From Bdellovibrionota bacterium (GTDB lineage: Bacteria > Bdellovibrionota_C > UBA2361 > OMII01), in assembly GCA_044345405.1 (NCBI GenBank), contig JBIJBE010000010.1, positions 1 through 64,000 of the forward strand: DNA of 64,000 nucleotides, written 5' to 3'. Made by a program: the position numbers and the translations under genes. Below the pieces are notes generated by a model. It was not told the origin of the DNA, did not search any database, and worked only from the letters and a program-made list of their open reading frames with translations. Shown one piece after another: positions 1 through 64,000 of this stretch. Every line of letters begins with the position of its first letter. Positions within the stretch are counted from its first letter, which is position 1.

Positions 1-1083
1 GTGTACTCGGGTACCGTATCCGCTGGCTCGACTGTTCTTAACTCCACTCGTGACAAGAAGGAGCGTATCGGACGTGTAGTTCGTATGCACGCTGACAAAC
101 GAGAGGAAGTTTCGGAGGTATTGGCCGGAGATATCGGCGCCGCTGTAGGTCTTAAAGAGACCATTACCGGAGATACACTCTGTGACGTTGATAAGCCGAT
201 CGTTCTTGAGTCAATTCATGCTCCAGCACCGGTAATCAGCATCGCAATCGAGCCAAAGACCAAGGCTGATGAGCAGAAGATGGGACTCTCCCTGATGAAG
301 CTCGCCAAGGAAGATCCATCCCTCAAGGTTAGCGTTGATAAAGAGTCGGGTCAGACCCTCATCTCAGGAATGGGAGAGCTTCACCTCGACATCATTAAGC
401 AACGTCTCTTCCGAGAGTTCGGCGTAGACACCACGGTAGGTAAGCCACAAGTGGCGTACCGTGAGACGATCCTTAACAAGGCTGAGGCTGAAGTTAAGTA
501 CGCTAAGCAGACCGGTGGTCGCGGACAATTCGGGCACGTGTTGCTCAAAGTTGAGCCGCTTGAGCCAGGTTCTGGATTTGAATTTGTTGATGAGATTAAG
601 GGAGGCATTATCCCGAAAGAGTTCATCCCGGCTGTCGAAGATGGCGTTGAAGGCGCCCTCGAAGGTGGAATCCTTGCTGGATTCCCTGTAATCGACCTCC
701 GAGTGACGCTCTACTACGGAAGCTTCCACGAGGTTGACTCGAGTGAGATCGCGTTCAAGATCGCAGGCTCCATGTGCGTTAAGGAAGCTTGCCATAAGGC
801 GAAGATTCAGTTGCTTGAGCCAGTCATGTCTGTGGAAGTCGTATGTCCCGACGATTTCGTCAGCAATATCGTAGGTGACCTGAACCGACGACGTGCACGT
901 ATTCTTGGCATGGAGCCGAGAGCAGGTGCTCAGACGGTGAAGTGTGAGGTACCGCTGGCCGAGATGTTCGGCTACTCAACGGACCTTCGTTCAAACTCAC
1001 AAGGGCGAGCCACCTTCACTATGGAGTACCACCACTACGCAGCCGTGCCGCAACACGTCGCGGAGAGCGTAGCTAAGAAGTAA
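1..1083 (+). CDS. fusA: Elongation factor G (5'-partial; begins upstream of the window)
   Basis: [29 protein letters not shown] and SFHEVDSSE motifs; directly upstream of tuf. Confidence 0.97.
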
Positions 1084-1120
1084 TTTATTGGTGTCTTGTT
1101 TAACTTAACCGGAGATAATC

Positions 1121-2317
1121 ATGTCAAATAAGAAGTTTGATAGAACCAAAGCTCACGTGAACGTCGGAACGATCGGTCACGTAGACCACGGTAAGACGAC
1201 GACCACAGCTGCTCTTGTATCCGTACAAGCTGCTAAGGGTCTCGCTACTGTGAAGTCCTACAAGGACATCGCTAAGGGCGGAACAGTTCGTGATGACAGC
1301 AAGACTGTAACGATCGCGTCAGCTCACGTAGAGTACGAAACAGCAACCCGCCACTACGCTCACGTAGATTGCCCGGGCCACGCTGACTACGTTAAGAACA
1401 TGATTACGGGCGCGGCTCAGATGGACGGAGCTATCCTCGTAGTAAGCGCTTCTGACGGACCTATGCCTCAGACCCGTGAGCACATCCTCCTCGCTCGTCA
1501 GGTAGGAGTTCCTAAGATCGTTGTGTTCCTTAACAAGGTAGACACAGTTGATGATCCTGAGCTTCTCGACCTCGTTGAGATGGAAGTTCGTGACCTCCTC
1601 TCAGAGTACGACTACCCAGGAGCTGATACTCCAGTAGTTCGTGGATCCGCTCTTAAGGCGCTCCAAGGTGAGGCTTCCGATATCGGCGTAGGCGCTTTCG
1701 ACAAGCTCCTCGCTACGATCGACGAGTACATCCCAGTTCCTCAGCGTGATATCGACAAGCCATTCCTCATGCCAGTTGAGGACGTGTTCTCGATCGCTGG
1801 TCGTGGAACTGTAGCAACAGGCCGTATCGAGCGTGGTAAGATCAAGGTTGGTGAGGAAGTTGAGATCGTTGGTCTCCGCGACACCGCCAAGACCGTAGTA
1901 ACCGGCGTTGAGATGTTCAAGAAGCTCCTCGACGAAGGACATGCTGGTGATAACGTTGGATGTCTCCTTCGTGGTCTCAAGCGTGACGACGTAGAGCGTG
2001 GACAGATCCTCTGCCTTCCTGGCTCTGTTAAGCCTCACAAGAAGTTCAAGGCTGAGGCTTACATCCTTAAGAAGGAAGAGGGTGGACGTCATAAGCCATT
2101 CTTCTCCGGATACCGACCTCAGTTCTTCTTCCGAACAACTGACGTAACTGGTTCCATCAAGCTCCCAGAGGGTGTTGAGATGGCTATGCCGGGCGACCAC
2201 ATCAACGTTGATGTTGAGCTCTACCAGCCAATCGGTATCGAGAAGACTCTCCGTTTCGCTATCCGTGAGGGTGGTAAGACGGTAGGTTCTGGAGTTGTAA
2301 CTGAGATCACTGAGTAG
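1121..2317 (+). CDS. tuf: Elongation factor Tu (atypical switch I)
   Basis: [34 protein letters not shown] and FAIREGG motifs; GGAG RBS. Confidence 0.99.
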
Positions 2318-2340
2318 TCCTCAAATCTCACGTAACTCAA

Positions 2341-2380
2341 AAGGGGCAGCGGGGCCCGAAACGGCCCCGCTGCTGTCTTT
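2341..2380 (+). terminator. GC-rich hairpin after tuf, probable terminator or attenuator
   Basis: GCAGCGGGGCC-cgaaac-GGCCCCGCTGC followed by tgtcttt (weak U tract). Confidence 0.65.
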
Positions 2381-2446
2381 AGAAAGGTTTGGATCAAGGT
2401 TGTTCACGCGAAAAAGTTTCTAAACTTGAAAGTAAAGGATTGAGCC

Positions 2447-2761
2447 ATGATTGGCGGGCAGTTAATTAGAATTCGACTTAAGGGTTACGACCACAAGCTG
2501 TTGGACTCAGCTGTGGGAGAGATCGTGCAGACAGTACGCCGCACCGGTGGCCGTGTAGCAGGCCCGATTCCGCTTCCGACGCGCATTGTGAAGTTCACGG
2601 TTAACCGTTCACCCTTCATCGACAAGAAGTCTCGTGAGCAGTTCGAAATCCGTACACACAAGCGACTTTTGGACATTTTAGAGCCAACTCAGCAGACGAT
2701 CGATGAGTTGGGTAAGCTTGAGCTCTCAACGGGAATCGACGTTGAGATTAAGCTTCAGTAA
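2447..2761 (+). CDS. rpsJ: 30S ribosomal protein S10
   Basis: [28 protein letters not shown]. Confidence 0.98.
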
Positions 2762-2794
2762 GCGATAGGCAGTTTTTATCGAGAGGACCTCTTC

Positions 2795-3454
2795 ATGAGT
2801 ACTTCAAAACACTTCCCAGAAGGGCTTTTAGGAAAGAAGTTGGGAATGACGCAGGTGTTCACACCAGAAGGTGCGAGCATCCCAGTTACCATCATTCAGG
2901 CCGGGCCATGTTACGTTCTCGACGTTCGAGGACAGGAGAGCCACGGATACAACGCGGTGCAGTTCGGTTTCGAGCCGAAGAAAGCTCAACGTTGCTCCAA
3001 GGCAGAGGCTGGACAGTTCAAGAAAGCCGCCCAGGGCTCATTCTACCACGTTAAGGAAGTTCGCTGCGATGTGCAGGGACTTGGCTGGGGCGAGGTAGGG
3101 AAGGAGATCAAGGTTGGTGACGTCTTCAAGGATGGAGAGGTCGTTGACGTGTCGGGCGTATCGATCGGCCGCGGATTCCAGGGCGTAGTTCGTCGCCACC
3201 ACATGAAGGGTCAGCCAATGACTCGTGGTACGCACGAGGTTCGACGTCACGTTGGAGCCGTTGGTTGCCGTAAGTTCCCAGGACGAATCTTCAAGAATCA
3301 GCGCATGCCAGGACGCATGGGTGGTGAGAACGTTACCGTTCAGAACCTCCAGGTAGTTGGTGTTCGCGCTGAGGAGAACATCCTTCTTGTGAGGGGTGGT
3401 ATTCCAGGCGCTCGCGGAAGCCTCGTTGTAATCCGTAAGGCTAAGAAGCAGTAA
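2795..3454 (+). CDS. rplC: 50S ribosomal protein L3
   Basis: GKKLGMTQVF, GRGFQGVVRRH, MPGRMG; operon order. Confidence 0.97.
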   Translation: MSTSKHFPEGLLGKKLGMTQVFTPEGASIPVTIIQAGPCYVLDVRGQESHGYNAVQFGFEPKKAQRCSKAEAGQFKKAAQGSFYHVKEVRCDVQGLGWGEVGKEIKVGDVFKDGEVVDVSGVSIGRGFQGVVRRHHMKGQPMTRGTHEVRRHVGAVGCRKFPGRIFKNQRMPGRMGGENVTVQNLQVVGVRAEENILLVRGGIPGARGSLVVIRKAKKQ

Positions 3455-3472
3455 GGGGCTCGGAGGTAAACT

Positions 3473-4135
3473 ATGACTTCAGAAGTTTTAAGCACAAAGT
3501 TGTATGACGCATCCGGCAAGGAGAAGGGTTCAGTAGCTCTTCCGGCCGTGTTGGTTTCGTCAGTTGTTAAGTCTGAGCTCGTTCATTGTGCCATTCGTTG
3601 GCAGCGCGCTAAGCGTCGTGCTGGTACGCACGATGTTCTTACCCGAAGCGAGATCAAGGGTGGCGCTAAGAAGCCATTCAAGCAAAAGGGAACTGGTAAC
3701 GCTCGAGCGGGTAGCTCCGTGTCACCTTTGATGGTGGGTGGAGCCGTGGTTCACGGACCAACCCCTCGTAAGTACGACTTCCGTCTCTCGAAGAAGATGA
3801 AGAAGGGCGCTCTCACATCGGCTTTCGCTGTAAAGGTGGGCCAAGAGAGCATCCTCGTTGTTGAGGGAATGACAGGAGTAACTGGTAAGACTAAGGATGC
3901 CGCCGCTCTTCTTGAGAAGCTTGGCGTATCTGGTCAGAAGGTTATGGTGATCGTTCCGAACGAGGCGACCGAGGAGCGTAACAAGTTCGTGTTGAGCTTC
4001 AGGAATATCGAGCGGGTAACCGTGGTTCCAGTGGCCGGCGTTAACGTATACGACCTTATCAACGCGAAGAAGGTAGTATGTGTCAGTGCAGCGCTTAACG
4101 AGCTTGAGGCTCGCGTAGGCAAGGCGGCTGAGTAG
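3473..4135 (+). CDS. rplD: 50S ribosomal protein L4
   Basis: KPFKQKGTGNARAGS motif. Confidence 0.97.
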   Translation: MTSEVLSTKLYDASGKEKGSVALPAVLVSSVVKSELVHCAIRWQRAKRRAGTHDVLTRSEIKGGAKKPFKQKGTGNARAGSSVSPLMVGGAVVHGPTPRKYDFRLSKKMKKGALTSAFAVKVGQESILVVEGMTGVTGKTKDAAALLEKLGVSGQKVMVIVPNEATEERNKFVLSFRNIERVTVVPVAGVNVYDLINAKKVVCVSAALNELEARVGKAAE

Positions 4136-4153
4136 TTTCAGTAGGAAGGACGT

Positions 4154-4477
4154 ATGGCTAAGAAGAAAGTAGCTACTGCACAGGCAAAGGTAAGCGACTA
4201 CGGTATCTTGCTCTCCCCAGTTATCACTGAGAAGAGCGCATCCGTTGGCGTTCCAGGACGAACTGTTTCGTTCAAGGTTGATCCACGAGCTTCGAAGGAA
4301 GAGATCCGTGGCGCTATTGAGCGAGTGTTCTCCGTGAAGGTAGAGGGCGTAAGAACCTGCCGATTCATCGGTAAGACGAAGCGCACCGCGAAGGGACTTG
4401 GAAAGAGAGCTGGTTTCAAGAAGGCGTATGTGACCCTCGTTGAGGGAAGCAAGATCGACCTTGTTGAGGGCTTATAA
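4154..4477 (+). CDS. rplW: 50S ribosomal protein L23
   Basis: PVITEKS, KKAYVTL. Confidence 0.96.
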   Translation: MAKKKVATAQAKVSDYGILLSPVITEKSASVGVPGRTVSFKVDPRASKEEIRGAIERVFSVKVEGVRTCRFIGKTKRTAKGLGKRAGFKKAYVTLVEGSKIDLVEGL

Positions 4478-4494
4478 TCAGATTGAGGTAGGAA

Positions 4495-5319
4495 ATGGCT
4501 CTTAGAAATTTTAAACCATTCACACCGACTCGTCGTTACCTGACGGTCTCCGATTTCTCGGAGATCACCACGGATCGACCGGAGAAGGGGTTGCTTGCGA
4601 AGTACTCCAAGACGGGTGGTCGCAACAACTACGGACGTAACACGAACATCAACAAGGGTGGTGGGCACAAGCGCCGTTACCGTCTCGTTGATTTCGCTCG
4701 TGACAAAGTTGGAATCAAGGCTACGGTTAAGACGATTGAGTACGATCCGAATCGGTCGGCTCGTATCGCTCTGGTAGTATACTCGGACGGCGAGAAGCGT
4801 TATATTCTTGCTCCGCAAGGATTAGCGGTTGGACAGGTCATTAGCGCTGGTCCAGACGCTGAGATCAAGCCAGGTAACGCGTTGCCTCTTCGAGCTGTTC
4901 CGCTTGGAGAGAACATCCACAACATCGAGCTCAAGATCAAAGGCGGAGCGCAACTTGTTCGGTCGGCTGGTGCCGCCGCGCAGCTTGTAGCTAAGGAAGG
5001 TGAGTACGCGACCGTTAAGTTGCCTTCAGGTGAGACCCGTAAGGTTTCCCTCGAGTGTTACGCTTCAATCGGTTCAGTCAGTAACCCTGACCACCAGAAC
5101 GTGATGATCGGTAAGGCTGGACGAAGCCGATGGCTTAATCGTCGTCCTCATAACCGAGGCGTTACGAAGAATCCAGTGGATCACCCAATGGGAGGAGGAG
5201 AAGGTAAGTCGGCCGGAGGTCGTCATCCTTGTTCGCCTAAGGGGCTCTTGGCTAAGGGTCTTAGGACTCGTAAGAACAAGCGCACTCAGAAGTTTATTGT
5301 ACGACGACGTAGTAAGTAG
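4495..5319 (+). CDS. rplB: 50S ribosomal protein L2
   Basis: [25 protein letters not shown]. Confidence 0.98.
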
Positions 5320-5334
5320 TTTTAGGGGGCACTC

Positions 5335-5604
5335 ATGGCTCGTTCGATTAAGAAAGGACCGTTCATAGATAAGAGCTTGTTGAAGTGGATCGAGAGGTCA
5401 AAGTCTGGAGCTCACAAGGGCCCGATCAAGACCTGGTCTCGTCGCTCGACGATTACTCCGGACATGATCGGCTTGACCTTCGCTGTCCACAACGGACGGA
5501 AGTTCAACGCTGTGTTCGTTACGGAGAACATGGTCGGTCACAAGTTGGGTGAGTTCTCCGCGACGAGAACCTACCACGGACACTCCGCTAAGGCCGCTTC
5601 GTAA
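5335..5604 (+). CDS. rpsS: 30S ribosomal protein S19
   Basis: [24 protein letters not shown]. Confidence 0.98.
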
Positions 5605-5646
5605 TCGAGGCGCTAGGAGAGGGATACAGGAAGTAAGGGTTGCTAT

Positions 5647-6018
5647 ATGACTAAGAAAGCACAAAAGCAAACAACGGCGGGCGGTGAAGTAACTCGCGCA
5701 ACGTTAAAGCAGATTCGGATGTCGCCTCGTAAGGCGCGCCTCGTGATCGATTTGATCCGTGGAAAGCAGGTTGAGCCAGCTCTCCAGATCCTTCAGTTCT
5801 CCACTAAGAAGGGCGCGAAGTTCGCGCACAAGTTGCTCCAGTCGGCTATCGCCAACGCTCGTGAGCACGCTCGTGCGGACGTTGACCGCTTGTGGGTAAC
5901 CGCTGGATGGGTTGACGAGGGACAGACCCTCAAGCGTTTCATGCCAGCGGCTCATGGTCGCGCGACTCCAATTCGCAAGCGATCCTCTCACATGACTATC
6001 GTTCTCGGTGAGAAGTAA
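5647..6018 (+). CDS. rplV: 50S ribosomal protein L22
   Basis: RMSPRKARLVIDLIRGK, IRKRSSH. Confidence 0.97.
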   Translation: MTKKAQKQTTAGGEVTRATLKQIRMSPRKARLVIDLIRGKQVEPALQILQFSTKKGAKFAHKLLQSAIANAREHARADVDRLWVTAGWVDEGQTLKRFMPAAHGRATPIRKRSSHMTIVLGEK

Positions 6019-6041
6019 GATTTAGGTAAAGGAAGTCTGAT

Positions 6042-6704
6042 ATGGGACAAAAAGTTAATCCGAAAGGTCTGCGACTTGGAATTATCGAGGGCTGGCAGTC
6101 GAAGTGGTTCGCCGGCAAGGATTTCGCTCGTTACATCGGCGAAGACGTTAAGATCCGAAAGTTCGTTCGTAACAAGCTTCAGGCCGCTGGTATCTCTCGA
6201 GTAGAGATCGAGCGCGCAGCGGCTCGCGTAAAGGTAAACATCTACACCGCGAAGCCTGGCCTTGTTATCGGAAAGAAGGGTAAGGACATCGAAGACCTCC
6301 GCAAGGAGCTCAAGAATCTCGTTCAGCGTGATGTTAACTTGAGCATCGTAGAGGCTCGTAAGGCGGACAGCGACGCTCAGCTCGTAGCTGAGGGAATCGC
6401 GTTCCAGCTTGAGCGACGTGTAAACTTCCGTCGCGCTATGAAGGAAGCGGTTGGACGCGCGCAGCGTGTCGGAGCTGAGGGAATTAAGGTTCGTGTATCC
6501 GGTCGTTTGAACGGTGCCGAGATCGCTCGAACTGAGCAATATCGAGAGGGACGCGTTCCTCTTCACACACTTCGAGCTGAGATCGATTACGGTACAGCTG
6601 AGGCACAAACAACCTACGGCATCATCGGCGTTAAGGTTTGGGTGTTCAAGGGTGAGAAGTTCGCGCCAGGAGAGGAAGCCGCAGCAGAGGCAATTTCTCT
6701 GTAA
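6042..6704 (+). CDS. rpsC: 30S ribosomal protein S3
   Basis: [29 protein letters not shown]. Confidence 0.98.
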
Positions 6705-6739
6705 CCTGAAGGTTTGAAAGTTTGTCGTTGGAGTAAGTT

Positions 6740-7165
6740 ATGTTGCAGCCAAAGAAGCCGCGCTATCGCAAACAGATGAAGTTGTACCGCCACCTCAAGA
6801 TCAAAGAGACTCGTGGTTGTACGTTGGAATTCGGTGAGTTTGGCCTCCGAGCTATGGAGCCAGGATGGGTCACAAACCGACAGATCGAGGCAGCTCGTCA
6901 GACCATGGTTCGTCACATTAAGCGTGGCGGTAAGGTTTGGCTCAAAGTTTATCCGGACAAACCCCTCACCAAAAAGCCAGCCGAAGTGCGAATGGGTAAA
7001 GGAAAGGGGTCGGTAGAGGTTTGGGTTGCTGAGGTTAAATCCGGAAGAATCATGTATGAAATCACCGGAGTAGCTGAGAAGTTGGCGGTTGAGGCGTTGG
7101 AGCTTGCTGCGGCAAAGCTCCCGATCAAGACCAAGATCGTTATCCGGAGCAGCAGCTTGATTTAA
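6740..7165 (+). CDS. rplP: 50S ribosomal protein L16
   Basis: [21 protein letters not shown]. Confidence 0.97.
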
Positions 7166-7225
7166 GCTGAAGAAACAGTCATAGTTCGGCCTCATTTTGG
7201 CCGCGGTACAGTAGGTAGTAGGATT

Positions 7226-7426
7226 ATGAAACGGCGAGACTTTTTGAAGGAAATCGCAGGATTAGACAAGACTGCGTTGCAGGGCAAGGCTAACCAGCTC
7301 GGTGAAGAGCTCATGCGTTTGCGCTTCAAGCAAGCTACGAACCAGCTTGAGAAGGGGCATCTTCTCAAGGAAACGCGACGACAACTTGCTCGCGTTCAGA
7401 CAGCTTTGACCAAGTTGTCCGCGTAA
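7226..7426 (+). CDS. rpmC: 50S ribosomal protein L29
   Basis: ELMRLRFKQAT...RRQLARVQT; operon order. Confidence 0.95.
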   Translation: MKRRDFLKEIAGLDKTALQGKANQLGEELMRLRFKQATNQLEKGHLLKETRRQLARVQTALTKLSA

Positions 7427-7467
7427 CGGTGGCTGCGTAAGGGAATTACAGGGAAATAGGTAGTACT

Positions 7468-7788
7468 ATGGCAGAGGCAAAAACAAAAAAGACGAGCGCG
7501 AAGGCAGCTAAGGCTCCAGCGGCAGCAACCGAAGAGACTCGCGGTAACCGCAAGACACAAGATGGTGTTGTTGTAAGCGCGAAGATGGACAAGACGGTAG
7601 TAGTCGCCGTTGTTCGTCAGGTTCGCCACGCGACCTACGGAAAGTTTGTTCGTAAGACAAAGAAATTTTACGCACACGACGAAGCTCGTACGTGCGGAGT
7701 TGGTGACAAGGTTCGTATCGTTGAGACACGCCCGCTTAGCAAGCTTAAGCGATGGAAGGTCGAGTCGATCCTGACCAAGGCAGTGTAA
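7468..7788 (+). CDS. rpsQ: 30S ribosomal protein S17
   Basis: [25 protein letters not shown]; Lys/Ala-rich N-terminal extension. Confidence 0.97.
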
Positions 7789-7818
7789 CGTAGTGACGTT
7801 TTAGGGCAGTGAAGGGAT

Positions 7819-8187
7819 ATGATTCAGTTAAAGTCAGTGCTCGATGTAGCAGATAACTCGGGTGCCAAGAAGGTAGTGTGCGTAAAGGTACTTGGTGGAA
7901 GCCGCCGCCGTTACGCGTCCGTTGGAGATGTTATCGTAGTAGCGGTCCGCGAAGCGATTCCAAATTCCAAGATTGCCAAGGGCTCAGTTCATAAGGCCGT
8001 AATCGTGCGTACCGCCAAGGAGGTAGCGCGTGAGGATGGTTCTTTCATTCGATTCGACGACAACAGCGCAGTTCTTATCAACGCTAACCAAGAGCCGGTT
8101 GGAACTCGTATCTTCGGACCAGTAGCTCGTGAGCTCCGTGGTAAGAAGTTCATGAAGATCGTCTCATTAGCGCCTGAGGTGCTGTAG
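7819..8187 (+). CDS. rplN: 50S ribosomal protein L14
   Basis: [28 protein letters not shown]. Confidence 0.98.
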
Positions 8188-8204
8188 TAGGTAGGAGGTG
8201 TAAC

Positions 8205-8597
8205 GTGGCTGCTAAGAGTTCAACAAAAAAAATAATCGAGCCAGTTCCAACGGCACTCAAGAAGGGTGATGTTGTGATTGTTATCGCCGGTGGCAACAAG
8301 AATAAGCGTCCCCTCAAGGGACAGGTTGCTAAGATCAAGGCGATCGTTGGAGACAAGAACGACCGTGTAGTGCTTGAGGGACTTAATCTCTTCACTAAGC
8401 ACAAGAAGGCGCTCGCTCCAGGGCAGGAGAGTGGAAAGATTCAGGTAGAGCGACCGATGCATATCTCGAACGTTATGTATTACGTCGAGAAGCTCAAAAA
8501 GCCTGTACGTCTCGTTAAGAGCACCTTAGCGGACGGCAAGAAGGTTCGTGGTTACAAAGATCCTTCAAGCAAGAAGTTTGTTCAGATTGACGGATAA
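8205..8597 (+). CDS. rplX: 50S ribosomal protein L24
   Basis: [11 protein letters not shown] (KOW), PMHISNV; GTG start with AGGAGG RBS. Confidence 0.96.
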
Positions 8598-8614
8598 GGA
8601 GTGCTAAGGAAGTT

Positions 8615-9169
8615 ATGGATCGTTTGCAAGAGCACTACACAAAGAACGTAGTTCCAGCCTTGATGAAGAAGTTTAACTACTCTTCACCAATGCAGGTTCC
8701 AAAAATTACCAAGATCGTTTTGAACACCGGTGTTCGTGACGCGGTAGGAAACTCAAAGGCTATTCAATTCGTTGAGTACGCCATGACGACCATCGCTGGT
8801 CAGAAGCCAGTCGTTACTCGCGCTAAGAAGTCCATCGCAGCTTTCAAGTTGCGTGAGGGGCTCCCGATCGGAGTTATGGTTACTCTTCGAAAGAAGAGAA
8901 TGAACGATTTCTTGGACCGTCTCATCACGGTAGCTCTTCCTCGCGTAAGAGACTTCCGTGGAGTTCCTCGTAAGGGATTCGATGGGCGTGGAAACTACAC
9001 CATGGGCCTCAAGGAGCAGATCGTGTTCCCAGAGATCCAGATTGAGAAATTAGATCAAGTGCGCGGCATGGATGTCACGTTCGTGACGACAGCGAAGACC
9101 GACGAAGAGGGCTTCGAGTTGTTGGAGCTTATGGGAATGCCGTTTCGTAAGGTAGAGGCGAGGAATTAA
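8615..9169 (+). CDS. rplE: 50S ribosomal protein L5
   Basis: [30 protein letters not shown]. Confidence 0.98.
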
Positions 9170-9172
9170 GTT

Positions 9173-9571
9173 ATGATTAACGATCACGTATCCGACATGA
9201 TCACTCGAATCCGGAACGGTCAACGTGCCGGACACCGTTCGGTTCTTGTTACCGCGTCAAAGCTCAACAAGAACGTTCTTGAGGTTCTTACTCGTGAGGG
9301 ACTCATCGAGGGATTTGAGGCGGCAATAGACGCTCAAGACCACAGCGCAATCAAGGTTAACTTGAAGTACTTCGCGAGTGGACGTCCAGTAATCAGCAGA
9401 GCTGTTCGAGTTTCGCGACCAGGGTGCCGCAAGTACTCTCGAACTGAGAAGCTTCCGAAGGTAAGCAGCGGTCTTGGTATCTCGATCGTTTCAACCTCCA
9501 AGGGAGTTTTGGCTGACCATGAGGCTCGTAAGCTCAAGGTTGGTGGCGAAGTTATCGCGCTCTTCGGATAA
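9173..9571 (+). CDS. rpsH: 30S ribosomal protein S8
   Basis: DMITRIRN, SRPGCRKY, STSKGV, GGEVI. Confidence 0.97.
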   Translation: MINDHVSDMITRIRNGQRAGHRSVLVTASKLNKNVLEVLTREGLIEGFEAAIDAQDHSAIKVNLKYFASGRPVISRAVRVSRPGCRKYSRTEKLPKVSSGLGISIVSTSKGVLADHEARKLKVGGEVIALFG

Positions 9572-9590
9572 GATTTGAGAGAGGTGTATC

Positions 9591-10127
9591 ATGTCACGTA
9601 TCGGTAAATTACCTGTTGCCATTCCTTCTGGAGTAAAAGGCGCAGTAGCGGGTGGTGTAGTTTCTGTTGAAGGCCCGAAGGGCAAGCTGTCCTACACGAT
9701 TCGACCAGGAGTCGCGGTTGAGGTAGCTGACGGCAAGTTCGTTGTTTCGATGATCGGAACTGATTTGCAGGCTAAGGCGGACTATGGTACCGCTCGCGCG
9801 ACTATCAACAATATGGTTAAGGGCGTGAGCGCTGGGTGGAAGAAGACCCTCGAGCTTAACGGCGTTGGGTTCAACGCTAAGCTTCAAGGCCAGAAGTTGG
9901 TTCTCGCGGTTGGTTTCTCGCACGATGTTACGATGGACGTTCCAAGCGCGATTAAGTGCAACGTTCAGAAGAACTCGATTGAGATGGAGTCCGCTGATCG
10001 AGAGATTCTCGGTACATTCGCGGCGAAGGTTCGTGACGTTCAGCCTCCAGAGCCTTATCTCGGAAAGGGTATCAAGTACTCTGACGAGAAGGTACGTCGT
10101 AAGGCTGGTAAGACCGGTAAGAAGTAA
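9591..10127 (+). CDS. rplF: 50S ribosomal protein L6
   Basis: MSRIGK, PPEPYLGKGIKY, RRKAGK. Confidence 0.98.
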   Translation: MSRIGKLPVAIPSGVKGAVAGGVVSVEGPKGKLSYTIRPGVAVEVADGKFVVSMIGTDLQAKADYGTARATINNMVKGVSAGWKKTLELNGVGFNAKLQGQKLVLAVGFSHDVTMDVPSAIKCNVQKNSIEMESADREILGTFAAKVRDVQPPEPYLGKGIKYSDEKVRRKAGKTGKK

Positions 10128-10154
10128 TCGGTAAGTTGTAGGAGTAGGGGCCGT

Positions 10155-10562
10155 ATGGCAACGCAAGGCAAGAAAGTAGCAGCAACCTCACGAGAGAAGA
10201 GGAAGCTTAGAATTCGTAAGAAAGTGGTCGGCACCGTTGAGCGACCGCGTTTGAGCATCTTCCGGAGCTCAAAGCACACCTACGCTCAGGTTATCGCTGA
10301 TGATGGTCAGAAGACCTTGGCGAGCGCTTCGACGCTCGACAAGGATGTTCAGGCTGAGATCGCTAAGCTCGCTAAGGGCGAGGGCGTTAAGACGGGAAGC
10401 ACAAAGTCGATGGTAGCCGCTCGCGCGGTTGGTATCGTACTCGCTAACCGATCAAAGGCCGCGAAGATCGACAGCGTGGTATTTGACAGAAACGGTTTCC
10501 TCTACACGGGACGAGTGAAGGCTCTTGCCGACGCCGCTCGCGAGACCGGTCTTGTATTCTAA
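10155..10562 (+). CDS. rplR: 50S ribosomal protein L18
   Basis: [34 protein letters not shown]. Confidence 0.97.
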
Positions 10563-10589
10563 GGGTACTGATTTTTAGTTCGGAGACGT

Positions 10590-11126
10590 ATGGCTTTTAA
10601 AGATATCCTCGACAAGCGAAGAGTGACCCTTGATCAGTGTGGTGAACTCACTGATAAGACCGTTTTCATCAACCGTGTATCGAAAGTAGTTAAGGGAGGT
10701 CGCCGATTCAGCTTCAGCGCTCTCGTGGTTACTGGTGATGGCCGCGGACACATCGGATTCGGCTTGGGTAAGTCTGTTGAAGTTCCGGATGCTATCCGCA
10801 AGGCTTCTGAGCAGGCTCGTAAGCGCATGATAAAGGTGCCGCTTAAGGGGACAACTATCCCTCACGATATCATCGGTAAAGCCGGACCTTCATCCGTCGT
10901 GATGAAGCCAGGCGCTCCAGGAACTGGAGTTATCGCTGGTGCCGCTGTTCGTGCCGTTATGGACGTATGCGGAATCAAAGATATCCGTACGAAGTGCCTC
11001 GGTTCGACGACCGCTCAAAACGTTCTTCAAGCCGTTGTGATGGGACTTCTCTGCCTCGAGGAGCCAGAGGTTGTCGCGGCGGTTCGTGGCGTGAAGCTTG
11101 AGGAGATGGGATACCACCCGTATTAA
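10590..11126 (+). CDS. rpsE: 30S ribosomal protein S5
   Basis: NRVSKVVKGGRRFSFSALVV, GTGVIAG. Confidence 0.97.
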   Translation: MAFKDILDKRRVTLDQCGELTDKTVFINRVSKVVKGGRRFSFSALVVTGDGRGHIGFGLGKSVEVPDAIRKASEQARKRMIKVPLKGTTIPHDIIGKAGPSSVVMKPGAPGTGVIAGAAVRAVMDVCGIKDIRTKCLGSTTAQNVLQAVVMGLLCLEEPEVVAAVRGVKLEEMGYHPY

Positions 11127-11152
11127 TCAAGGCGGGACTGGTAGAGTAAAGG

Positions 11153-11347
11153 ATGGCGAATATGAGCAAGAAGGTAGTTATCAAGCAAGTTCGTAGCGAT
11201 GTAGGTTGTGTTCCTGCGGTACGAAGCACCATCAAGGCGATTGGCCTTGGTCGTATCGGAAAGTCGCGAGAGATCGTAGCTAATGATGCGGTTTTGGGAA
11301 TGCTTCGTCGTGTTTCGCACCTCATCCAAGTTACACCAGTCAAGTAA
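11153..11347 (+). CDS. rpmD: 50S ribosomal protein L30
   Basis: KQVRS...TIKAIGL...GMLRRVSHL; operon order. Confidence 0.94.
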   Translation: MANMSKKVVIKQVRSDVGCVPAVRSTIKAIGLGRIGKSREIVANDAVLGMLRRVSHLIQVTPVK

Positions 11348-11370
11348 ATTAAGAAGTAGTGAGGTCCAAG

Positions 11371-11853
11371 ATGGCCATTAAGAATATTACATTAAGCAAC
11401 CTTAAGCCCAACAAAGGCGCTCGTAAGGCTCGCACCCGCGTAGGACGTGGAGAGGGCTCGGGTCATGGAAAGACCTCCGGAAAGGGAGGTAAGGGACAGA
11501 CCGCGCGAAGTGGCGGTGGAGTTCGAGCTGGATTCGAGGGAGGTCAGATGCCTCTCTACCGACGAGTACCAAAGGTCGGATTCACATCTCGTGTAAGCGT
11601 ACGTGGAGAGAACAAGTACAACGTAGTTCGCTTGTCGGCTCTTCAGAACGTGGCGAGTGGCGCGACCGTTGATATCGGCTCGATCCAGGCTCTTGGATAC
11701 GCTAAGAAGTCCTCGTTGAAGGCCGGTGTTAAGGTCCTCGCTGACAACGGCGAGTTCAACAAGAAGCTCCACCTCAAGGTGAACGCTATCTCCGCGAGCG
11801 CTCGCGCTCGTGTTGAGGCGGCTGGTGGAACGGTCGAGATCATCGGCGAGTAA
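11371..11853 (+). CDS. rplO: 50S ribosomal protein L15
   Basis: RVGRGEGSGHGKTSG, GFEGGQMPLYRRVPK; ATG 11371 follows a GAGG RBS. Confidence 0.97.
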   Translation: MAIKNITLSNLKPNKGARKARTRVGRGEGSGHGKTSGKGGKGQTARSGGGVRAGFEGGQMPLYRRVPKVGFTSRVSVRGENKYNVVRLSALQNVASGATVDIGSIQALGYAKKSSLKAGVKVLADNGEFNKKLHLKVNAISASARARVEAAGGTVEIIGE

Positions 11854-11884
11854 GTCGAAGGCTCTCTCGTTGAAAGCTTCTTTT

Positions 11885-11912
11885 AAAGCGACCCCGACGG
11901 GTCGCTTTTTTT
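11885..11912 (+). terminator. Intrinsic terminator after rplO
   Basis: AAAGCGACCC-cgac-GGGTCGCTTT, T7 run. Confidence 0.85.
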
Positions 11913-12224
11913 ATGCCATTTGTTCCCGCGGAAAGTGGGTAACGATAGAGGCTCGCGCGAGCGAGGAAGGGATAGTTGCTGATACCCTCGCGCGAAGAGT
12001 TCCTGAGAGCCGTCATCTAGCTTCGAGTGCCCTGAGAAAAGGGCTCCAAAATCGGTTTTCTTTTGCACAATCGTGTGGTCATGTTCTTAAAGACACTATT
12101 TCCCGGAGGTATCGCGTGGTAGTATTTTGCGGCCCGGTTCCGGTAGGTTTATAGTGCCTTACTCTTCGAGCGGTGTCATAGTGCGCTCGCGGTTCCGACT
12201 AACCTAGTTTTTCACGAGGATGTG

Positions 12225-13559
12225 ATGAGCGGTCTGCCCCAGGTGTTTCAAATTCCGGAATTAAAGAAGCGACTCCTGTTCACGATATCGATGCTCGCTG
12301 TGTATCGATTCGGCGTTTTCGTTTCAACCCCCGGTGTAAACGTGGACGCGATTCGACGAATGTTCGAGGAGAACGCGAATACGCTCTTCGGTCTCATCAA
12401 TCTCTTCTCCGGAGGAGCGCTTGAGCAATTCTCGATCTTTACGCTCGGAATCTCTCCGTACATCACGGTCTCAATCATCATTCAACTTCTCTCGCCAAGC
12501 ATCCCGTATCTTGAGAACCTCAAGAAAGAGGGGGAGGCGGGGCGTCGTGTAATCACTCGCTATACTCGGCAGTTCACCATCCTGCTCGCGCTCTTCCAGA
12601 GCTTCATGATCGCGCGCGCGTTGGAGTCTCGTGGTTTGGCGACTCCGAGCTTGTCCTTCGAGCTCACCACGATGATTACACTCACCGCTGGTACCGCTTT
12701 CGTGATGTGGCTTGGAGAGCAGATCACCGAACGTGGTCTCGGTAACGGCACAAGTATCATCATCTTCGCTGGTATCGCGGCTCGAATGCCATCGGTGTTC
12801 GGTTCGACCGTGGAGCTCGCCCGAACGGGAGAACTCTCGCCGTTCGCGGTTCTGGCGTTGCTTGCCTTCTCTCTCTTCACGATCTACGCGATCATCTTCG
12901 TTGAGCGGTCACACCGTAAGATTCCGATCCAGTACCCACGTCGTATGGTCGGTAAGCGCATGACACAGGCTCAAACTCAGTACATGCCACTTAAGGTGAA
13001 TATGACTGGAGTAATCCCACCGATCTTCGCGTCCGCTATCATGATGCTCCCAGCGACTATCATGACCGTGATTCCGGCAGCTGATTTCCCAGCGCTCAAG
13101 ACCTTTCTTACGCCAGGGGAGTGGGGTTATGAGTCGGTGTACGTGGGCTTGATCGTTCTCTTTAGCTTCTTCTACACGGCTGTGGTCTTTAACCCAGTTG
13201 AGGTGGCTGAGAACCTGAAGAAGAACGGCGGATTTATTCCACTCGTTCGTCCGGGACAGGAGACCGCTGATTATCTGTATGGTGTCTTGAATCGACTCAC
13301 CTTGTGGGGCGCAATCTACATCTCGCTTGTGTGTGTGATTCCGCAGGTCGTGTACATCGGCATGGGTGCTTCTCAGTTCGCCTACGTCTTTGGTGGAACC
13401 GCGGTGCTTATCGTTGTCGGTGTGACGCTTGATACCTCAGCGCAGATCGAATCGATGCTTGTCGCTCGTAACTACGAGGCCTTCATGTCTCGGTCGAGCA
13501 AAGACCAGGGTAGCCTTGGCGCCATCAGTTACAACCGAAGCCGACTCGTTCGTCGATAG
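12225..13559 (+). CDS. secY: Preprotein translocase subunit SecY
   Basis: FSGGAL, LGISPYIT, MWLGEQITERGLGNG, GVIPPIFA, NLKKNGGFIP; ATG 12225 or GTG 12222. Confidence 0.98.
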   Translation: MSGLPQVFQIPELKKRLLFTISMLAVYRFGVFVSTPGVNVDAIRRMFEENANTLFGLINLFSGGALEQFSIFTLGISPYITVSIIIQLLSPSIPYLENLKKEGEAGRRVITRYTRQFTILLALFQSFMIARALESRGLATPSLSFELTTMITLTAGTAFVMWLGEQITERGLGNGTSIIIFAGIAARMPSVFGSTVELARTGELSPFAVLALLAFSLFTIYAIIFVERSHRKIPIQYPRRMVGKRMTQAQTQYMPLKVNMTGVIPPIFASAIMMLPATIMTVIPAADFPALKTFLTPGEWGYESVYVGLIVLFSFFYTAVVFNPVEVAENLKKNGGFIPLVRPGQETADYLYGVLNRLTLWGAIYISLVCVIPQVVYIGMGASQFAYVFGGTAVLIVVGVTLDTSAQIESMLVARNYEAFMSRSSKDQGSLGAISYNRSRLVRR

Positions 13560-13586
13560 TACGGGCTCTTACGAAAGAGGAGTTTT

Positions 13587-14150
13587 ATGCAAGTTGTTTT
13601 GTTGGGACCTCCAGGCGCGGGAAAGGGAACTCAAGCCGCCAAGATCTGCGCGCGGTACAACATTCCGCATATCTCAACCGGAGATATGCTTCGGCAGCAG
13701 GTTTCCTCGGGGTCTCCTCTCGGTAACAAAGTGAAGTCGATCCTCGACTCGGGCGAGCTGGTGACAGATGACGTTATCATGCAAGTGGTTGAGGCTCGAC
13801 TCTCGCAGCCCGATTGTAAGAACGGTTTCCTCCTTGATGGCATTCCTCGCACCGTCGCTCAGGCTCAAAGTTTGGGCACCCTTCTTTTGAAGATGGGCGC
13901 GGCTAAGCTCAAAGTACTCCAAATTAACGTTCCTGATGAAACCCTGCTTGAGCGCATTCAGGGCCGTCAGGGGCAGTCGAGCCGTTCCGATGACACCGCC
14001 GAGGTTGCGGCTAAGCGCCTCAAGGTGTACTGGGAGCAGACCGCGCCAGTTGCGAACTATTACGAACAGCACGGAAATTTGGTCAAGCTGGATGGGGTTG
14101 GGACGGTTGATGAGGTTTTTGACCGCATCACGTCCGCTCTGGGGGCTTAA
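13587..14150 (+). CDS. adk: Adenylate kinase, short-LID form
   Basis: GPPGAGKGTQA, HISTGDMLR, LDGIPRT, RSDD; no LID zinc motif. Confidence 0.97.
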   Translation: MQVVLLGPPGAGKGTQAAKICARYNIPHISTGDMLRQQVSSGSPLGNKVKSILDSGELVTDDVIMQVVEARLSQPDCKNGFLLDGIPRTVAQAQSLGTLLLKMGAAKLKVLQINVPDETLLERIQGRQGQSSRSDDTAEVAAKRLKVYWEQTAPVANYYEQHGNLVKLDGVGTVDEVFDRITSALGA

Positions 14151-14324
14151 TTGTGCTCCGATAGCCAGGGAGGGGGGTATTTGCTCCCGTTTTGCTAGCG
14201 TGCTTTTCCGGGTTTTATAAGGGGTTTTTCGGCTTTTTCCATTCAGGTGTTCGGGACTCAAAAGAATCCCCATCAAAAGCCCCCAAATTGTAAAGAGAGG
14301 CCTACTCTTCTGGGGGCGCAGGGC

Positions 14325-14352
14325 TTGTAATGGACCTGGAAATATGTAAAAT
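14325..14352 (+). promoter_or_regulatory. Putative sigma70 promoter for the rpmJ-alpha operon
   Basis: TTGTAA-16 nt-TAAAAT, with phased T tracts upstream. Confidence 0.5.
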
Positions 14353-14507
14353 TCGGGCCTCTTTATGCAGGACGTCTGCGCGCCGTGGGTGCCTTTTAGG
14401 CCGGAAATGAGCGGGTAGGTCCATGGTAAGTATCCAATGTTATTGGAGCTTTTAGCGAAAGGTACCGCAAGGTTCGCGGGCCTTTTTGAAGCTTTTAGGA
14501 GAGTGTT

Positions 14508-14624
14508 GTGAAGGTCCGAGCGTCTGTAAAGCCAATTTGTAGCTACTGCAAAGTGATCAAGCGTAAAGGCAAGATCTACGTCTTCTGTAGCCGTACGCCT
14601 AAGCACAAACAACGACAGGGTTAA
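14508..14624 (+). CDS. rpmJ: 50S ribosomal protein L36 (absent from the ORF track; Zn-binding C+ form)
   Basis: Manual translation [38 protein letters not shown]; GTG start, AGGAG RBS. Confidence 0.97.
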
Positions 14625-14646
14625 TTAAGTAGTAGGAGTTTAAGTC

Positions 14647-15030
14647 ATGCCACGTATCGCAGGTGTTGACCTTCCGCGTAATAAGCGAATCATCCTTGGC
14701 CTCACGTACATTTACGGCGTAGGTCTTTCAAAGTCCAAAGCGATCCTCGCTGAGGCGGGTATCGATATGTCAGTTCGAACTGACAATCTCACAGAAGAAC
14801 AGGTTGATAAGATCCGAAAGATCATCGAGCGACGTGAGAAGGTAGAGGGAGATCTCCGTCGAGAGGTTTCCGCTTCCCTCAAGCGATTGATGGACCTTGG
14901 TTGCTACCGTGGTCTCCGTCACCGTAAGAATCTCCCAGCTCGTGGTCAACGCACTCGCACGAACGCTCGTACGAGAAAGGGACCACGTCGTGCTCCGATT
15001 GCTGGCAAGAAGGCAGCAACGAAGACCTAA
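14647..15030 (+). CDS. rpsM: 30S ribosomal protein S13
   Basis: [34 protein letters not shown]. Confidence 0.98.
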
Positions 15031-15083
15031 TGTGGAGTAGGTGAGTAACGTAAGATTTGAAAACACCTTGTAAGGAGTAGTTT

Positions 15084-15485
15084 GTGGCAGAGGCACGCGC
15101 AACCAATACCGCGGTAAAGAAGAAGAAGGTAAAAAAGAACGTCCCCGTTGGAGTGGCTCACGTTCACGCGACCTTCAATAACACGATCGTTACTATCACG
15201 GATCCAGCTGGAAACGTGATCGCATCGTCGAGCTCAGGAGCTAACGGATTCAAGGGTTCGAGAAAGTCGACCCCGTTCGCCGCTCAGGTAGCGGGTGATT
15301 CCGCCGCTCGTAAGGCTAAAGAGGCAGGCGTTCGCACAGTGAGCGTTCGCGTTAAGGGGCCAGGTTCCGGACGTGAGTCCGCTCTCCGCGCTCTTCACCT
15401 CGCTGGTCTTCAAGTAACGTTGATCAAAGATATCACGCCGGTTCCTCACAACGGATGCCGAGCGCGTAAGAGTCGTCGAGTATAG
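15084..15485 (+). CDS. rpsK: 30S ribosomal protein S11
   Basis: [32 protein letters not shown]. Confidence 0.98.
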
Positions 15486-15509
15486 TTTTCGTAAGAGAGG
15501 CATTTAGTC

Positions 15510-16136
15510 ATGGCAAGATATTGCGGTTCAGTTTGTCGCTTGTGCCGTCGAGAGGGGGAGAAGCTCTTCCTCAAGGGCGAGAGGTGTTTCACCGGCAAGT
15601 GCGCGGTAGAGAAGCGAGAGGGTGGTCCAGGTCAGCACGGCCGTGGACGTCAGGCTTTCTCCAACTACAAGATTCAGCTTCGTGAGAAGCAGAAGGTTAA
15701 GCGGTCCTACGGCCTCCTCGAGGCTAAGTTCCACAACACCTTCGAGCGCGCGGCATCTACCAAGGGTGTTACCGGTACTGAGCTTCTTGTTCTCCTTGAG
15801 CGACGGCTTGATAACGTTGTTTACCGACTTGGGTTCGGTTCATCCCGTCGTCAGGCTCGACAGATCGTTAACCATGGTCGTATCCTTGTGAACGGCAAGC
15901 GTATTTCCATTCCGTCATACACGTTGTCCCCAGGCGACGTTGTTGAGGTAGCTGAGAAGGGCAAGACCAACCCGTTGATTATTGCGGGTATGGAAGCTGC
16001 TAAGTCTCGTGTTATTCCTGAGTGGCTTACGCTCGACCAGGCAGCGACTCGAGGAACGGTTAACTCTGTTCCAACTCGGGAGCAGTTGCCACCTACGATC
16101 CGCGAGCAGCTGATCGTTGAGTTGTATTCACGGTAG
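15510..16136 (+). CDS. rpsD: 30S ribosomal protein S4
   Basis: CRLCRREG...C...KC zinc motif, LREKQK, LERRLDNVVYRLG, VELYS. Confidence 0.98.
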   Translation: MARYCGSVCRLCRREGEKLFLKGERCFTGKCAVEKREGGPGQHGRGRQAFSNYKIQLREKQKVKRSYGLLEAKFHNTFERAASTKGVTGTELLVLLERRLDNVVYRLGFGSSRRQARQIVNHGRILVNGKRISIPSYTLSPGDVVEVAEKGKTNPLIIAGMEAAKSRVIPEWLTLDQAATRGTVNSVPTREQLPPTIREQLIVELYSR

Positions 16137-16221
16137 TTAAAGTTCCGCGCTCGTGCGTCTCAGCCTAGTTGGTTGAGGGTAGAGCGCGGTTGTGTGCGTT
16201 TTAATTGATAGGGATAGAGAC

Positions 16222-17238
16222 ATGAAGAAGATCAGTCTCAAGGACTTGATAAGCCCAAACCGAGTTGAGGTTGAGGGCGCAACAGCTGATAGCCGCTACG
16301 GTAAGTTCATCGCGGAGCCGCTTGAGCGTGGTTTCGGTATGACTATCGGAACGGCTTTGAGGAGAATTCTCCTTTCGTCGCTTCAGGGCGCGGCTATCAC
16401 CTCGATTCGCGTTGAGGGAGCCTCGCACGAGTTCTGCACGATGCCTGGCATCGTTGAGGATGTAACTGAGCTTTCGCTCAACCTTAAGGAGGTTGTTCTT
16501 CGCCTCGAGGATAAAGAGGAGGCAGTTCTCCACCTTGAGGCTCAGGGCCCAGGGCAGGTGACCGCTGGAATGTTCCAGGGGGACCCAGCCGTTCAGGTAT
16601 TGAACCCAGAGCTTGTGATCGCACACCTCGGAGAGGGCGCGTCACTCAAGATGGAAGTTACCGTGAAGGTTGGACGTGGATATGTTCCAGCTGACAAGAA
16701 CAAGGTTGAAGGCGCTCCTGTTGGAACCGTTTTCATCGATTCTATCTTCTCGCCAATTCGTCGTGTGAATCTCGCTGTTACCAACGCTCGTGTTGGTCAA
16801 CGCACTGACTACGACAAGCTCGCGATGGAGATCTGGACCAACGGCAGCATCGACCCACGCGCGGCGATCGCTCAAGCGGCTCACATCCTCGTTGATCAAC
16901 TTGGCATCTTCGTAGGAGATGACCTCATCGTTGAGCGAGAGGAGCCGAAGAGCGAAGAGCCTTCGAAGCGTTGGAACGAGAACCTCTTCCGTCGTATTGA
17001 CGAGCTTGAGCTTAGCGTTCGTTCCGCTAACTGCCTCGAGAACGCTGATATCAAGTACATCGGCGAGCTTGTTCAGAAGACTGAGGCAGAGATGCTTCGT
17101 ACTAAGAATTTCGGTCGTAAGTCTCTCAATGAGATCAAGGAGATCCTCTCTGATATGGGACTCTCTCTTGGACTTAAGCTTGAAGAGTTCCCTGCTCGCA
17201 AGGACCTCGACCAGCTCAAGGAGCAAACAGACCACTAA
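16222..17238 (+). CDS. rpoA: RNA polymerase subunit alpha
   Basis: [47 protein letters not shown]; ATG 16222 preferred. Confidence 0.98.
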
Positions 17239-17288
17239 AACGGCAGGGCGGTACGGGTGCGTACCGCCTGTAATTGGGTGTAGGAAGT

Positions 17289-17765
17289 ATGAGACACGGA
17301 AAAGGTCTAAGAAAGTTAAGCAGAAACATCAGCCACAGAAAGGCTCTGTTGCGCAATCTCGCTACCTCGTTCTTCAAGTACGAGCGATTTGAGACGACAG
17401 TGCCAAAGGCGAAGGAGCTTCGTCCAGTTGTTGAGCGTCTTGTGACGCTTGGCAAGAACGACACGCTTGCAGCTCGCCGTCAGGCTTACAGCTACCTTAT
17501 GGACAAGGCTGTGGTTCACAAGCTCTTTACGGACATCGGCCCTCGTAACGCTACCCGCAATGGAGGATACACCCGTATCGTTCGTACGCGTGTACGTCCG
17601 GGTGACGCTGCTGAGCTCGCGGTTATCGAGCTCGTTGACAAGGCTGAGGCTAAGTCAGCTTCGAAGGAGGCTCCTGCTAAGAAGGCTGCTCCTAAGAAGG
17701 CTGCCGCTGCTAAGAAGCCAGCGGCTAAGAAGGCTCCAGCTAAGAAGAAGGCAGCCGCTGAGTAA
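17289..17765 (+). CDS. rplQ: 50S ribosomal protein L17 with PAKKA-rich C-terminal tail
   Basis: MRHG..RKLSR, TTVPKAKELR, RNGGYTRI. Confidence 0.97.
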   Translation: MRHGKGLRKLSRNISHRKALLRNLATSFFKYERFETTVPKAKELRPVVERLVTLGKNDTLAARRQAYSYLMDKAVVHKLFTDIGPRNATRNGGYTRIVRTRVRPGDAAELAVIELVDKAEAKSASKEAPAKKAAPKKAAAAKKPAAKKAPAKKKAAAE

Positions 17766-17798
17766 TCAGCCGGTCATTCTCTCAGAAGAGTTAGCAAG

Positions 17799-17829
17799 AA
17801 AGCGAACCCCTAACCGGGTTCGCTTTTTT
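17799..17829 (+). terminator. Intrinsic terminator ending the alpha operon
   Basis: AAAGCGAACCC/GGGTTCGCTTT stem, T6 run. Confidence 0.85.
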
Positions 17830-17883
17830 GTATGCGCGGGACTCTGCGCCCAGGTGTTGTGTTCAACGAGAGAGGGGAAAACC

Positions 17884-18654
17884 ATGGGAATGTTTGACGG
17901 AAAGAAGATCCTCGTTCTTGGTGTTGCCAACGATCGGAGTATCGCCTGGGGCATGGCTGAGGCCCTTCATCGAGAGGGGGCACAGCTTGCCTTCAATTAC
18001 CTGAATGAGGCCCTAGAGCGGCGTGTACGGCCCCTCGCGGAGGGACTAGGGTGTCGGAACGTGTACCCCTGTGATGTGCAGTCAGACGAGCAATTAGACG
18101 CTCTCTTCGCCCGTCTTAAGGAGGATTGGGGAACGATCGACGGCGTCATTCACTCTCTCGCCTATGCCGACAAAGAGGACCTCTCGAATCGTTTCGTGCA
18201 AACCTCTCGGGCGGGGTTCCAGCTCGCCCTGGACGTCTCAGCGTATTCACTCGTCGCCGTGGCTCGGCGGGCCCTTCCCCTGATGTCTGAGAACGGTGGA
18301 TCGCTCGTGACCCTTACCTACCTTGGTTCCGAGAGGGTGGTCTCAAACTACAACGTGATGGGGGTTGCCAAGGCCGCCCTTGAGGCTTCGGTGCGGTATC
18401 TGGCCGCCGATCTTGGGGAGTTCAATATTCGAGTCAACGCAATCTCCGCGGGACCTATCAAGACCCTAGCGGCATCCGGTATTCCGCAGTTCCGAGATAT
18501 GCTCGCGGCGTTCGCTGAGAAGGCGCCCTTGCGCCGTAACGTGACCCAGGACGACGTGGCTAACACCGGGCTCTACCTCCTCGGGCCGCTCGGTAGGGGA
18601 GTGACGGGAGAGGTCGTGTACGTCGATTGCGGCTTCAACATAATGGGATCATAA
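17884..18654 (+). CDS. fabI: Enoyl-ACP reductase FabI
   Basis: GVANDRSIAWG, YNVMGVAKAALE, ISAGPIKTLAA; likely start ATG 17884. Confidence 0.95.
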   Translation: MGMFDGKKILVLGVANDRSIAWGMAEALHREGAQLAFNYLNEALERRVRPLAEGLGCRNVYPCDVQSDEQLDALFARLKEDWGTIDGVIHSLAYADKEDLSNRFVQTSRAGFQLALDVSAYSLVAVARRALPLMSENGGSLVTLTYLGSERVVSNYNVMGVAKAALEASVRYLAADLGEFNIRVNAISAGPIKTLAASGIPQFRDMLAAFAEKAPLRRNVTQDDVANTGLYLLGPLGRGVTGEVVYVDCGFNIMGS

Positions 18655-18664
18655 TACCGCCCAT

Positions 18665-19027
18665 ATGGCGACAAATGGCAGCTCCAAAGAGGCGAAAGCC
18701 CTTCTTGAACTAGGAAAGAAAGCGGTCGCCGCGATCCGTGAGGGCTCCGCTGACGTGTTGGACGTGATCGACGCGTACGTGGAGGGGTTCTCCAAATGGG
18801 AAGCTACCTGGAAGAGCTCACATGGGGGTGGTAAGGTACTTGCGCCGGCGGAGCAGCAGGTAGCGCAGCGACTCGCCAATCAGCACGCGCAGATCGTTCG
18901 ACTTACCGGGGAGATGCAGGCCCAGTTTTTGGAATCATTGAGAGGGCTCCGAACCAAAGAGAAGGGGCTCAAGCGATACATCGATCAATTGCCCCAACGG
19001 ATCGGCTCGATAAACAGGAAAGGATAG
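18665..19027 (+). CDS. Hypothetical helical protein
   Basis: 120 aa ORF tightly packed between fabI and lptE; no family recognised. Confidence 0.7.
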   Translation: MATNGSSKEAKALLELGKKAVAAIREGSADVLDVIDAYVEGFSKWEATWKSSHGGGKVLAPAEQQVAQRLANQHAQIVRLTGEMQAQFLESLRGLRTKEKGLKRYIDQLPQRIGSINRKG

Positions 19028-19029
19028 TC

Positions 19030-19626
19030 ATGAAGAGAATCGCGACCCTTGTAGCTGTCACTCTCATCACGCTGATGGGAACGGGATGTGGATATACCCT
19101 TCGAGGATCCGGCAGCGTTCTCCCGGCTGACGTGAAGAACATTTACATCCCGCGAGTAGAGAACGGCTCGACTGAGCTTGGACTCGCGGACGTCGTCACT
19201 GACGCCCTTCGTGATGAGTTCGATAGCTACGGTACCGTATCGGTCGTTGAGAAGCAGGGTGAGGCTGACGCTATCCTTAAGGTGCGTATCGTCGACGTGA
19301 AAAATACGACCAGCACCGTAAACGCGGCGACGAATACTTCGCTTCAAATGGACACCACGATGTTGCTTGGTGGTGAATTGCGTCGGACCACCGGACAGAT
19401 ATTGTGGCGTGAAAATAACCTCAAGGTAACGAAGGAGTACGCGGCCAATCAGAGCGTTGTGGTTACGACCTCGCCTGATTTCGCGAGCGGTTCGATCTCG
19501 GCGTCAGACCTCGCGAGTTTGAGTTCAAGGGATATCGCGCGTGGTCAGGAGGCGCAGGCGCTCAACGACCTCGCTAACAACGCGGCCCGCATGATTTACG
19601 ACAAGTCGGTCGCTCCAGATTTTTAG
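19030..19626 (+). CDS. lptE: LptE-family LPS assembly lipoprotein
   Basis: Lipobox TGC followed by GYTLRG; LP..VKNIYI..VEN.S. Confidence 0.8.
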   Translation: MKRIATLVAVTLITLMGTGCGYTLRGSGSVLPADVKNIYIPRVENGSTELGLADVVTDALRDEFDSYGTVSVVEKQGEADAILKVRIVDVKNTTSTVNAATNTSLQMDTTMLLGGELRRTTGQILWRENNLKVTKEYAANQSVVVTTSPDFASGSISASDLASLSSRDIARGQEAQALNDLANNAARMIYDKSVAPDF

Positions 19627-19651
19627 TAGTAACAGTGAAAAGGCTTAGACC

Positions 19652-20149
19652 ATGTTAGAAACAACCGTAGAAGAAGTAACGACCGCGCTTACAAACGCCA
19701 AGAATCTTAATTCGGCGCTCAAGAGCTTCTTGAAGCGAGAGGGAACCCAGACCCCGCAAGTCGCCACGTTCGCCAAGGAGTTTCGTGGTGTGGTCTCGAG
19801 TGGGCGTCCCGAGCCTGTGCGATTGTTCATTGAGGCAAACTATGACAAGCGCCCGATGTACTTCCTCGGAGTCGCGCGATATGCCTACCCGGAGCTTATC
19901 GAAACGGTCGTTGGAAAGATTATCGAGCAGCACGCCGAGACCTTCAACACGACATACGAGCGCGCCGAGCAGGGGATTAAGGTAACTGACGCCAAGGCTT
20001 TCGGTTCGATTGTGAAGAGCGTTGCTCAGATGATCGACGAAGGGCTTACGAGCTCAAACGTCCCAGCCTCAAACTTTATGCGCAACGCTGTCATGGCGAG
20101 TGTATTTGAGCCTGACGTTCTCACCGAGGTTCTCAAGGTGGTTAAATAG
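19652..20149 (+). CDS. Hypothetical protein
   Basis: 165 aa ORF with host-like codons, followed by a hairpin. Confidence 0.75.
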   Translation: MLETTVEEVTTALTNAKNLNSALKSFLKREGTQTPQVATFAKEFRGVVSSGRPEPVRLFIEANYDKRPMYFLGVARYAYPELIETVVGKIIEQHAETFNTTYERAEQGIKVTDAKAFGSIVKSVAQMIDEGLTSSNVPASNFMRNAVMASVFEPDVLTEVLKVVK

Positions 20150-20175
20150 GCAACCACCGTCGCGTAGCAGGAGAG

Positions 20176-20210
20176 GGCCTGGTATCACGGTGGTGGTGCC
20201 AGGCCCTTTG
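20176..20210 (+). terminator. Hairpin, putative terminator (copy 1 of a duplicated 32-mer)
   Basis: GGCCTGGTATCAC-ggtg-GTGGTGCCAGGCC then cttt. Confidence 0.55.
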
Positions 20211-20233
20211 TCGTTATCACGGCTGGGCGATGG

Positions 20234-20370
20234 GGGAGGGCGACCATTCCTGGTCGCCGAAAGGTTGCGCAGCGCACACTACATTCCCATATTGCAACGC
20301 GGCGGTCAGGAATGACCGCCCTCCCAAGTCACGCGTAGCACCACCGGAGGGCGACCATTCCTGGTCGCCG
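20234..20370. repeat. REP-like cluster 1 (A+, B-, A+)
   Basis: (G/C)GGAGGGCGACCATTCCTGGTCGCCG at 20234 and 20345; inverted B variant at 20300-20325. Confidence 0.9.
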
Positions 20371-20390
20371 AAAGGTTGCGGAGGGGACAG

Positions 20391-20432
20391 AAAAGAAAAA
20401 GGCCTGGCATCACGGTGGTGGAGCCAGGCCCT
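20391..20432 (-). terminator. Terminator for the minus-strand gene (copy 2 of the duplicated 32-mer)
   Basis: GGCCTGGC...GCCAGGCC hairpin preceded by aaaagaaaaa (U tract on minus strand). Confidence 0.7.
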
Positions 20433-20453
20433 CTCTCTTAGGCTTATCGATAA

Positions 20454-20747
20454 TTATCGACGAGCGCTCTTCTTCGCTGGAGCCTTCTCCATGCCAAAGA
20501 AGATTCGGATGAGGCCGTGTGCCTCAGTCTTGAAATCCTTCTGAGAGATCTTTGGGTTGTTAGTTACGATCAGGTCGCCAACAAGCTCCATGATCCCTTC
20601 GCAGTGGTGCTTGAGAAGCTTCATCCCTTCCTTGGTCGCGAGAACTGGAACCGAAGGAGGAATAACCTTGGTCGCGGTCTTCTTGCCAGTCTTCGCGGCT
20701 ACTTTCTTTGAAGCTTTCTTTGGGGCTGTTTTCTTCTTTGCTGCCAT
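20454..20747 (-). CDS. Small basic protein with histone-H1-like Lys/Ala/Pro tails
   Basis: MAAKKKTAPKKASKK... and ...APAKKSARR; GAGG RBS; terminator follows. Confidence 0.75.
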   Translation of the reverse strand: MAAKKKTAPKKASKKVAAKTGKKTATKVIPPSVPVLATKEGMKLLKHHCEGIMELVGDLIVTNNPKISQKDFKTEAHGLIRIFFGMEKAPAKKSARR

Positions 20748-20867
20748 GTTTTTCCTCTAGACGGGATTAGTCGAAGGGGATGGTGTCACGGACAGCCGAT
20801 AACCTCAAGCGTTCATCTCATTCGATTCCTTCGCGACAACTGGTCGCCTCAGTTCTCCCTCGTTCGC

Positions 20868-21737
20868 TCAGCTCCATCGCGGCAGTACAAACGTGACCTG
20901 TACGCGGCCTCCAAAACCTGACGCGCCGTCATCCGAGCTGGCAAGGTAGTACCGACCCCCGACGGCGAAGGAGACCGGTAGATCGCTCATCATGATAGCT
21001 TTGTTAAGGGTGACATTGAGGGGGAGAGAGGTGGAGGTTGGATTCCAGGAGGTGGTTGATTCAAGGTTCACCGAGTAGGTCCACGCGTCCTGGGTGATGT
21101 ATGAGATGAACGGTTGCAGGTAGGTACACGTAGCGGTTCCCCCCGCGTCTGAGCCGCCGATCGCGAACGACTGATAACCGAGTATTCCGATCGCCCAGTC
21201 ATCTGGACGCATAATTCCGAGCCAACTCACGCCACCCCCTGTCTGCTGAGTTCCGAACCGAGATCCTGAGAGAGCCGGAGGGGAGATGAAGGGGCCTATC
21301 CGAAACTCGTTACGTTCTCCGACATTGTTAGAGAGGAAGGTCTCAATAAGGGGCACTCCAAAACCATCAAGATCATACCCATCGCCGTTGCCCTCGCTCT
21401 TCCATTCGTAGGGAATAACGGTACGAACATAGTATACGTATTTTTCACTCAACTTAATGGGGACGACAGGTTGCGCCTTCCCCGTAAAGCGCCGTCCCTC
21501 GCCATCCTTTCCGTACCCTCGGTCGTAGTTAAGTTGAAAGGGCACTGAGACCACATTCGGGATGGGATCCGCTAACCGATAGGCGGCTTCGTGCGCTGTC
21601 GATACGGTGCGCGTAGTATGAAGCGCTGCATCGGGAACGAGAGGCGTGTCTTCTGCGCGGCTGACTGTTGAGGCTAGAGATCCGACTATTCCGATCAGGA
21701 TTGCGAACGAGAGGGGATTTTTCATGGGTTTTCTCAT
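20868..21737 (-). CDS. Putative outer-membrane beta-barrel (uncharacterised transporter family)
   Basis: Signal peptide; PIPNVVSVPFQ, QPVVP, LQPFISY; C-terminal amphipathic strand RVQVTFVLP. Confidence 0.7.
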   Translation of the reverse strand: MRKPMKNPLSFAILIGIVGSLASTVSRAEDTPLVPDAALHTTRTVSTAHEAAYRLADPIPNVVSVPFQLNYDRGYGKDGEGRRFTGKAQPVVPIKLSEKYVYYVRTVIPYEWKSEGNGDGYDLDGFGVPLIETFLSNNVGERNEFRIGPFISPPALSGSRFGTQQTGGGVSWLGIMRPDDWAIGILGYQSFAIGGSDAGGTATCTYLQPFISYITQDAWTYSVNLESTTSWNPTSTSLPLNVTLNKAIMMSDLPVSFAVGGRYYLASSDDGASGFGGRVQVTFVLPRWS

Positions 21738-21813
21738 GCCTCAATCTCTCTTCGAGCGTCCTGACCTCGTATCTCAAGTCCTTTATGTGGCCGCCGTTGA
21801 ACCTCTGCCCATT

Positions 21814-22128
21814 CTATTTTGAATGGGAGTCCCGGGCTTGTCGTGGTGTTGTGATAGTCATGCTCGAACAGGTATCGCGGCAAAGAAGCGCCACCTCCCC
21901 CAAATTAACGTAGAATGATGTGTTCTCAATCGCGATCTCAACAGGGTAGTTTTGGACGCCGGTGGATTTGAGCGAGCGCATGCCGGTAACGAGCTGGCTG
22001 TAGCCGTTCGTGATAGTGATGACGACGCCGCTCTTCATGATGATCGTCGCGCCGTCGCCGGCGAGGGCGAGGCGGGGGGTGGTCGTGACGCACAGTACGA
22101 TTAGGCCGATGATAAGGATGTTCTTCAT
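21814..22128 (-). CDS. Small secreted hypothetical protein
   Basis: Signal peptide MKNILIIGLIVL...ALA; GAGG RBS; CxxxC near the C-terminus. Confidence 0.7.
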   Translation of the reverse strand: MKNILIIGLIVLCVTTTPRLALAGDGATIIMKSGVVITITNGYSQLVTGMRSLKSTGVQNYPVEIAIENTSFYVNLGEVALLCRDTCSSMTITTPRQARDSHSK

Positions 22129-22165
22129 GGTGCCTCATTACCATGAGTATTTGTGGGGCCCAACG

Positions 22166-22355
22166 CTAAAACGGAGCTACTCCACAAGATGGTTCGACGT
22201 CTCGCACGTTGTAGAAGTGCGCCGCCTCTTTTAACGTTGCGATAGCGCCGTTATGAAAGTAGGGGGTTGTGATCGCGACGTTGCGGAGGCTTGGCTCCTT
22301 GACACGTCCTTTGTCTGACTCTCGTCCCGTTACACGCGCCAGTCCGGCTGTGTCG
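22166..22355 (-). pseudogene. C-terminal remnant of a cytochrome c peroxidase/MauG-family gene
   Basis: GLARVTGRESDKGRVKEPSLRNVAITTPYFHNG matches the family C-terminus; no CxxCH; the ORF's N-terminus runs through the rpsT terminator. Confidence 0.75.
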
Positions 22356-22421
22356 TGGTTATGCAAGAGCGCGAGGAAAGATCCCACTCTTATGAGGAGA
22401 TTCCCGAGATGGAAGGCATTT

Positions 22422-22455
22422 AAAAACCCGGCCTCCCTCTTCAGGAGCGCCGGGT
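22422..22455 (-). terminator. Terminator after rpsT
   Basis: ACCCGGC...GCCGGGT stem with T5 on the minus strand. Confidence 0.7.
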
Positions 22456-22481
22456 CTTTCAAGCTGAGAGCCTAGGTAAAA

Positions 22482-22757
22482 TTACTTGGCTTTCTTGCTA
22501 GCAGCGCTTGCTTGCGAAGCGAGACGGCTGATCTTTCGGGCGAGGGTCTTCTTGTGGAAGAGACCACGCTTAGCTGCCTTCGCCATAGCGGACTCAGCTT
22601 GACGAGCGAGGGTCTTTGCCTCTGTCTCGTTGCCAGCTGTTGTAGCGGCAGTAGCCTTCTTAAGGGCTGTACGAACCTCCGCACGGCGAGAGCGGTTGTG
22701 ATCACGACGCTTGAGGCTTTGACGATGACGCTTAATTGCAGACTTGTGATTTGCCAT
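22482..22757 (-). CDS. rpsT: 30S ribosomal protein S20
   Basis: MANHKSAIKRHRQ, HKKTLARKISRL. Confidence 0.97.
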   Translation of the reverse strand: MANHKSAIKRHRQSLKRRDHNRSRRAEVRTALKKATAATTAGNETEAKTLARQAESAMAKAAKRGLFHKKTLARKISRLASQASAASKKAK

Positions 22758-22875
22758 AACTGCTTAACTTTAAATGGGCTGCCTACTACACTCAAAAGGG
22801 GACTACCCCACCAGGCACGCCGTACGACGGGAGGATATACCATGGTCTCCTAAGAGACTCAACTGATCGGCCGGC

Positions 22876-23400
22876 TTAACGCTTTTTAGGCCCAGAAATC
22901 TTGGGGAAAAACTCATCAGACCACGCCTGGGTTGTGCCGGTTTGGCCCTGGTAGTGCCCTCGGCCCCCCTCGCCGTAGGCGATGTCTGGGGCTGACTCCA
23001 TGCCGAGGAAGACCAACTGGGCGATCCTCATGCCTTTTACGAGCTCCCGAGGGTAGGGCCCCAAGTTCTGAAGTTCTAGGGTTACCTGACCTTCGAATCC
23101 GCAGTCAATCCAGCCGCTTAGGCTGTGATTGAGCCACAGACGACCGAGTGAACTCTTGAGTTTCAGGTCGCACACCACGTCGCGGGGCATCTTGATGTAT
23201 TCCTGCGTGGTCGCCAGGATCACCTCTCCGGGGAACAGAACGATACCATCCGAGACTATCTCCTCGGGGTCTCGAGTCGGGCAAATCCAATGATTGCCGA
23301 CAGTTACATCGTAACTTGCCGGGTTGATCTGCTCCGGATTGAAGGGAAGGATGCCTCCCTTCTCTCCGAACATACGAATCCAGTGGTCGGGCTTAATCAT
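22876..23400 (-). CDS. dcd: dCTP deaminase
   Basis: NPASYD, KSSLGR, ID.GFEGQVTLEL, GMRIAQLVF, YQGQ. Confidence 0.92.
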   Translation of the reverse strand: MIKPDHWIRMFGEKGGILPFNPEQINPASYDVTVGNHWICPTRDPEEIVSDGIVLFPGEVILATTQEYIKMPRDVVCDLKLKSSLGRLWLNHSLSGWIDCGFEGQVTLELQNLGPYPRELVKGMRIAQLVFLGMESAPDIAYGEGGRGHYQGQTGTTQAWSDEFFPKISGPKKR

Positions 23401-23567
23401 TACAGGTATCCTTGGAAGTCGTTGTACCCCTCCGATTCCTTAGTCGATCTGCCGATAAAAAGAAAGCACTCGTTGTTTGTCGTGGTGAATAGCGGTCGTT
23501 AGTACCCGTCACGTAGTACCTGTTTGGGTACGAACTGGCGGTGGTGATGTGCGCTACTGAACCCATC

Positions 23568-25091
23568 ATGACGAAAAAGGTTATCTCTATGGAGCACACA
23601 GACGCTCTTTTCCGAGAGGTTTTGTTGGTTGAGGACGAACCCGCGCACGCGCTTCTGATTGAGCGCGCTCTCAAGGGGCTCGCCGTTTCTATTTCCAAGT
23701 GCGCCTCCGTTCGGGACGCGTGTGTGAAGCTCAATGAGCGAGACTTCGATCTTATCGTGAGCGATCTCAATCTCCCCGATGTGCGAGGCGAGGCGGTGGT
23801 AAACGCACTCACGTCGGACGCGCCCAAGACACCTCTTGTGGTGCTCACCTCTTCGGCGTCCGTAACCGACGGTGTCGCCGCGATGCGCGCGGGGGCGAGG
23901 GATTTCCTCGTCAAAAATTTCGACGCGACCTTTCGAGATGTCTTGCAGGTCGCCCTCTCTCGTTTGGCTTCCTCATTAGCGGTTGAGCGAGAGAAGGAGC
24001 AGATCACTCGCGACAGAGATCTCCTCAGAGAGGCGATAGAGAACAGTAATGACGGACTCGCGGTCGTCCAAGGTGACGGCTCGGTGCGGTACGCTAACTC
24101 CGGTTTCGAAAGTTTTCTCGTTGGATTCGACGCGAAGGAGCGGGGACTCTTCGCTATCGACCCTACACGGATAGTTCGTGGTGACGAGGTCATGCGGAAA
24201 TTGCGTGAGCAGTTCTCGAGCCTCGAACCCGGCGCGGTATGGACGGTTGAGATGGTAGAGGAGGGAGACGATCGAGCGGCGTTCGACCTCTCGGTGTCCG
24301 CGGTGAAGGACGTCGGCGCTGAGCGAGTATTTCTCCTGTGGGTGCGGGATGTTCGCGAGCGACGGAGACGGGAACGGTTTCAACGCGAGATCCTCTCAAC
24401 AACAACGCACGATCTGAAAGGCCCTCTGGGCGCTATCGCGGTGTCGTGTGATGTCCTCTTGGATACCCCGCCAGCGGACAATCGGGTTCATTCGATGTTG
24501 GAGCGAATCTCCTCATCGGCGAGCAGCGCTATCCAGTTGATAGAGGAGTTCTTGAGTTTGCGCCGGATAGAGGAGGGGGCCTTTGTGCTTCGTCCCGCGA
24601 CGACCGATGTTCGCTCCATCGTTTCGCGGGTTGTCGAGAACTTCCAACTCTCGGCGAAGACCCGCGGGGTAGAGCTCTCATGGCTTGGCGCCGGAGAGCG
24701 TCTCGATGGGTGTGTCGATGCCTTGGGGTTTGAACGGGTACTCTCAAATCTTATTAGTAACGGAATTAAGTTCACGCCTCGGGGTGGAGGTGTCTTTGTG
24801 GAAATAAAACGCAATTCCACCGGGCTGACCCTCTCCGTCCGCGACCTCGGGGCCGGAATGGAGCCTTCAGACGCGCAGCGGCTCTTCAATAGGTACGGTA
24901 GGCTCGCGTCTCACGCCCAAGTATCTGGAACTGGGTTGGGACTGTTCATCGTAAAGTGCATCGTGTCGGCGCACGGTGGCTCAATCGATGTTACCTCCGC
25001 CCTTGGAAAGGGAACCACCTTCGACGTGTACTTCCCCGATCGTCCCCCTCTGAATGACCACGGAGAGGTCCTCTGTTTAGACTTCGCGTAA
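23568..25091 (+). CDS. Hybrid sensor histidine kinase (REC, PAS-like, HisKA, HATPase)
   Basis: LLVEDE/SDLNLPD/FLVK receiver, HDLKGPL H-box, NLISNGIKF, GTGLGL; start uncertain (23541-23589). Confidence 0.92.
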   Translation: MTKKVISMEHTDALFREVLLVEDEPAHALLIERALKGLAVSISKCASVRDACVKLNERDFDLIVSDLNLPDVRGEAVVNALTSDAPKTPLVVLTSSASVTDGVAAMRAGARDFLVKNFDATFRDVLQVALSRLASSLAVEREKEQITRDRDLLREAIENSNDGLAVVQGDGSVRYANSGFESFLVGFDAKERGLFAIDPTRIVRGDEVMRKLREQFSSLEPGAVWTVEMVEEGDDRAAFDLSVSAVKDVGAERVFLLWVRDVRERRRRERFQREILSTTTHDLKGPLGAIAVSCDVLLDTPPADNRVHSMLERISSSASSAIQLIEEFLSLRRIEEGAFVLRPATTDVRSIVSRVVENFQLSAKTRGVELSWLGAGERLDGCVDALGFERVLSNLISNGIKFTPRGGGVFVEIKRNSTGLTLSVRDLGAGMEPSDAQRLFNRYGRLASHAQVSGTGLGLFIVKCIVSAHGGSIDVTSALGKGTTFDVYFPDRPPLNDHGEVLCLDFA

Positions 25092-25178
25092 GCAGGTCAT
25101 GAAGTCTAGACTTCGTCGCGCATAAAGGTGAGAGTTGCACGTACCTTTCTTCGCTCATAGAGCATCTCATTACCTTGT

Positions 25179-26192
25179 ATGACACTTCGGAATCGCAAGC
25201 TCGGGAACGCCCTCCTCACCATACTTGGAGCCGCTCTCGTATCGCTTGCTATTCCTTTCGCCGACCTGCTCGCGTTTCCTCTCGAAAAGTTCGAACATCA
25301 GCTCCAGGTAACGTGCGCCGATGATTCTTCGTGCGCTCGGTCCACGCGGGCAAAAACGACCCTCGGCGCGTACACCGGTATGTGGGTACGAGGGGGAGCG
25401 GACACACACACGACGTTATCGATCGCCAAGGGAGCCCTCCGTGTTGAGATGAAAGGTTCCCTCTTGAGTGGAGTGCAACTCTCCTGGGACAGCGACACAT
25501 ACGCCGACCAACTCTCAAGCTCTGGACTCAAGTGTATTGATATGCGTCATCAAGGGGGCTCCGCGATCGTCATCAAGGACTTCAAGCTCGAGGGTACGTG
25601 TGGCGATGACGACGCGGAACGTGAGTGTCCACCGTTCACGGTAGAGACTCGAATATACGATTCCGCCGATCCAACTGGACAAACGTATTCAGCCTCGGTT
25701 CTTCGTCGCGTGAATGGAAAGGAGTCCCAAGATCTGATCATCCCGTTCTCAAATTTTAATCGTAAAGGGCTCCGGGGCGAGGGGCGCCTGGATTGCGCGG
25801 GAGCGGTATCGATCAACATTCGCGCTGATGGATATCGAGCTGTTACGTTCAGCGCCGGGCCTATCTTCACGAACTCAAGCGAGCCGTTTGAGGCGCTGAT
25901 CCTCACGCCAACGCCGACCCCAGTTCCTCCAACTCCAACGCCTACCGGTGCCGTGGCGGATGCCGCGACTCGAGCTCCTACAAGCGTGCCGGTCGTCACC
26001 GCGCCTGAGACTCCCGTATCGACTCCAGAGCTTGGGGGAGATTCGAGGGAGAACTCCCATGAACAAGAGCCGACCGCGGCCGCCCCTCGGGCTCCAAGCG
26101 TTAGCGAGGTGGTTGTCGCTCCACTCAACTCCCCAAAACCTCGCCGAGAGGAAGAGGAGGAGACGGTCTACGGAGCGATCGTTAGTGAGTAG
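25179..26192 (+). CDS. Exported hypothetical protein: Cys-containing beta domain plus Pro/Thr-rich tail
   Basis: N-terminal signal/TM, 6 Cys, TPTPTPVPPTPTP linker. Confidence 0.75.
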   Translation: MTLRNRKLGNALLTILGAALVSLAIPFADLLAFPLEKFEHQLQVTCADDSSCARSTRAKTTLGAYTGMWVRGGADTHTTLSIAKGALRVEMKGSLLSGVQLSWDSDTYADQLSSSGLKCIDMRHQGGSAIVIKDFKLEGTCGDDDAERECPPFTVETRIYDSADPTGQTYSASVLRRVNGKESQDLIIPFSNFNRKGLRGEGRLDCAGAVSINIRADGYRAVTFSAGPIFTNSSEPFEALILTPTPTPVPPTPTPTGAVADAATRAPTSVPVVTAPETPVSTPELGGDSRENSHEQEPTAAAPRAPSVSEVVVAPLNSPKPRREEEEETVYGAIVSE

Positions 26193-26303
26193 GTCTCGCG
26201 CGGCGTCACGCTGAACGTGCTTAAATTGTTATAATTTGGGGGCTTTCGGGGGGAGGGCGCTCCGTGGACTGCACCGCGAGAGACGTGGTATCCTCGCCTT
26301 CGT

Positions 26304-27524
26304 ATGGCCAAGCAATTCAACATTCCACGCTCCTACCGCTCCGAACTCATCGGTCAGATTAAGAAGCGGCGCACCGCTGAGGACTCCCGCAAGGAGCAGC
26401 TACACGGCACTATCGTGGATGTTGGTCCCGTTGTCTTTCACATCGCGCGGTTCTTCGGATTCTGCTACGGCGTTGAGAACGCGATCGAGATCGCGTACCG
26501 AGCGCTGGAGGAGAATCCGGGCAAGAGGATTTTTCTTCTCAGTGAGATGATTCACAATCCTCACGTGAACTCCGATCTCTTGAGCCGCGGAGTTCGATTC
26601 TTGCAGACGGCGGAGGGGGAGCAGTTGATCCCGTTCTCAGAGCTACGCGCAGATGATGTGGTCATCATTCCAGCGTTCGGCACGACGAGGGAGATGTTTG
26701 ACGCGTTGATCGCCCTCGGTATCAATCCCCAGAGCTACAATGCTACCTGTCCCTTCGTTGAGAAGGTGTGGAAGCGAGGCAAGCAGCTCGCGCAGCAGGG
26801 CTACTCGATAGTGATTCACGGAAAGCATACCCACGAAGAGACCCGCGCGACCTTCTCGCACATTCAAATTGATGGGCCGAGCGTTGTTGTCCGCGATAAG
26901 GAGGAGACCGAACTTCTGACTCAGTACATTCGAGGGGAGCTGCCGTTGGAGCGCTTCGCGATGGACTTCGCTGGGCGCTATTCGGCGAACTTTGATCCCG
27001 CGCGACATCTCAGCCGCATGGGGGTCGTGAACCAGACAACGATGCTCGCCGAGGAAACTCGCGAGATAGCCGCGACAGTGAGGGACGCCCTCGTCGCTCG
27101 ATTTGGTGAGGGAGAGATCGCTGAGCATTACGCCGATACGCGAGACACTCTGTGCTACGCTACCTCAGAGAATCAGCGCGCGATGAAGGGGCTTTTACAT
27201 GAGGAGGCGGATCTGGCGGTTGTCGTTGGTGGATACAACTCCTCAAATACCTCCCACCTGGTCGAGCTTTGTGAGGGAAAACTCCCCGCCTTCTACGTGA
27301 AGGATGCCGAGGAGATCGTGAGCGCGGAGGAGATTCGTCACCTCGACCTCGCGACCAAACGAGTGGTGAGCAGCCACGGATGGTTGCCACAAAAAAAAGA
27401 GAAGGTGCATATCCTCATCTCAGCCGGGGCGAGCTGTCCCGACGCGATGGTAGAGTCGGTCATATCGAAGATATCGAGCCTTTATCCATCCGCATTGGGC
27501 TTAACTCAGGCGGTTGGTTCGTAG
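26304..27524 (+). CDS. ispH: 4-hydroxy-3-methylbut-2-enyl diphosphate reductase (long form)
   Basis: FGFCYGVENA, IHNP, ATCPFV, NQTT, DTLCYAT, GGYNSSNT, AGASCP. Confidence 0.96.
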   Translation: MAKQFNIPRSYRSELIGQIKKRRTAEDSRKEQLHGTIVDVGPVVFHIARFFGFCYGVENAIEIAYRALEENPGKRIFLLSEMIHNPHVNSDLLSRGVRFLQTAEGEQLIPFSELRADDVVIIPAFGTTREMFDALIALGINPQSYNATCPFVEKVWKRGKQLAQQGYSIVIHGKHTHEETRATFSHIQIDGPSVVVRDKEETELLTQYIRGELPLERFAMDFAGRYSANFDPARHLSRMGVVNQTTMLAEETREIAATVRDALVARFGEGEIAEHYADTRDTLCYATSENQRAMKGLLHEEADLAVVVGGYNSSNTSHLVELCEGKLPAFYVKDAEEIVSAEEIRHLDLATKRVVSSHGWLPQKKEKVHILISAGASCPDAMVESVISKISSLYPSALGLTQAVGS

Positions 27525-28311
27525 GGATCGCCGGTAATGGAGTCGCTCTGGTGCGCAACGCGCGTTGAGCTCGCCGCGCGCCGCGATAGAGCCCCGTAAA
27601 GAGTGAGTTCGTAATCCCGTCCAGTTTCGTCTGGCGAAAGCCTCGCACCTCAGTGCCAAAGCTGGTGATGTGCGCCGGAGTCCGCAAAAATTGCCGAATC
27701 GATTTGATCTCCCCGTTTGTGATCTCGTTAGAGTGCAGGCAGATGGTGAATACGCCCGTTGGAACCCACGTTGGTCTCCATAGCTGTTGAGGAACAAAGA
27801 TCAATCCTCGGTGGGTGTAGGGCAGGAGCGCGATTCCATCGGAGACCGCTGTGAATCCAGCGGATTTAAGAGCGCTCAGGGTTGTGAGGTCAAACGAGTG
27901 GTTGGGAGAAAACCAGTAGTCGGTGGCCAAGCCCTGCTGTGTGAGGATCTCCCGTCCCTTTTGAATCCGCTCCAACTGCTCCTGATAGGAGTATCCCGCG
28001 AACTCAGAGCGCTCTACCCGTTTGCCATGGCTATGTTTGAGAAGCGCCGAATCCGAAGTTCGAGCCAGCAGGTGTTGATATCCGTGCTGCGCGATATCGA
28101 CTAGGTCGCGTTCAACGAGAAGCCTCATGGTGTCCCAGAAATGAGCTTCCGGCTTTTGTCGATCCAGTTTCTTATCCTTGTTGTCTGGGACGATGCCGAG
28201 TAACGGCTTTACCCGGTTACGTTGGAAGAGGCGAAGCAGGGCCCAGAAGCGCCCCCAATCCATCGTGGGGGTTATGTCATCCATGCGAAAAAGGTAACGA
28301 GCTTTCATCAT
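27460..28311 (-). CDS. Polysaccharide deacetylase family protein (DUF2334-like)
   Basis: FRMDD, QHGYQH, SEFAG, F.PNHSFD. Confidence 0.8.
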   Translation of the reverse strand: MMKARYLFRMDDITPTMDWGRFWALLRLFQRNRVKPLLGIVPDNKDKKLDRQKPEAHFWDTMRLLVERDLVDIAQHGYQHLLARTSDSALLKHSHGKRVERSEFAGYSYQEQLERIQKGREILTQQGLATDYWFSPNHSFDLTTLSALKSAGFTAVSDGIALLPYTHRGLIFVPQQLWRPTWVPTGVFTICLHSNEITNGEIKSIRQFLRTPAHITSFGTEVRGFRQTKLDGITNSLFTGLYRGARRAQRALRTRATPLPAIPTNQPPELSPMRMDKGSISSI

Positions 28312-29063
28312 AATCGTCTCCGCGCGATCGGAAGGATCATCTTGCCCAAGAGGTTAGTTGGCAGAAGCCCGCTGTATTCGACGAGGAGCTTTCCTCCAAA
28401 TTCCAGCTTGAATCGAGCTATGGCGTTTTTCTCTTGGTCGGTTGAATCGAGTGGAATGCCGCCGAGGTCATACAATCGAAATCCTAAATTCTTGAGGGTG
28501 AGGATCTCGTACCAATGGAGGAGTCTGTTCGCTCGTCCCACCTTGTTTCGCTCGCCACTGTCGTCCATGGCTCGGTAGTGCGAGGCAGAGTAGAGGAGTC
28601 TGACCCGACCGACCTCCTCATCTTTCACGTAGGCGTGGGCCGATAGGAGATTTCCATCGGTATCGGAGATGGAGGAGAGAAGAAGCGCTGAGGATGTGGA
28701 CAGCGCCTGCAATTTGGCGCGATTGCACGGAGGCAGTCCTTTGTGTTTGGCGAAGGTGTCGTAGAAGTGCGCGTACAGAGAGCCCTCCTCGATCGTTGGA
28801 TTCATTACGAGACGAGGGGAGAAGCCCTCGCGCTCCGCGCGTTGGATTTTATACCGTGTGTTCTTCGAGATCGGGGCTGAGATCTCCTCGAGGGAGGCGT
28901 TGAGGTCGATCGCCGATGTTTGCACCGGTTTAAAATAAGGATGACGTGTCGCGGTTTGTTGAAAGAAGCACAGTGGTGTTCCGGACGCTCCCTCCTCGAC
29001 GTTGTTGGCGAAAAAGATGTCGCTGATCGGGATGCCACACTTAGAACGGGTGATTGCTATCAC
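28308..29063 (-). CDS. FemAB-like GNAT-fold protein
   Basis: SKNTRYKIQRAEREG, ANRLLHW, YDLGG, FKLEFGG. Confidence 0.75.
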   Translation of the reverse strand: MIAITRSKCGIPISDIFFANNVEEGASGTPLCFFQQTATRHPYFKPVQTSAIDLNASLEEISAPISKNTRYKIQRAEREGFSPRLVMNPTIEEGSLYAHFYDTFAKHKGLPPCNRAKLQALSTSSALLLSSISDTDGNLLSAHAYVKDEEVGRVRLLYSASHYRAMDDSGERNKVGRANRLLHWYEILTLKNLGFRLYDLGGIPLDSTDQEKNAIARFKLEFGGKLLVEYSGLLPTNLLGKMILPIARRRL

Positions 29064-29216
29064 GGGTAGTACTCCTGAAAGAAAGAGGGATAGAAACAGG
29101 CGCTCCTTGTTGGAGAGTCCGTGACTCGAAGGGATACGTTAGATTGGTGGCTCTCAAAATGACGTAGAACAGATATCACGCACGTGCTCGGTTTCGAATC
29201 TTACGAAACCCGCTCG

Positions 29217-30419
29217 TTAGAGCAGGTGTTGCCACGCCGACCGACCGCGGACTACGAGCGTCAGAAGTGATGCCAAGGGGGCTCGGCCTCGGTGATCGGG
29301 ACGAAAGATGTAGTGGGAGTGGTGTTTTCTCGTCGCGGAGGTCCAGACCATTTTCCATGGGAGGGCCGGGCCAACTAATTCACACGCCCTGGTGCCTTGG
29401 CTCTGAAGTTCCTGGAGCGCAGCCATAACGACGAGTTGCCCGGGTGAGTACATCGCAAGTCGCGTGTCGTGCGCGACGCGCAGCGCGTAGTAGGTGTCTT
29501 GTACCGTTATGCCGTAGAGCAGTGAGAGCGGCTCTCCGTTTATCTCCAGCGAAAATACGCGCAACGCGCCGCACCGCTCAGCCCACAGACCAATCTCCCT
29601 GTAGATTTCCACGCTTTCAGGGGTTGTGTGGAGACCCTGCGATCCACCTCTGCGTCGAGCGTTTTTCTCAAGGGCTATCAAAAGATGAAGAGGCTGCTCT
29701 GTTGAGGTATACGAGCGGAGTCGGATATCTCCTAATTGCCGCACCTTTCGCAGCTTCGTTTCAAGGCAAGCGCGATACACGCGGGCTTCCGCCGGAAGGT
29801 AGGTGAGCGATCCTTGGGTTAGGTTGATAATGGGAGTGGATAGCGTTGGAATCGTTTCGACCCTGAATCCCTCATTTTTGGCGTACTCAGCTAGGGTGTC
29901 GGCCGCGCCTCCCTGCGGAACGTTGGGAAGCTCAAGGACTCTCCATCTTTGGTCCTCTCGCAAAGCCTCCCAGGACAACTGAGTCGCGAGTTTCGCGTAC
30001 GCGTGATGATGAATCAGATCGCATCGTGGAGAGAGTTCGCTCATGAATCCCCGAGTGACGCGTGTTGGGATCGCTCCAAGGAAAGTGGGGCGCTGGACGA
30101 TCGGAAGAACACCGATGAGCATATCAGCGTGGCGAGAGACGATCGCGGAGAAGGAGGATCGTATGTTTGACGCACGGATCGCCGGGAGGATCCACTCTGG
30201 TAGGTCCAGGAGATGAGGCGAGGGGGAGTGAAGCACGAGCTCCCGCCACTCCTCGCGCAGGTGTTCGAGCTCGAGTGATGAAACGTGGCGCAACGCGTCT
30301 CCCGCGAGGGTGGAGCTTACTGAGCCGCGCAATGTGGGTGCGGAGGAGGGCGCAATCATACGAGATATGCCGTCATAGTGTTGACGAGCACGGTAGGGAG
30401 CTGCCGTGGGAGTTGCCAT
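29217..30419 (-). CDS. CelD/BcsL-family GNAT acetyltransferase
   Basis: PEW, IGVLP, AHD..LAMYSPGQL, WKMVWT. Confidence 0.8.
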   Translation of the reverse strand: MATPTAAPYRARQHYDGISRMIAPSSAPTLRGSVSSTLAGDALRHVSSLELEHLREEWRELVLHSPSPHLLDLPEWILPAIRASNIRSSFSAIVSRHADMLIGVLPIVQRPTFLGAIPTRVTRGFMSELSPRCDLIHHHAYAKLATQLSWEALREDQRWRVLELPNVPQGGAADTLAEYAKNEGFRVETIPTLSTPIINLTQGSLTYLPAEARVYRACLETKLRKVRQLGDIRLRSYTSTEQPLHLLIALEKNARRRGGSQGLHTTPESVEIYREIGLWAERCGALRVFSLEINGEPLSLLYGITVQDTYYALRVAHDTRLAMYSPGQLVVMAALQELQSQGTRACELVGPALPWKMVWTSATRKHHSHYIFRPDHRGRAPLASLLTLVVRGRSAWQHLL

Positions 30420-30565
30420 GATTGCGATTAGACACGCGGCCGGAAAAGGTTTGTTTTGCCCTGTTTTGAGTTGTCAACCGGGGGTATTTAATTGTCGCTC
30501 CACCGGTTTTCGCGTCCAGTTAAATATGGCAGACTCGGTCGGTGTCTCATTTTTTAGGATCCACC

Positions 30566-31549
30566 ATGAAGTCAATCGACGTAACAGGAGTATGTAACGG
30601 CATCGTAGATATCTTCGCGGATATCTCTGAACAGGAGCTCTCGACGCTCGGATATGAGAAGGGCACGATGCGCCTGGTAGAGGCAGCGGACCAGAAGGAT
30701 CTCCTTCAACGGGTAGGAGCGAAGAGCCCCGTTATGCGAAGTGGTGGGTCGGTCGCGAACTCTATGATCACGATCGCTCAGTTGGGCGGAAAAAGCGCGG
30801 TGTGCTGTCATCTCGCGGATGACGAGTATGGCCGTTTCTACAGAGATGAGTGCCTCTCGCTTGGGATGAAGGTTCCGGTTCCTCTCTCGAAGGATCTCGC
30901 GACGGGCACCTGCGTGGTGCTCCTCACTCCTGACGCGGAGCGCACGATGCGAACCGCGCTCGGCGCTAGCTTGAGCCTCGCTCCGCAGCATGTTGATCCA
31001 AAGATTATCGCGGATTCCCACTGGTTGTTCGTTGAGGGATACGTTTTCTCGAACTCGGACGCTGGCCGAGAGGCTATTAAGGAGTCTATTCGAGTGGCTC
31101 AGGAGTCGAACACTAAGATCGCCGTGACCTGCTCTGAGGCGTGGGTTGTCAACGCGTTCGGAGAACACCTGAACGCGGCGCTTGAGCAAACGCACCTCAT
31201 CTTCGCGAACGAGGAGGAGTCGTTCGCCCTTTCTGGAGCGAAGGATGTCGTTGAGGCAGGCCGAAAGCTTAAGGACCGATTCCCTCATGTTGTCATCACC
31301 GCTGGCCCTCGTGGCGCGTATATGTGGTGGGAAGGGGAGGAGCTTCACACGCCAGCCTTCCCATGCGAGCCGCGTGATCTCACCGGCGCTGGAGATACCT
31401 TCGCGGGTTCCTTCCTCTACGGAGTAACTAAGGGTCTCAAGCCGCAGGATGCCGCGCACCGAGCATGCTTCCTCGCTCGTCACGTGATCAGCCAAGTTGG
31501 CGCGCGTCTCACGGGTGATGTGCAGTCGTTGTGGGGGTTGGTGGGGTAG
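30566..31549 (+). CDS. PfkB-family carbohydrate/adenosine kinase
   Basis: SGGSVANS, PDAERTM, FANEEE, DLTGAGDTFAG; ATG 30566. Confidence 0.92.
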   Translation: MKSIDVTGVCNGIVDIFADISEQELSTLGYEKGTMRLVEAADQKDLLQRVGAKSPVMRSGGSVANSMITIAQLGGKSAVCCHLADDEYGRFYRDECLSLGMKVPVPLSKDLATGTCVVLLTPDAERTMRTALGASLSLAPQHVDPKIIADSHWLFVEGYVFSNSDAGREAIKESIRVAQESNTKIAVTCSEAWVVNAFGEHLNAALEQTHLIFANEEESFALSGAKDVVEAGRKLKDRFPHVVITAGPRGAYMWWEGEELHTPAFPCEPRDLTGAGDTFAGSFLYGVTKGLKPQDAAHRACFLARHVISQVGARLTGDVQSLWGLVG

Positions 31550-31579
31550 GGGGCCTTCCCACGTCACGGGTCGCACAAC

Positions 31580-31744
31580 GGGAGGGCGACTATTCCCCCC
31601 TCGACTGTGCTCGGGACATGCTGGTCGCCGAAATGTTTCATTTCACTAACGACCTTGCCGCGGATTCCAACGCGGCGGTCAGGAATGACCGCCCTCCCGG
31701 ATCACGAGCTCGCACAACGGGAGGGCGACCATTCCTGGTCGCCG
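31580..31744. repeat. REP-like cluster 2 (interrupted A+, B-, A+)
   Basis: Copies at 31580-31630 (25-nt insertion), 31673-31698 and 31719-31744. Confidence 0.9.
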
Positions 31745-31880
31745 TGTTCGCTAACGGGAAAGGCTTGCGCCCAAAAGGCCATCTCCTCTGAGTCCTCCAC
31801 GCCCCTTAGCCGTCGCTTAGAGTCGCTAACTGTCTGAATCTACACCCCGTTGTTTGCATAGTGTTTTTGTGACCATTACC

Positions 31881-33134
31881 ATGTCACATCGGTACGTAGA
31901 TCCCTCCATATCCATGGAGGACGTAGTGCGTAATAAGGAACACATGGCACCTTTTCAAGACAGTCGATTCTTAGGACTTTCGGGCCGAACGATCGTCGTA
32001 ACGCTCATCATTGCCGCTGCGGTGATAGGACTCTTTTTCATTCCTGAAGCGATCAAGTTCGCTCTGAACTCTCCTGGCAAAAACGGCGGTGAGAAGCGCG
32101 CGTCTGTCGAAGCGCGCGCGCGTCGTGAAGTTAAGGAGCAGACCGAGGATAAGGGTTCACTCTCTCCAGACGCTCTCAAGGCCCTCAACTCGGCTGTGGA
32201 CGCGACCCCTACGCCCGCTCGTCAGGGTTCTCGCAACAAGGATGGCGAGGAGACGGCGTCCGAGCGCCCCGGTCTCTTTGATGGTTGGAACTTCAAGGTG
32301 AAAGCAGGCGAGTCCGCTCCCGCTGTTCAGGTGCCAGCTTCGATGTCTATCGAGAAGCTCGGTGGCAAGGAGTTCCAAGGGCTCCTCAAGCAAAGTCGGA
32401 ACGACGTGCGGGTCTTCATCAAGAAGCAGATCCCCAAGAACATGGAGGCTCAATCCGTTGTTGAAACCTTCATGGATCAACTCGATCTCGCCGCTCGTGA
32501 GAGCGCTAAGGGGATGTCGACAAAGCAGCTCCTGACCGGGTTACAGGATCTTCACGTGAGTACCATTCAGGCGCTCTCGCGTTCGGGACTCGATCGTGGG
32601 ACGATTTTGGAGTGGCTCAAACTTCCGATCGTGTCGTTTATCGATGATCGTGTCGGACTGCACGCGCAGGAGAAGATTCACGACTACTTCGTGCCACGAA
32701 TGGTTCTTCGTGATGTTAACGTGCGCCAACGTCAAACCCGCGGCTGGGGCATGGATGGACGCTCGCCAGCGACGCTTCGAGCGGAGCTCTCGTTCCGCGG
32801 AACCGATATCGAGAAGGTCATGGTATACGCCAATGGGCGTAAGATCTCTGAGATGCCTGGACCGAGAAGCGCGTCAGATAACCGACGATCTATCCGGGTC
32901 AACGGCGACGCGCACGGTGTGTGGACCTTTGTGGCGTACGATAGATTCGGCGCCCGCCCGTATTGGAAGAGCTACTCGTTCTATCCGAAGGTTCGACGAT
33001 TTCGTCAGGGGCGTACCGGTGAATACATGATCGCGTTTAAGCAGAACAGCGCGCCGAACTCACTCGATCGATTCTTCCTCGTCGGAAGCTCCGCGCTTCG
33101 ACAAAATACTGATTCGATGGTTTCGACGTTTTAA
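31881..33134 (+). CDS. Membrane-anchored hypothetical protein
   Basis: Single N-terminal TM, large soluble region with a beta-rich C-terminus; alternative start 31944. Confidence 0.75.
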   Translation: MSHRYVDPSISMEDVVRNKEHMAPFQDSRFLGLSGRTIVVTLIIAAAVIGLFFIPEAIKFALNSPGKNGGEKRASVEARARREVKEQTEDKGSLSPDALKALNSAVDATPTPARQGSRNKDGEETASERPGLFDGWNFKVKAGESAPAVQVPASMSIEKLGGKEFQGLLKQSRNDVRVFIKKQIPKNMEAQSVVETFMDQLDLAARESAKGMSTKQLLTGLQDLHVSTIQALSRSGLDRGTILEWLKLPIVSFIDDRVGLHAQEKIHDYFVPRMVLRDVNVRQRQTRGWGMDGRSPATLRAELSFRGTDIEKVMVYANGRKISEMPGPRSASDNRRSIRVNGDAHGVWTFVAYDRFGARPYWKSYSFYPKVRRFRQGRTGEYMIAFKQNSAPNSLDRFFLVGSSALRQNTDSMVSTF

Positions 33135-33152
33135 GCGATAGCTCTGGGAGTC

Positions 33153-33245
33153 GGGAGGGCGGTCATTCCTGACCGCCGTGTTGCGTTCCGCGAGAATCGT
33201 GCGCGATGCCGTGCCTTTTCGGCGACCAGGAATGGTCGCCCTCCC
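33153..33245. repeat. REP-like cluster 3 (B+, A-)
   Basis: GGGAGGGCGGTCATTCCTGACCGCCG at 33153; inverted A at 33220-33245. Confidence 0.9.
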
Positions 33246-33259
33246 GATGTGGCACCTGC

Positions 33260-34021
33260 CTACACTGCGGTTCCTTCCGCGATCGCGATCAACTCCAACC
33301 ACTGATCAAGCTTAATGCTCGCGCCGCCAACGAGGGCGCCGTGAACCTCTTTGAGCGCCAAGATCTCAGCGAAGTTGGTTGGATTGACGCTGCCGCCGTA
33401 GAGGATGACAGCGCTTCCAGGAAGGTTGTGGGATGCCCACACCTTTTGGATGTGTTGGTGAGTCTCTTGAATATCCTTGATCGAGGCTACTTTTCCGGTT
33501 CCGATCGCCCATACCGGCTCGTACGCCAGGATAACTTTCGTGGCTGTTTCCGTGGTAAGACCAGAGAGAACCGGTTGAAGCTGTTCCTCAAGCACCCGTT
33601 CCGTCTTGCCACCTGTGCGCTCGCTCTCGGTCTCGCCGATACATACGATCACCTCAAGTCCCGCTTTGAGCGCGGCTTGTGTGCGCTGCGCGGTTGTCTC
33701 GGAGGTCTCTCCGAAGAATTGGCGACGCTCTGAGTGTCCCGTAAGGGTGAAGGTGGCGCCGAGGTCTTTGAGAAAGAGGGGAGAGGTCTCTCCGGTGAAC
33801 GCTCCAGACTCCGCCCAGTGGACGTTCTGCGCTCCGATGTGGAGCGCGGTGCCTTTAAGCTCCTCAGCAACGGCGGCCGCGCTGATAGTGGCTGGCGCTA
33901 CCCACACATCTGTCTTCGTGAGGGGCTTGATGGATTCCTTCAACTGCTTGGCGTACGCGCGAGCCTGTGTTGGCCCGAGGTTCATCTTCCAGTTTCCAGC
34001 GAGGAGGTGTTTTGTTCGCAT
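33260..34021 (-). CDS. tpiA: Triosephosphate isomerase
   Basis: AGNWKMN, GHSERR, AYEPVWAIGTG, LYGGSV, LVGGAS. Confidence 0.98.
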   Translation of the reverse strand: MRTKHLLAGNWKMNLGPTQARAYAKQLKESIKPLTKTDVWVAPATISAAAVAEELKGTALHIGAQNVHWAESGAFTGETSPLFLKDLGATFTLTGHSERRQFFGETSETTAQRTQAALKAGLEVIVCIGETESERTGGKTERVLEEQLQPVLSGLTTETATKVILAYEPVWAIGTGKVASIKDIQETHQHIQKVWASHNLPGSAVILYGGSVNPTNFAEILALKEVHGALVGGASIKLDQWLELIAIAEGTAV

Positions 34022-34049
34022 AAGGTGCTTTGTTCAGAAAAAAGTAATT

Positions 34050-34086
34050 AAAAAAGCGGGGGTCGCTTTGTGGCGAGCCCCCGCTT
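34050..34086 (-). terminator. Terminator between gap and tpiA
   Basis: AAGCGGGGG...CCCCCGCTT hairpin with T6 on the minus strand. Confidence 0.7.
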
Positions 34087-34102
34087 GGTCACGAGTCCTT
34101 GA

Positions 34103-35116
34103 TTAGAGGCTCTTCGCGATCATCTCGGTTACGTCACACATACGCGCCGAGAAGCCCATCTCGTTGTCGTACCATGATACGACCTTCGCCATGCGCTTTC
34201 CGATAACCATCGTCGAGAGTGAGTCAATGATCGAGGAGTGTGTGTCGCCTGTGTAATCGATCGACACGAGTGGCTCCTCAGAGAATCCAAGGACTCCCTT
34301 GAGGGTGTTCTCGCTCGCGCTCTTGAGGGCGCGGTTAACGTCCTCAGCGGTAGCGTCTTGAGCGAGCTCAGCCACGAAGTCAACGACCGATACGTCTGGA
34401 GTTGGAACGCGAATCGCGAAACCATCTACCTTGCCGACGAGATCAGGGATAACGAGACCTACGGCCTTAGCGGCGCCCGTCGTCGTTGGGATCATCGACA
34501 TGCACGCCGCGCGAGCGCGTCGGAGGTCCTTGTGAGGGAGGTCGAGGATCGACTGATCGTTCGTGTACGAGTGGATCGTCGTCATCGTTCCGCGAACGAT
34601 TCCGAAATTCTCAACGAGTACCTTCGCGAGGGGCGCAAGGCAGTTCGTTGTGCACGAAGCGTTGCTGATGATGTGGTGCTCAGCTGGCTTGTACGCCGTG
34701 TGGTTTACACCGTAGGCGAGGGTGATGTCAGGGTTTGTCGCTGGAGCTGAGATGATAACCTTCTTAGCGCCGCCCTGCATGTGAAGTTGTGCCTTCTCCT
34801 TCGCGGTGAAGATACCGGTGCACTCAAGCACGATCGAGGCGCCGAGGGAGCTCCATGGGAGCTTCGCTGGGTCGCGTTCTGCCGTGATCTTGATCTGCTG
34901 ACCGTTTACCGTGATGTAGCCGTCTCCAGCCTCAACGGTGCCGGGGAAGCGGCCGTGTACCGAGTCGTACTTGAGGAGGTGAGCCAGGGTGGCTGGGTCA
35001 GTGAGGTCGTTGATTGCGACAACCTTGATGTTGGTTGATTTCTTGGTCGTGAAAAGCTGGCGCAGAATATTGCGTCCGATACGGCCAAATCCGTTGATTC
35101 CGATTCCTACGGTCAT
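34103..35116 (-). CDS. gap: Glyceraldehyde-3-phosphate dehydrogenase
   Basis: GINGFGRIGR, ASCTTNCLAP, WYDNE. Confidence 0.98.
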   Translation of the reverse strand: MTVGIGINGFGRIGRNILRQLFTTKKSTNIKVVAINDLTDPATLAHLLKYDSVHGRFPGTVEAGDGYITVNGQQIKITAERDPAKLPWSSLGASIVLECTGIFTAKEKAQLHMQGGAKKVIISAPATNPDITLAYGVNHTAYKPAEHHIISNASCTTNCLAPLAKVLVENFGIVRGTMTTIHSYTNDQSILDLPHKDLRRARAACMSMIPTTTGAAKAVGLVIPDLVGKVDGFAIRVPTPDVSVVDFVAELAQDATAEDVNRALKSASENTLKGVLGFSEEPLVSIDYTGDTHSSIIDSLSTMVIGKRMAKVVSWYDNEMGFSARMCDVTEMIAKSL

Positions 35117-35264
35117 GGGATTGAACTCCTAAAAGTGTTCTTACGTTAACCCGGTGGTTATAACCCCCCGCCTTTAAAAAAGAAACCACCCCAGCCGAGA
35201 CTGGTGTCAACCGACTAGGTATGGCATAGTTAGCTGCGTTATTTTCATTAAGGAGATTGCCCCC

Positions 35265-35969
35265 GTGGAGCCAACCGCAGTCGTAGAAGCCCCAAGCGTT
35301 CTCGGAATGATTCTCGGTTCCGGATTTGTCGTTCAGAGCGTCCTTATCATATTGATTCTCTTATCTGTTTGGAGCTGGGCGATCACCATCGCAAAGACCA
35401 TTCAGTTCAAGAAGGCGCAACAGTTCTCGGACCAGTTCTCACAAGTTTTCTGGGATAGCCGCAATTTCGCTCGTATCGACGAGTCGACCCGCCGCCTGAT
35501 CGGAAGCCCGTTGGCGACCGTTTTCTCGTCGGGATACCGGGAGCTCCTCCATACCGTCCAGGAAGCCAAAGGACGTGCCACAACCCTTCCGTCCGACCAT
35601 GAGTCAGACCTTGGCACTATTGAGCGGGCTCTTCGGCGGGCTGAGCTTGAGGAAACCCATCGCCTTGAGAGGGGGGTCACCTTCCTCGCTTCCGTAGCGA
35701 GCGCCGCTCCGTTCATCGGACTCTTCGGAACGGTGTGGGGAATCATGAACGCTTTCCACGGACTCTCGCAGGCCAAGAGCACAACCATTCAGGCTGTAGC
35801 GCCTGGTATCTCTGAGGCGCTTGTCGCTACGGCGGTCGGACTCGCCGCGGCGATTCCAGCGGCTATCGCGTTCAACTACTTCACCGCGGCGGTTCGTAAG
35901 TTCCGTCAATCGATGGACAGCTTCTCTGAAGAGTTCATGAACATCGCTCGTCGACACTTAGTTAAGTAG
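35265..35969 (+). CDS. tolQ: TolQ
   Basis: APFIGLFGTVWGIM, VAPGISEALVATA; tol-pal synteny. Confidence 0.95.
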   Translation: MEPTAVVEAPSVLGMILGSGFVVQSVLIILILLSVWSWAITIAKTIQFKKAQQFSDQFSQVFWDSRNFARIDESTRRLIGSPLATVFSSGYRELLHTVQEAKGRATTLPSDHESDLGTIERALRRAELEETHRLERGVTFLASVASAAPFIGLFGTVWGIMNAFHGLSQAKSTTIQAVAPGISEALVATAVGLAAAIPAAIAFNYFTAAVRKFRQSMDSFSEEFMNIARRHLVK

Positions 35970-35979
35970 GTAGGCTTCA

Positions 35980-36414
35980 ATGGCTGGTGGAAACTTTAGC
36001 GCTGACAGTGACGGACCGATTGCGGCGATTAACGTAACGCCCCTTGTGGACGTGATGTTGGTGCTCCTCGTTATCTTCATGGTGACCGCTCCGATGATGC
36101 AGCAGGGTGTGGAGGTCGACCTTCCCAAGGCGACGACCGCTCCGCTCAAGGGCTCTACAGAGCAGATCGTGGTATCGATCGACAAAGCTGGCACTATATT
36201 TCTTGGCGCGGGCAATAAGGTCGAACTTCCGGAGCTCGCCGATAAGGTGAAGGCTATCTTCGCAAATCGCGCTGAAGAGGATCGCAAGATCTATATCAAG
36301 GGCGATTCGGCGCTCGGATACGGAAGGATCATGGAGGTAATGGCCGCGTTGCACGCGGGTGGCATTACGCAGATCGGTTTGGTTTCCGCCTCCCCAGAGG
36401 GCAAAGGCGCGTAA
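35980..36414 (+). CDS. tolR: TolR
   Basis: INVTPLVDVMLVLLVIFMVTAP. Confidence 0.95.
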   Translation: MAGGNFSADSDGPIAAINVTPLVDVMLVLLVIFMVTAPMMQQGVEVDLPKATTAPLKGSTEQIVVSIDKAGTIFLGAGNKVELPELADKVKAIFANRAEEDRKIYIKGDSALGYGRIMEVMAALHAGGITQIGLVSASPEGKGA

Positions 36415-36428
36415 GGGAGACGCCTAGG

Positions 36429-37301
36429 TTGGCTCAGAGCGTGGCACACAATGATCCAGAAAGTTGCTGGCGAATAGGGTTCTACTCGTCCCTAATCGCG
36501 CATGCGGCGGTGGCCTTGATAGCTATCGTTGGGTTCGCGTTCGGTGGCTTCGGAGATCTCCCCGAACCGGTGATCTATTCGGTCACCGTTGAACCCGGAA
36601 AGGCTCTCGGTGGTAAGTCACAACTTGCCAAAGATGATAAACCGAGCCCGATCGCTCCGGTAAAGAACACCAAGGCTGAGACCGCTCCAGAGCAAAAACA
36701 GGAGAAACAACAAGAGGAGAAGCCTGTTGAGGAGAAGCCGGCTGAGGACGCTGAGGTGAGCATCGCTGAGACAAAGCCAACCCCGCAGCCATCTCCTAAG
36801 GCGACCCCAAAAGCCACGCCGAAGGTTACGCCAAAGGCCACGCCAGTCTCTTCAAAGAAGAGCGATTCCAAGTCCAAAGAGAAGAGCGATGGTGATGAGG
36901 TCGATAAGCGGCTTCAGGCAGCGATGCAGCGTTACCTTGGTGACTCCACTGACGCGGGTGGAAAGGGGTTTGGCGCCGCGCGGGTAGGTGGCTCTGGCAT
37001 GGGCGGCGGTGAGGTTCGTCCCCCTGAGTTCTTCAGGTATCGAGACCTCCTCCTTGCTCGTATTAAGGAAGCGTGGCGGTGGTACGATGTCAACGCCGCG
37101 TTTATTACCCAGATAGCCTTTGAGTTAGCTCCGGACGGGACCGCTCGCAATGTTAGAGTAGTGCGTAGCTCAGGGAACTCAACCTTTGATGAGTCCGTTG
37201 TTCGGGCGGTGATGAAGGCTAGCCCATTCCCAGCTCCCCCTGTGAGTGTGTACGAGAAGTACTTTAAGAGCGTTACGACCACCTTTGATCCAAGAGAGTA
37301 G
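36429..37301 (+). CDS. tolA: TolA/TonB-family protein
   Basis: TM SxxxH motif, Pro/Lys linker, C-terminal SSGN..FD.SV.RAV..ASPFP. Confidence 0.88.
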   Translation: MAQSVAHNDPESCWRIGFYSSLIAHAAVALIAIVGFAFGGFGDLPEPVIYSVTVEPGKALGGKSQLAKDDKPSPIAPVKNTKAETAPEQKQEKQQEEKPVEEKPAEDAEVSIAETKPTPQPSPKATPKATPKVTPKATPVSSKKSDSKSKEKSDGDEVDKRLQAAMQRYLGDSTDAGGKGFGAARVGGSGMGGGEVRPPEFFRYRDLLLARIKEAWRWYDVNAAFITQIAFELAPDGTARNVRVVRSSGNSTFDESVVRAVMKASPFPAPPVSVYEKYFKSVTTTFDPRE

Positions 37302-37341
37302 GCGCCCCCGGTAGTGCCTCTCGAAAGAGGGTTTTGTCGGG

Positions 37342-37377
37342 CACGAGCACGTTTACGTGCAGGTGCACGTTCACGAG
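37342..37377. repeat. Hexamer array (YACGNN)x6
   Basis: cacgag cacgtt tacgtg caggtg cacgtt cacgag. Confidence 0.65.
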
Positions 37378-37508
37378 GGGGTTTGGTCGAATGGGTATCT
37401 TCACCCTTTGGCGGAAAGATCAGGACCTCGGTTGCGTGTCGCCCGGTCCTGAGGCATGTATGAAGGACGTCGCGCGACGCGACGCTAAACTCGCCCAAAG
37501 GGAATGGC

Positions 37509-38798
37509 ATGAAAAAGTTTTTAGCACTTATCTCTCTTGTTTTAGTTACAGCCGGATCGGTATCCGCGCAGACCGACCTCTACGTTCGAGGAGCTGGTCG
37601 CCTTATTCCGATAGCTCTTCCTCAAATGTGCAACCAGGGGGAGCAAGGCGAGCCAGCGGTGGAGATTCCGGCCGTTATGCGGCGTGACCTCGATATCTCG
37701 GGGTATTTCGAGGTGCTTGACCCGAAGGGGTACATCGAGAGCGCTGGAAAGTGCGGAGCGCCCGAGGCGACCACCTTCTCTGATTGGAGCGCAATCGGCT
37801 CTGAGGGATTGGTTAAGGGTAGGGTGAGTGCTCAGGGTGGCCGTGTTGTCGCGCAGCTTTACCTGCTCGACGTTCAGAAACAGCAGGTCGTTCTGGCGAA
37901 GGAGTATCAGGGCGACGCGGCGCAGGCTCGCATGATCGCGCACCGCTTCGCGAATGACATCTTAAAATACTACACGGGATTTGCGGGTGTGTTCGGTACC
38001 GAGATCGCCTTCTCCGGTCGAATCGGGCGATTTAAAGAGCTCTTCGTCATGGATATGGATGGGAGTAATCTACGGCAGCTCACCAATGATCGTGGTCTCT
38101 CGATGTCCGCGGCGTGGGATCCCTCCGGAACTCGGCTTGTGTATACCGGGTTTCGTAATCGCATCCCCGACCTGTTCATCATGAACGTTGGTTCTAAGTC
38201 CTCCAAGCAGGTTAGTCGAACGACAGAGCTCGAGATCGGGGCTCACTTCCTCGGGAATGATCGCCTCGTAACGTCGCGCACTGAGGGCGGGGATAGCGAT
38301 ATCGTGATCATGTCCACCGATGGTACTATTGAGCGACGCCTCACTCCGCCCAATCGCGCGATCGATGTATCGCCGGTGCCTTCTCCTGATGGACGTCAGG
38401 TTGTTTTCTGCTCGAATCGTGGTGGAGGGCCGCAGATCTACACGATGGGGATCGATGGGTCGAACGCTAAGCGATTTAGTTTCGTGACCTCAAACTATTG
38501 CACCTCTCCAGCATGGTCCCCGACAGGTGATAAAATAGCGTTTGTGTGTCGCGCGGATGGAAACTTTCAGATATTCGTGAGCGATGTAAACGGTGAGAAC
38601 GTTCTTCAGTTGACGAGTTCGGGTAGTAATGAGGACCCTGATTTCTCTCCGGATGGAAGGTATTTAACCTTCGCAACCACGTATTTCGGAGGGGGCTACA
38701 ACATCGCCATTATGCGCACGGATGGAACGAGCATCAAGCAGATCTCCAAAGCTCGAGGGGGCGATTACGAGCCAACCTGGGGCCCACTTCCGGAGTAG
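37509..38798 (+). CDS. tolB: TolB
   Basis: Signal peptide, DL.ISG.F N-domain, PD40 repeats (SPDGRQVVF, PAWSPTGD). Confidence 0.95.
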   Translation: MKKFLALISLVLVTAGSVSAQTDLYVRGAGRLIPIALPQMCNQGEQGEPAVEIPAVMRRDLDISGYFEVLDPKGYIESAGKCGAPEATTFSDWSAIGSEGLVKGRVSAQGGRVVAQLYLLDVQKQQVVLAKEYQGDAAQARMIAHRFANDILKYYTGFAGVFGTEIAFSGRIGRFKELFVMDMDGSNLRQLTNDRGLSMSAAWDPSGTRLVYTGFRNRIPDLFIMNVGSKSSKQVSRTTELEIGAHFLGNDRLVTSRTEGGDSDIVIMSTDGTIERRLTPPNRAIDVSPVPSPDGRQVVFCSNRGGGPQIYTMGIDGSNAKRFSFVTSNYCTSPAWSPTGDKIAFVCRADGNFQIFVSDVNGENVLQLTSSGSNEDPDFSPDGRYLTFATTYFGGGYNIAIMRTDGTSIKQISKARGGDYEPTWGPLPE

Positions 38799-38855
38799 TC
38801 ATTGGCCTTCGCTGACCAAAGTCATTTCAACTTTGTTTAGTTGAAGGTTAAGTGC

Positions 38856-38884
38856 TTGCCAGGAGAGGAGTTGTCGAGTATCAA
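38856..38884 (+). promoter_or_regulatory. Putative sigma70 promoter for pal
   Basis: TTGCCA-17 nt-TATCAA. Confidence 0.5.
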
Positions 38885-39162
38885 GTACGCACCGACTTCA
38901 ACAGCTTACTGGAAAACAGTCAAAGTTCGAACGAACATAGAGTGTTTCCTTGGGTTTAAGTACTCAAAGCTGAAGAGGTTCGGGCGGAAAGGCCTCTGGG
39001 CGATCTGTTGCAGAACCGAACCCCGTAACTAAGGGTGTATGGGGTTGCAGCGTTCAAACGGGTTCCGAGTGTCAAAGGTCAGCTGAGTCGGCGCCACGTT
39101 TTCAGTGTGCGGTGTAAAACTGGTCTTTACATGTTTTAATCCACTTTTGAGGAGATAGAGAT

Positions 39163-39597
39163 ATGCGAAGTTTGAAGGTATTAGCCGTTTGCGCTATTGC
39201 TCTCATGGTAACTGGTTGTTCATGCCGCACGAACACCGGTGAGGGAAATATCGGTAGTGGAGATGGAGGACCTCTCAAGGACATCCATTTCGCTTTCGAT
39301 TCTTACAAGGTAGACGCTACAGCTAAGAGCATCGTTGCTGGAAACGCTGAGTGGCTCAAGGCTAACCCTGGCAAGACTGTACAGGTAGAAGGTCACACCG
39401 ACGAGCGTGGAACTGCTGAGTACAACATGGTGCTTGGATCGAACCGAGCTCGTGCTGCTGCTGACGCTCTCCGCGCAGAGGGAATCGATGCTTCCAGCCT
39501 TAGCACTGTTAGCTATGGTGAGGAGCTTCCAGTAGATCCTCGTCACAATGAAGAGGCATGGGCTAAGAACCGTCGTGCTCACTTCAAGGTGAACTAA
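39163..39597 (+). CDS. pal: Peptidoglycan-associated lipoprotein
   Basis: Lipobox TGC, IHFAFD, EGHTDERGTAEYN, SYGEELP, NRRA. Confidence 0.96.
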   Translation: MRSLKVLAVCAIALMVTGCSCRTNTGEGNIGSGDGGPLKDIHFAFDSYKVDATAKSIVAGNAEWLKANPGKTVQVEGHTDERGTAEYNMVLGSNRARAAADALRAEGIDASSLSTVSYGEELPVDPRHNEEAWAKNRRAHFKVN

Positions 39598-39661
39598 ATA
39601 GATCTCGCCGCGTAAGCTTCGCAAGTTACGTCTTGCGATGAAAACAAGGCGGATTTATATG

Positions 39662-39704
39662 GACCCTAGGGAGAAGGTATACTTCCCCTAGGGTCTTTTC
39701 TTTT
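39662..39704 (+). terminator. Terminator after pal
   Basis: GACCCTAGGG...CCCTAGGGTC plus ttttctttt. Confidence 0.85.
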
Positions 39705-39707
39705 GGG

Positions 39708-40421
39708 ATGTTTCTAACTATGCGCAGAGTTGTTTTGGTTGGCGTCGTCGCTCTCTTTTCCGGGTGTGCCGCGGGTGGTGGAAGTATTAAATCACTAGAG
39801 CGGAGTATCGCCGACCTTCGCGCGATGCAATCCGAGCAAACTGATGCGCTCAGCTCACTTGATTCTCAGCTTCGAACGCTCGCTGGTCGAGTAGAGGAGC
39901 TCGAGTTCTCTCAGAACAAGCGGATCGGTTCCGAGGTCTCGGCTCTCAAGGAGGACCTCTCTAACCTGAAACGTCTCGTGCCTCCTCCCGCCGCTGTTCC
40001 CGTTCCTGAACTCGAAGCCGATGAGGAGTGGGCATCGAACCTCCCTGCTGAGCAGGCGCAGATATTCGTTGATGGTCTCGGTCTCATTCGAGAGGGTAAA
40101 TTCGCTGATGCGCTCCCTCTGTTGAAGGAGGTTTCCGAGCGAACTGCGGGGACCCCAAAGTCTGCTGTTCCTCTCTTCTGGCAGGGAATCGCGCACGATG
40201 GACTGGCTGACAATAGAGGGGCTCTAAGGGCCTACACGGAGGTCGCCACGCGCTTTCCTAAGAGCAACCGGGCCCCGACAGCCCTCTATCGCCAAGCGCT
40301 TGTTCTGGCCCGTTTAGGGGACCGTAAGACGGCGACCTTGAGTCTCAGAAAGCTCGTGGATGACTATCCGAAGTCTCCAGAGGCGCCGATGGCTAAAGAC
40401 AAGATAAAAGAGCTAAAGTAG
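39708..40421 (+). CDS. cpoB: CpoB/YbgF TPR protein (lipoprotein form)
   Basis: FSGC lipobox, coiled coil, TPR ending LVDDYPKSPEA; follows pal. Confidence 0.85.
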   Translation: MFLTMRRVVLVGVVALFSGCAAGGGSIKSLERSIADLRAMQSEQTDALSSLDSQLRTLAGRVEELEFSQNKRIGSEVSALKEDLSNLKRLVPPPAAVPVPELEADEEWASNLPAEQAQIFVDGLGLIREGKFADALPLLKEVSERTAGTPKSAVPLFWQGIAHDGLADNRGALRAYTEVATRFPKSNRAPTALYRQALVLARLGDRKTATLSLRKLVDDYPKSPEAPMAKDKIKELK

Positions 40422-40482
40422 CCTCTACGCGGTAACCCCGCTTACCCCTGACGGGGAGTTGTTCCCGAGCGTACGAGCTTGC

Positions 40483-41427
40483 ATGACCCGATCTACCGTT
40501 CCACACCTGCTCCGTTTTCCGGCACCGGTCCCCTCGCGTTTACGGGGCGGAGTGGTGACCCTTGGGAATTTTGATGGTGTTCATCTGGGACACCGGCATG
40601 TCATTACCGCGCTCAATGAGGTCGCGGGGGAACGCCCCCGTATCGTCGTCTCGTTTTATCCGCACCCGGTTCGTGTCCTTCGGGGCGATAAAGAGCCACG
40701 CGCGTTGAGTAGCTTTCGTGAGAAGTGGGAGCGGCTCGGCGAACTCGGTGTTGAGCTCCTCTACGGAATTCACTTCACCCGGGATTTCTCAAAGGTCACC
40801 GCCAAGCAATTTATTGAGCGAGTCCTTGTGGAAGCTCTCGGCGCGAAGGAGCTTGTGGTGGGAGAGGATGTGGCTATCGGCCACAAGCGAGAGGGAGATC
40901 TCGCGTACCTCCAACGAGAGCTTCCCGCCTATGGGATTGCGTTGCGTGTAGTTTCTAAACGTCTTGAAGAGGGAGAGCGACCGAGCTCTCGACGGATTCG
41001 GCAGCTTCTTCTTGAGGGCGATGTGCGGGGCGCGGCGACCCTCCTTGGCGCGCCGTTCACTATTTCGTCCCGTGTAGGTCACGGCGATAAGCGGGGACGT
41101 CAGATCGGTTTTCCGACCGCGAATATTATGTGCGGAACACGATTGCTTCCGAAGCGAGGCGTGTACGGGTGTCAGGTGAATATTGAGGGACGGGACTACG
41201 AGGGGGTCGCGAATATCGGACTCCGTCCAACCTTCAATGGAGTAGGTGAGCGGCTTGAGGTTCATATCTTGAACGAACATTTCCCGAGTCTCTATGGCCG
41301 GCGATTGCACGTGAGCTTCATCGATCGATTGCGAGATGAGCTCAAATTCAATTCAGTTGATGAGCTGAAAGCGCAGATAGCGCGAGACATCGACGACGCT
41401 ACGCGGAGGTTGCGCCATGGCGGATAA
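40483..41427 (+). CDS. ribF: Bifunctional riboflavin kinase/FAD synthetase
   Basis: GNFDGVHLGH, SSRRIR, GFPTAN, ANIGLRPTF, EVH. Confidence 0.95.
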   Translation: MTRSTVPHLLRFPAPVPSRLRGGVVTLGNFDGVHLGHRHVITALNEVAGERPRIVVSFYPHPVRVLRGDKEPRALSSFREKWERLGELGVELLYGIHFTRDFSKVTAKQFIERVLVEALGAKELVVGEDVAIGHKREGDLAYLQRELPAYGIALRVVSKRLEEGERPSSRRIRQLLLEGDVRGAATLLGAPFTISSRVGHGDKRGRQIGFPTANIMCGTRLLPKRGVYGCQVNIEGRDYEGVANIGLRPTFNGVGERLEVHILNEHFPSLYGRRLHVSFIDRLRDELKFNSVDELKAQIARDIDDATRRLRHGG

Positions 41428-42391
41428 CGTTCATGTTCTGGAGCATCAGGGGAATGAGGCGCGACTTGATAAGATTATCGTCGAGCGTCTCGCCCAGACC
41501 TTGATGTGTAGTCGCTCGCAGGTTGAGCGCTGGATTGAGGAGGGCGCTGTCTCTGTTAACGGCAAGGTCGTTGTGAAGCCGGCGTTTAAGGTTGGTGATG
41601 GCGCTCGCATACAGGTTGTCGCGCCGAGCGAAGATAAGACTCACCTCAAGCCATTAGACTTTCCACTTGAGATCCTCTTTGAGGATGCCCACCTGATCGT
41701 ACTTAATAAGCCAGCTGGCATCTCGATGCATCCAGGGGCTGGAAACGATACGCATACTATCGCGAACGCGGTGGTGCATCATGTTGGTAAAAAACAACTT
41801 TCAGTAGGTGAGTCCGATCGTCCCGGTATCGTGCATCGGCTCGATAAGGACACGACAGGGGTTGTCGTTGTCGCGAAATCGACACCGGTTCACGCGGCGC
41901 TCTCTCGTCAGTTCGCTGATCGAAGTGTCGGCCGATCGTACCTCGCCCTAGTGTACTCAACGCCACGCGCGGTTCGCGCGATTCAAGCCAGCGAAGAAGG
42001 TGAGGTATCCGCGCCGATCGGGCGTCACCCCACGAATCGCAAGATTATGACGATCGCCGAGCATGGACGCCCCGCGACGACCTTGTGGAAGGTGCAGGAG
42101 CGGTTTCCGCATGGAACGCTCGTTGAGTGTACGCTCAAGACAGGGCGCACCCATCAGATCCGTGTGCATATGACCTCGATCGGATCTCCTGTGATAGGTG
42201 ATCCAGCGTACGGTGATTTCGCGAATCTTCCGAAGCCTCTTCGTGACGCGGCGGGGCTCCTTGGGCGACAGGCCCTGCACGCGGCGACTCTTTCCTTTAC
42301 CCATCCGAAAACGAAGGAGCGTCTCTCCTTCTCAGCGCCGGTCCCTGAGGATTTTCAACGGCTCATCGCGGCGTTTCGTGGAGCGCTGTGA
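41417..42391 (+). CDS. rluD: RluA-family 23S rRNA pseudouridine synthase
   Basis: S4 domain, NKPAG, RPGIVHRLDKDTTG, TGRTHQIRVH, RQALHA. Confidence 0.93.
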   Translation: MADNVHVLEHQGNEARLDKIIVERLAQTLMCSRSQVERWIEEGAVSVNGKVVVKPAFKVGDGARIQVVAPSEDKTHLKPLDFPLEILFEDAHLIVLNKPAGISMHPGAGNDTHTIANAVVHHVGKKQLSVGESDRPGIVHRLDKDTTGVVVVAKSTPVHAALSRQFADRSVGRSYLALVYSTPRAVRAIQASEEGEVSAPIGRHPTNRKIMTIAEHGRPATTLWKVQERFPHGTLVECTLKTGRTHQIRVHMTSIGSPVIGDPAYGDFANLPKPLRDAAGLLGRQALHAATLSFTHPKTKERLSFSAPVPEDFQRLIAAFRGAL

Positions 42392-42397
42392 GGAGGC

Positions 42398-43147
42398 GTG
42401 ATGAATCCTCGCTTTGAGATTATCGACCATAACGGATTGCGTCTCCTCGTGTATCGTCCTTGGTGGGAGGAGGGGATCGTGCATGGAATGACCCTCGGGC
42501 CGATCTCATTTGGTGGTGATGCGCTTGTTTCCTCGGTGGGTGATGTGTATCGAGCCACCGGTCTCTCGATGCTCGCGAATCCCCAGCAGACGCACGGCGA
42601 TCGTTTTTTTGACGCCCGTTGCTCGGCTGATACTGTCGCGTTGATGTCGCCCGAGGGTTCGCTCCTTCGGTTCGGTGAATACGATAGTGTGATAGCGCCA
42701 CGAACTCAGAATATTCCGGGAGAGCGGGTTGGGTACGCGATCGCGACGGCGGATTGCGTGCCCGTAGTCCTTCGCGGTTCCTCAGGGTGGGGACTCGTTC
42801 ACGCCGGCTGGCGGGGACTCGCAAACGGTATCGTCGGAAAGGTGGCTCACGCGTTAGGCGACGTTCTTGAGGCCGCTATCTTCGCGTGCGCTGGAGGTGA
42901 GGTGTATGAGGTGGGTCCTGAGGTTATTGAGGCGATAGGAGAGACCGCATGGTATCGAGCTGCTCCGAACGGGAAATTTCTCCTCGATACAGCCGAGACC
43001 GCCGCAGTTCAGCTCCGTTCGGTCGCGCCATCGGAAGGTATTGAAAAGTCAGGGGTCTGTACGATCCGTGATCACCGATTCTACTCTCACCGGCGCGATG
43101 GTGAGAGGGCGGGGCGTTCGATAACGTTCGTCGCGCCGTCTAGTTAG
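42398..43147 (+). CDS. pgeF: PgeF/YfiH-family protein
   Basis: QTHG, TADCVPV, HAGWRG, YEVG, FYSHRR; follows rluD. Confidence 0.88.
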   Translation: MMNPRFEIIDHNGLRLLVYRPWWEEGIVHGMTLGPISFGGDALVSSVGDVYRATGLSMLANPQQTHGDRFFDARCSADTVALMSPEGSLLRFGEYDSVIAPRTQNIPGERVGYAIATADCVPVVLRGSSGWGLVHAGWRGLANGIVGKVAHALGDVLEAAIFACAGGEVYEVGPEVIEAIGETAWYRAAPNGKFLLDTAETAAVQLRSVAPSEGIEKSGVCTIRDHRFYSHRRDGERAGRSITFVAPSS

Positions 43148-43196
43148 AGCTTCCTCATAGAACAGAGCTTTAGGCGAAACCATATCGTTGCGCGGG

Positions 43197-43226
43197 AACG
43201 TTTACGTGTACGAGCACGTTTACGAG
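43197..43226. repeat. Hexamer array (NACGNN)x5
   Basis: aacgtt tacgtg tacgag cacgtt tacgag. Confidence 0.65.
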
Positions 43227-43348
43227 GCTCGGCGGTGTTTTGTTGAATCGTACTCGAAAAATTTCTACAAAGTTCCACGGTCTGAGGGTATACTGAGGGT
43301 CACAGTGCTGTACGTAAGAAGTGTCTTGAACGCGGGAGGAGATCCGGG

Positions 43349-43561
43349 ATGGAGAGTCACGAGCGAGAGCTTATTGAGAGAGCGGTAGAGAGTAACTTCG
43401 AACTTAAAAAGCTCTACACGCAGCACCAAGAATTAGACACAAAACTTAAAAAGCTCGGGAAGCAAAGCTTCCTGACCGCGCAAGAAGAGGCTGAGGAGCG
43501 TCGCTTAAAGCAGATGAAGCTTCGCGGTGTTGAGAAGATGCTGAAGCTCGCGGCGTCGTAG
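43349..43561 (+). CDS. YdcH/DUF465-family small protein
   Basis: LKKLYTQHQELD...FLT..EE...LKQMKL; GGAGG RBS. Confidence 0.8.
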   Translation: MESHERELIERAVESNFELKKLYTQHQELDTKLKKLGKQSFLTAQEEAEERRLKQMKLRGVEKMLKLAAS

Positions 43562-43598
43562 GTCTGACGCTCCGCATACGCGCGGTGAGCGATAAAGT

Positions 43599-43964
43599 TT
43601 ACGCAAGGTCATTGCCACCCTGATAGTCCATTAGGAAATCTTCGACCTCTCTCAAGTTGCTCACAGTTAGGCGAATTGGGGTGCCCTCTCTCTCCCCGGA
43701 GATGATGTATCCATCCTCCCCATGCTGAACGAATATGCACGGCTTCATAGCTGCGAGGCGATCAAGATGCCACGCGTTCTGTAACGCTGCTCGGGTGCCT
43801 GGTGTAACGGCGAGGTAGCCCCTAGAGCGGGCAATTTCCAGACGCGCGTGTTCATCCTTACGGAGGCGATGTCGGATCTGACGACTCCCGATCCTTCCCT
43901 TTGATGGCTTGCCCCGTATCAGTCGAGCGACATCGTCCTTGGTTGGCATTGGTTCTTTGCTCAT
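43599..43964 (-). CDS. Hypothetical basic protein
   Basis: 121 aa ORF with GAGGT RBS; no family recognised. Confidence 0.65.
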   Translation of the reverse strand: MSKEPMPTKDDVARLIRGKPSKGRIGSRQIRHRLRKDEHARLEIARSRGYLAVTPGTRAALQNAWHLDRLAAMKPCIFVQHGEDGYIISGEREGTPIRLTVSNLREVEDFLMDYQGGNDLA

Positions 43965-44274
43965 TACCTCAACCGTATCAAATGGTCGGAGATCTCCGAT
44001 AGGGGCACGGTTGGGTTGGCTGCGCCGCGAGCTGGACGTTCGACTGTTTCCTGTCTATATGCGACATGCCGCCAGATGGAATGTCTCTGTCCTTGCAAAA
44101 TATCGGATGAGAATTTGGGTACATAGCTCGGTCAGATATGCTACGGAGTTGATCCCTGACCTTACCCAGCCCACTCCTGACTGCCGCGTTTAAACCCTGC
44201 GCGAAGATCGTTTGCGTCATCAATATTTTCGGCGATCGGCATGTTCCCCATAGCTTTGGCAGCGAGGGAGCCCG

Positions 44275-45327
44275 TCAGCACCCTTTCGCTGAAGCTACAG
44301 GGCACAAGGAGACAGGCCCTTCGGATTGGTCGCGCACAATATCAAAACCTTTCGACCCTACGATCGTTTCCCCGTTCTTCACCATCCACCCCACATCTCC
44401 CCACTGGCGCAAGATTCGACTGGAAGGCGCCCCTCTGATAACCAGATACTTCACAAACGCCTCTCCATCCGTCGCGGAGGGGCCGCGAACCGCGGCTCCA
44501 CGAGATGTTTTCACCGGCATCCCCGTTCGCGGATCAAAGATGTGAGCGTAGGCGATACCGTTAATCACAAAGGGTGTGCCCCGCGCCCGTGAAACCGAGA
44601 GCGTCTCATCCCGCAGTTCGACCGGTCCATCCGAGGATCCCTCGCTCAGGGCGAGCTCCATCCTCCAGCCCGGCGCGCCGGGTGGCGTTCCGATGGCGGC
44701 GATACTACTGCGTCCGAAGTTGATAAAAGCGTGTCGCACACCGCGCGATTTGAGGTAGGTGGACATAGAGTCCACTGCGTATCCCTTGCCGATACCGCCT
44801 GTTTCGATCCTGACCGCGGGATACCTCTTGCCGAGGGTCGATGGGGGAGAAGTGTTGATGTTTGAGGGGGAGATGAGCGTTTTTACGCGGGCGATAGCTG
44901 ATGGTGATGGGGTCACACCGGTCTTGGCAGCCGCTTCCCACATCTCAACGAGGGGACGCACCCCGATGGTGAAAGCGTGATCAGTTTTGTCTGAGAGCTC
45001 CTGTGAGCGCACGACAAGCGCGAAGAGGTCAGGATCGACTGGCCGTAGCCCAGTGGAGGTATCTCGATTAAAGACGCTCACCGGACTCTCCGACTTCCAG
45101 GTGCTCAACACGGAGTCGAGGCGCTCAGCTATCGTGAATGTGTCATTGAGGATCTCGCGTCCATCGCGCTGGGAGGGCGCGAATATGGTGATGTCGAGCA
45201 GGGTGCCCATCACGTAACGGATCTCCGAGACCTGCTCAAGAGCCGGAGGAGGGGAGCTGTCGTGCGACATCCCTGAGCATCCGATACAGAGGCTCATCGC
45301 TAGTAGGAAGAAGTGAGTAACTCGCAT
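44275..45327 (-). CDS. apbE: FAD:protein FMN transferase (ApbE) lipoprotein
   Basis: MGT, LS.W...S.VS.FN, GGIGKGYAVD, AFINFG, HIFDPRTG.P; lipobox IGC; ATG 45327. Confidence 0.92.
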   Translation of the reverse strand: MRVTHFFLLAMSLCIGCSGMSHDSSPPPALEQVSEIRYVMGTLLDITIFAPSQRDGREILNDTFTIAERLDSVLSTWKSESPVSVFNRDTSTGLRPVDPDLFALVVRSQELSDKTDHAFTIGVRPLVEMWEAAAKTGVTPSPSAIARVKTLISPSNINTSPPSTLGKRYPAVRIETGGIGKGYAVDSMSTYLKSRGVRHAFINFGRSSIAAIGTPPGAPGWRMELALSEGSSDGPVELRDETLSVSRARGTPFVINGIAYAHIFDPRTGMPVKTSRGAAVRGPSATDGEAFVKYLVIRGAPSSRILRQWGDVGWMVKNGETIVGSKGFDIVRDQSEGPVSLCPVASAKGC

Positions 45328-45332
45328 GAGAC

Positions 45333-45848
45333 CTACGATGGTCGAGGTCGTTGCGCCGAGTCTGCATAGGCGTTGCGTTTCGACATCGCCACTGACCATG
45401 CCGAGAGAGCGATCGTCGTGATCAGCGAGAGCTGCAGGATCACAAATGAAGCTATCTTCATATACGCGAAGAGAGGGCTCACGAACACGATCAACCATCC
45501 GGAGGCCTCATCAAGAAACGCGCTCGTGAACGCGGCCACTATCAGCACAACCTTGAGCAATCCGTTAACCGGCACAAAGAGGAGTAGGTGCATGAGGGAT
45601 ACTAAAAATATCCCCATCGCGAAGAGGTGGAAGTGACTAACCTCCATGAGCCCCCGGATACTCTTCGGGCGGGTGAACTTTTCAGGCGAGCCGAGGTAGT
45701 GTTCCACGACCCCTTGGTAGCTCAATCCCATCTCCATGTAGAGTCCGAAATTCGTGAGCCAAAAAGCGAAACAGTAAAAGAGAAAGAAGAGCACGATCAC
45801 TCGTAAGAGCGTATTACGACTCCATTCGCCGGTGATGATAAATCGCAT
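45333..45848 (-). CDS. Four-TM membrane protein with a His cluster (possible heme-b protein)
   Basis: YLG..EKF..P.S, EVSHFHLFAMG...LMHLL; start overlaps the upstream stop codon. Confidence 0.8.
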   Translation of the reverse strand: MRFIITGEWSRNTLLRVIVLFFLFYCFAFWLTNFGLYMEMGLSYQGVVEHYLGSPEKFTRPKSIRGLMEVSHFHLFAMGIFLVSLMHLLLFVPVNGLLKVVLIVAAFTSAFLDEASGWLIVFVSPLFAYMKIASFVILQLSLITTIALSAWSVAMSKRNAYADSAQRPRPS

Positions 45849-46441
45849 TACTTCGTTTCCTTAAGGAGAACTTCGAACGAGGCCCGAACCGCTCGAACAC
45901 CGTCCGATAATCCGTTCACGGTCAGGGTGGATCCTGCTATCGGAGCGAGTCCTTGTCCAGGCACTAAATCCTGCATCGGTTTAGGACCCTCGAGCTGTTT
46001 AAGCCACGTATCTGTTGGTTGATAGTCAGAGGGTTCGTGAAACGCGAGAAGCACGACCTTTTGAACAACTCGGTCCGGTGATACGACCACCATGAATACG
46101 GCCAAGTTAGTCCGCATGACTCGCGAATCGATGACCGCGTATCCGAGCAATTCCCCGTTTCGCCGACCCTCGAAGTATTGAAAGAAGGATGAGGTAAGTT
46201 TCGTTTGCGCGAGCTCCTCGATGACCGCTTTCTGGTCTGCGGAGATCTTTTGGGTGCGGGAGGTCATCTGAGTCCCGGGGCCGAAGGCCGCTTCCATCGC
46301 CTCGTCTTGGGCTAAGAATACCTCCGCGCGCGCGGAGAGGGGAGACCCCGCGACGCACAGAGCAAGGAGTAAGGATGGGAGGAGGCGGAGCGTGGAACCC
46401 CGTCGCCGTTTATCCCCGTGGAGATACTCCCCCTTCACCAT
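45848..46441 (-). CDS. Exported FMN-binding domain protein
   Basis: Signal peptide (...SARA), AFHEP.DY.P..WL.QL, IAGSTLT flavinylation-like motif. Confidence 0.85.
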   Translation of the reverse strand: MVKGEYLHGDKRRRGSTLRLLPSLLLALCVAGSPLSARAEVFLAQDEAMEAAFGPGTQMTSRTQKISADQKAVIEELAQTKLTSSFFQYFEGRRNGELLGYAVIDSRVMRTNLAVFMVVVSPDRVVQKVVLLAFHEPSDYQPTDTWLKQLEGPKPMQDLVPGQGLAPIAGSTLTVNGLSDGVRAVRASFEVLLKETK

Positions 46442-46453
46442 CCTTGATCCCTC

Positions 46454-47833
46454 TTAGTATACGAAGCCAAGACCCAACGCGACCACATCAGCTGGTGGTG
46501 TTGGACCATCAACTTGGTAGTTCTTGTAATCGGCCTTGATTACAACCTTGTCGACGGGCTTGTAGGATAGTCCGACCGTGTAGATCGTTTGATCGAGCGA
46601 ACCATCCCTAGGGAAGCCGGACGGAACCGCGGCTTGGGTGTCCATCCGCTCATAGCGGAAGAACGGAGCAACGCTTTGCCGAGTACCGCTCACAAGATGA
46701 GGAAGGATATCGTAGGCTCCCTCAACATACCATCCGTCCTGGCGACTTCCGATCGTCTCTTCGTTCTGCTCGCTAACGTCGGCTGCATTCTGAATTCCCG
46801 TCCAGGCGCCCAGCGCGCGGAGTTGGAGCTGTCGGTAGTTATATTGAGCGTGAGCCGAGCCGATCGTTGTGAGAACGGTTGGGTAGCTCCCATCGAACTC
46901 TTCATTCTGTCCCGATCCACCTACCCAGAAGGAGCTTCCAACAAGGAGTCCTGGAACTGCGTCAGGGGTAAAATCAAGACGTCCAGTCCACGCTACGTCC
47001 TCGAAGAGGGCTTGGTTACCCTTTTGTCGTCCATCTCGGATACCGGTATCCTCAAATCGTGACGCTCGAAGTCCGTTTACCAGGTAGGTTCGGTACTCGA
47101 GTTTTCCACCCGCGTCTCCTTGGCCGAAGAATCCCATACCTATCTCGCGCCACGTCGTTGGGATGATGTATCGCTCTACATCCGGGCGAATAACGCCGTA
47201 GAAGTAGTTCGGCTCATGGATTTCGTTGATGAAACCCATGGGGATGAGCACGTTACCGGCTCGCACGTTGAATTGCTTCTCAAGGAGGAAGTCGAGGTAG
47301 GCGAACTCAACCGAGACCTCTCCACCTTTGTCGCCAGAGTCTCCGCCGATATCATCGGTCGTGCCGTGCTCAAGCTCGATCTCTGAGTTGAAGAGGATGT
47401 TATCGCTGAACTTGTACCCAATATAGGTGACCAGGCGGAGCGTATCCGCTTTATTGTCCTTACCGTCCGCGTTATCTACGTAGGCCTGGTAATTCGCCTC
47501 ACCGTATCCACCGATCGAAAGACCGCTCGATACGTTATAGACGCTTGATGCGGCCGGACCCATACCCCACTGGCTCTTGAGCTCTTTCTTCTCAGGAAGG
47601 AGTTGCCCAATCCGGGTTTGTTTAATCTCGCTCGCAAGCGATGTGGTGGTCTCCTCAACCTTTTTGTCCTGCTCCACGATCTTCTTGTCCTGGTCGTTCA
47701 GCTTGGCCTCAAGAGCGGCCAAGCGCTCTTTGAGGAGCTTAATCTCATCCCGATCATCGGCGAGCGCTGTTGAGGGGAGGGCGGAGGTTAGAAGAGCCGC
47801 GGATGCAAAGAGGCTCTTTGCTAATCGTTTCAT
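46454..47833 (-). CDS. Outer-membrane porin (OprO/OprP-like) with N-terminal coiled coil
   Basis: Signal peptide, IGGYGE, FNSEIELEHG, VEFAYLD, HEP, IIPTTWRE, terminal LGLGFVY. Confidence 0.85.
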   Translation of the reverse strand: MKRLAKSLFASAALLTSALPSTALADDRDEIKLLKERLAALEAKLNDQDKKIVEQDKKVEETTTSLASEIKQTRIGQLLPEKKELKSQWGMGPAASSVYNVSSGLSIGGYGEANYQAYVDNADGKDNKADTLRLVTYIGYKFSDNILFNSEIELEHGTTDDIGGDSGDKGGEVSVEFAYLDFLLEKQFNVRAGNVLIPMGFINEIHEPNYFYGVIRPDVERYIIPTTWREIGMGFFGQGDAGGKLEYRTYLVNGLRASRFEDTGIRDGRQKGNQALFEDVAWTGRLDFTPDAVPGLLVGSSFWVGGSGQNEEFDGSYPTVLTTIGSAHAQYNYRQLQLRALGAWTGIQNAADVSEQNEETIGSRQDGWYVEGAYDILPHLVSGTRQSVAPFFRYERMDTQAAVPSGFPRDGSLDQTIYTVGLSYKPVDKVVIKADYKNYQVDGPTPPADVVALGLGFVY

Positions 47834-47873
47834 GTGTTTAGTTCCTGAAAAGCCTCGTTTCCGCGGTATGATC

Positions 47874-47890
47874 TGTGAATTAGAATCACA
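47874..47890. promoter_or_regulatory. Palindromic operator candidate upstream of the porin operon
   Basis: TGTGA-attagaa-TCACA (N7), just downstream of a minus-strand TTGACA at 47907-47912. Confidence 0.45.
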
Positions 47891-48002
47891 ACGGAGAAGC
47901 GAGATGTGTCAAAACGCCGCTATGTGTATCAGTAGGGCGTTTGGCATGTCAAGCAGGGGTGCGGGTTATATGAGTCAGAATCGTACTTCAGCTGTTTTTT
48001 TC

Positions 48003-49544
48003 TTATCCCTCTCCCGTCGGAAAAAGGGATAGCTGCGAAGTATCTCTGTGCGGCCGCCCCGTTCCACGCTGTCTCCGCTTCCGGCTGCCGTGACGGGAGA
48101 GGGTGGTTTTTGATTCGGTCCGGAACTCAGGGCGACCGCGCCACTCGCGGATGACCTCGCGGGCGCGCCGGACGGCTTCAAGGTGGATGACCACCCGTTC
48201 AGGGTACTCCAGGCCTATCTGTACCCCCGCCTCGTTCAATTCAACGGGGGAGAGCTTCCACGGCTCGTGAATCAGCGGACTTTTGATCGCGGCAAGCTCC
48301 GGCACCCACGCTCGAACGAAATCGCCCCGCGGATCGTGGTCGTACCCCTGTTTGACCGGATCGTACATACGCAGCGCATTGATCCCGGTGGTGCCAGACT
48401 GCATCTGGATCTGCGGATAGTGAATGCCCGGCTCATAATCTAAGAACTCTCTCGCCAGGAAATGGGAGAACGTTCGCCAATCGAGGAAGAGATCGTACGC
48501 CGCGAAGCTGACGAGCATCGCTCGCATACGAAAGTTGAGCCATCCGGTCGCGCGAAGTGAACGCATGCAGGCGTCAACGAATGGGTAGCCGGTGCGCCCC
48601 TCCTGCCACGCTGTGAGGTGCTCCTCGTTGTGGTACCCGTCCCTCATCGTATCAAGCGCAGGGATGAAGGTATGGAATTCTATCGAGGGCTCCATCTCAA
48701 GTTTCTGAATGAAGTGGCAATGCCAGTGGAGTCGGGACTCGAAGGCCGAGAGTGAGCGAAGCCACGTGCCACGGGCGAGGGGATGACTCTCTCGGAGTCG
48801 CGAGATGGTCTTTCGTGTGTCCGCCACCACGGTTCGCATCGAGACGTTCCCCCACGCGAGGTAGGGGCTGAGTCGAGAGCCGAAATGTCGAGCCGTCAAA
48901 GGGCTTGAAATGGCGCGTGAGTAGGTCTCTCCACGCTCGGTGAGAAATGAGCGTAAGCAGTGGTGGGCGGCGCGCTCCCCGGGCTTTTGGTGAAGGGAGG
49001 ATGGCTCGAAATCGCCGGGCACCGGTGGGATATCGCCGATCTCAATCGGAAGAGGGGAGAGGCACTGGGGAGGGGGTTCAACGGGTGCGGTCATCAATTC
49101 TTCCCACCGCGTCGTCCATCGCTCGCGTGTTCGTAGACGTCGCACAACACCGAACTGTCGGGGCTCGTGCCACGCTATTCCTTTCTTATGGCACCAAGCC
49201 CCTACCGCCTTGTCACGCTCGAAGGTCTGCGCGTTTCCCGTTTCTTCGTGCGACCAGAGGGTGAACGTTCCGAAGGCTCGCTGAAGCTCACGAAGAACGT
49301 CTAGAGCTTCCCCCTCCCGTACCACGAGGGGTTGTCCGAGGGTCGCCAAATCCTGACGCAGCTCTCGCACGGACTCCGTGACCCACCATCGATGTCGTGA
49401 GCTCATATCGGGAGCATTCCACACCGAGGGTTCAAAGATGTAGAGGGGAAGAACGGGACCCGCGTGAGCCGCGGAGGAGAGCGGGGCGTGATCGAGGACT
49501 CGAAGATCCCGCTTAAACCAAACAACCTGCACCTGAGATCCCAT
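48003..49544 (-). CDS. Cryptochrome/photolyase family protein
   Basis: VWFKRDLRVLDH, SRLSPYLAWG, GRTGYPFVDACMR, WLNFRMRAM, DYEPGIH; ATG 49544. Confidence 0.95.
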   Translation of the reverse strand: MGSQVQVVWFKRDLRVLDHAPLSSAAHAGPVLPLYIFEPSVWNAPDMSSRHRWWVTESVRELRQDLATLGQPLVVREGEALDVLRELQRAFGTFTLWSHEETGNAQTFERDKAVGAWCHKKGIAWHEPRQFGVVRRLRTRERWTTRWEELMTAPVEPPPQCLSPLPIEIGDIPPVPGDFEPSSLHQKPGERAAHHCLRSFLTERGETYSRAISSPLTARHFGSRLSPYLAWGNVSMRTVVADTRKTISRLRESHPLARGTWLRSLSAFESRLHWHCHFIQKLEMEPSIEFHTFIPALDTMRDGYHNEEHLTAWQEGRTGYPFVDACMRSLRATGWLNFRMRAMLVSFAAYDLFLDWRTFSHFLAREFLDYEPGIHYPQIQMQSGTTGINALRMYDPVKQGYDHDPRGDFVRAWVPELAAIKSPLIHEPWKLSPVELNEAGVQIGLEYPERVVIHLEAVRRAREVIREWRGRPEFRTESKTTLSRHGSRKRRQRGTGRPHRDTSQLSLFPTGEG

Positions 49545-49656
49545 ACCTGAACAGCCCTCTGAGAACACCGTAGCGGAAATGAGATCCGAACCTCAAATGG
49601 CGAACGATCGATGTTCACTAAATGCCGCTAACCACCTCTTCTCCCCAGGTATGACC

Positions 49657-50835
49657 TTACCTGACCGTGATTGAGAGAAGTTTCGGGAAGTTCCTCCCGG
49701 AGTCCAACAACTCCATACCGGACTCCTGGATGTGCGTGCCCTCAAATGACACCACCTCAAGATTATGGGAGGTGCCCGAACTTATCAGTGCCTCAACGCA
49801 CAAACTATCCGCGTTGGAGTGTGAGAGGGTGAGCTCTCGAAGCTTCGGAAACCGGGTGCTAAAGATATCGGCGAAATCCTCGGATGATAGGCTGTATCCT
49901 CGAATCGTGAGCCGCTCAAGAGAGGGCGCTAGTTCTTTGAGTGTTTCGATCCCGTTCTCGTCGATGTTAGCGTTGATATCAAGCGAGGTTGTTATTCCGG
50001 GCTGAACGAAGCGATTGAGAAAGGAGTAGGGACCGAAGCGATAGCTCGCCGATACTGCGTCGATCCGTACGTATTCGCCGATCAACTTCCATCGCCTTCT
50101 CTCCTCGTGGCTATCAGGAAGGCACCCGATAACGTTGAGCTCTCGCACAAAGTGGGTCCCTTTGTATCCGCACACCGGCGCGGCGTCGAGTGGATGACAG
50201 GTAAGGGTATGTAGTTTAGGCGCGAGGTGCCCGAGACTTGCCACATCCGGATCTACGCCACGAAGGGTCAGCTCTTCCACACCCTCCATTACCTTCGCGT
50301 CGTTGAGCATCGACGCGATGTTCTTGCTACACTCCAGAATGTGTAGCTTTCGAATGGGATGCGCCTTCGCGACTGATGCCACAAGCCCCGCGCCTTCGCC
50401 CGATCCAGAGATGGTTATCTCATCGATCAAGCCGTTTCGAAGACGAACATTCGTGTCGCGACCGTAGCTAAAGGGCGCGAGACGTCGGCCTATCTCTTCC
50501 GCGGCGCGCAGCGAGTCGTAGTGCTTGGCGCGGGCGCGCTCATCGGATGAGAGAGTGCGCGCGCTTCCGAGCGCGCACATATCCCTGATTAACTCCGCTT
50601 TGGCGATATCAGCCTCTGTCCCTTGCGTCTCAAGGAAGTCGGCGTAGCGAAGGTAGTTCGAATTGTTTTCTCCACCTCCGTTCTTTCTGATCTCCGCGAT
50701 GAAGGTACGCTCCTCGTCACCGCGAACTCGCTGTTCCCAGTTGATGTGAGCGAGATCTACCGCTGATGGCTGTTGTGTTGAGACAAAAGGTATATCTTCG
50801 GCGAATGCGTGCGCCGATCCTGCGTGACGTCCCAT
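49657..50835 (-). CDS. TIGR02996-like domain plus leucine-rich repeat protein
   Basis: YLRYADFLE.QG...KAELIR..C.L; LxxLxI/L repeats (LERLTI, FPKLRELTLS, LEVVSF). Confidence 0.7.
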   Translation of the reverse strand: MGRHAGSAHAFAEDIPFVSTQQPSAVDLAHINWEQRVRGDEERTFIAEIRKNGGGENNSNYLRYADFLETQGTEADIAKAELIRDMCALGSARTLSSDERARAKHYDSLRAAEEIGRRLAPFSYGRDTNVRLRNGLIDEITISGSGEGAGLVASVAKAHPIRKLHILECSKNIASMLNDAKVMEGVEELTLRGVDPDVASLGHLAPKLHTLTCHPLDAAPVCGYKGTHFVRELNVIGCLPDSHEERRRWKLIGEYVRIDAVSASYRFGPYSFLNRFVQPGITTSLDINANIDENGIETLKELAPSLERLTIRGYSLSSEDFADIFSTRFPKLRELTLSHSNADSLCVEALISSGTSHNLEVVSFEGTHIQESGMELLDSGRNFPKLLSITVR

Positions 50836-50979
50836 ACTTAATCCCCCCTAAAGTAGTGACGGTCTAGAGGATGGTATGTGAGGCAGTGAAGGTGATGTGA
50901 CCTCAGTGCCGTAAGGGGCTCTTTTAAGGGAAGATCCCGACGCAGGGAGCGGTTAAGCCACCCTTCAAATCCCGCGGTT

Positions 50980-51654
50980 TTAGGTGGGAAGGGAGAGGAC
51001 GTAGATCTGGTTCTCTTCGATAACGATATGCTTGGTTTTTTCAAGCTCTTTGAGCGCTCGGGTGACCGCTTCACGGGAGGAGCCGATCATGCTCGCCAGC
51101 GCTTGATGAGTGGGCGGTTCGTGGGTGACGTGAGCTGGCGCTCCGTCATATTCGCTCGGAACGCTCATCTCAAAGAGGATTCGAGCGACGCGGGAGGTCA
51201 CATCGAAGAGCGCGAGATCCGAGATCCTCGACGACGCGGAACGAACCCGTAGGGCGAGGTTTTTGAGCATCGCTAGCGCCAGACCACCAAACTCAAGGAG
51301 ATGGGCCTCAAAATCCTCTTTAGAGCACCGGAACAGCCGACAGTTGGTGAGGGCGACAACATCAGCGACTCGCGGACCTCCACAGAGGAGTGAGATATCT
51401 CCGACTACCTCGCCTGGACGGAGGAGCGCCAAGATGACCTCCTTCCCATTTCGGAAACTGCACACCTTGATGCTGCCACTCACGATGAAGTACATCTCAG
51501 CGCCCGGTGTGCCCTCTGTAATGAGGTACTTTCCTGCCGGTATCTCAACCACGGAGAGTCGATGGTGTAGCGTGGCACGCTCCTCGGCGCAGAGATGCGA
51601 AAATGGAGGAGTCGATTCGAGCTCCAATAGTTCTGGTTGTGTTGATGAACTCAT
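50980..51654 (-). CDS. CRP/FNR-family transcriptional regulator
   Basis: cNMP-binding barrel (EG..GAEMYFIVSG, GEVVGDISLL...PR) and HTH LASMIGSSREAVTR. Confidence 0.93.
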   Translation of the reverse strand: MSSSTQPELLELESTPPFSHLCAEERATLHHRLSVVEIPAGKYLITEGTPGAEMYFIVSGSIKVCSFRNGKEVILALLRPGEVVGDISLLCGGPRVADVVALTNCRLFRCSKEDFEAHLLEFGGLALAMLKNLALRVRSASSRISDLALFDVTSRVARILFEMSVPSEYDGAPAHVTHEPPTHQALASMIGSSREAVTRALKELEKTKHIVIEENQIYVLSLPT

Positions 51655-51663
51655 CCCTTCTCC

Positions 51664-52761
51664 TCAGAGCACCGCTTCCTTCGTAATGATCAAGGCCCTT
51701 CTTGGATTACCGTCTGGAGAGAAAGAAGATACGGTAGTTTGAAAGGCTTGAGCAACCTCAAGGAGCCGTGAGTCAGTGTTGCCAGGCAAGTCTAGAGTAA
51801 CTGTTCCTCCGCGCCTAGTGATTCGTAGCGCCTCGCGCAGAGATTCCACGCAAGGGTCGTGACATATCACGCGAGAACAGAACTCATCGGGGAGGGGAAA
51901 CGCACCTCTTGTTCCTGGCACGGCGAGCGCGGCCCCTTCGCAGGCGAGCGCGCTTCCCGCGAGCTCCGCGAGGGACTCCTTGCGTCGAGTCTCCTCTGGA
52001 TGAATCGCGACGTAGAACTCCCGCGGATTCTGAAGCGAGGGGGTGATCTTTCCGCTCGGAAAGAATTCGACGGTTACCGGCGTGTGTTCCCCAAAGGTAT
52101 CCCTCCACAACGTGGCCATGTTGCGCGTCGCGCTCGTGTGAAAAACGGAACGGCCTTGGCTATCCCTCGCCTCCGGAGTTAGGTCCAACATTGGCCACAT
52201 GAATCGCTCAAGGTACATGAATGCTCCACGCAGCCAATTACCGAACGGTATCTCCGTTTGTTTCGCTAGTTGCGCCTCTTGGTGCAACGCGAGACTCCCT
52301 TCCTTGAACTCGTCGAACGTGGATCCGATGTTCCAGAGGTCCGCCGCTCGGATGATTATCTCCTCTGGTGTTGAGGGGCGAACGTCGGGATTGGTGGCCA
52401 TGATGATGTCGTGGACTTTCATGGCGTTAGACTGGGAATACCCGTTCTCTATCAGGAAGCGATAGGTGAACGTTGCGGCCAAGCTCTCAGCGCTCTCGTA
52501 GCCGAGCATGCGAGCCGGCATGTGTGATAAGGCATCGTGTAGTTCGATGGCGTTGCGGAGGGCCTCGCCATCAACCGGAATGCCGTGGTGAGCGCATCGC
52601 TCCATCAAGATCTCAGCTTTCGACCACACCGTATCGGGGTGCGATATGCCGTGGTAGGGGGATTGGGCGTCGGGTAGATAGGTGCGTTCCCGAATGTGTC
52701 TGAGTGTGAGGCGTTGCTCAAGAGAGGCGTCAGAGGGAAGGGGATGGGCGATGTTGTTCAT
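51664..52761 (-). CDS. HD-superfamily phosphohydrolase fused to a degenerate SAM-methyltransferase-like domain
   Basis: YHGISH, LHDALSH, IMATN, RAADLWN; C-terminal FPLPDEFCSRV...LREALRITRRGG. Confidence 0.75.
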   Translation of the reverse strand: MNNIAHPLPSDASLEQRLTLRHIRERTYLPDAQSPYHGISHPDTVWSKAEILMERCAHHGIPVDGEALRNAIELHDALSHMPARMLGYESAESLAATFTYRFLIENGYSQSNAMKVHDIIMATNPDVRPSTPEEIIIRAADLWNIGSTFDEFKEGSLALHQEAQLAKQTEIPFGNWLRGAFMYLERFMWPMLDLTPEARDSQGRSVFHTSATRNMATLWRDTFGEHTPVTVEFFPSGKITPSLQNPREFYVAIHPEETRRKESLAELAGSALACEGAALAVPGTRGAFPLPDEFCSRVICHDPCVESLREALRITRRGGTVTLDLPGNTDSRLLEVAQAFQTTVSSFSPDGNPRRALIITKEAVL

Positions 52762-52830
52762 ATGGGCACTCCTGTTGGGGAAGGTTGCTTTCCCTCACTG
52801 TAGTCACGTGGGAGACCGTACGTTGCCCGT

Positions 52831-52846
52831 TGTGATAAATGTCACT
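52831..52846. promoter_or_regulatory. CRP-type binding site
   Basis: TGTGA-taaatg-TCACT, 9/10 match to TGTGA-N6-TCACA, 70-85 nt upstream of the HD-CRP operon. Confidence 0.75.
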
Positions 52847-52882
52847 GAAAAATGGGAGGGGGAGATCGAGCGGAAGTAAGGC

Positions 52883-52912
52883 AAAGAAAAAGGGGCTCTC
52901 GGAGCCCCTTTT
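52883..52912 (-). terminator. Intrinsic (possibly bidirectional) terminator
   Basis: AAAAGGGGCTC-tcg-GAGCCCCTTTT with an extended A run on the left. Confidence 0.85.
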
Positions 52913-52915
52913 GAG

Positions 52916-53176
52916 TTACGCCGCTCTGCGTCTCGTACGAATCTTCGTTTTCGAGTTCAGAATTGCGTGCCGCGTTTTTTCGGGATTGAATCCAAAGTAA
53001 CGGCAGATCGAATTGAAGGAGAGAACGTATTCCTCGTCTTCGTCCATGAGGTAATCGAGTGCCTCTTGTCGAAGTTCTGGTCCACTGCTCAGATCCTCGA
53101 TAGTTCGAAGGATCATTGCTCTCATTAACTCACTAACTGCCGTGTATCCCTTCCCGCCGAGATACGCGAGATCCAT
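52916..53176 (-). CDS. Small hypothetical protein
   Basis: LMRAMILRTIED...EA..Y...SFNSIC..FGFNP pattern with basic tail; ATG 53176 preferred over TTG 53320. Confidence 0.75.
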   Translation of the reverse strand: MDLAYLGGKGYTAVSELMRAMILRTIEDLSSGPELRQEALDYLMDEDEEYVLSFNSICRYFGFNPEKTRHAILNSKTKIRTRRRAA

Positions 53177-53519
53177 TTCAGGTAAACGATCTGAGCTGCT
53201 CACTGTAGACTCCAAAAAGTTAGTCGTACATTCACGATTGAAGCCGCTCACCTCCAAACACTCTTCTCCGGCGTACACACGGCAAAGGGCGTCAGAACGT
53301 AAGCTCACTTCGAAAACCAATGAGCAAAACTGTTGTAACCTGTGTTCTCGATAAAGGTCGCCCCGTATCGAGAAGACTGCATGCGTTATGGTAGGGGGTG
53401 GTAGGGGCGCAACCTAGAAAAAACGGGAAAAGGCGAAAAAGGGGCGAGGGATGGGGATTTTAGCGGGGGAGGGTTGTTTTTATGGGTGTTTTTGGGGTGT
53501 TTTTGGGCCCGTTGGCTCG

Positions 53520-53636
53520 ACCCGGCACACCGGAGGGCGACCATTCCTGGTCGCCATATGGGTGCGAGGGGCGAAGGGAGTTTGGGGTACGGGGCATTGC
53601 GGCGCGCAGGAATGCGCGCCCTCCGGTGTGCCGGGT
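53520..53636. repeat. REP-like cluster 4 (inverted doublet with perfect 20-bp terminal inverted repeat)
   Basis: A+ at 53531, variant GGCGCGCATTCCTGCGCGCC on minus at 53600; IR 53520-53539/53617-53636. Confidence 0.9.
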
Positions 53637-53641
53637 TGCTT

Positions 53642-54721
53642 CTACAACACCCGCTCTAAGGCGAAATCGATCACGGCAAACAGCGCTTCCCCTTCAGGTG
53701 TAAGGTTGCTCAGATCGCCGCCAAGCGCCTCGGCGAGATTCTTCGTCGCGATGTCCGCGTGATAGCGAGCTGCCTTTTTCGCCTCCAGTAGCACAGCGCT
53801 CTCGCGCAATTTGGCGAGCGATTCATCAACGAAGGTCTGTTCGGTGGATGGATCCGGGGGGACGAGCAATCGCTTCGCGGCCGGATCTCCGCTCGCGATC
53901 CAGAGAATGTTGATCAGAGACGGCTTGCGCTCCGCGATATCGATCCCGGGTCGCTTACCGAGGGTGGCCTCGTCAGAGGTCACGTCGAGGATATCATCGA
54001 TGATCTGGAAGGCGATGCCGAGCGATTCTCCGAACTTGGTCATCTTCTCCTTCACGTCATCAGGAGAATCTGTCAGGGACGCTCCGCAGAACGCAGCGAG
54101 GCGGAAGAGCGACGCGGTTTTGCGGGTCGCGATCGTGAGGCTCGACTCAGGTGTATGTTCGCCGAGCGGAACAGCTATCTCGAGGGTCTCTCCCTCGACA
54201 AGCTCGATGCATGCTTGCTCGGTCGCCTCAATTATTTCACGGTCGAGCCGTGAGCAGAGACCGAACGCGCGCGTCAGGAGGAAGTCCCCGGAGAGAAGGG
54301 TTCCTGGAGTGCCATACTTCGCGTACGCCGACGGTTTGTGACGACGGATCGGTGATTGATCGATGATGTCGTCGTGCATCAAGGTCGCCATGTGAATCAA
54401 CTCGATGCCAGCGGCGATGTCGATGATATCTTCTGTAATCTCCTCGGCTCCGAGCGCTTTAGAGCAGAGAAGGGCGAGGATAGGGCGAATGCGCTTGCCT
54501 CCGAGGCTTAAGAGGTATTCGGGGATCTCGCGCATGATAGCGACGTCCGACTTGAACGTGCTTCGGATGCGGGCTTCGACGGTTGCTATCTCAGGCACGA
54601 GGGTGAGGGCGTGCGCGAACCGTTCCTTAGCGGAGGGTTGCGTTGGTGCGTCTTGGATAGTCGGGGCTGGCGTCATAGGTGTCTTTGTAGGGGCCATCTT
54701 GGTCCGAGGGGACGTTACCAC
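53642..54721 (-). CDS. Long-chain polyprenyl diphosphate synthase (IspB-like)
   Basis: GGKRIRP, ELIHMATLMHDDIID, RKTASLF, FQIIDDILD. Confidence 0.93.
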   Translation of the reverse strand: MVTSPRTKMAPTKTPMTPAPTIQDAPTQPSAKERFAHALTLVPEIATVEARIRSTFKSDVAIMREIPEYLLSLGGKRIRPILALLCSKALGAEEITEDIIDIAAGIELIHMATLMHDDIIDQSPIRRHKPSAYAKYGTPGTLLSGDFLLTRAFGLCSRLDREIIEATEQACIELVEGETLEIAVPLGEHTPESSLTIATRKTASLFRLAAFCGASLTDSPDDVKEKMTKFGESLGIAFQIIDDILDVTSDEATLGKRPGIDIAERKPSLINILWIASGDPAAKRLLVPPDPSTEQTFVDESLAKLRESAVLLEAKKAARYHADIATKNLAEALGGDLSNLTPEGEALFAVIDFALERVL

Positions 54722-54779
54722 GGGAATGATGAAGGGGAAATTAATTCACCCGGAGGGCGGCGGAATGACGTGCAAATGT

Positions 54780-54831
54780 GGTGTGAAGAAAACAAGGTGT
54801 GAAGGAAACCAGGTGTGAAGGAAACAAGGTG
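54780..54831. repeat. 16-bp tandem repeat x3 plus partial unit
   Basis: ggtgtgaagaaaacaa / ggtgtgaaggaaacca / ggtgtgaaggaaacaa / ggtg. Confidence 0.85.
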
Positions 54832-54952
54832 AGGTGAAGATCGAACCCCAATCACAACCGCACGGGGAGAAGCCGCGTTGAGCGGCGAGAGGGGGCAAAG
54901 CCCCCTGGGCCGAAGCGCCGAGCGGGAATAACAGCGCCGAATGGAAATAATG

Positions 54953-55027
54953 TGTCTCCGACGGGATTCGAACCCGTGTTACCTGCGTGAAAGGCGGGTG
55001 TCCTAGGCCAGGCTAGACGACGGAGAC
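54953..55027 (-). tRNA. tRNA-Glu(TTC); CCA not encoded
   Basis: GTCTCCG/CGGAGAC acceptor stem, CT-TTC-AC anticodon loop, GGTTCGAATCC T arm. Confidence 0.95.
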
Positions 55028-55148
55028 ATATATGGGCGAGACTAACCTTTCGGTCCCCGGTACGGCAGGGGGTCTCTTCCAAGGGCCCTAGAGTTACTTG
55101 AAGTAGCTCTTTGGGTCAACCCTTGAGGGCAACTTCCTGGTATCATTT

Positions 55149-56339
55149 GTGTACGTTATGACGGTCCTGTCCCTCGAACATCTCAAGACACTCGCCGCCC
55201 AGGTCGGACTCTCTATCGTGACGGTAGCTACTCCCGACGAATTGGTCGAGGACCGCCCCCACCTTGAGGGGTGGCAAGAGCAGGGTTTGGCAGCCGAGAT
55301 GGCGTTCATGGAGCGACCCTCTGAGCTGCTCACTACGCCGGCGAAACTGCTTCCGTCTGTGAAGAGTATCGTCGTTATCGCCGTCGCCTACGACCGCACG
55401 CCACGCCCCGAACGTGCGCCAGGGTACGGTCGTATCGCCCGGTACGCGTGGGGGCGGGATTACCACAAGGTCCTACGGCGTCGCCTTGAACGGCTCCTTG
55501 AGGTTGTGCAATCGCACGTCGGTCATTCGATTGAGTATCGAGTGTTCGCTGATTCGGTTCCCCTTCTTGAGCGAGCGCTTGCCCGACGATCGGGGCTCGG
55601 ATTCATCGGCAAGAATACGATGGCGATAATTCCTAAAGAGGGAAGCTTCTTTTTCTTGGGCGAGCTCCTGTGGAACCTGGAGATTGAGCGGCCAACGGAT
55701 CAGCCTCGCTCCCCATCCTCATGCGGTACGTGTACACAATGTCTCTCGAAGTGTCCGACCGGAGCCTTTGTGAAGGAGCATGTCCTCGACGCGAGGCGTT
55801 GTATCTCGTATCTGACTATCGAGAAGCGAAGCGCGCTGAGTTATCAGGAGCGCGAGTGGATTGGTGAGTGGCTCTTCGGATGCGATATCTGCCAAGAGGT
55901 ATGTCCATTCAACATCGTGCCGCTCAAGAAGCGCCTCGGCCCTCAGGTTCCAGAGTTAGGGCGAGAGGAGGGGGTCGGTCCTACCGTTTCGCTCGAGCGG
56001 GTACTTCGGATGCGCGGTGACGAGGAGTATCGAGCGGTCTTTCAGGGGACGGCGGTGATGCGGGCTAAACGAGAGGGGCTAGCTCGGAACGCCGCGGTTG
56101 TCGCGGCGAACACCCATGCGGAGCATCTTATTCCCCTCCTTGGGGAGGTGGTTAGACACGACGGATCGCCCCTTGTTCGTCAGCACTCGGTGTGGGCTAC
56201 GGCCGTGATGGCGTCACGGTTGGGGGAGGGCGCCCTATCCAGCGCGAAAGCGCTTCTTGATATCGCCGCTCGCGATGAGGCGGAGAGTGTGCGACAGGAG
56301 GTGCTGACCATACGCTCCCAGTTGCGCAATTTCGCCTAA
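55149..56339 (+). CDS. queG: Epoxyqueuosine reductase
   Basis: IARYAWGRDYH, GKN, CGTCTQCLSKCPT, DARRCISYLTIE, FGCDICQEVCP; HEAT-like tail. Confidence 0.95.
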   Translation: MYVMTVLSLEHLKTLAAQVGLSIVTVATPDELVEDRPHLEGWQEQGLAAEMAFMERPSELLTTPAKLLPSVKSIVVIAVAYDRTPRPERAPGYGRIARYAWGRDYHKVLRRRLERLLEVVQSHVGHSIEYRVFADSVPLLERALARRSGLGFIGKNTMAIIPKEGSFFFLGELLWNLEIERPTDQPRSPSSCGTCTQCLSKCPTGAFVKEHVLDARRCISYLTIEKRSALSYQEREWIGEWLFGCDICQEVCPFNIVPLKKRLGPQVPELGREEGVGPTVSLERVLRMRGDEEYRAVFQGTAVMRAKREGLARNAAVVAANTHAEHLIPLLGEVVRHDGSPLVRQHSVWATAVMASRLGEGALSSAKALLDIAARDEAESVRQEVLTIRSQLRNFA

Positions 56340-56357
56340 GACTCCACACTCAGGGGC

Positions 56358-56942
56358 ATGAATACAACCAAGTTTCTCTCCGTTTTCGCCCTCTCTCTCG
56401 TTGTCTCCGCGTGCGCTCCAAGTTTGGGGCTTCGGATGGAGGCGCCCGATGTGGTCAACGAGGACGCGGAGAAGAATCCTGTTGTCGCGAACGCCGCCGC
56501 GGGATCAAAAGCTCGGATCGGGCCGTTTCTTGATGGGCGCTCATCAGACACCATCGCGATGATAGATGGTCGTCAGGTTCGTACCGAAGGATCGGTGGGG
56601 ACAGCTGTGCAAACCGGTTTTGAGCGGCAACTCCGTGAAGCGGGCGTGCGGGTTGTGCTTCTTCAGGCTCCAACCATCGAAGGTGAGGTTGTGGACTGGA
56701 AGGCGCGCGTAACTCCGGATTTCCCAGCGTCAAAGGTTGTCGCGAATGCCAAGGTGAAGGTGACGATCAAGGGACCGAAGTCAGAGGTTCTCTATCGTGC
56801 CACCTATTCAGGTGAAGCAAACAAGACCCATCCCGTGCTCGGAGAGAGCGATATTCAAGCAACGCTGGGAACCGCCATGGCGACCGCCCTTGAGGCCGCT
56901 GTGAAGGATGATGGGTTCATGCAGCAGTTGGTGGTGAGATAA
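56358..56942 (+). CDS. Lipoprotein (YajG-like)
   Basis: VSAC lipobox; F.DGR motif; alpha/beta pattern. Confidence 0.7.
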   Translation: MNTTKFLSVFALSLVVSACAPSLGLRMEAPDVVNEDAEKNPVVANAAAGSKARIGPFLDGRSSDTIAMIDGRQVRTEGSVGTAVQTGFERQLREAGVRVVLLQAPTIEGEVVDWKARVTPDFPASKVVANAKVKVTIKGPKSEVLYRATYSGEANKTHPVLGESDIQATLGTAMATALEAAVKDDGFMQQLVVR

Positions 56943-56954
56943 GGGGCTTGAACC

Positions 56955-57046
56955 GGGAGGGCGACCGTTCCTGGTCGCCGAAAAATCGGACCACGCAAAG
57001 GGCGTTCATCTCAAGAAACACGGCGGCCAGGAATTGCCGCCCTCCC
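56955..57046. repeat. REP-like cluster 5 (A+, variant-)
   Basis: GGGAGGGCGACCGTTCCTGGTCGCCG at 56955; inverted variant at 57021-57046. Confidence 0.88.
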
Positions 57047-57064
57047 GGGTACCGGACCCCAAAT

Positions 57065-57544
57065 TTACTGCCCGCGCTCCGTCAACTCCCGCGCCACCCG
57101 ATCCAACATCGAATCAAAGATAAGGGGATCCTTATCGCGATACTTTGTGAGGATCTCTAACGCTTTCTCAAGTTGCCCATGCTCCTCATACCACGAAGCC
57201 ACCGCGCGATATCGGTCGGCGACGAGGGGAAGCTCTACCTTTTCACGCTCCGCCTCCTCGTACGTCGCGAGGGCCTTATCGACAGCTCCGCGGTTAAGTT
57301 CGATGTCGCCAACGTTCAAAAGATAGAAGTAGGGATTCTCCCATTCGGGACGGTCGGTGACCTCGAGGCGGTTCGCGATATGTTCGCGATACATCGTGAT
57401 CGCCTCGTCGTGTTTTCCATCGCTGGTGAGCTGTTCTGCCTCGACAAGCTCGGTCGGGCCGCTTGAGAAACAGCCAGAGGTAAGCGCAAGCGCGAGTGAA
57501 CCGATGATGGTGGAGGATAGCGAGCGACGGAGCGGGAAAACCAT
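57065..57544 (-). CDS. TPR lipoprotein
   Basis: TSGC lipobox and TPR-like helices; ATG 57544. Confidence 0.75.
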   Translation of the reverse strand: MVFPLRRSLSSTIIGSLALALTSGCFSSGPTELVEAEQLTSDGKHDEAITMYREHIANRLEVTDRPEWENPYFYLLNVGDIELNRGAVDKALATYEEAEREKVELPLVADRYRAVASWYEEHGQLEKALEILTKYRDKDPLIFDSMLDRVARELTERGQ

Positions 57545-57569
57545 AGGGCTTCCTTTGTAACGCACCTCG

Positions 57570-58544
57570 TTACGCCCGACTAGAATGAATCGTCCGATCA
57601 AGCTTTTTGAGGTAATCCTTTGTGCCGAGAGTAGTCCCTGAGGGGTCGCTTCTCCATCGCTTGTGAATCCATACCCATTGGTCAGGGCGCTCGCGGATAA
57701 GCCGCTCAAGGTTGCGGTGATACTCCGCCAGGATCTCCTCGGTGCTCTTTGAGCTGTCGAGTTCCTCTGTGTGAATTTCGAAGTGCGTTCCTTTCGTGCG
57801 GATGATGAACGCGCTCACAAAACGGGCGTTGAATCGTTTGCCGAGATCAACCAGAGCGGATGGAGTTTTAGCTGGTGTACCGAGGAAGGGTACGAAGACG
57901 CTATCGACTCGAGTGTCTTGATCGATCAGCGCCGCCATGACGCGACGCTCCTTGAAGCAGGCGATAATTCGTTTGATTCCGCTTCTGTCCGAGCGCCATA
58001 TCGTGTCGATTCCGTAGGCCTCTCGCATCGAGCGGAGCGCCACCTGTACATCTGGATTGCGGGCCTCTTTGCCAACCGTCGCGAGAGGGATCCCACGGGC
58101 GATAGTGTACGCGGCGAGGAGATCCCAATTCCCCGTGTGCGCGGTCAACGCGATGATCGGTCGATCGTCCTTTGTCCATTTAAGGATCGTGTCCCACTGA
58201 GGGCACGAGATGTGGGTGAATGGTGGTTTCAAGAGGGGGTGTAAGTTCAAGCTCTCCATCATCGAGCGACCGACGTTCTCGAAGATCTTGGGAACCACCC
58301 TCGATGATGAGGCCTCCGGAAGAAACGCCTGGAGTTGAAGCGCGGCGATACGGGCCTCTCGCAGTGGAAGTCGTCCGACGAGGTTTCCGATGGCGCCCCC
58401 CAGCGCGCTTCGCGCTGAGATCGGGATGAGGCCCACCATTTTTATAAGGGTGAGAAGCGCGCGAGAGGTGAGCGTTCGCGTCTCAGGTGACGCGCTCACT
58501 TCCTCTGACGGTGATTCTTGGGAGGCTAGAGAGGCGTCGACCAT
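57570..58544 (-). CDS. Lipid A late acyltransferase (LpxL/HtrB family)
   Basis: TAHTGNWD, LIDQD, VPFLG, PDQWVWIHKRW. Confidence 0.9.
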   Translation of the reverse strand: MVDASLASQESPSEEVSASPETRTLTSRALLTLIKMVGLIPISARSALGGAIGNLVGRLPLREARIAALQLQAFLPEASSSRVVPKIFENVGRSMMESLNLHPLLKPPFTHISCPQWDTILKWTKDDRPIIALTAHTGNWDLLAAYTIARGIPLATVGKEARNPDVQVALRSMREAYGIDTIWRSDRSGIKRIIACFKERRVMAALIDQDTRVDSVFVPFLGTPAKTPSALVDLGKRFNARFVSAFIIRTKGTHFEIHTEELDSSKSTEEILAEYHRNLERLIRERPDQWVWIHKRWRSDPSGTTLGTKDYLKKLDRTIHSSRA

Positions 58545-59629
58545 TCGGCGTCATCATCCTTTGAACGTTTATCTCGAAGCCCTTGCAGGAGGAGGAAATC
58601 GGAGAGTCGGTCGTGTACGAGGAGTCCTATAAATTCCCCCTTTTGCGTGACGATCAGAACGGGCGTGCCCGTTTCCTCAAGCGTGGTGAATGCGGCGGAG
58701 AGGGGGGACTCTACGTCGATGGTTGGAACCTCCTGGAGGATAATTGAACCGAGGTACTCGTCGGGCTGCGTGGCGGCGTGCTCAAGGATGTCATCACGGT
58801 GGATGATTCCGATGACTTTATCACCGTGCATGACGGGATAGAGGGGCTGAAGCGAGGTTAGGGCGGTTCTCAGTGCCTTTGATACCGTTGTTCCATGTGT
58901 GAAGGTTTCGAGACGCCCTCGGGGAATCATGGCGTCGCGAACCGTAAACGCGACCGCGACGATCCGAGCTTCGGCTCGCACGTATTCTTGCACAGCTCCA
59001 AAGAAGATGATGAAAGCGATAACGAGGAGCATCGGTTGCTCAAGCGCGATGGCCGCGATTCCCATCAGAAGACAGATGCCCTGACTCAGCCGAGCCGCCA
59101 CTCTCGTCGGCTGTTTGACGCGGAGAAGACTCAATACCGCGCGCGCTACACGCCCACCATCCATGGGAAGGGCTGGTAAGAGATTGAACACAGCGATGGC
59201 GATATTGGTGATGAAGAGACGATCGAGCAACGTGAGGGTTGTGAGGTCCCTGTTCACGAGAGACCCGATGTCGGTCCACGGATAGAGTCCGGCCGCTATA
59301 ACGAGGTTCGTGATGGGTCCCACGATAGAGATGAAGAGCTCACCCTTAGGGGTGGGCTGGGCCATAATCGAGGCGATCCCTCCGAAGGGGTATAAGGTGA
59401 TCTCCTTGGTTTGAATGCCGAACCTTTTCGCCATCAGCGCGTGGGAGAGTTCGTGAGCGAGAACGCAGGTGAAAACGAGGATGACAAAACCCGCCTCTTT
59501 CATGGGCGATGGGGCTGCCGTTCCAAACGCGAGCCACACAAGAAGAAAGAGAAAGGTGACGTGGACTCGGATAGGTATCGAGGCAATAGTTCCCATCTCA
59601 AGGGACCATGCGGAGCGTTTTGGATTCAT
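58526..59629 (-). CDS. Site-2 (M50) zinc protease with CBS pair
   Basis: HELSH, GPITN, FNLLPALPMDGGR, C-terminal CBS domains. Confidence 0.93.
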   Translation of the reverse strand: MNPKRSAWSLEMGTIASIPIRVHVTFLFLLVWLAFGTAAPSPMKEAGFVILVFTCVLAHELSHALMAKRFGIQTKEITLYPFGGIASIMAQPTPKGELFISIVGPITNLVIAAGLYPWTDIGSLVNRDLTTLTLLDRLFITNIAIAVFNLLPALPMDGGRVARAVLSLLRVKQPTRVAARLSQGICLLMGIAAIALEQPMLLVIAFIIFFGAVQEYVRAEARIVAVAFTVRDAMIPRGRLETFTHGTTVSKALRTALTSLQPLYPVMHGDKVIGIIHRDDILEHAATQPDEYLGSIILQEVPTIDVESPLSAAFTTLEETGTPVLIVTQKGEFIGLLVHDRLSDFLLLQGLRDKRSKDDDAEWSTPL

Positions 59630-59972
59630 GAGGTTCTCCTTGGTGCGCGATGCTACACGGAATCTGAGTGAATGTGTACTGGGTGCCTTCGCCCGGTAAG
59701 GGGCATGTTCTCGTTATCTTTCCAAATCTTAGGCGAGATAGGGGGTGCGCTCCCACATACCACCGTCCAGCCTGGAGCGGTACAAACCGTCAAGCTCAGA
59801 GACCTAACGTCGTCAGTTCACGGGGTGTCTGAGATAGCCGGGATACTCCACCTATTTTCTCTCAACCGCGCCGATAGGGGTTTTTGACCTTATGGGGGTA
59901 AGTGGTAGGATTCCAACGTCTTGTTGGGATGGGCGAGAGATCCCGACGAGGAACGTCATCGTAGAGGGCACT

Positions 59973-61256
59973 ATGGTTCAGGAGAGAGTTGCTGTTGTTG
60001 GCTTGGGGTATGTTGGTCTTCCTCTGGCTTTAGCGCTCGGTCGCGCGTTTAAGGATACGGTGGGGCTCGATGTGAGCTCATCAAAGATACGTATGCTCCA
60101 GGAGGGGAAGGACCCCACCTTCGAGGGGCTGGAGCCTGAGATTCAAAACTCTACGATTACCTTCACGACCGACCCCGCTCTCTTGAAGGAATGCGATGTC
60201 GTTATCGTCGCGGTGCCGACCCCGATTGATGAGAATCGACAACCTGATCTCAGCGCGCTGACAAAGGCGAGCATCGCTGTCGCGCAAAATCTTAAGAAGG
60301 GGGCTGTCGTTGTGTATGAGTCCACGGTGTATCCGGGACTCACGGAGGATGTGTGTGGCGAGATCCTCAAGAAGGAATCCGGTCTGCGTCGAGGAGTTGA
60401 TTTCTTCCTCGGCTACTCTCCCGAGCGCATCAATCCTGGTGACAAGGAACACACCCTTGAGAGTATCGTCAAAGTGGTCGCTGGAGAAGATGAGGCGACG
60501 ACCGAGCGAATCGCGAAGGTATACGGCGCCGTCGTGAAGGCTGGTCTTCACCGCGCTCCGTCGATCCGCGTAGCCGAGGCCGCGAAGGTTATTGAGAATA
60601 CGCAACGTGACCTTAATATCGCGCTGATGAACGAGCTCGCGTTGATCTTTGATCGAATGGGATTACGAACCAAGGATGTCCTAGAGGCGGCGGGGACGAA
60701 GTGGAACTTTCTCAAGTTTTCACCGGGGCTTGTTGGCGGACACTGCATCGGCGTTGACCCGTACTACCTCACCGCGAAGGCGCAGCAGCTCGGTTATCAC
60801 CCCCAGGTTATCCTCGCGGGTCGTCGCATCAATGATGACATGGGGAAGTTCATCGCGCAGCGATTGGTGAAGCTTATGATTCACGCTGGCATGCCGCTTA
60901 AGGGTTCTCGCGTGGGGATCCTCGGAGTGACCTTCAAGGAGAACGTGACCGATATTCGAAACAGTAGAGTTCCGGACATCGCGCGCGAGCTTGAGGAGTT
61001 TGGAATTGAGGCGCTCATTCACGATCCCCTCGCGGATGGAAAGCATGTTGAGCACGAGTACGGGATGCGATTATACGACTGGGACTCCCTAAATGGTGTC
61101 AACGGATTGGTGTACGCCGTTCCTCACGATACCTTCCGTCAGATGACGGGGCAGCGCATGGCGAATCTTCTTACCAAGGGGGGTGTTTTCGTTGATGTCA
61201 AATCGTCGCTGAAGCCCTCCGATGTTCCGAGCCATGTGTCCTATTGGAGTTTATAG
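59973..61256 (+). CDS. UDP-N-acetylhexosamine dehydrogenase (WbpO/TviB-like)
   Basis: GLGYVGLP, YESTVYPG, SPERINPGD, GLVGGHCIGVDPYY; ATG 59973. Confidence 0.93.
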   Translation: MVQERVAVVGLGYVGLPLALALGRAFKDTVGLDVSSSKIRMLQEGKDPTFEGLEPEIQNSTITFTTDPALLKECDVVIVAVPTPIDENRQPDLSALTKASIAVAQNLKKGAVVVYESTVYPGLTEDVCGEILKKESGLRRGVDFFLGYSPERINPGDKEHTLESIVKVVAGEDEATTERIAKVYGAVVKAGLHRAPSIRVAEAAKVIENTQRDLNIALMNELALIFDRMGLRTKDVLEAAGTKWNFLKFSPGLVGGHCIGVDPYYLTAKAQQLGYHPQVILAGRRINDDMGKFIAQRLVKLMIHAGMPLKGSRVGILGVTFKENVTDIRNSRVPDIARELEEFGIEALIHDPLADGKHVEHEYGMRLYDWDSLNGVNGLVYAVPHDTFRQMTGQRMANLLTKGGVFVDVKSSLKPSDVPSHVSYWSL

Positions 61257-61258
61257 AG

Positions 61259-62278
61259 ATGTCAGAGACGTTATCGCCGCAGCGTAGTTGGCTCGTTACC
61301 GGAGCCGCTGGATTTATTGGCTCGCACCTGGTTGAGACCCTCCTTAAGAGGGGACAGCGGGTGGTTGGGATCGATAACTTCTCAACGGGTAAGCGAGAGA
61401 ACATCGACTACCTTAGGGAAACGGCGGATCCAGAGCATCGACAGCTCTTCACCTTTTTTGAGCAAGATATCCGAGATCGAGATGGGCTCACCGATCTTGT
61501 GAAACGTCACACCCCTGATGTGATTCTGCACCAAGCCGCGCTTGGTTCGGTGCCGCGTTCTATCTCTGATCCGATCGCCTCGCACCAATCGAACGTGGAC
61601 GGGTTCGTAAACATGCTTGAGGCGGCCCGTCTCTCGAATGTGAAGCGATTTGTGTACGCCTCTTCCAGCTCCGTGTACGGCGATATCACCGATAGCTCGA
61701 AGGTTGAATCCCGTATCGGAAATTGTCTCTCGCCGTACGCGGTGACGAAGCGGTGCAATGAGCTCTACGCGCAGGTGTTCGGTCGTACCTACGGGATGGA
61801 GACGATCGGACTTCGATATTTTAACGTGTTCGGACCTCGCCAAGATCCCAAGGGTCCGTACGCCGCGGTGATTCCTCGGTGGCTTGAGGCTATCCGCGCG
61901 GGTGACCAGGCGGTGATGTACGGAGATGGAAGTACCTCGCGAGACTTCTGCTTCGTGCGTAACGTTGTCCAAGCGAACATCCTCGCGGGAACCGTTGAGT
62001 CGGGAAGCGCCGCTGTGAATGGGGTCGTGAATATCGCTTGTGGCGCTACGACCTCTTTGAAGAAGCTGTTCGGACTCCTGCGGGATGAAGCCGCTCGGGT
62101 GAAGGGGGTCGATGTCGCGAAGATACCGTTGCCCACCGAGGAGCCGTTCCGAAAGGGGGATATCCTTCACTCCCTCGCGGATATCTCTCTTGCCCGAAGC
62201 GCCTTAGGATACGAGCCAACCCACTCCGTAGAGCAGGGGATCGGTGAGCTCGTCGCCTGGTTCATGTCCCAGGGGTGA
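61259..62278 (+). CDS. UDP-GlcNAc(A) 4-epimerase (WbpP/TviC-like)
   Basis: WLVTGAAGFIGS, HQAALGSVPRS, SPYAVTK, LRYFNVFGPRQDP.GPYAAVIPRW. Confidence 0.93.
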   Translation: MSETLSPQRSWLVTGAAGFIGSHLVETLLKRGQRVVGIDNFSTGKRENIDYLRETADPEHRQLFTFFEQDIRDRDGLTDLVKRHTPDVILHQAALGSVPRSISDPIASHQSNVDGFVNMLEAARLSNVKRFVYASSSSVYGDITDSSKVESRIGNCLSPYAVTKRCNELYAQVFGRTYGMETIGLRYFNVFGPRQDPKGPYAAVIPRWLEAIRAGDQAVMYGDGSTSRDFCFVRNVVQANILAGTVESGSAAVNGVVNIACGATTSLKKLFGLLRDEAARVKGVDVAKIPLPTEEPFRKGDILHSLADISLARSALGYEPTHSVEQGIGELVAWFMSQG

Positions 62279-62500
62279 CCTGGGCGTTTCGGGCCGATTT
62301 GGCACAGGAGAACGGGGGTTCTGAGCGATACTGAAAGCGCATCCCAGTAAAATCAGCCGGTTGTCTTCTCGGTTCACGCCTCACCTTTTGCGAAGATACA
62401 CGGTTTTTGGTACATTTGCGGCATGGTCCGACCTTCGGAGCATAACCTTTTTGTCGTACTTTGAGTTTTTACCCTGGGCTTATTTCCGAGAGGGGGATGT

Positions 62501-63235
62501 GTGAGTATCTCTGTTTTATCTTCGTGCGAGGCGTCTGATAACGCGCATGCCAACGAGGTAGTCTCTCCGTTTACTAATCCATCGGTCGCGTTCACCCTCG
62601 TGTCTGAAGAGGATGTGAAGGATTTCCAGCTTCATCCCCTTGAGCAAGAGGCTCTGGGAGACGCGGTATCTCTCAAGCGCAAGCAAGATTTCATCCTCGG
62701 TCGCGCGGCAGCTCGTAAGAGCCTCTCCGCTATCGGATTTCCTGTTGTGTCTCCGGTTCTCCGTGGGGAGCAGCGTGAGCCGCTCTGGCCAGTAGGTGTC
62801 GTTGGTTCAATCTCTCACAGTGGTGCGTACGGCGTCGCTGTAGCGGCGTGGCAACAGGACGTGCCGGCGCTCGGCATCGATATTCAAAAAGTAGAGGAGC
62901 GATACACCGACGAGTTGATCGCTCGCTTCGCTGATCCTGATGAGTTCGACTGGGTTCGTTCCGACCCCGCTAAGCGCACCGAGAGAGCTGTGAAGCTCTT
63001 CTCCGCTAAGGAGAGTATCTTCAAAGCTCTCTACGTTCTCCGTCGTGTATGGTTTGCCTTTGATGTAGCGCACCTTACGCCAAAGGAGTGCGAGGCCGGT
63101 TTCCACGCCTCCGTTCGCCTTCCAGCCCTCTCAACGGGCGTTGTTAACCTCGAGGTAGGGGTGAGCTCCTTCAATGGATACATCATCACAGGCGCGTGGC
63201 TCTCGAACCCGGTGCAGTTCACGACGGGGGAGTAG
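62501..63235 (+). CDS. 4'-phosphopantetheinyl transferase (EntD/Sfp-type)
   Basis: F.LGRAAAR, PLWP.GVVGSISHS, LGIDIQ, FSAKESIFKA; start uncertain. Confidence 0.9.
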   Translation: MSISVLSSCEASDNAHANEVVSPFTNPSVAFTLVSEEDVKDFQLHPLEQEALGDAVSLKRKQDFILGRAAARKSLSAIGFPVVSPVLRGEQREPLWPVGVVGSISHSGAYGVAVAAWQQDVPALGIDIQKVEERYTDELIARFADPDEFDWVRSDPAKRTERAVKLFSAKESIFKALYVLRRVWFAFDVAHLTPKECEAGFHASVRLPALSTGVVNLEVGVSSFNGYIITGAWLSNPVQFTTGE

Positions 63236-63326
63236 GCCCCTGTCGAGCATTTTAACCGGCGCTTGTGTGCGCATGGTAGTGTTCGTGCCTAGCGTAGCGT
63301 AACTCTGGCTGTCCTCCGTGACTTTT

Positions 63327-63395
63327 CGGCGACCAGGAATGGTCGCCCTCCGGACGTGCGACCCCTGTTTGGGAGGACGCTCATTTCTGAGCGCC
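63327..63395. repeat. REP-like cluster 6 (A-, degenerate variant+)
   Basis: Inverted A at 63327-63352; GGGAGGACGCTCATTTCTGAGCGCC at 63371. Confidence 0.85.
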
Positions 63396-63470
63396 ATGTG
63401 ATTGCGTGCCGTGATGTGGAGTGAGTAAGAGGAATAAGAAGCGAGCAGAGAGCACAACAAAGCCGTAAAG

Positions 63471-63515
63471 AGATGCCCGGTGGAGGATTCGAGAAACGAA
63501 CTCCACCGGGCATCT
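63471..63515 (-). terminator. Long hairpin downstream of the Pro-rich gene
   Basis: Perfect 15-bp stem AGATGCCCGGTGGAG/CTCCACCGGGCATCT; weak U tract. Confidence 0.55.
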
Positions 63516-63545
63516 TTGCAACCTCACCACACCATCACACCCTCA

Positions 63546-63866
63546 TCAACGATGACGATGCGCATGACCGTGGTAGTGATAGTGCCCGTACGGACGCCCA
63601 AAGCCGAAGCCAAAGCTTACGACCGGGGGCGCATAGTACACGGGTGGACCGTATACTACGACGGGTGCTGGCGGCGCGACGTAGACCGGAGCCGGTGCAT
63701 AGTACACCGGAGCCGGAACCACATACTGCACAGGGGGAGCCTGCACCACGATCGGGGCGGGGGCCACATAGACTGGCGACCCGAATCCGATCGAGAAGCT
63801 CACCTGCGCGGACGCGGATGAGCTCGACGCAACCATAAGAACCACAGCACTGAGGAACTTACTCAT
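63546..63866 (-). CDS. Secreted Pro/Val/Tyr-rich repeat protein with a His-rich tail
   Basis: Signal peptide, (P)VYVAPAP repeats, GHYHYHGHAHRHR; AGGAGGT RBS. Confidence 0.85.
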   Translation of the reverse strand: MSKFLSAVVLMVASSSSASAQVSFSIGFGSPVYVAPAPIVVQAPPVQYVVPAPVYYAPAPVYVAPPAPVVVYGPPVYYAPPVVSFGFGFGRPYGHYHYHGHAHRHR

Positions 63867-64000
63867 TGTTTTTCACCTCCTTCCTAGCACTGCTTTCCAA
63901 GCCAAGCGCGCTCTCACACGAGGACGCGCTCGTCATGCCTAGCGATGCCGCGAAACAACCTCGATGGATCGTGCCGCGGCATCGCTAAGATAAAACCTCT

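Follow-up and report, generated by a model that had tools for sequence, protein, structure and literature searches.

A candidate autoregulated operon pairing a gene for a phosphodiesterase-like HD protein with a crp gene in an uncultured Bdellovibrionota bacterium

Organization of the HD-crp locus and its promoter

The window (the whole stretch of DNA analysed here, 64 kb in length) comes from an uncultured freshwater bacterium and carries, among housekeeping genes, a gene for an HD-domain protein (the HD gene) followed by a gene for a CRP-family regulator (crp). The features of this HD-crp operon are given in Table 1. The initial annotation had described two closely spaced minus-strand genes with a GGAG sequence in the gap and a terminator upstream; coordinates and sequence agreed on the gene pair, and the terminator was found with its stem and T tail. 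The same hairpin recurs upstream in four related loci (L001, L002, L003 and L008 of the comparison set below). It terminates an upstream conserved hypothetical gene and insulates the HD-crp operon. An Rfam search over positions 44000-58000 found tRNA-Glu and no other RNA.

Table 1. Features of the HD-crp locus, with positions in the window.
Feature	Position	Strand	Details
Intrinsic terminator	52883-52912	-	11-pair stem (52912-52888) and T tail
CRP box	52831-52846	-	TGTGATAAATGTCACT; AGTGA-N6-TCACA, one mismatch to the consensus, 85 nt before the HD start
Conserved TA	52819-52820	-	10 nt past the box; would be at about -30/-29; window and 7 of 8 loci
Putative -10 hexamer TACAGT	52797-52802	-	exactly 28 nt past the box
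HD-gene ribosome-binding site AGGAG	52769-52773	-	from the sequence
HD gene ORF	51664-52761	-	365 aa
HD domain, aa 1-225	52087-52761	-	minimal class I PDE-like core; model pLDDT 95
Methyltransferase-fold domain, aa ~226-365	51664-52086	-	class I SAM-methyltransferase fold, degenerate SAM motifs
Intergenic gap HD/crp	51655-51663	-	9 nt, with the GGAG ribosome-binding site for crp
crp ORF	50980-51654	-	224 aa; PF00027 E 4e-24, PF13545 E 2e-11
CRP phosphate-binding cassette G85-D86...R95-V96	51364-51402	-	E. coli equivalents G71-E72...R82-S83
CRP C-helix residues R136, A140, S141			E. coli equivalents R123, T127, S128
CRP recognition helix SREAVTR (R194, E195, R199)	51058-51078	-	R/E/R in 26 of 26 orthologues

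The small gene upstream of the terminator (52916-53320, minus strand) is 95-97% identical in L001, L002 and L003, is far more conserved than its neighbours and has no credible family match. After crp lies an LRR/TIGR02996-like gene (49657-50835, minus strand; weak matches). L001 and L006 do not have it and carry a photolyase gene directly after crp; the LRR/TIGR02996-like gene is a lineage-specific insertion or loss. Another minus-strand operon (44275-47833) encodes a porin-like protein, a small uncharacterised protein, a membrane protein and an ApbE flavin transferase, and is syntenic in L006 at 74-95% identity.

The comparison set consisted of nine loci from eight genomes, all on MAG contigs of the closest GTDB relatives (Bdellovibrionota, 4; Proteobacteria, 3; Deltaproteobacteria, 1; 'bacterium', 1); L006 and L008 are two contigs of one genome. 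Upstream DNA was present for eight of the nine loci and downstream DNA for seven. In five of these seven, crp lies 7-11 nt past the HD stop, and HD identities across the crp-linked loci are 45-71%. The remaining two, L007 and L009, have the box and no adjoining crp in the contig DNA searched. The pairing of HD and CRP genes behind a box, which the initial annotation had put forward for a neighbourhood survey, was recovered outside the window, with crp linked in five of seven loci and the box in eight of eight.

The box itself had been annotated as TGTGA-N6-TCACT. It is present, but it does not stand above chance inside the window: boxes with at most one mismatch occur twice in the 64 kb, where 1.16 would be expected, and two or more turn up in 36 of 100 shuffles. 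The second of them, at 26541, was rejected as intragenic, lying inside ispH. Upstream of the HD gene, a box occurs in all eight loci with upstream DNA (four perfect, four with one mismatch), within 65-117 nt of the HD start. Shuffling the 300-nt region of each locus yields such a box with a per-locus probability of 0.004-0.0075. It is this conservation alone that makes the box significant, not its frequency within the window.

The promoters also share a geometry, box-N10-TA-N16-TAnnnT, which is common to the window and seven of the eight loci. Of all spacers between 10 and 49, only 28 places a TAnnnT in every one of these sequences. The exception is L009, the most distant locus (36% identity), in which this geometry and the TA are absent. 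Because the free positions of the promoters have diverged (11-49% identical, with only L001 and L002 alike at 84%), the shared geometry is a footprint in about seven independent sequences. The conserved TA may perhaps end a degenerate -35 element. If the TAnnnT hexamer is the -10 element, the box would be centred near -48.5. On the same assumption, 29 bp separate the box from the second base of the -10 in the window and seven of the eight loci, which is 7 nt beyond the class II arrangement; class II CRP promoters are described in parts of PMC10187061 as having 22 bp at this place, and class I promoters in parts of PMC4222275 as having the site at -61.5. A literature search for a CRP site at -48.5 returned nothing relevant.

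TA-N16-TAnnnT was also considered as a general promoter of the organism and was not supported, being shown by 2 of 18 operon heads. A spacer of 16 is not enriched window-wide (42 versus 33-45). The same element occurs upstream of tRNA-Glu (55039-55062, minus strand), where it is not kept in L002, L003 and L008. L003 has a 23-nt tandem duplication in its promoter (5896-5945), which may be an assembly artefact; by eye, the 28-nt TAnnnT spacing holds either way. In L009, at 5807-5843, a perfect inverted repeat, GTTGA-N6-TCAAC, which we take to be FNR-like, lies just upstream of the CRP-like box.

CRP-type control of the operon is well supported by the box in all eight loci and by the linkage to crp, and it is close to certain that some CRP-family protein regulates this promoter. 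A chance match beside an incidental gene pair would agree with the window shuffles, but it is effectively refuted by the conservation of the box and by a fixed promoter geometry against background flanks, and we give it practically no weight. Alternatively, the box could be read by another CRP-family regulator encoded elsewhere in the genome, with crp as a second member of the regulon. The persistence of the box in L007 and L009 supports CRP control as such and would suit this alternative as well; however, the crp genes of these two loci may merely lie elsewhere, and the adjoining CRP carries the exact reader residues. We consider control by such another regulator very unlikely.

The two domains of the HD protein

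Single-sequence searches with the HD protein gave no Pfam, NCBIfam or PDB match. In a model of the full protein (pLDDT 87), a helical domain is followed by a C-terminal domain with a class I methyltransferase fold; this second domain (residues ~226-365) was absent from the initial annotation. The helical domain has the H...HD...D ligands of the HD-domain metallohydrolase superfamily, and its metal and catalytic set comprises H37, H41, H75, D76, E92, T123, D141 and E162. All 98 rows share H37, H41, H75, D141 and E162, so the metal site looks intact; D76 is conserved in at least 90%.

The motifs YHxxxH, HDxxxH, AT and ADLxN had been read as those of class I cyclic-nucleotide phosphodiesterases (PDEs) and related bacterial HD proteins. 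All of them are in place (YH36-37, H41, HD75-76, T123, D141, N144), but H80 of HDxxxH does not stand up as the PDE histidine: in the HMMER alignment, the His of the PDE HDxxH motif falls one position before H80, at S79/Y, and just 25 of 81 distant two-domain relatives retain H80. The window protein lacks the HDxxH His of class I PDEs. Y-H-x3-H, HD, T, D-L-x-N and the Glu at D+21 are common to both, and a stretch of RhoPDE aligns gap-free, by eye, with D141, N144, F149 and E162 (D+21). A glutamine is named in parts of PMC8177086 as the selectivity residue of class I PDEs. No conserved purine-reading Gln follows D141 in the family, the best column having Gln in 22 of 98 rows. We take the A180/Y183 column to be the PDE QxxF site, a mapping that draws partly on the PDE4 sequence and partly on the N-x-x-F column of the Bacteroidota sister family described below; the alignments obtained with the three profiles below do not extend to the glutamine helix of the PDEs.

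Structural comparison of the HD domain placed class I PDEs at all of ranks 1-12 (Z 15.1-16.4, rmsd 3.4-3.8), and the eukaryotic enzymes (PF00233; RhoPDE 5vyd, PDE7A, PDE8A, PDE4, PDE10A) fold alike over ~210 residues. The generic YedJ, YpgQ and 2pq7 group, which has the HD metal site as in the window protein, followed with Z 13.1-14.8; 2pq7 (Z 14.8, 169 residues) is close behind, within 2 Z of the best PDE. It carries a His beside the E92 position, where the window protein has Ala. The PDE reading is favoured because class I PDEs align over 203-216 residues and the generic HD proteins over 169-171, about 40 fewer. Foldseek with the HD model gave no match at E ≤ 0.001, and a BFVD fold search returned only generic phage HD proteins.

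Sequence profiles were divided. Profile A2 placed PDE10A first (E 3.6e-8) and then 2pq7 (1.7e-6), profile A4 also placed PDEs first, and profile A6, which includes the Bacteroidota sisters, placed 2pq7 first (5.7e-11 versus 2e-6 for a PDE). On the choice between PDEase_I and generic HD proteins raised by the initial annotation, the fold and two profiles thus favour a PDE, but A6 favours 2pq7. The window protein does not reach the curated PF00233 cut-off; three of 129 distant relatives (P0099, P0114 and P0116) reach its 24.8 bits, and among 37 close relatives a single one has a weak PDEase_I match (E 0.22). Compared with class I PDEs, the HD domain is ~100 residues shorter, has neither the conserved Gln nor the HDxxH His, and lies below Pfam detection. 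As judged from its sequence and model, the protein plausibly works like a class I PDE, but it fails three features of membership in that class.

There are 39 close relatives of the HD protein (44-98% identity), and at E ≤ 0.001 the family numbers 636 representatives. The only label given to its stand-alone members is 'predicted metal-dependent HD superfamily phosphohydrolase'. Searches of phage records with the window HD domain and with P0116 found no relative, nor did a search of plasmids with P0122. P0040, P0042, P0047, P0048, P0050, P0051 and P0067 (563-658 aa) have an extra C-terminal domain of ~250 aa, whose Atlas look-alikes are unnamed; one set of them has PPDK_N on 13% of its members. 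In P0161, a deoxynucleoside kinase is joined to an HD domain that belongs to the window family.

HD-PycTM proteins of Bacteroidota ('Pycsar system effector family') have an HD domain homologous to that of the window protein (HHalign probability 98.9). In place of the methyltransferase fold they have a membrane domain, and at the position of A180-x-x-Y183 in the window protein their rows read N-x-x-F, four of four. A class III cyclase gene stands beside the HD-PycTM gene in one of the four plasmid loci viewed, following it on a Fulvitalea plasmid (L012, 4986-7676); the two would form a Pycsar-like pair with a built-in putative phosphodiesterase. The existence of a homologous sister family that is PycTM-fused and once cyclase-adjacent supports hydrolysis of a cyclic nucleotide (cNMP) by the window enzyme. 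The window operon itself does not appear to be a Pycsar or anti-phage system, because PADLOC gave no match for the HD protein and the surroundings are housekeeping genes; the CRP matched via its cNMP-binding domain alone.

The C-terminal domain matched YcgJ (1xxl; Z 13.7, rmsd 3.0, 132 residues aligned) and has the Rossmann-like fold of class I SAM methyltransferases. None of the 36 close two-domain relatives has an intact motif I (D/E-x-G-x-G), compared with 14 of the 81 distant ones; these counts exclude P0141 and P0161 as fusions of another kind. The strand-2 acidic position of SAM methyltransferases is His in 34 of the 36 close relatives. The domain is probably a pseudo-enzyme, a regulatory or ligand-sensing appendage.

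The regulator and its ligand pocket

PF00027 and PF13545 matches above cut-off place the regulator in the CRP/FNR family. Its best solved relative is mycobacterial CRP (3h3u/3d0s, E 1e-23), and it scored 92.6 bits with the NCBIfam CRP equivalog, whose cut-off is 266. The DNA-reading residues of E. coli CRP are given in parts of PMC10187061 as R180/E181/R185. The SREAVTR helix proposed as their counterpart was confirmed, and the F-helix R-E-x3-R pattern for reading TGTGA is kept throughout the clade of 26 sequences.

The initial annotation was silent on the ligand pocket, which is non-canonical. Equivalents of G71, R82, R123 (a numbering that we assume for this residue) and S128 are kept, and the changes are E72 to D in 21 of the 26 orthologues, S83 to V/I in 18 and T127 to A in all. 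By position, the cassette has G in 26, D in 21 or E in 5, R in 26, and V in 14, I in 4, T in 5 or S in 3; on the C-helix, A140 occurs in 26 and S141 in 25. The sections of PMC10187061 cited here describe E(X)nRS/RT as invariant in all cAMP/cGMP-binding CRPs studied. The window CRP lacks this signature and reads D...RV. The full signature is kept by 5 of the 26 orthologues, the five deepest in a quick tree from which depth was read, suggesting that the clade descends from a normal cNMP receptor. The G71 and R82 equivalents, kept in every orthologue, support a cNMP ligand. In cAMP-selective eukaryotic domains, too, the Arg can be followed by a hydrophobic residue, which leaves cAMP as the likeliest ligand. 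In TTHA1437, an Ala in place of T127 does not preclude cAMP binding, as stated in part of PMC10187061.

Two cysteines of the CRP are conserved, C91 of the phosphate-binding loop in 23 of 26 orthologues and C105 in at least 90%; a redox input through them is possible. The predicted complex of the CRP dimer with the HD protein scored 0.04, which counts neither for nor against an interaction.

The altered pocket could also mean that the CRP has lost its response to cAMP and cGMP, acting ligand-free, with another cNMP or by redox through Cys, and that the box is an autorepression operator blocking -40 to -60. The three substitutions, the nearly invariant C105 and a box at neither class II nor class I spacing are in line with autorepression; on the other hand, the phosphate cassette has kept its G and R in every orthologue, and a steric repressor would need no exact spacing in eight promoters. 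The fixed 28-nt spacing in otherwise diverged promoters would fit a polymerase contact. We consider autorepression improbable and favour activation.

A proposed feedback loop and its relation to known systems

From the anatomy, conservation, folds and residues of the operon we infer how its regulator binds DNA, which nucleotides serve as ligand and substrate, that the promoter is activated and not repressed, and what the second domain does. A CRP dimer, most likely the operon's own, would bind the TGTGA-N6-TCACA site. Its ligand would be a 3',5'-cyclic nucleotide, in all likelihood cAMP, for which its affinity or selectivity may be lower than that of E. coli CRP. The loaded CRP would activate the promoter by a fixed-geometry contact with RNA polymerase, yielding more CRP and more of the HD metallo-phosphodiesterase, which would hydrolyse the nucleotide; the signal would be amplified and then shut off. 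The methyltransferase-fold domain, probably non-catalytic, may modulate the enzyme or sense a ligand. We give about an even chance to such an autoregulated operon, in which the cNMP-bound CRP induces a cNMP hydrolase. No cyclase was found among the window ORFs scanned, which were those other than ribosomal-protein ORFs.

Related arrangements have been described. In Pseudomonas aeruginosa, Vfr activates cpdA (PMC3535393, in part), so that, as in the logic proposed here, a CRP-family activator induces a cAMP phosphodiesterase. CpdA is a class III metallophosphoesterase according to parts of PMC4222275, whereas the window enzyme is of the HD/class I-like type, includes a further domain and shares its operon with the regulator gene. 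The gcyB-gcyC-cgrA operon of Rhodospirillum centenum joins a CRP gene to cNMP-metabolising genes behind a perfect CAP box; as described in parts of PMC10187061, the partners there are guanylate cyclases, i.e. enzymes of synthesis, and CgrA keeps E...RT and TS. As far as these sources go, both the logic of the loop (Vfr-cpdA) and a boxed operon containing its own CRP (gcyBC-cgrA) are known.

The substrate of the enzyme is the weak link of the mechanism. That the enzyme would destroy the regulator's own ligand is weakened by the missing Gln, by profile A6 and by the missing CRP signature. It is further weakened by SpdA of Sinorhizobium meliloti, a PDE encoded, as here, in a cluster with a crp gene (the clr/cyaD1 locus); SpdA proved to be a class III enzyme, specific for 2',3'-cNMP and not regulated by Clr (PMC4222275, in part), a warning against inferring a substrate from a neighbourhood. 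The operon could thus be CRP-regulated while its enzyme acts on another nucleotide (a 2',3'-cNMP, a (d)NMP, a dinucleoside polyphosphate or a modified nucleotide), which would make it a regulon target and not a feedback element. This precedent, the Gln-free site, the closeness of the HD domain to the YedJ/YpgQ/2pq7 proteins and the uninformative label of the stand-alone relatives speak for such a substrate, as do the absence of a nearby cyclase at three of the four plasmid sister loci and the P0161 kinase fusion, which points to nucleotide salvage. Against it stand the PDE-length structural match, the PDE-type Y36, T123, N144 and D+21 Glu, the cyclase-linked sister family and the co-transcription of the HD gene with the sensor. 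We regard another substrate as possible, if rather unlikely, and keep the feedback loop as the leading reading.

The initial annotation did not recognise the pairing as a characterised system. We found none described, but the feedback logic is known from Vfr-cpdA. In literature outside most subscription journals, neither a class I-like bacterial PDE encoded in a CRP operon, nor this fusion of HD and methyltransferase-fold domains, nor the 28-nt spacing was found described. Burroughs et al. 2015, on nucleotide-centric conflict systems, may already describe bacterial PDE-like HD domains beside cyclases. Characterised bacterial cAMP phosphodiesterases belong to class II or III, and parts of the review PMC4858519 place class I PDEs in eukaryotes.

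The bacterium probably has a feedback loop of a known type that is built from unusual components. A more far-reaching combination seems a long shot: a working bacterial enzyme of the class I (eukaryote-type) PDE lineage, minimal and without the glutamine switch, from a family of hundreds of uncharacterised prokaryotic proteins; a CRP whose altered pocket (D...RV, A-S) reads a non-canonical (e.g. pyrimidine) cNMP; a dead methyltransferase coupling hydrolysis to SAM/SAH or another nucleoside; and activation from a new position at about -48.5.

A class I-like fold in a CRP regulon offers a substrate hypothesis for the large unannotated HD family and a compact case for how a major drug-target fold may have arisen, and the matched divergence of the enzyme and sensor pockets makes the ligand question reducible to two purified proteins. 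The conserved 28-nt spacing would add another geometry for CRP action.
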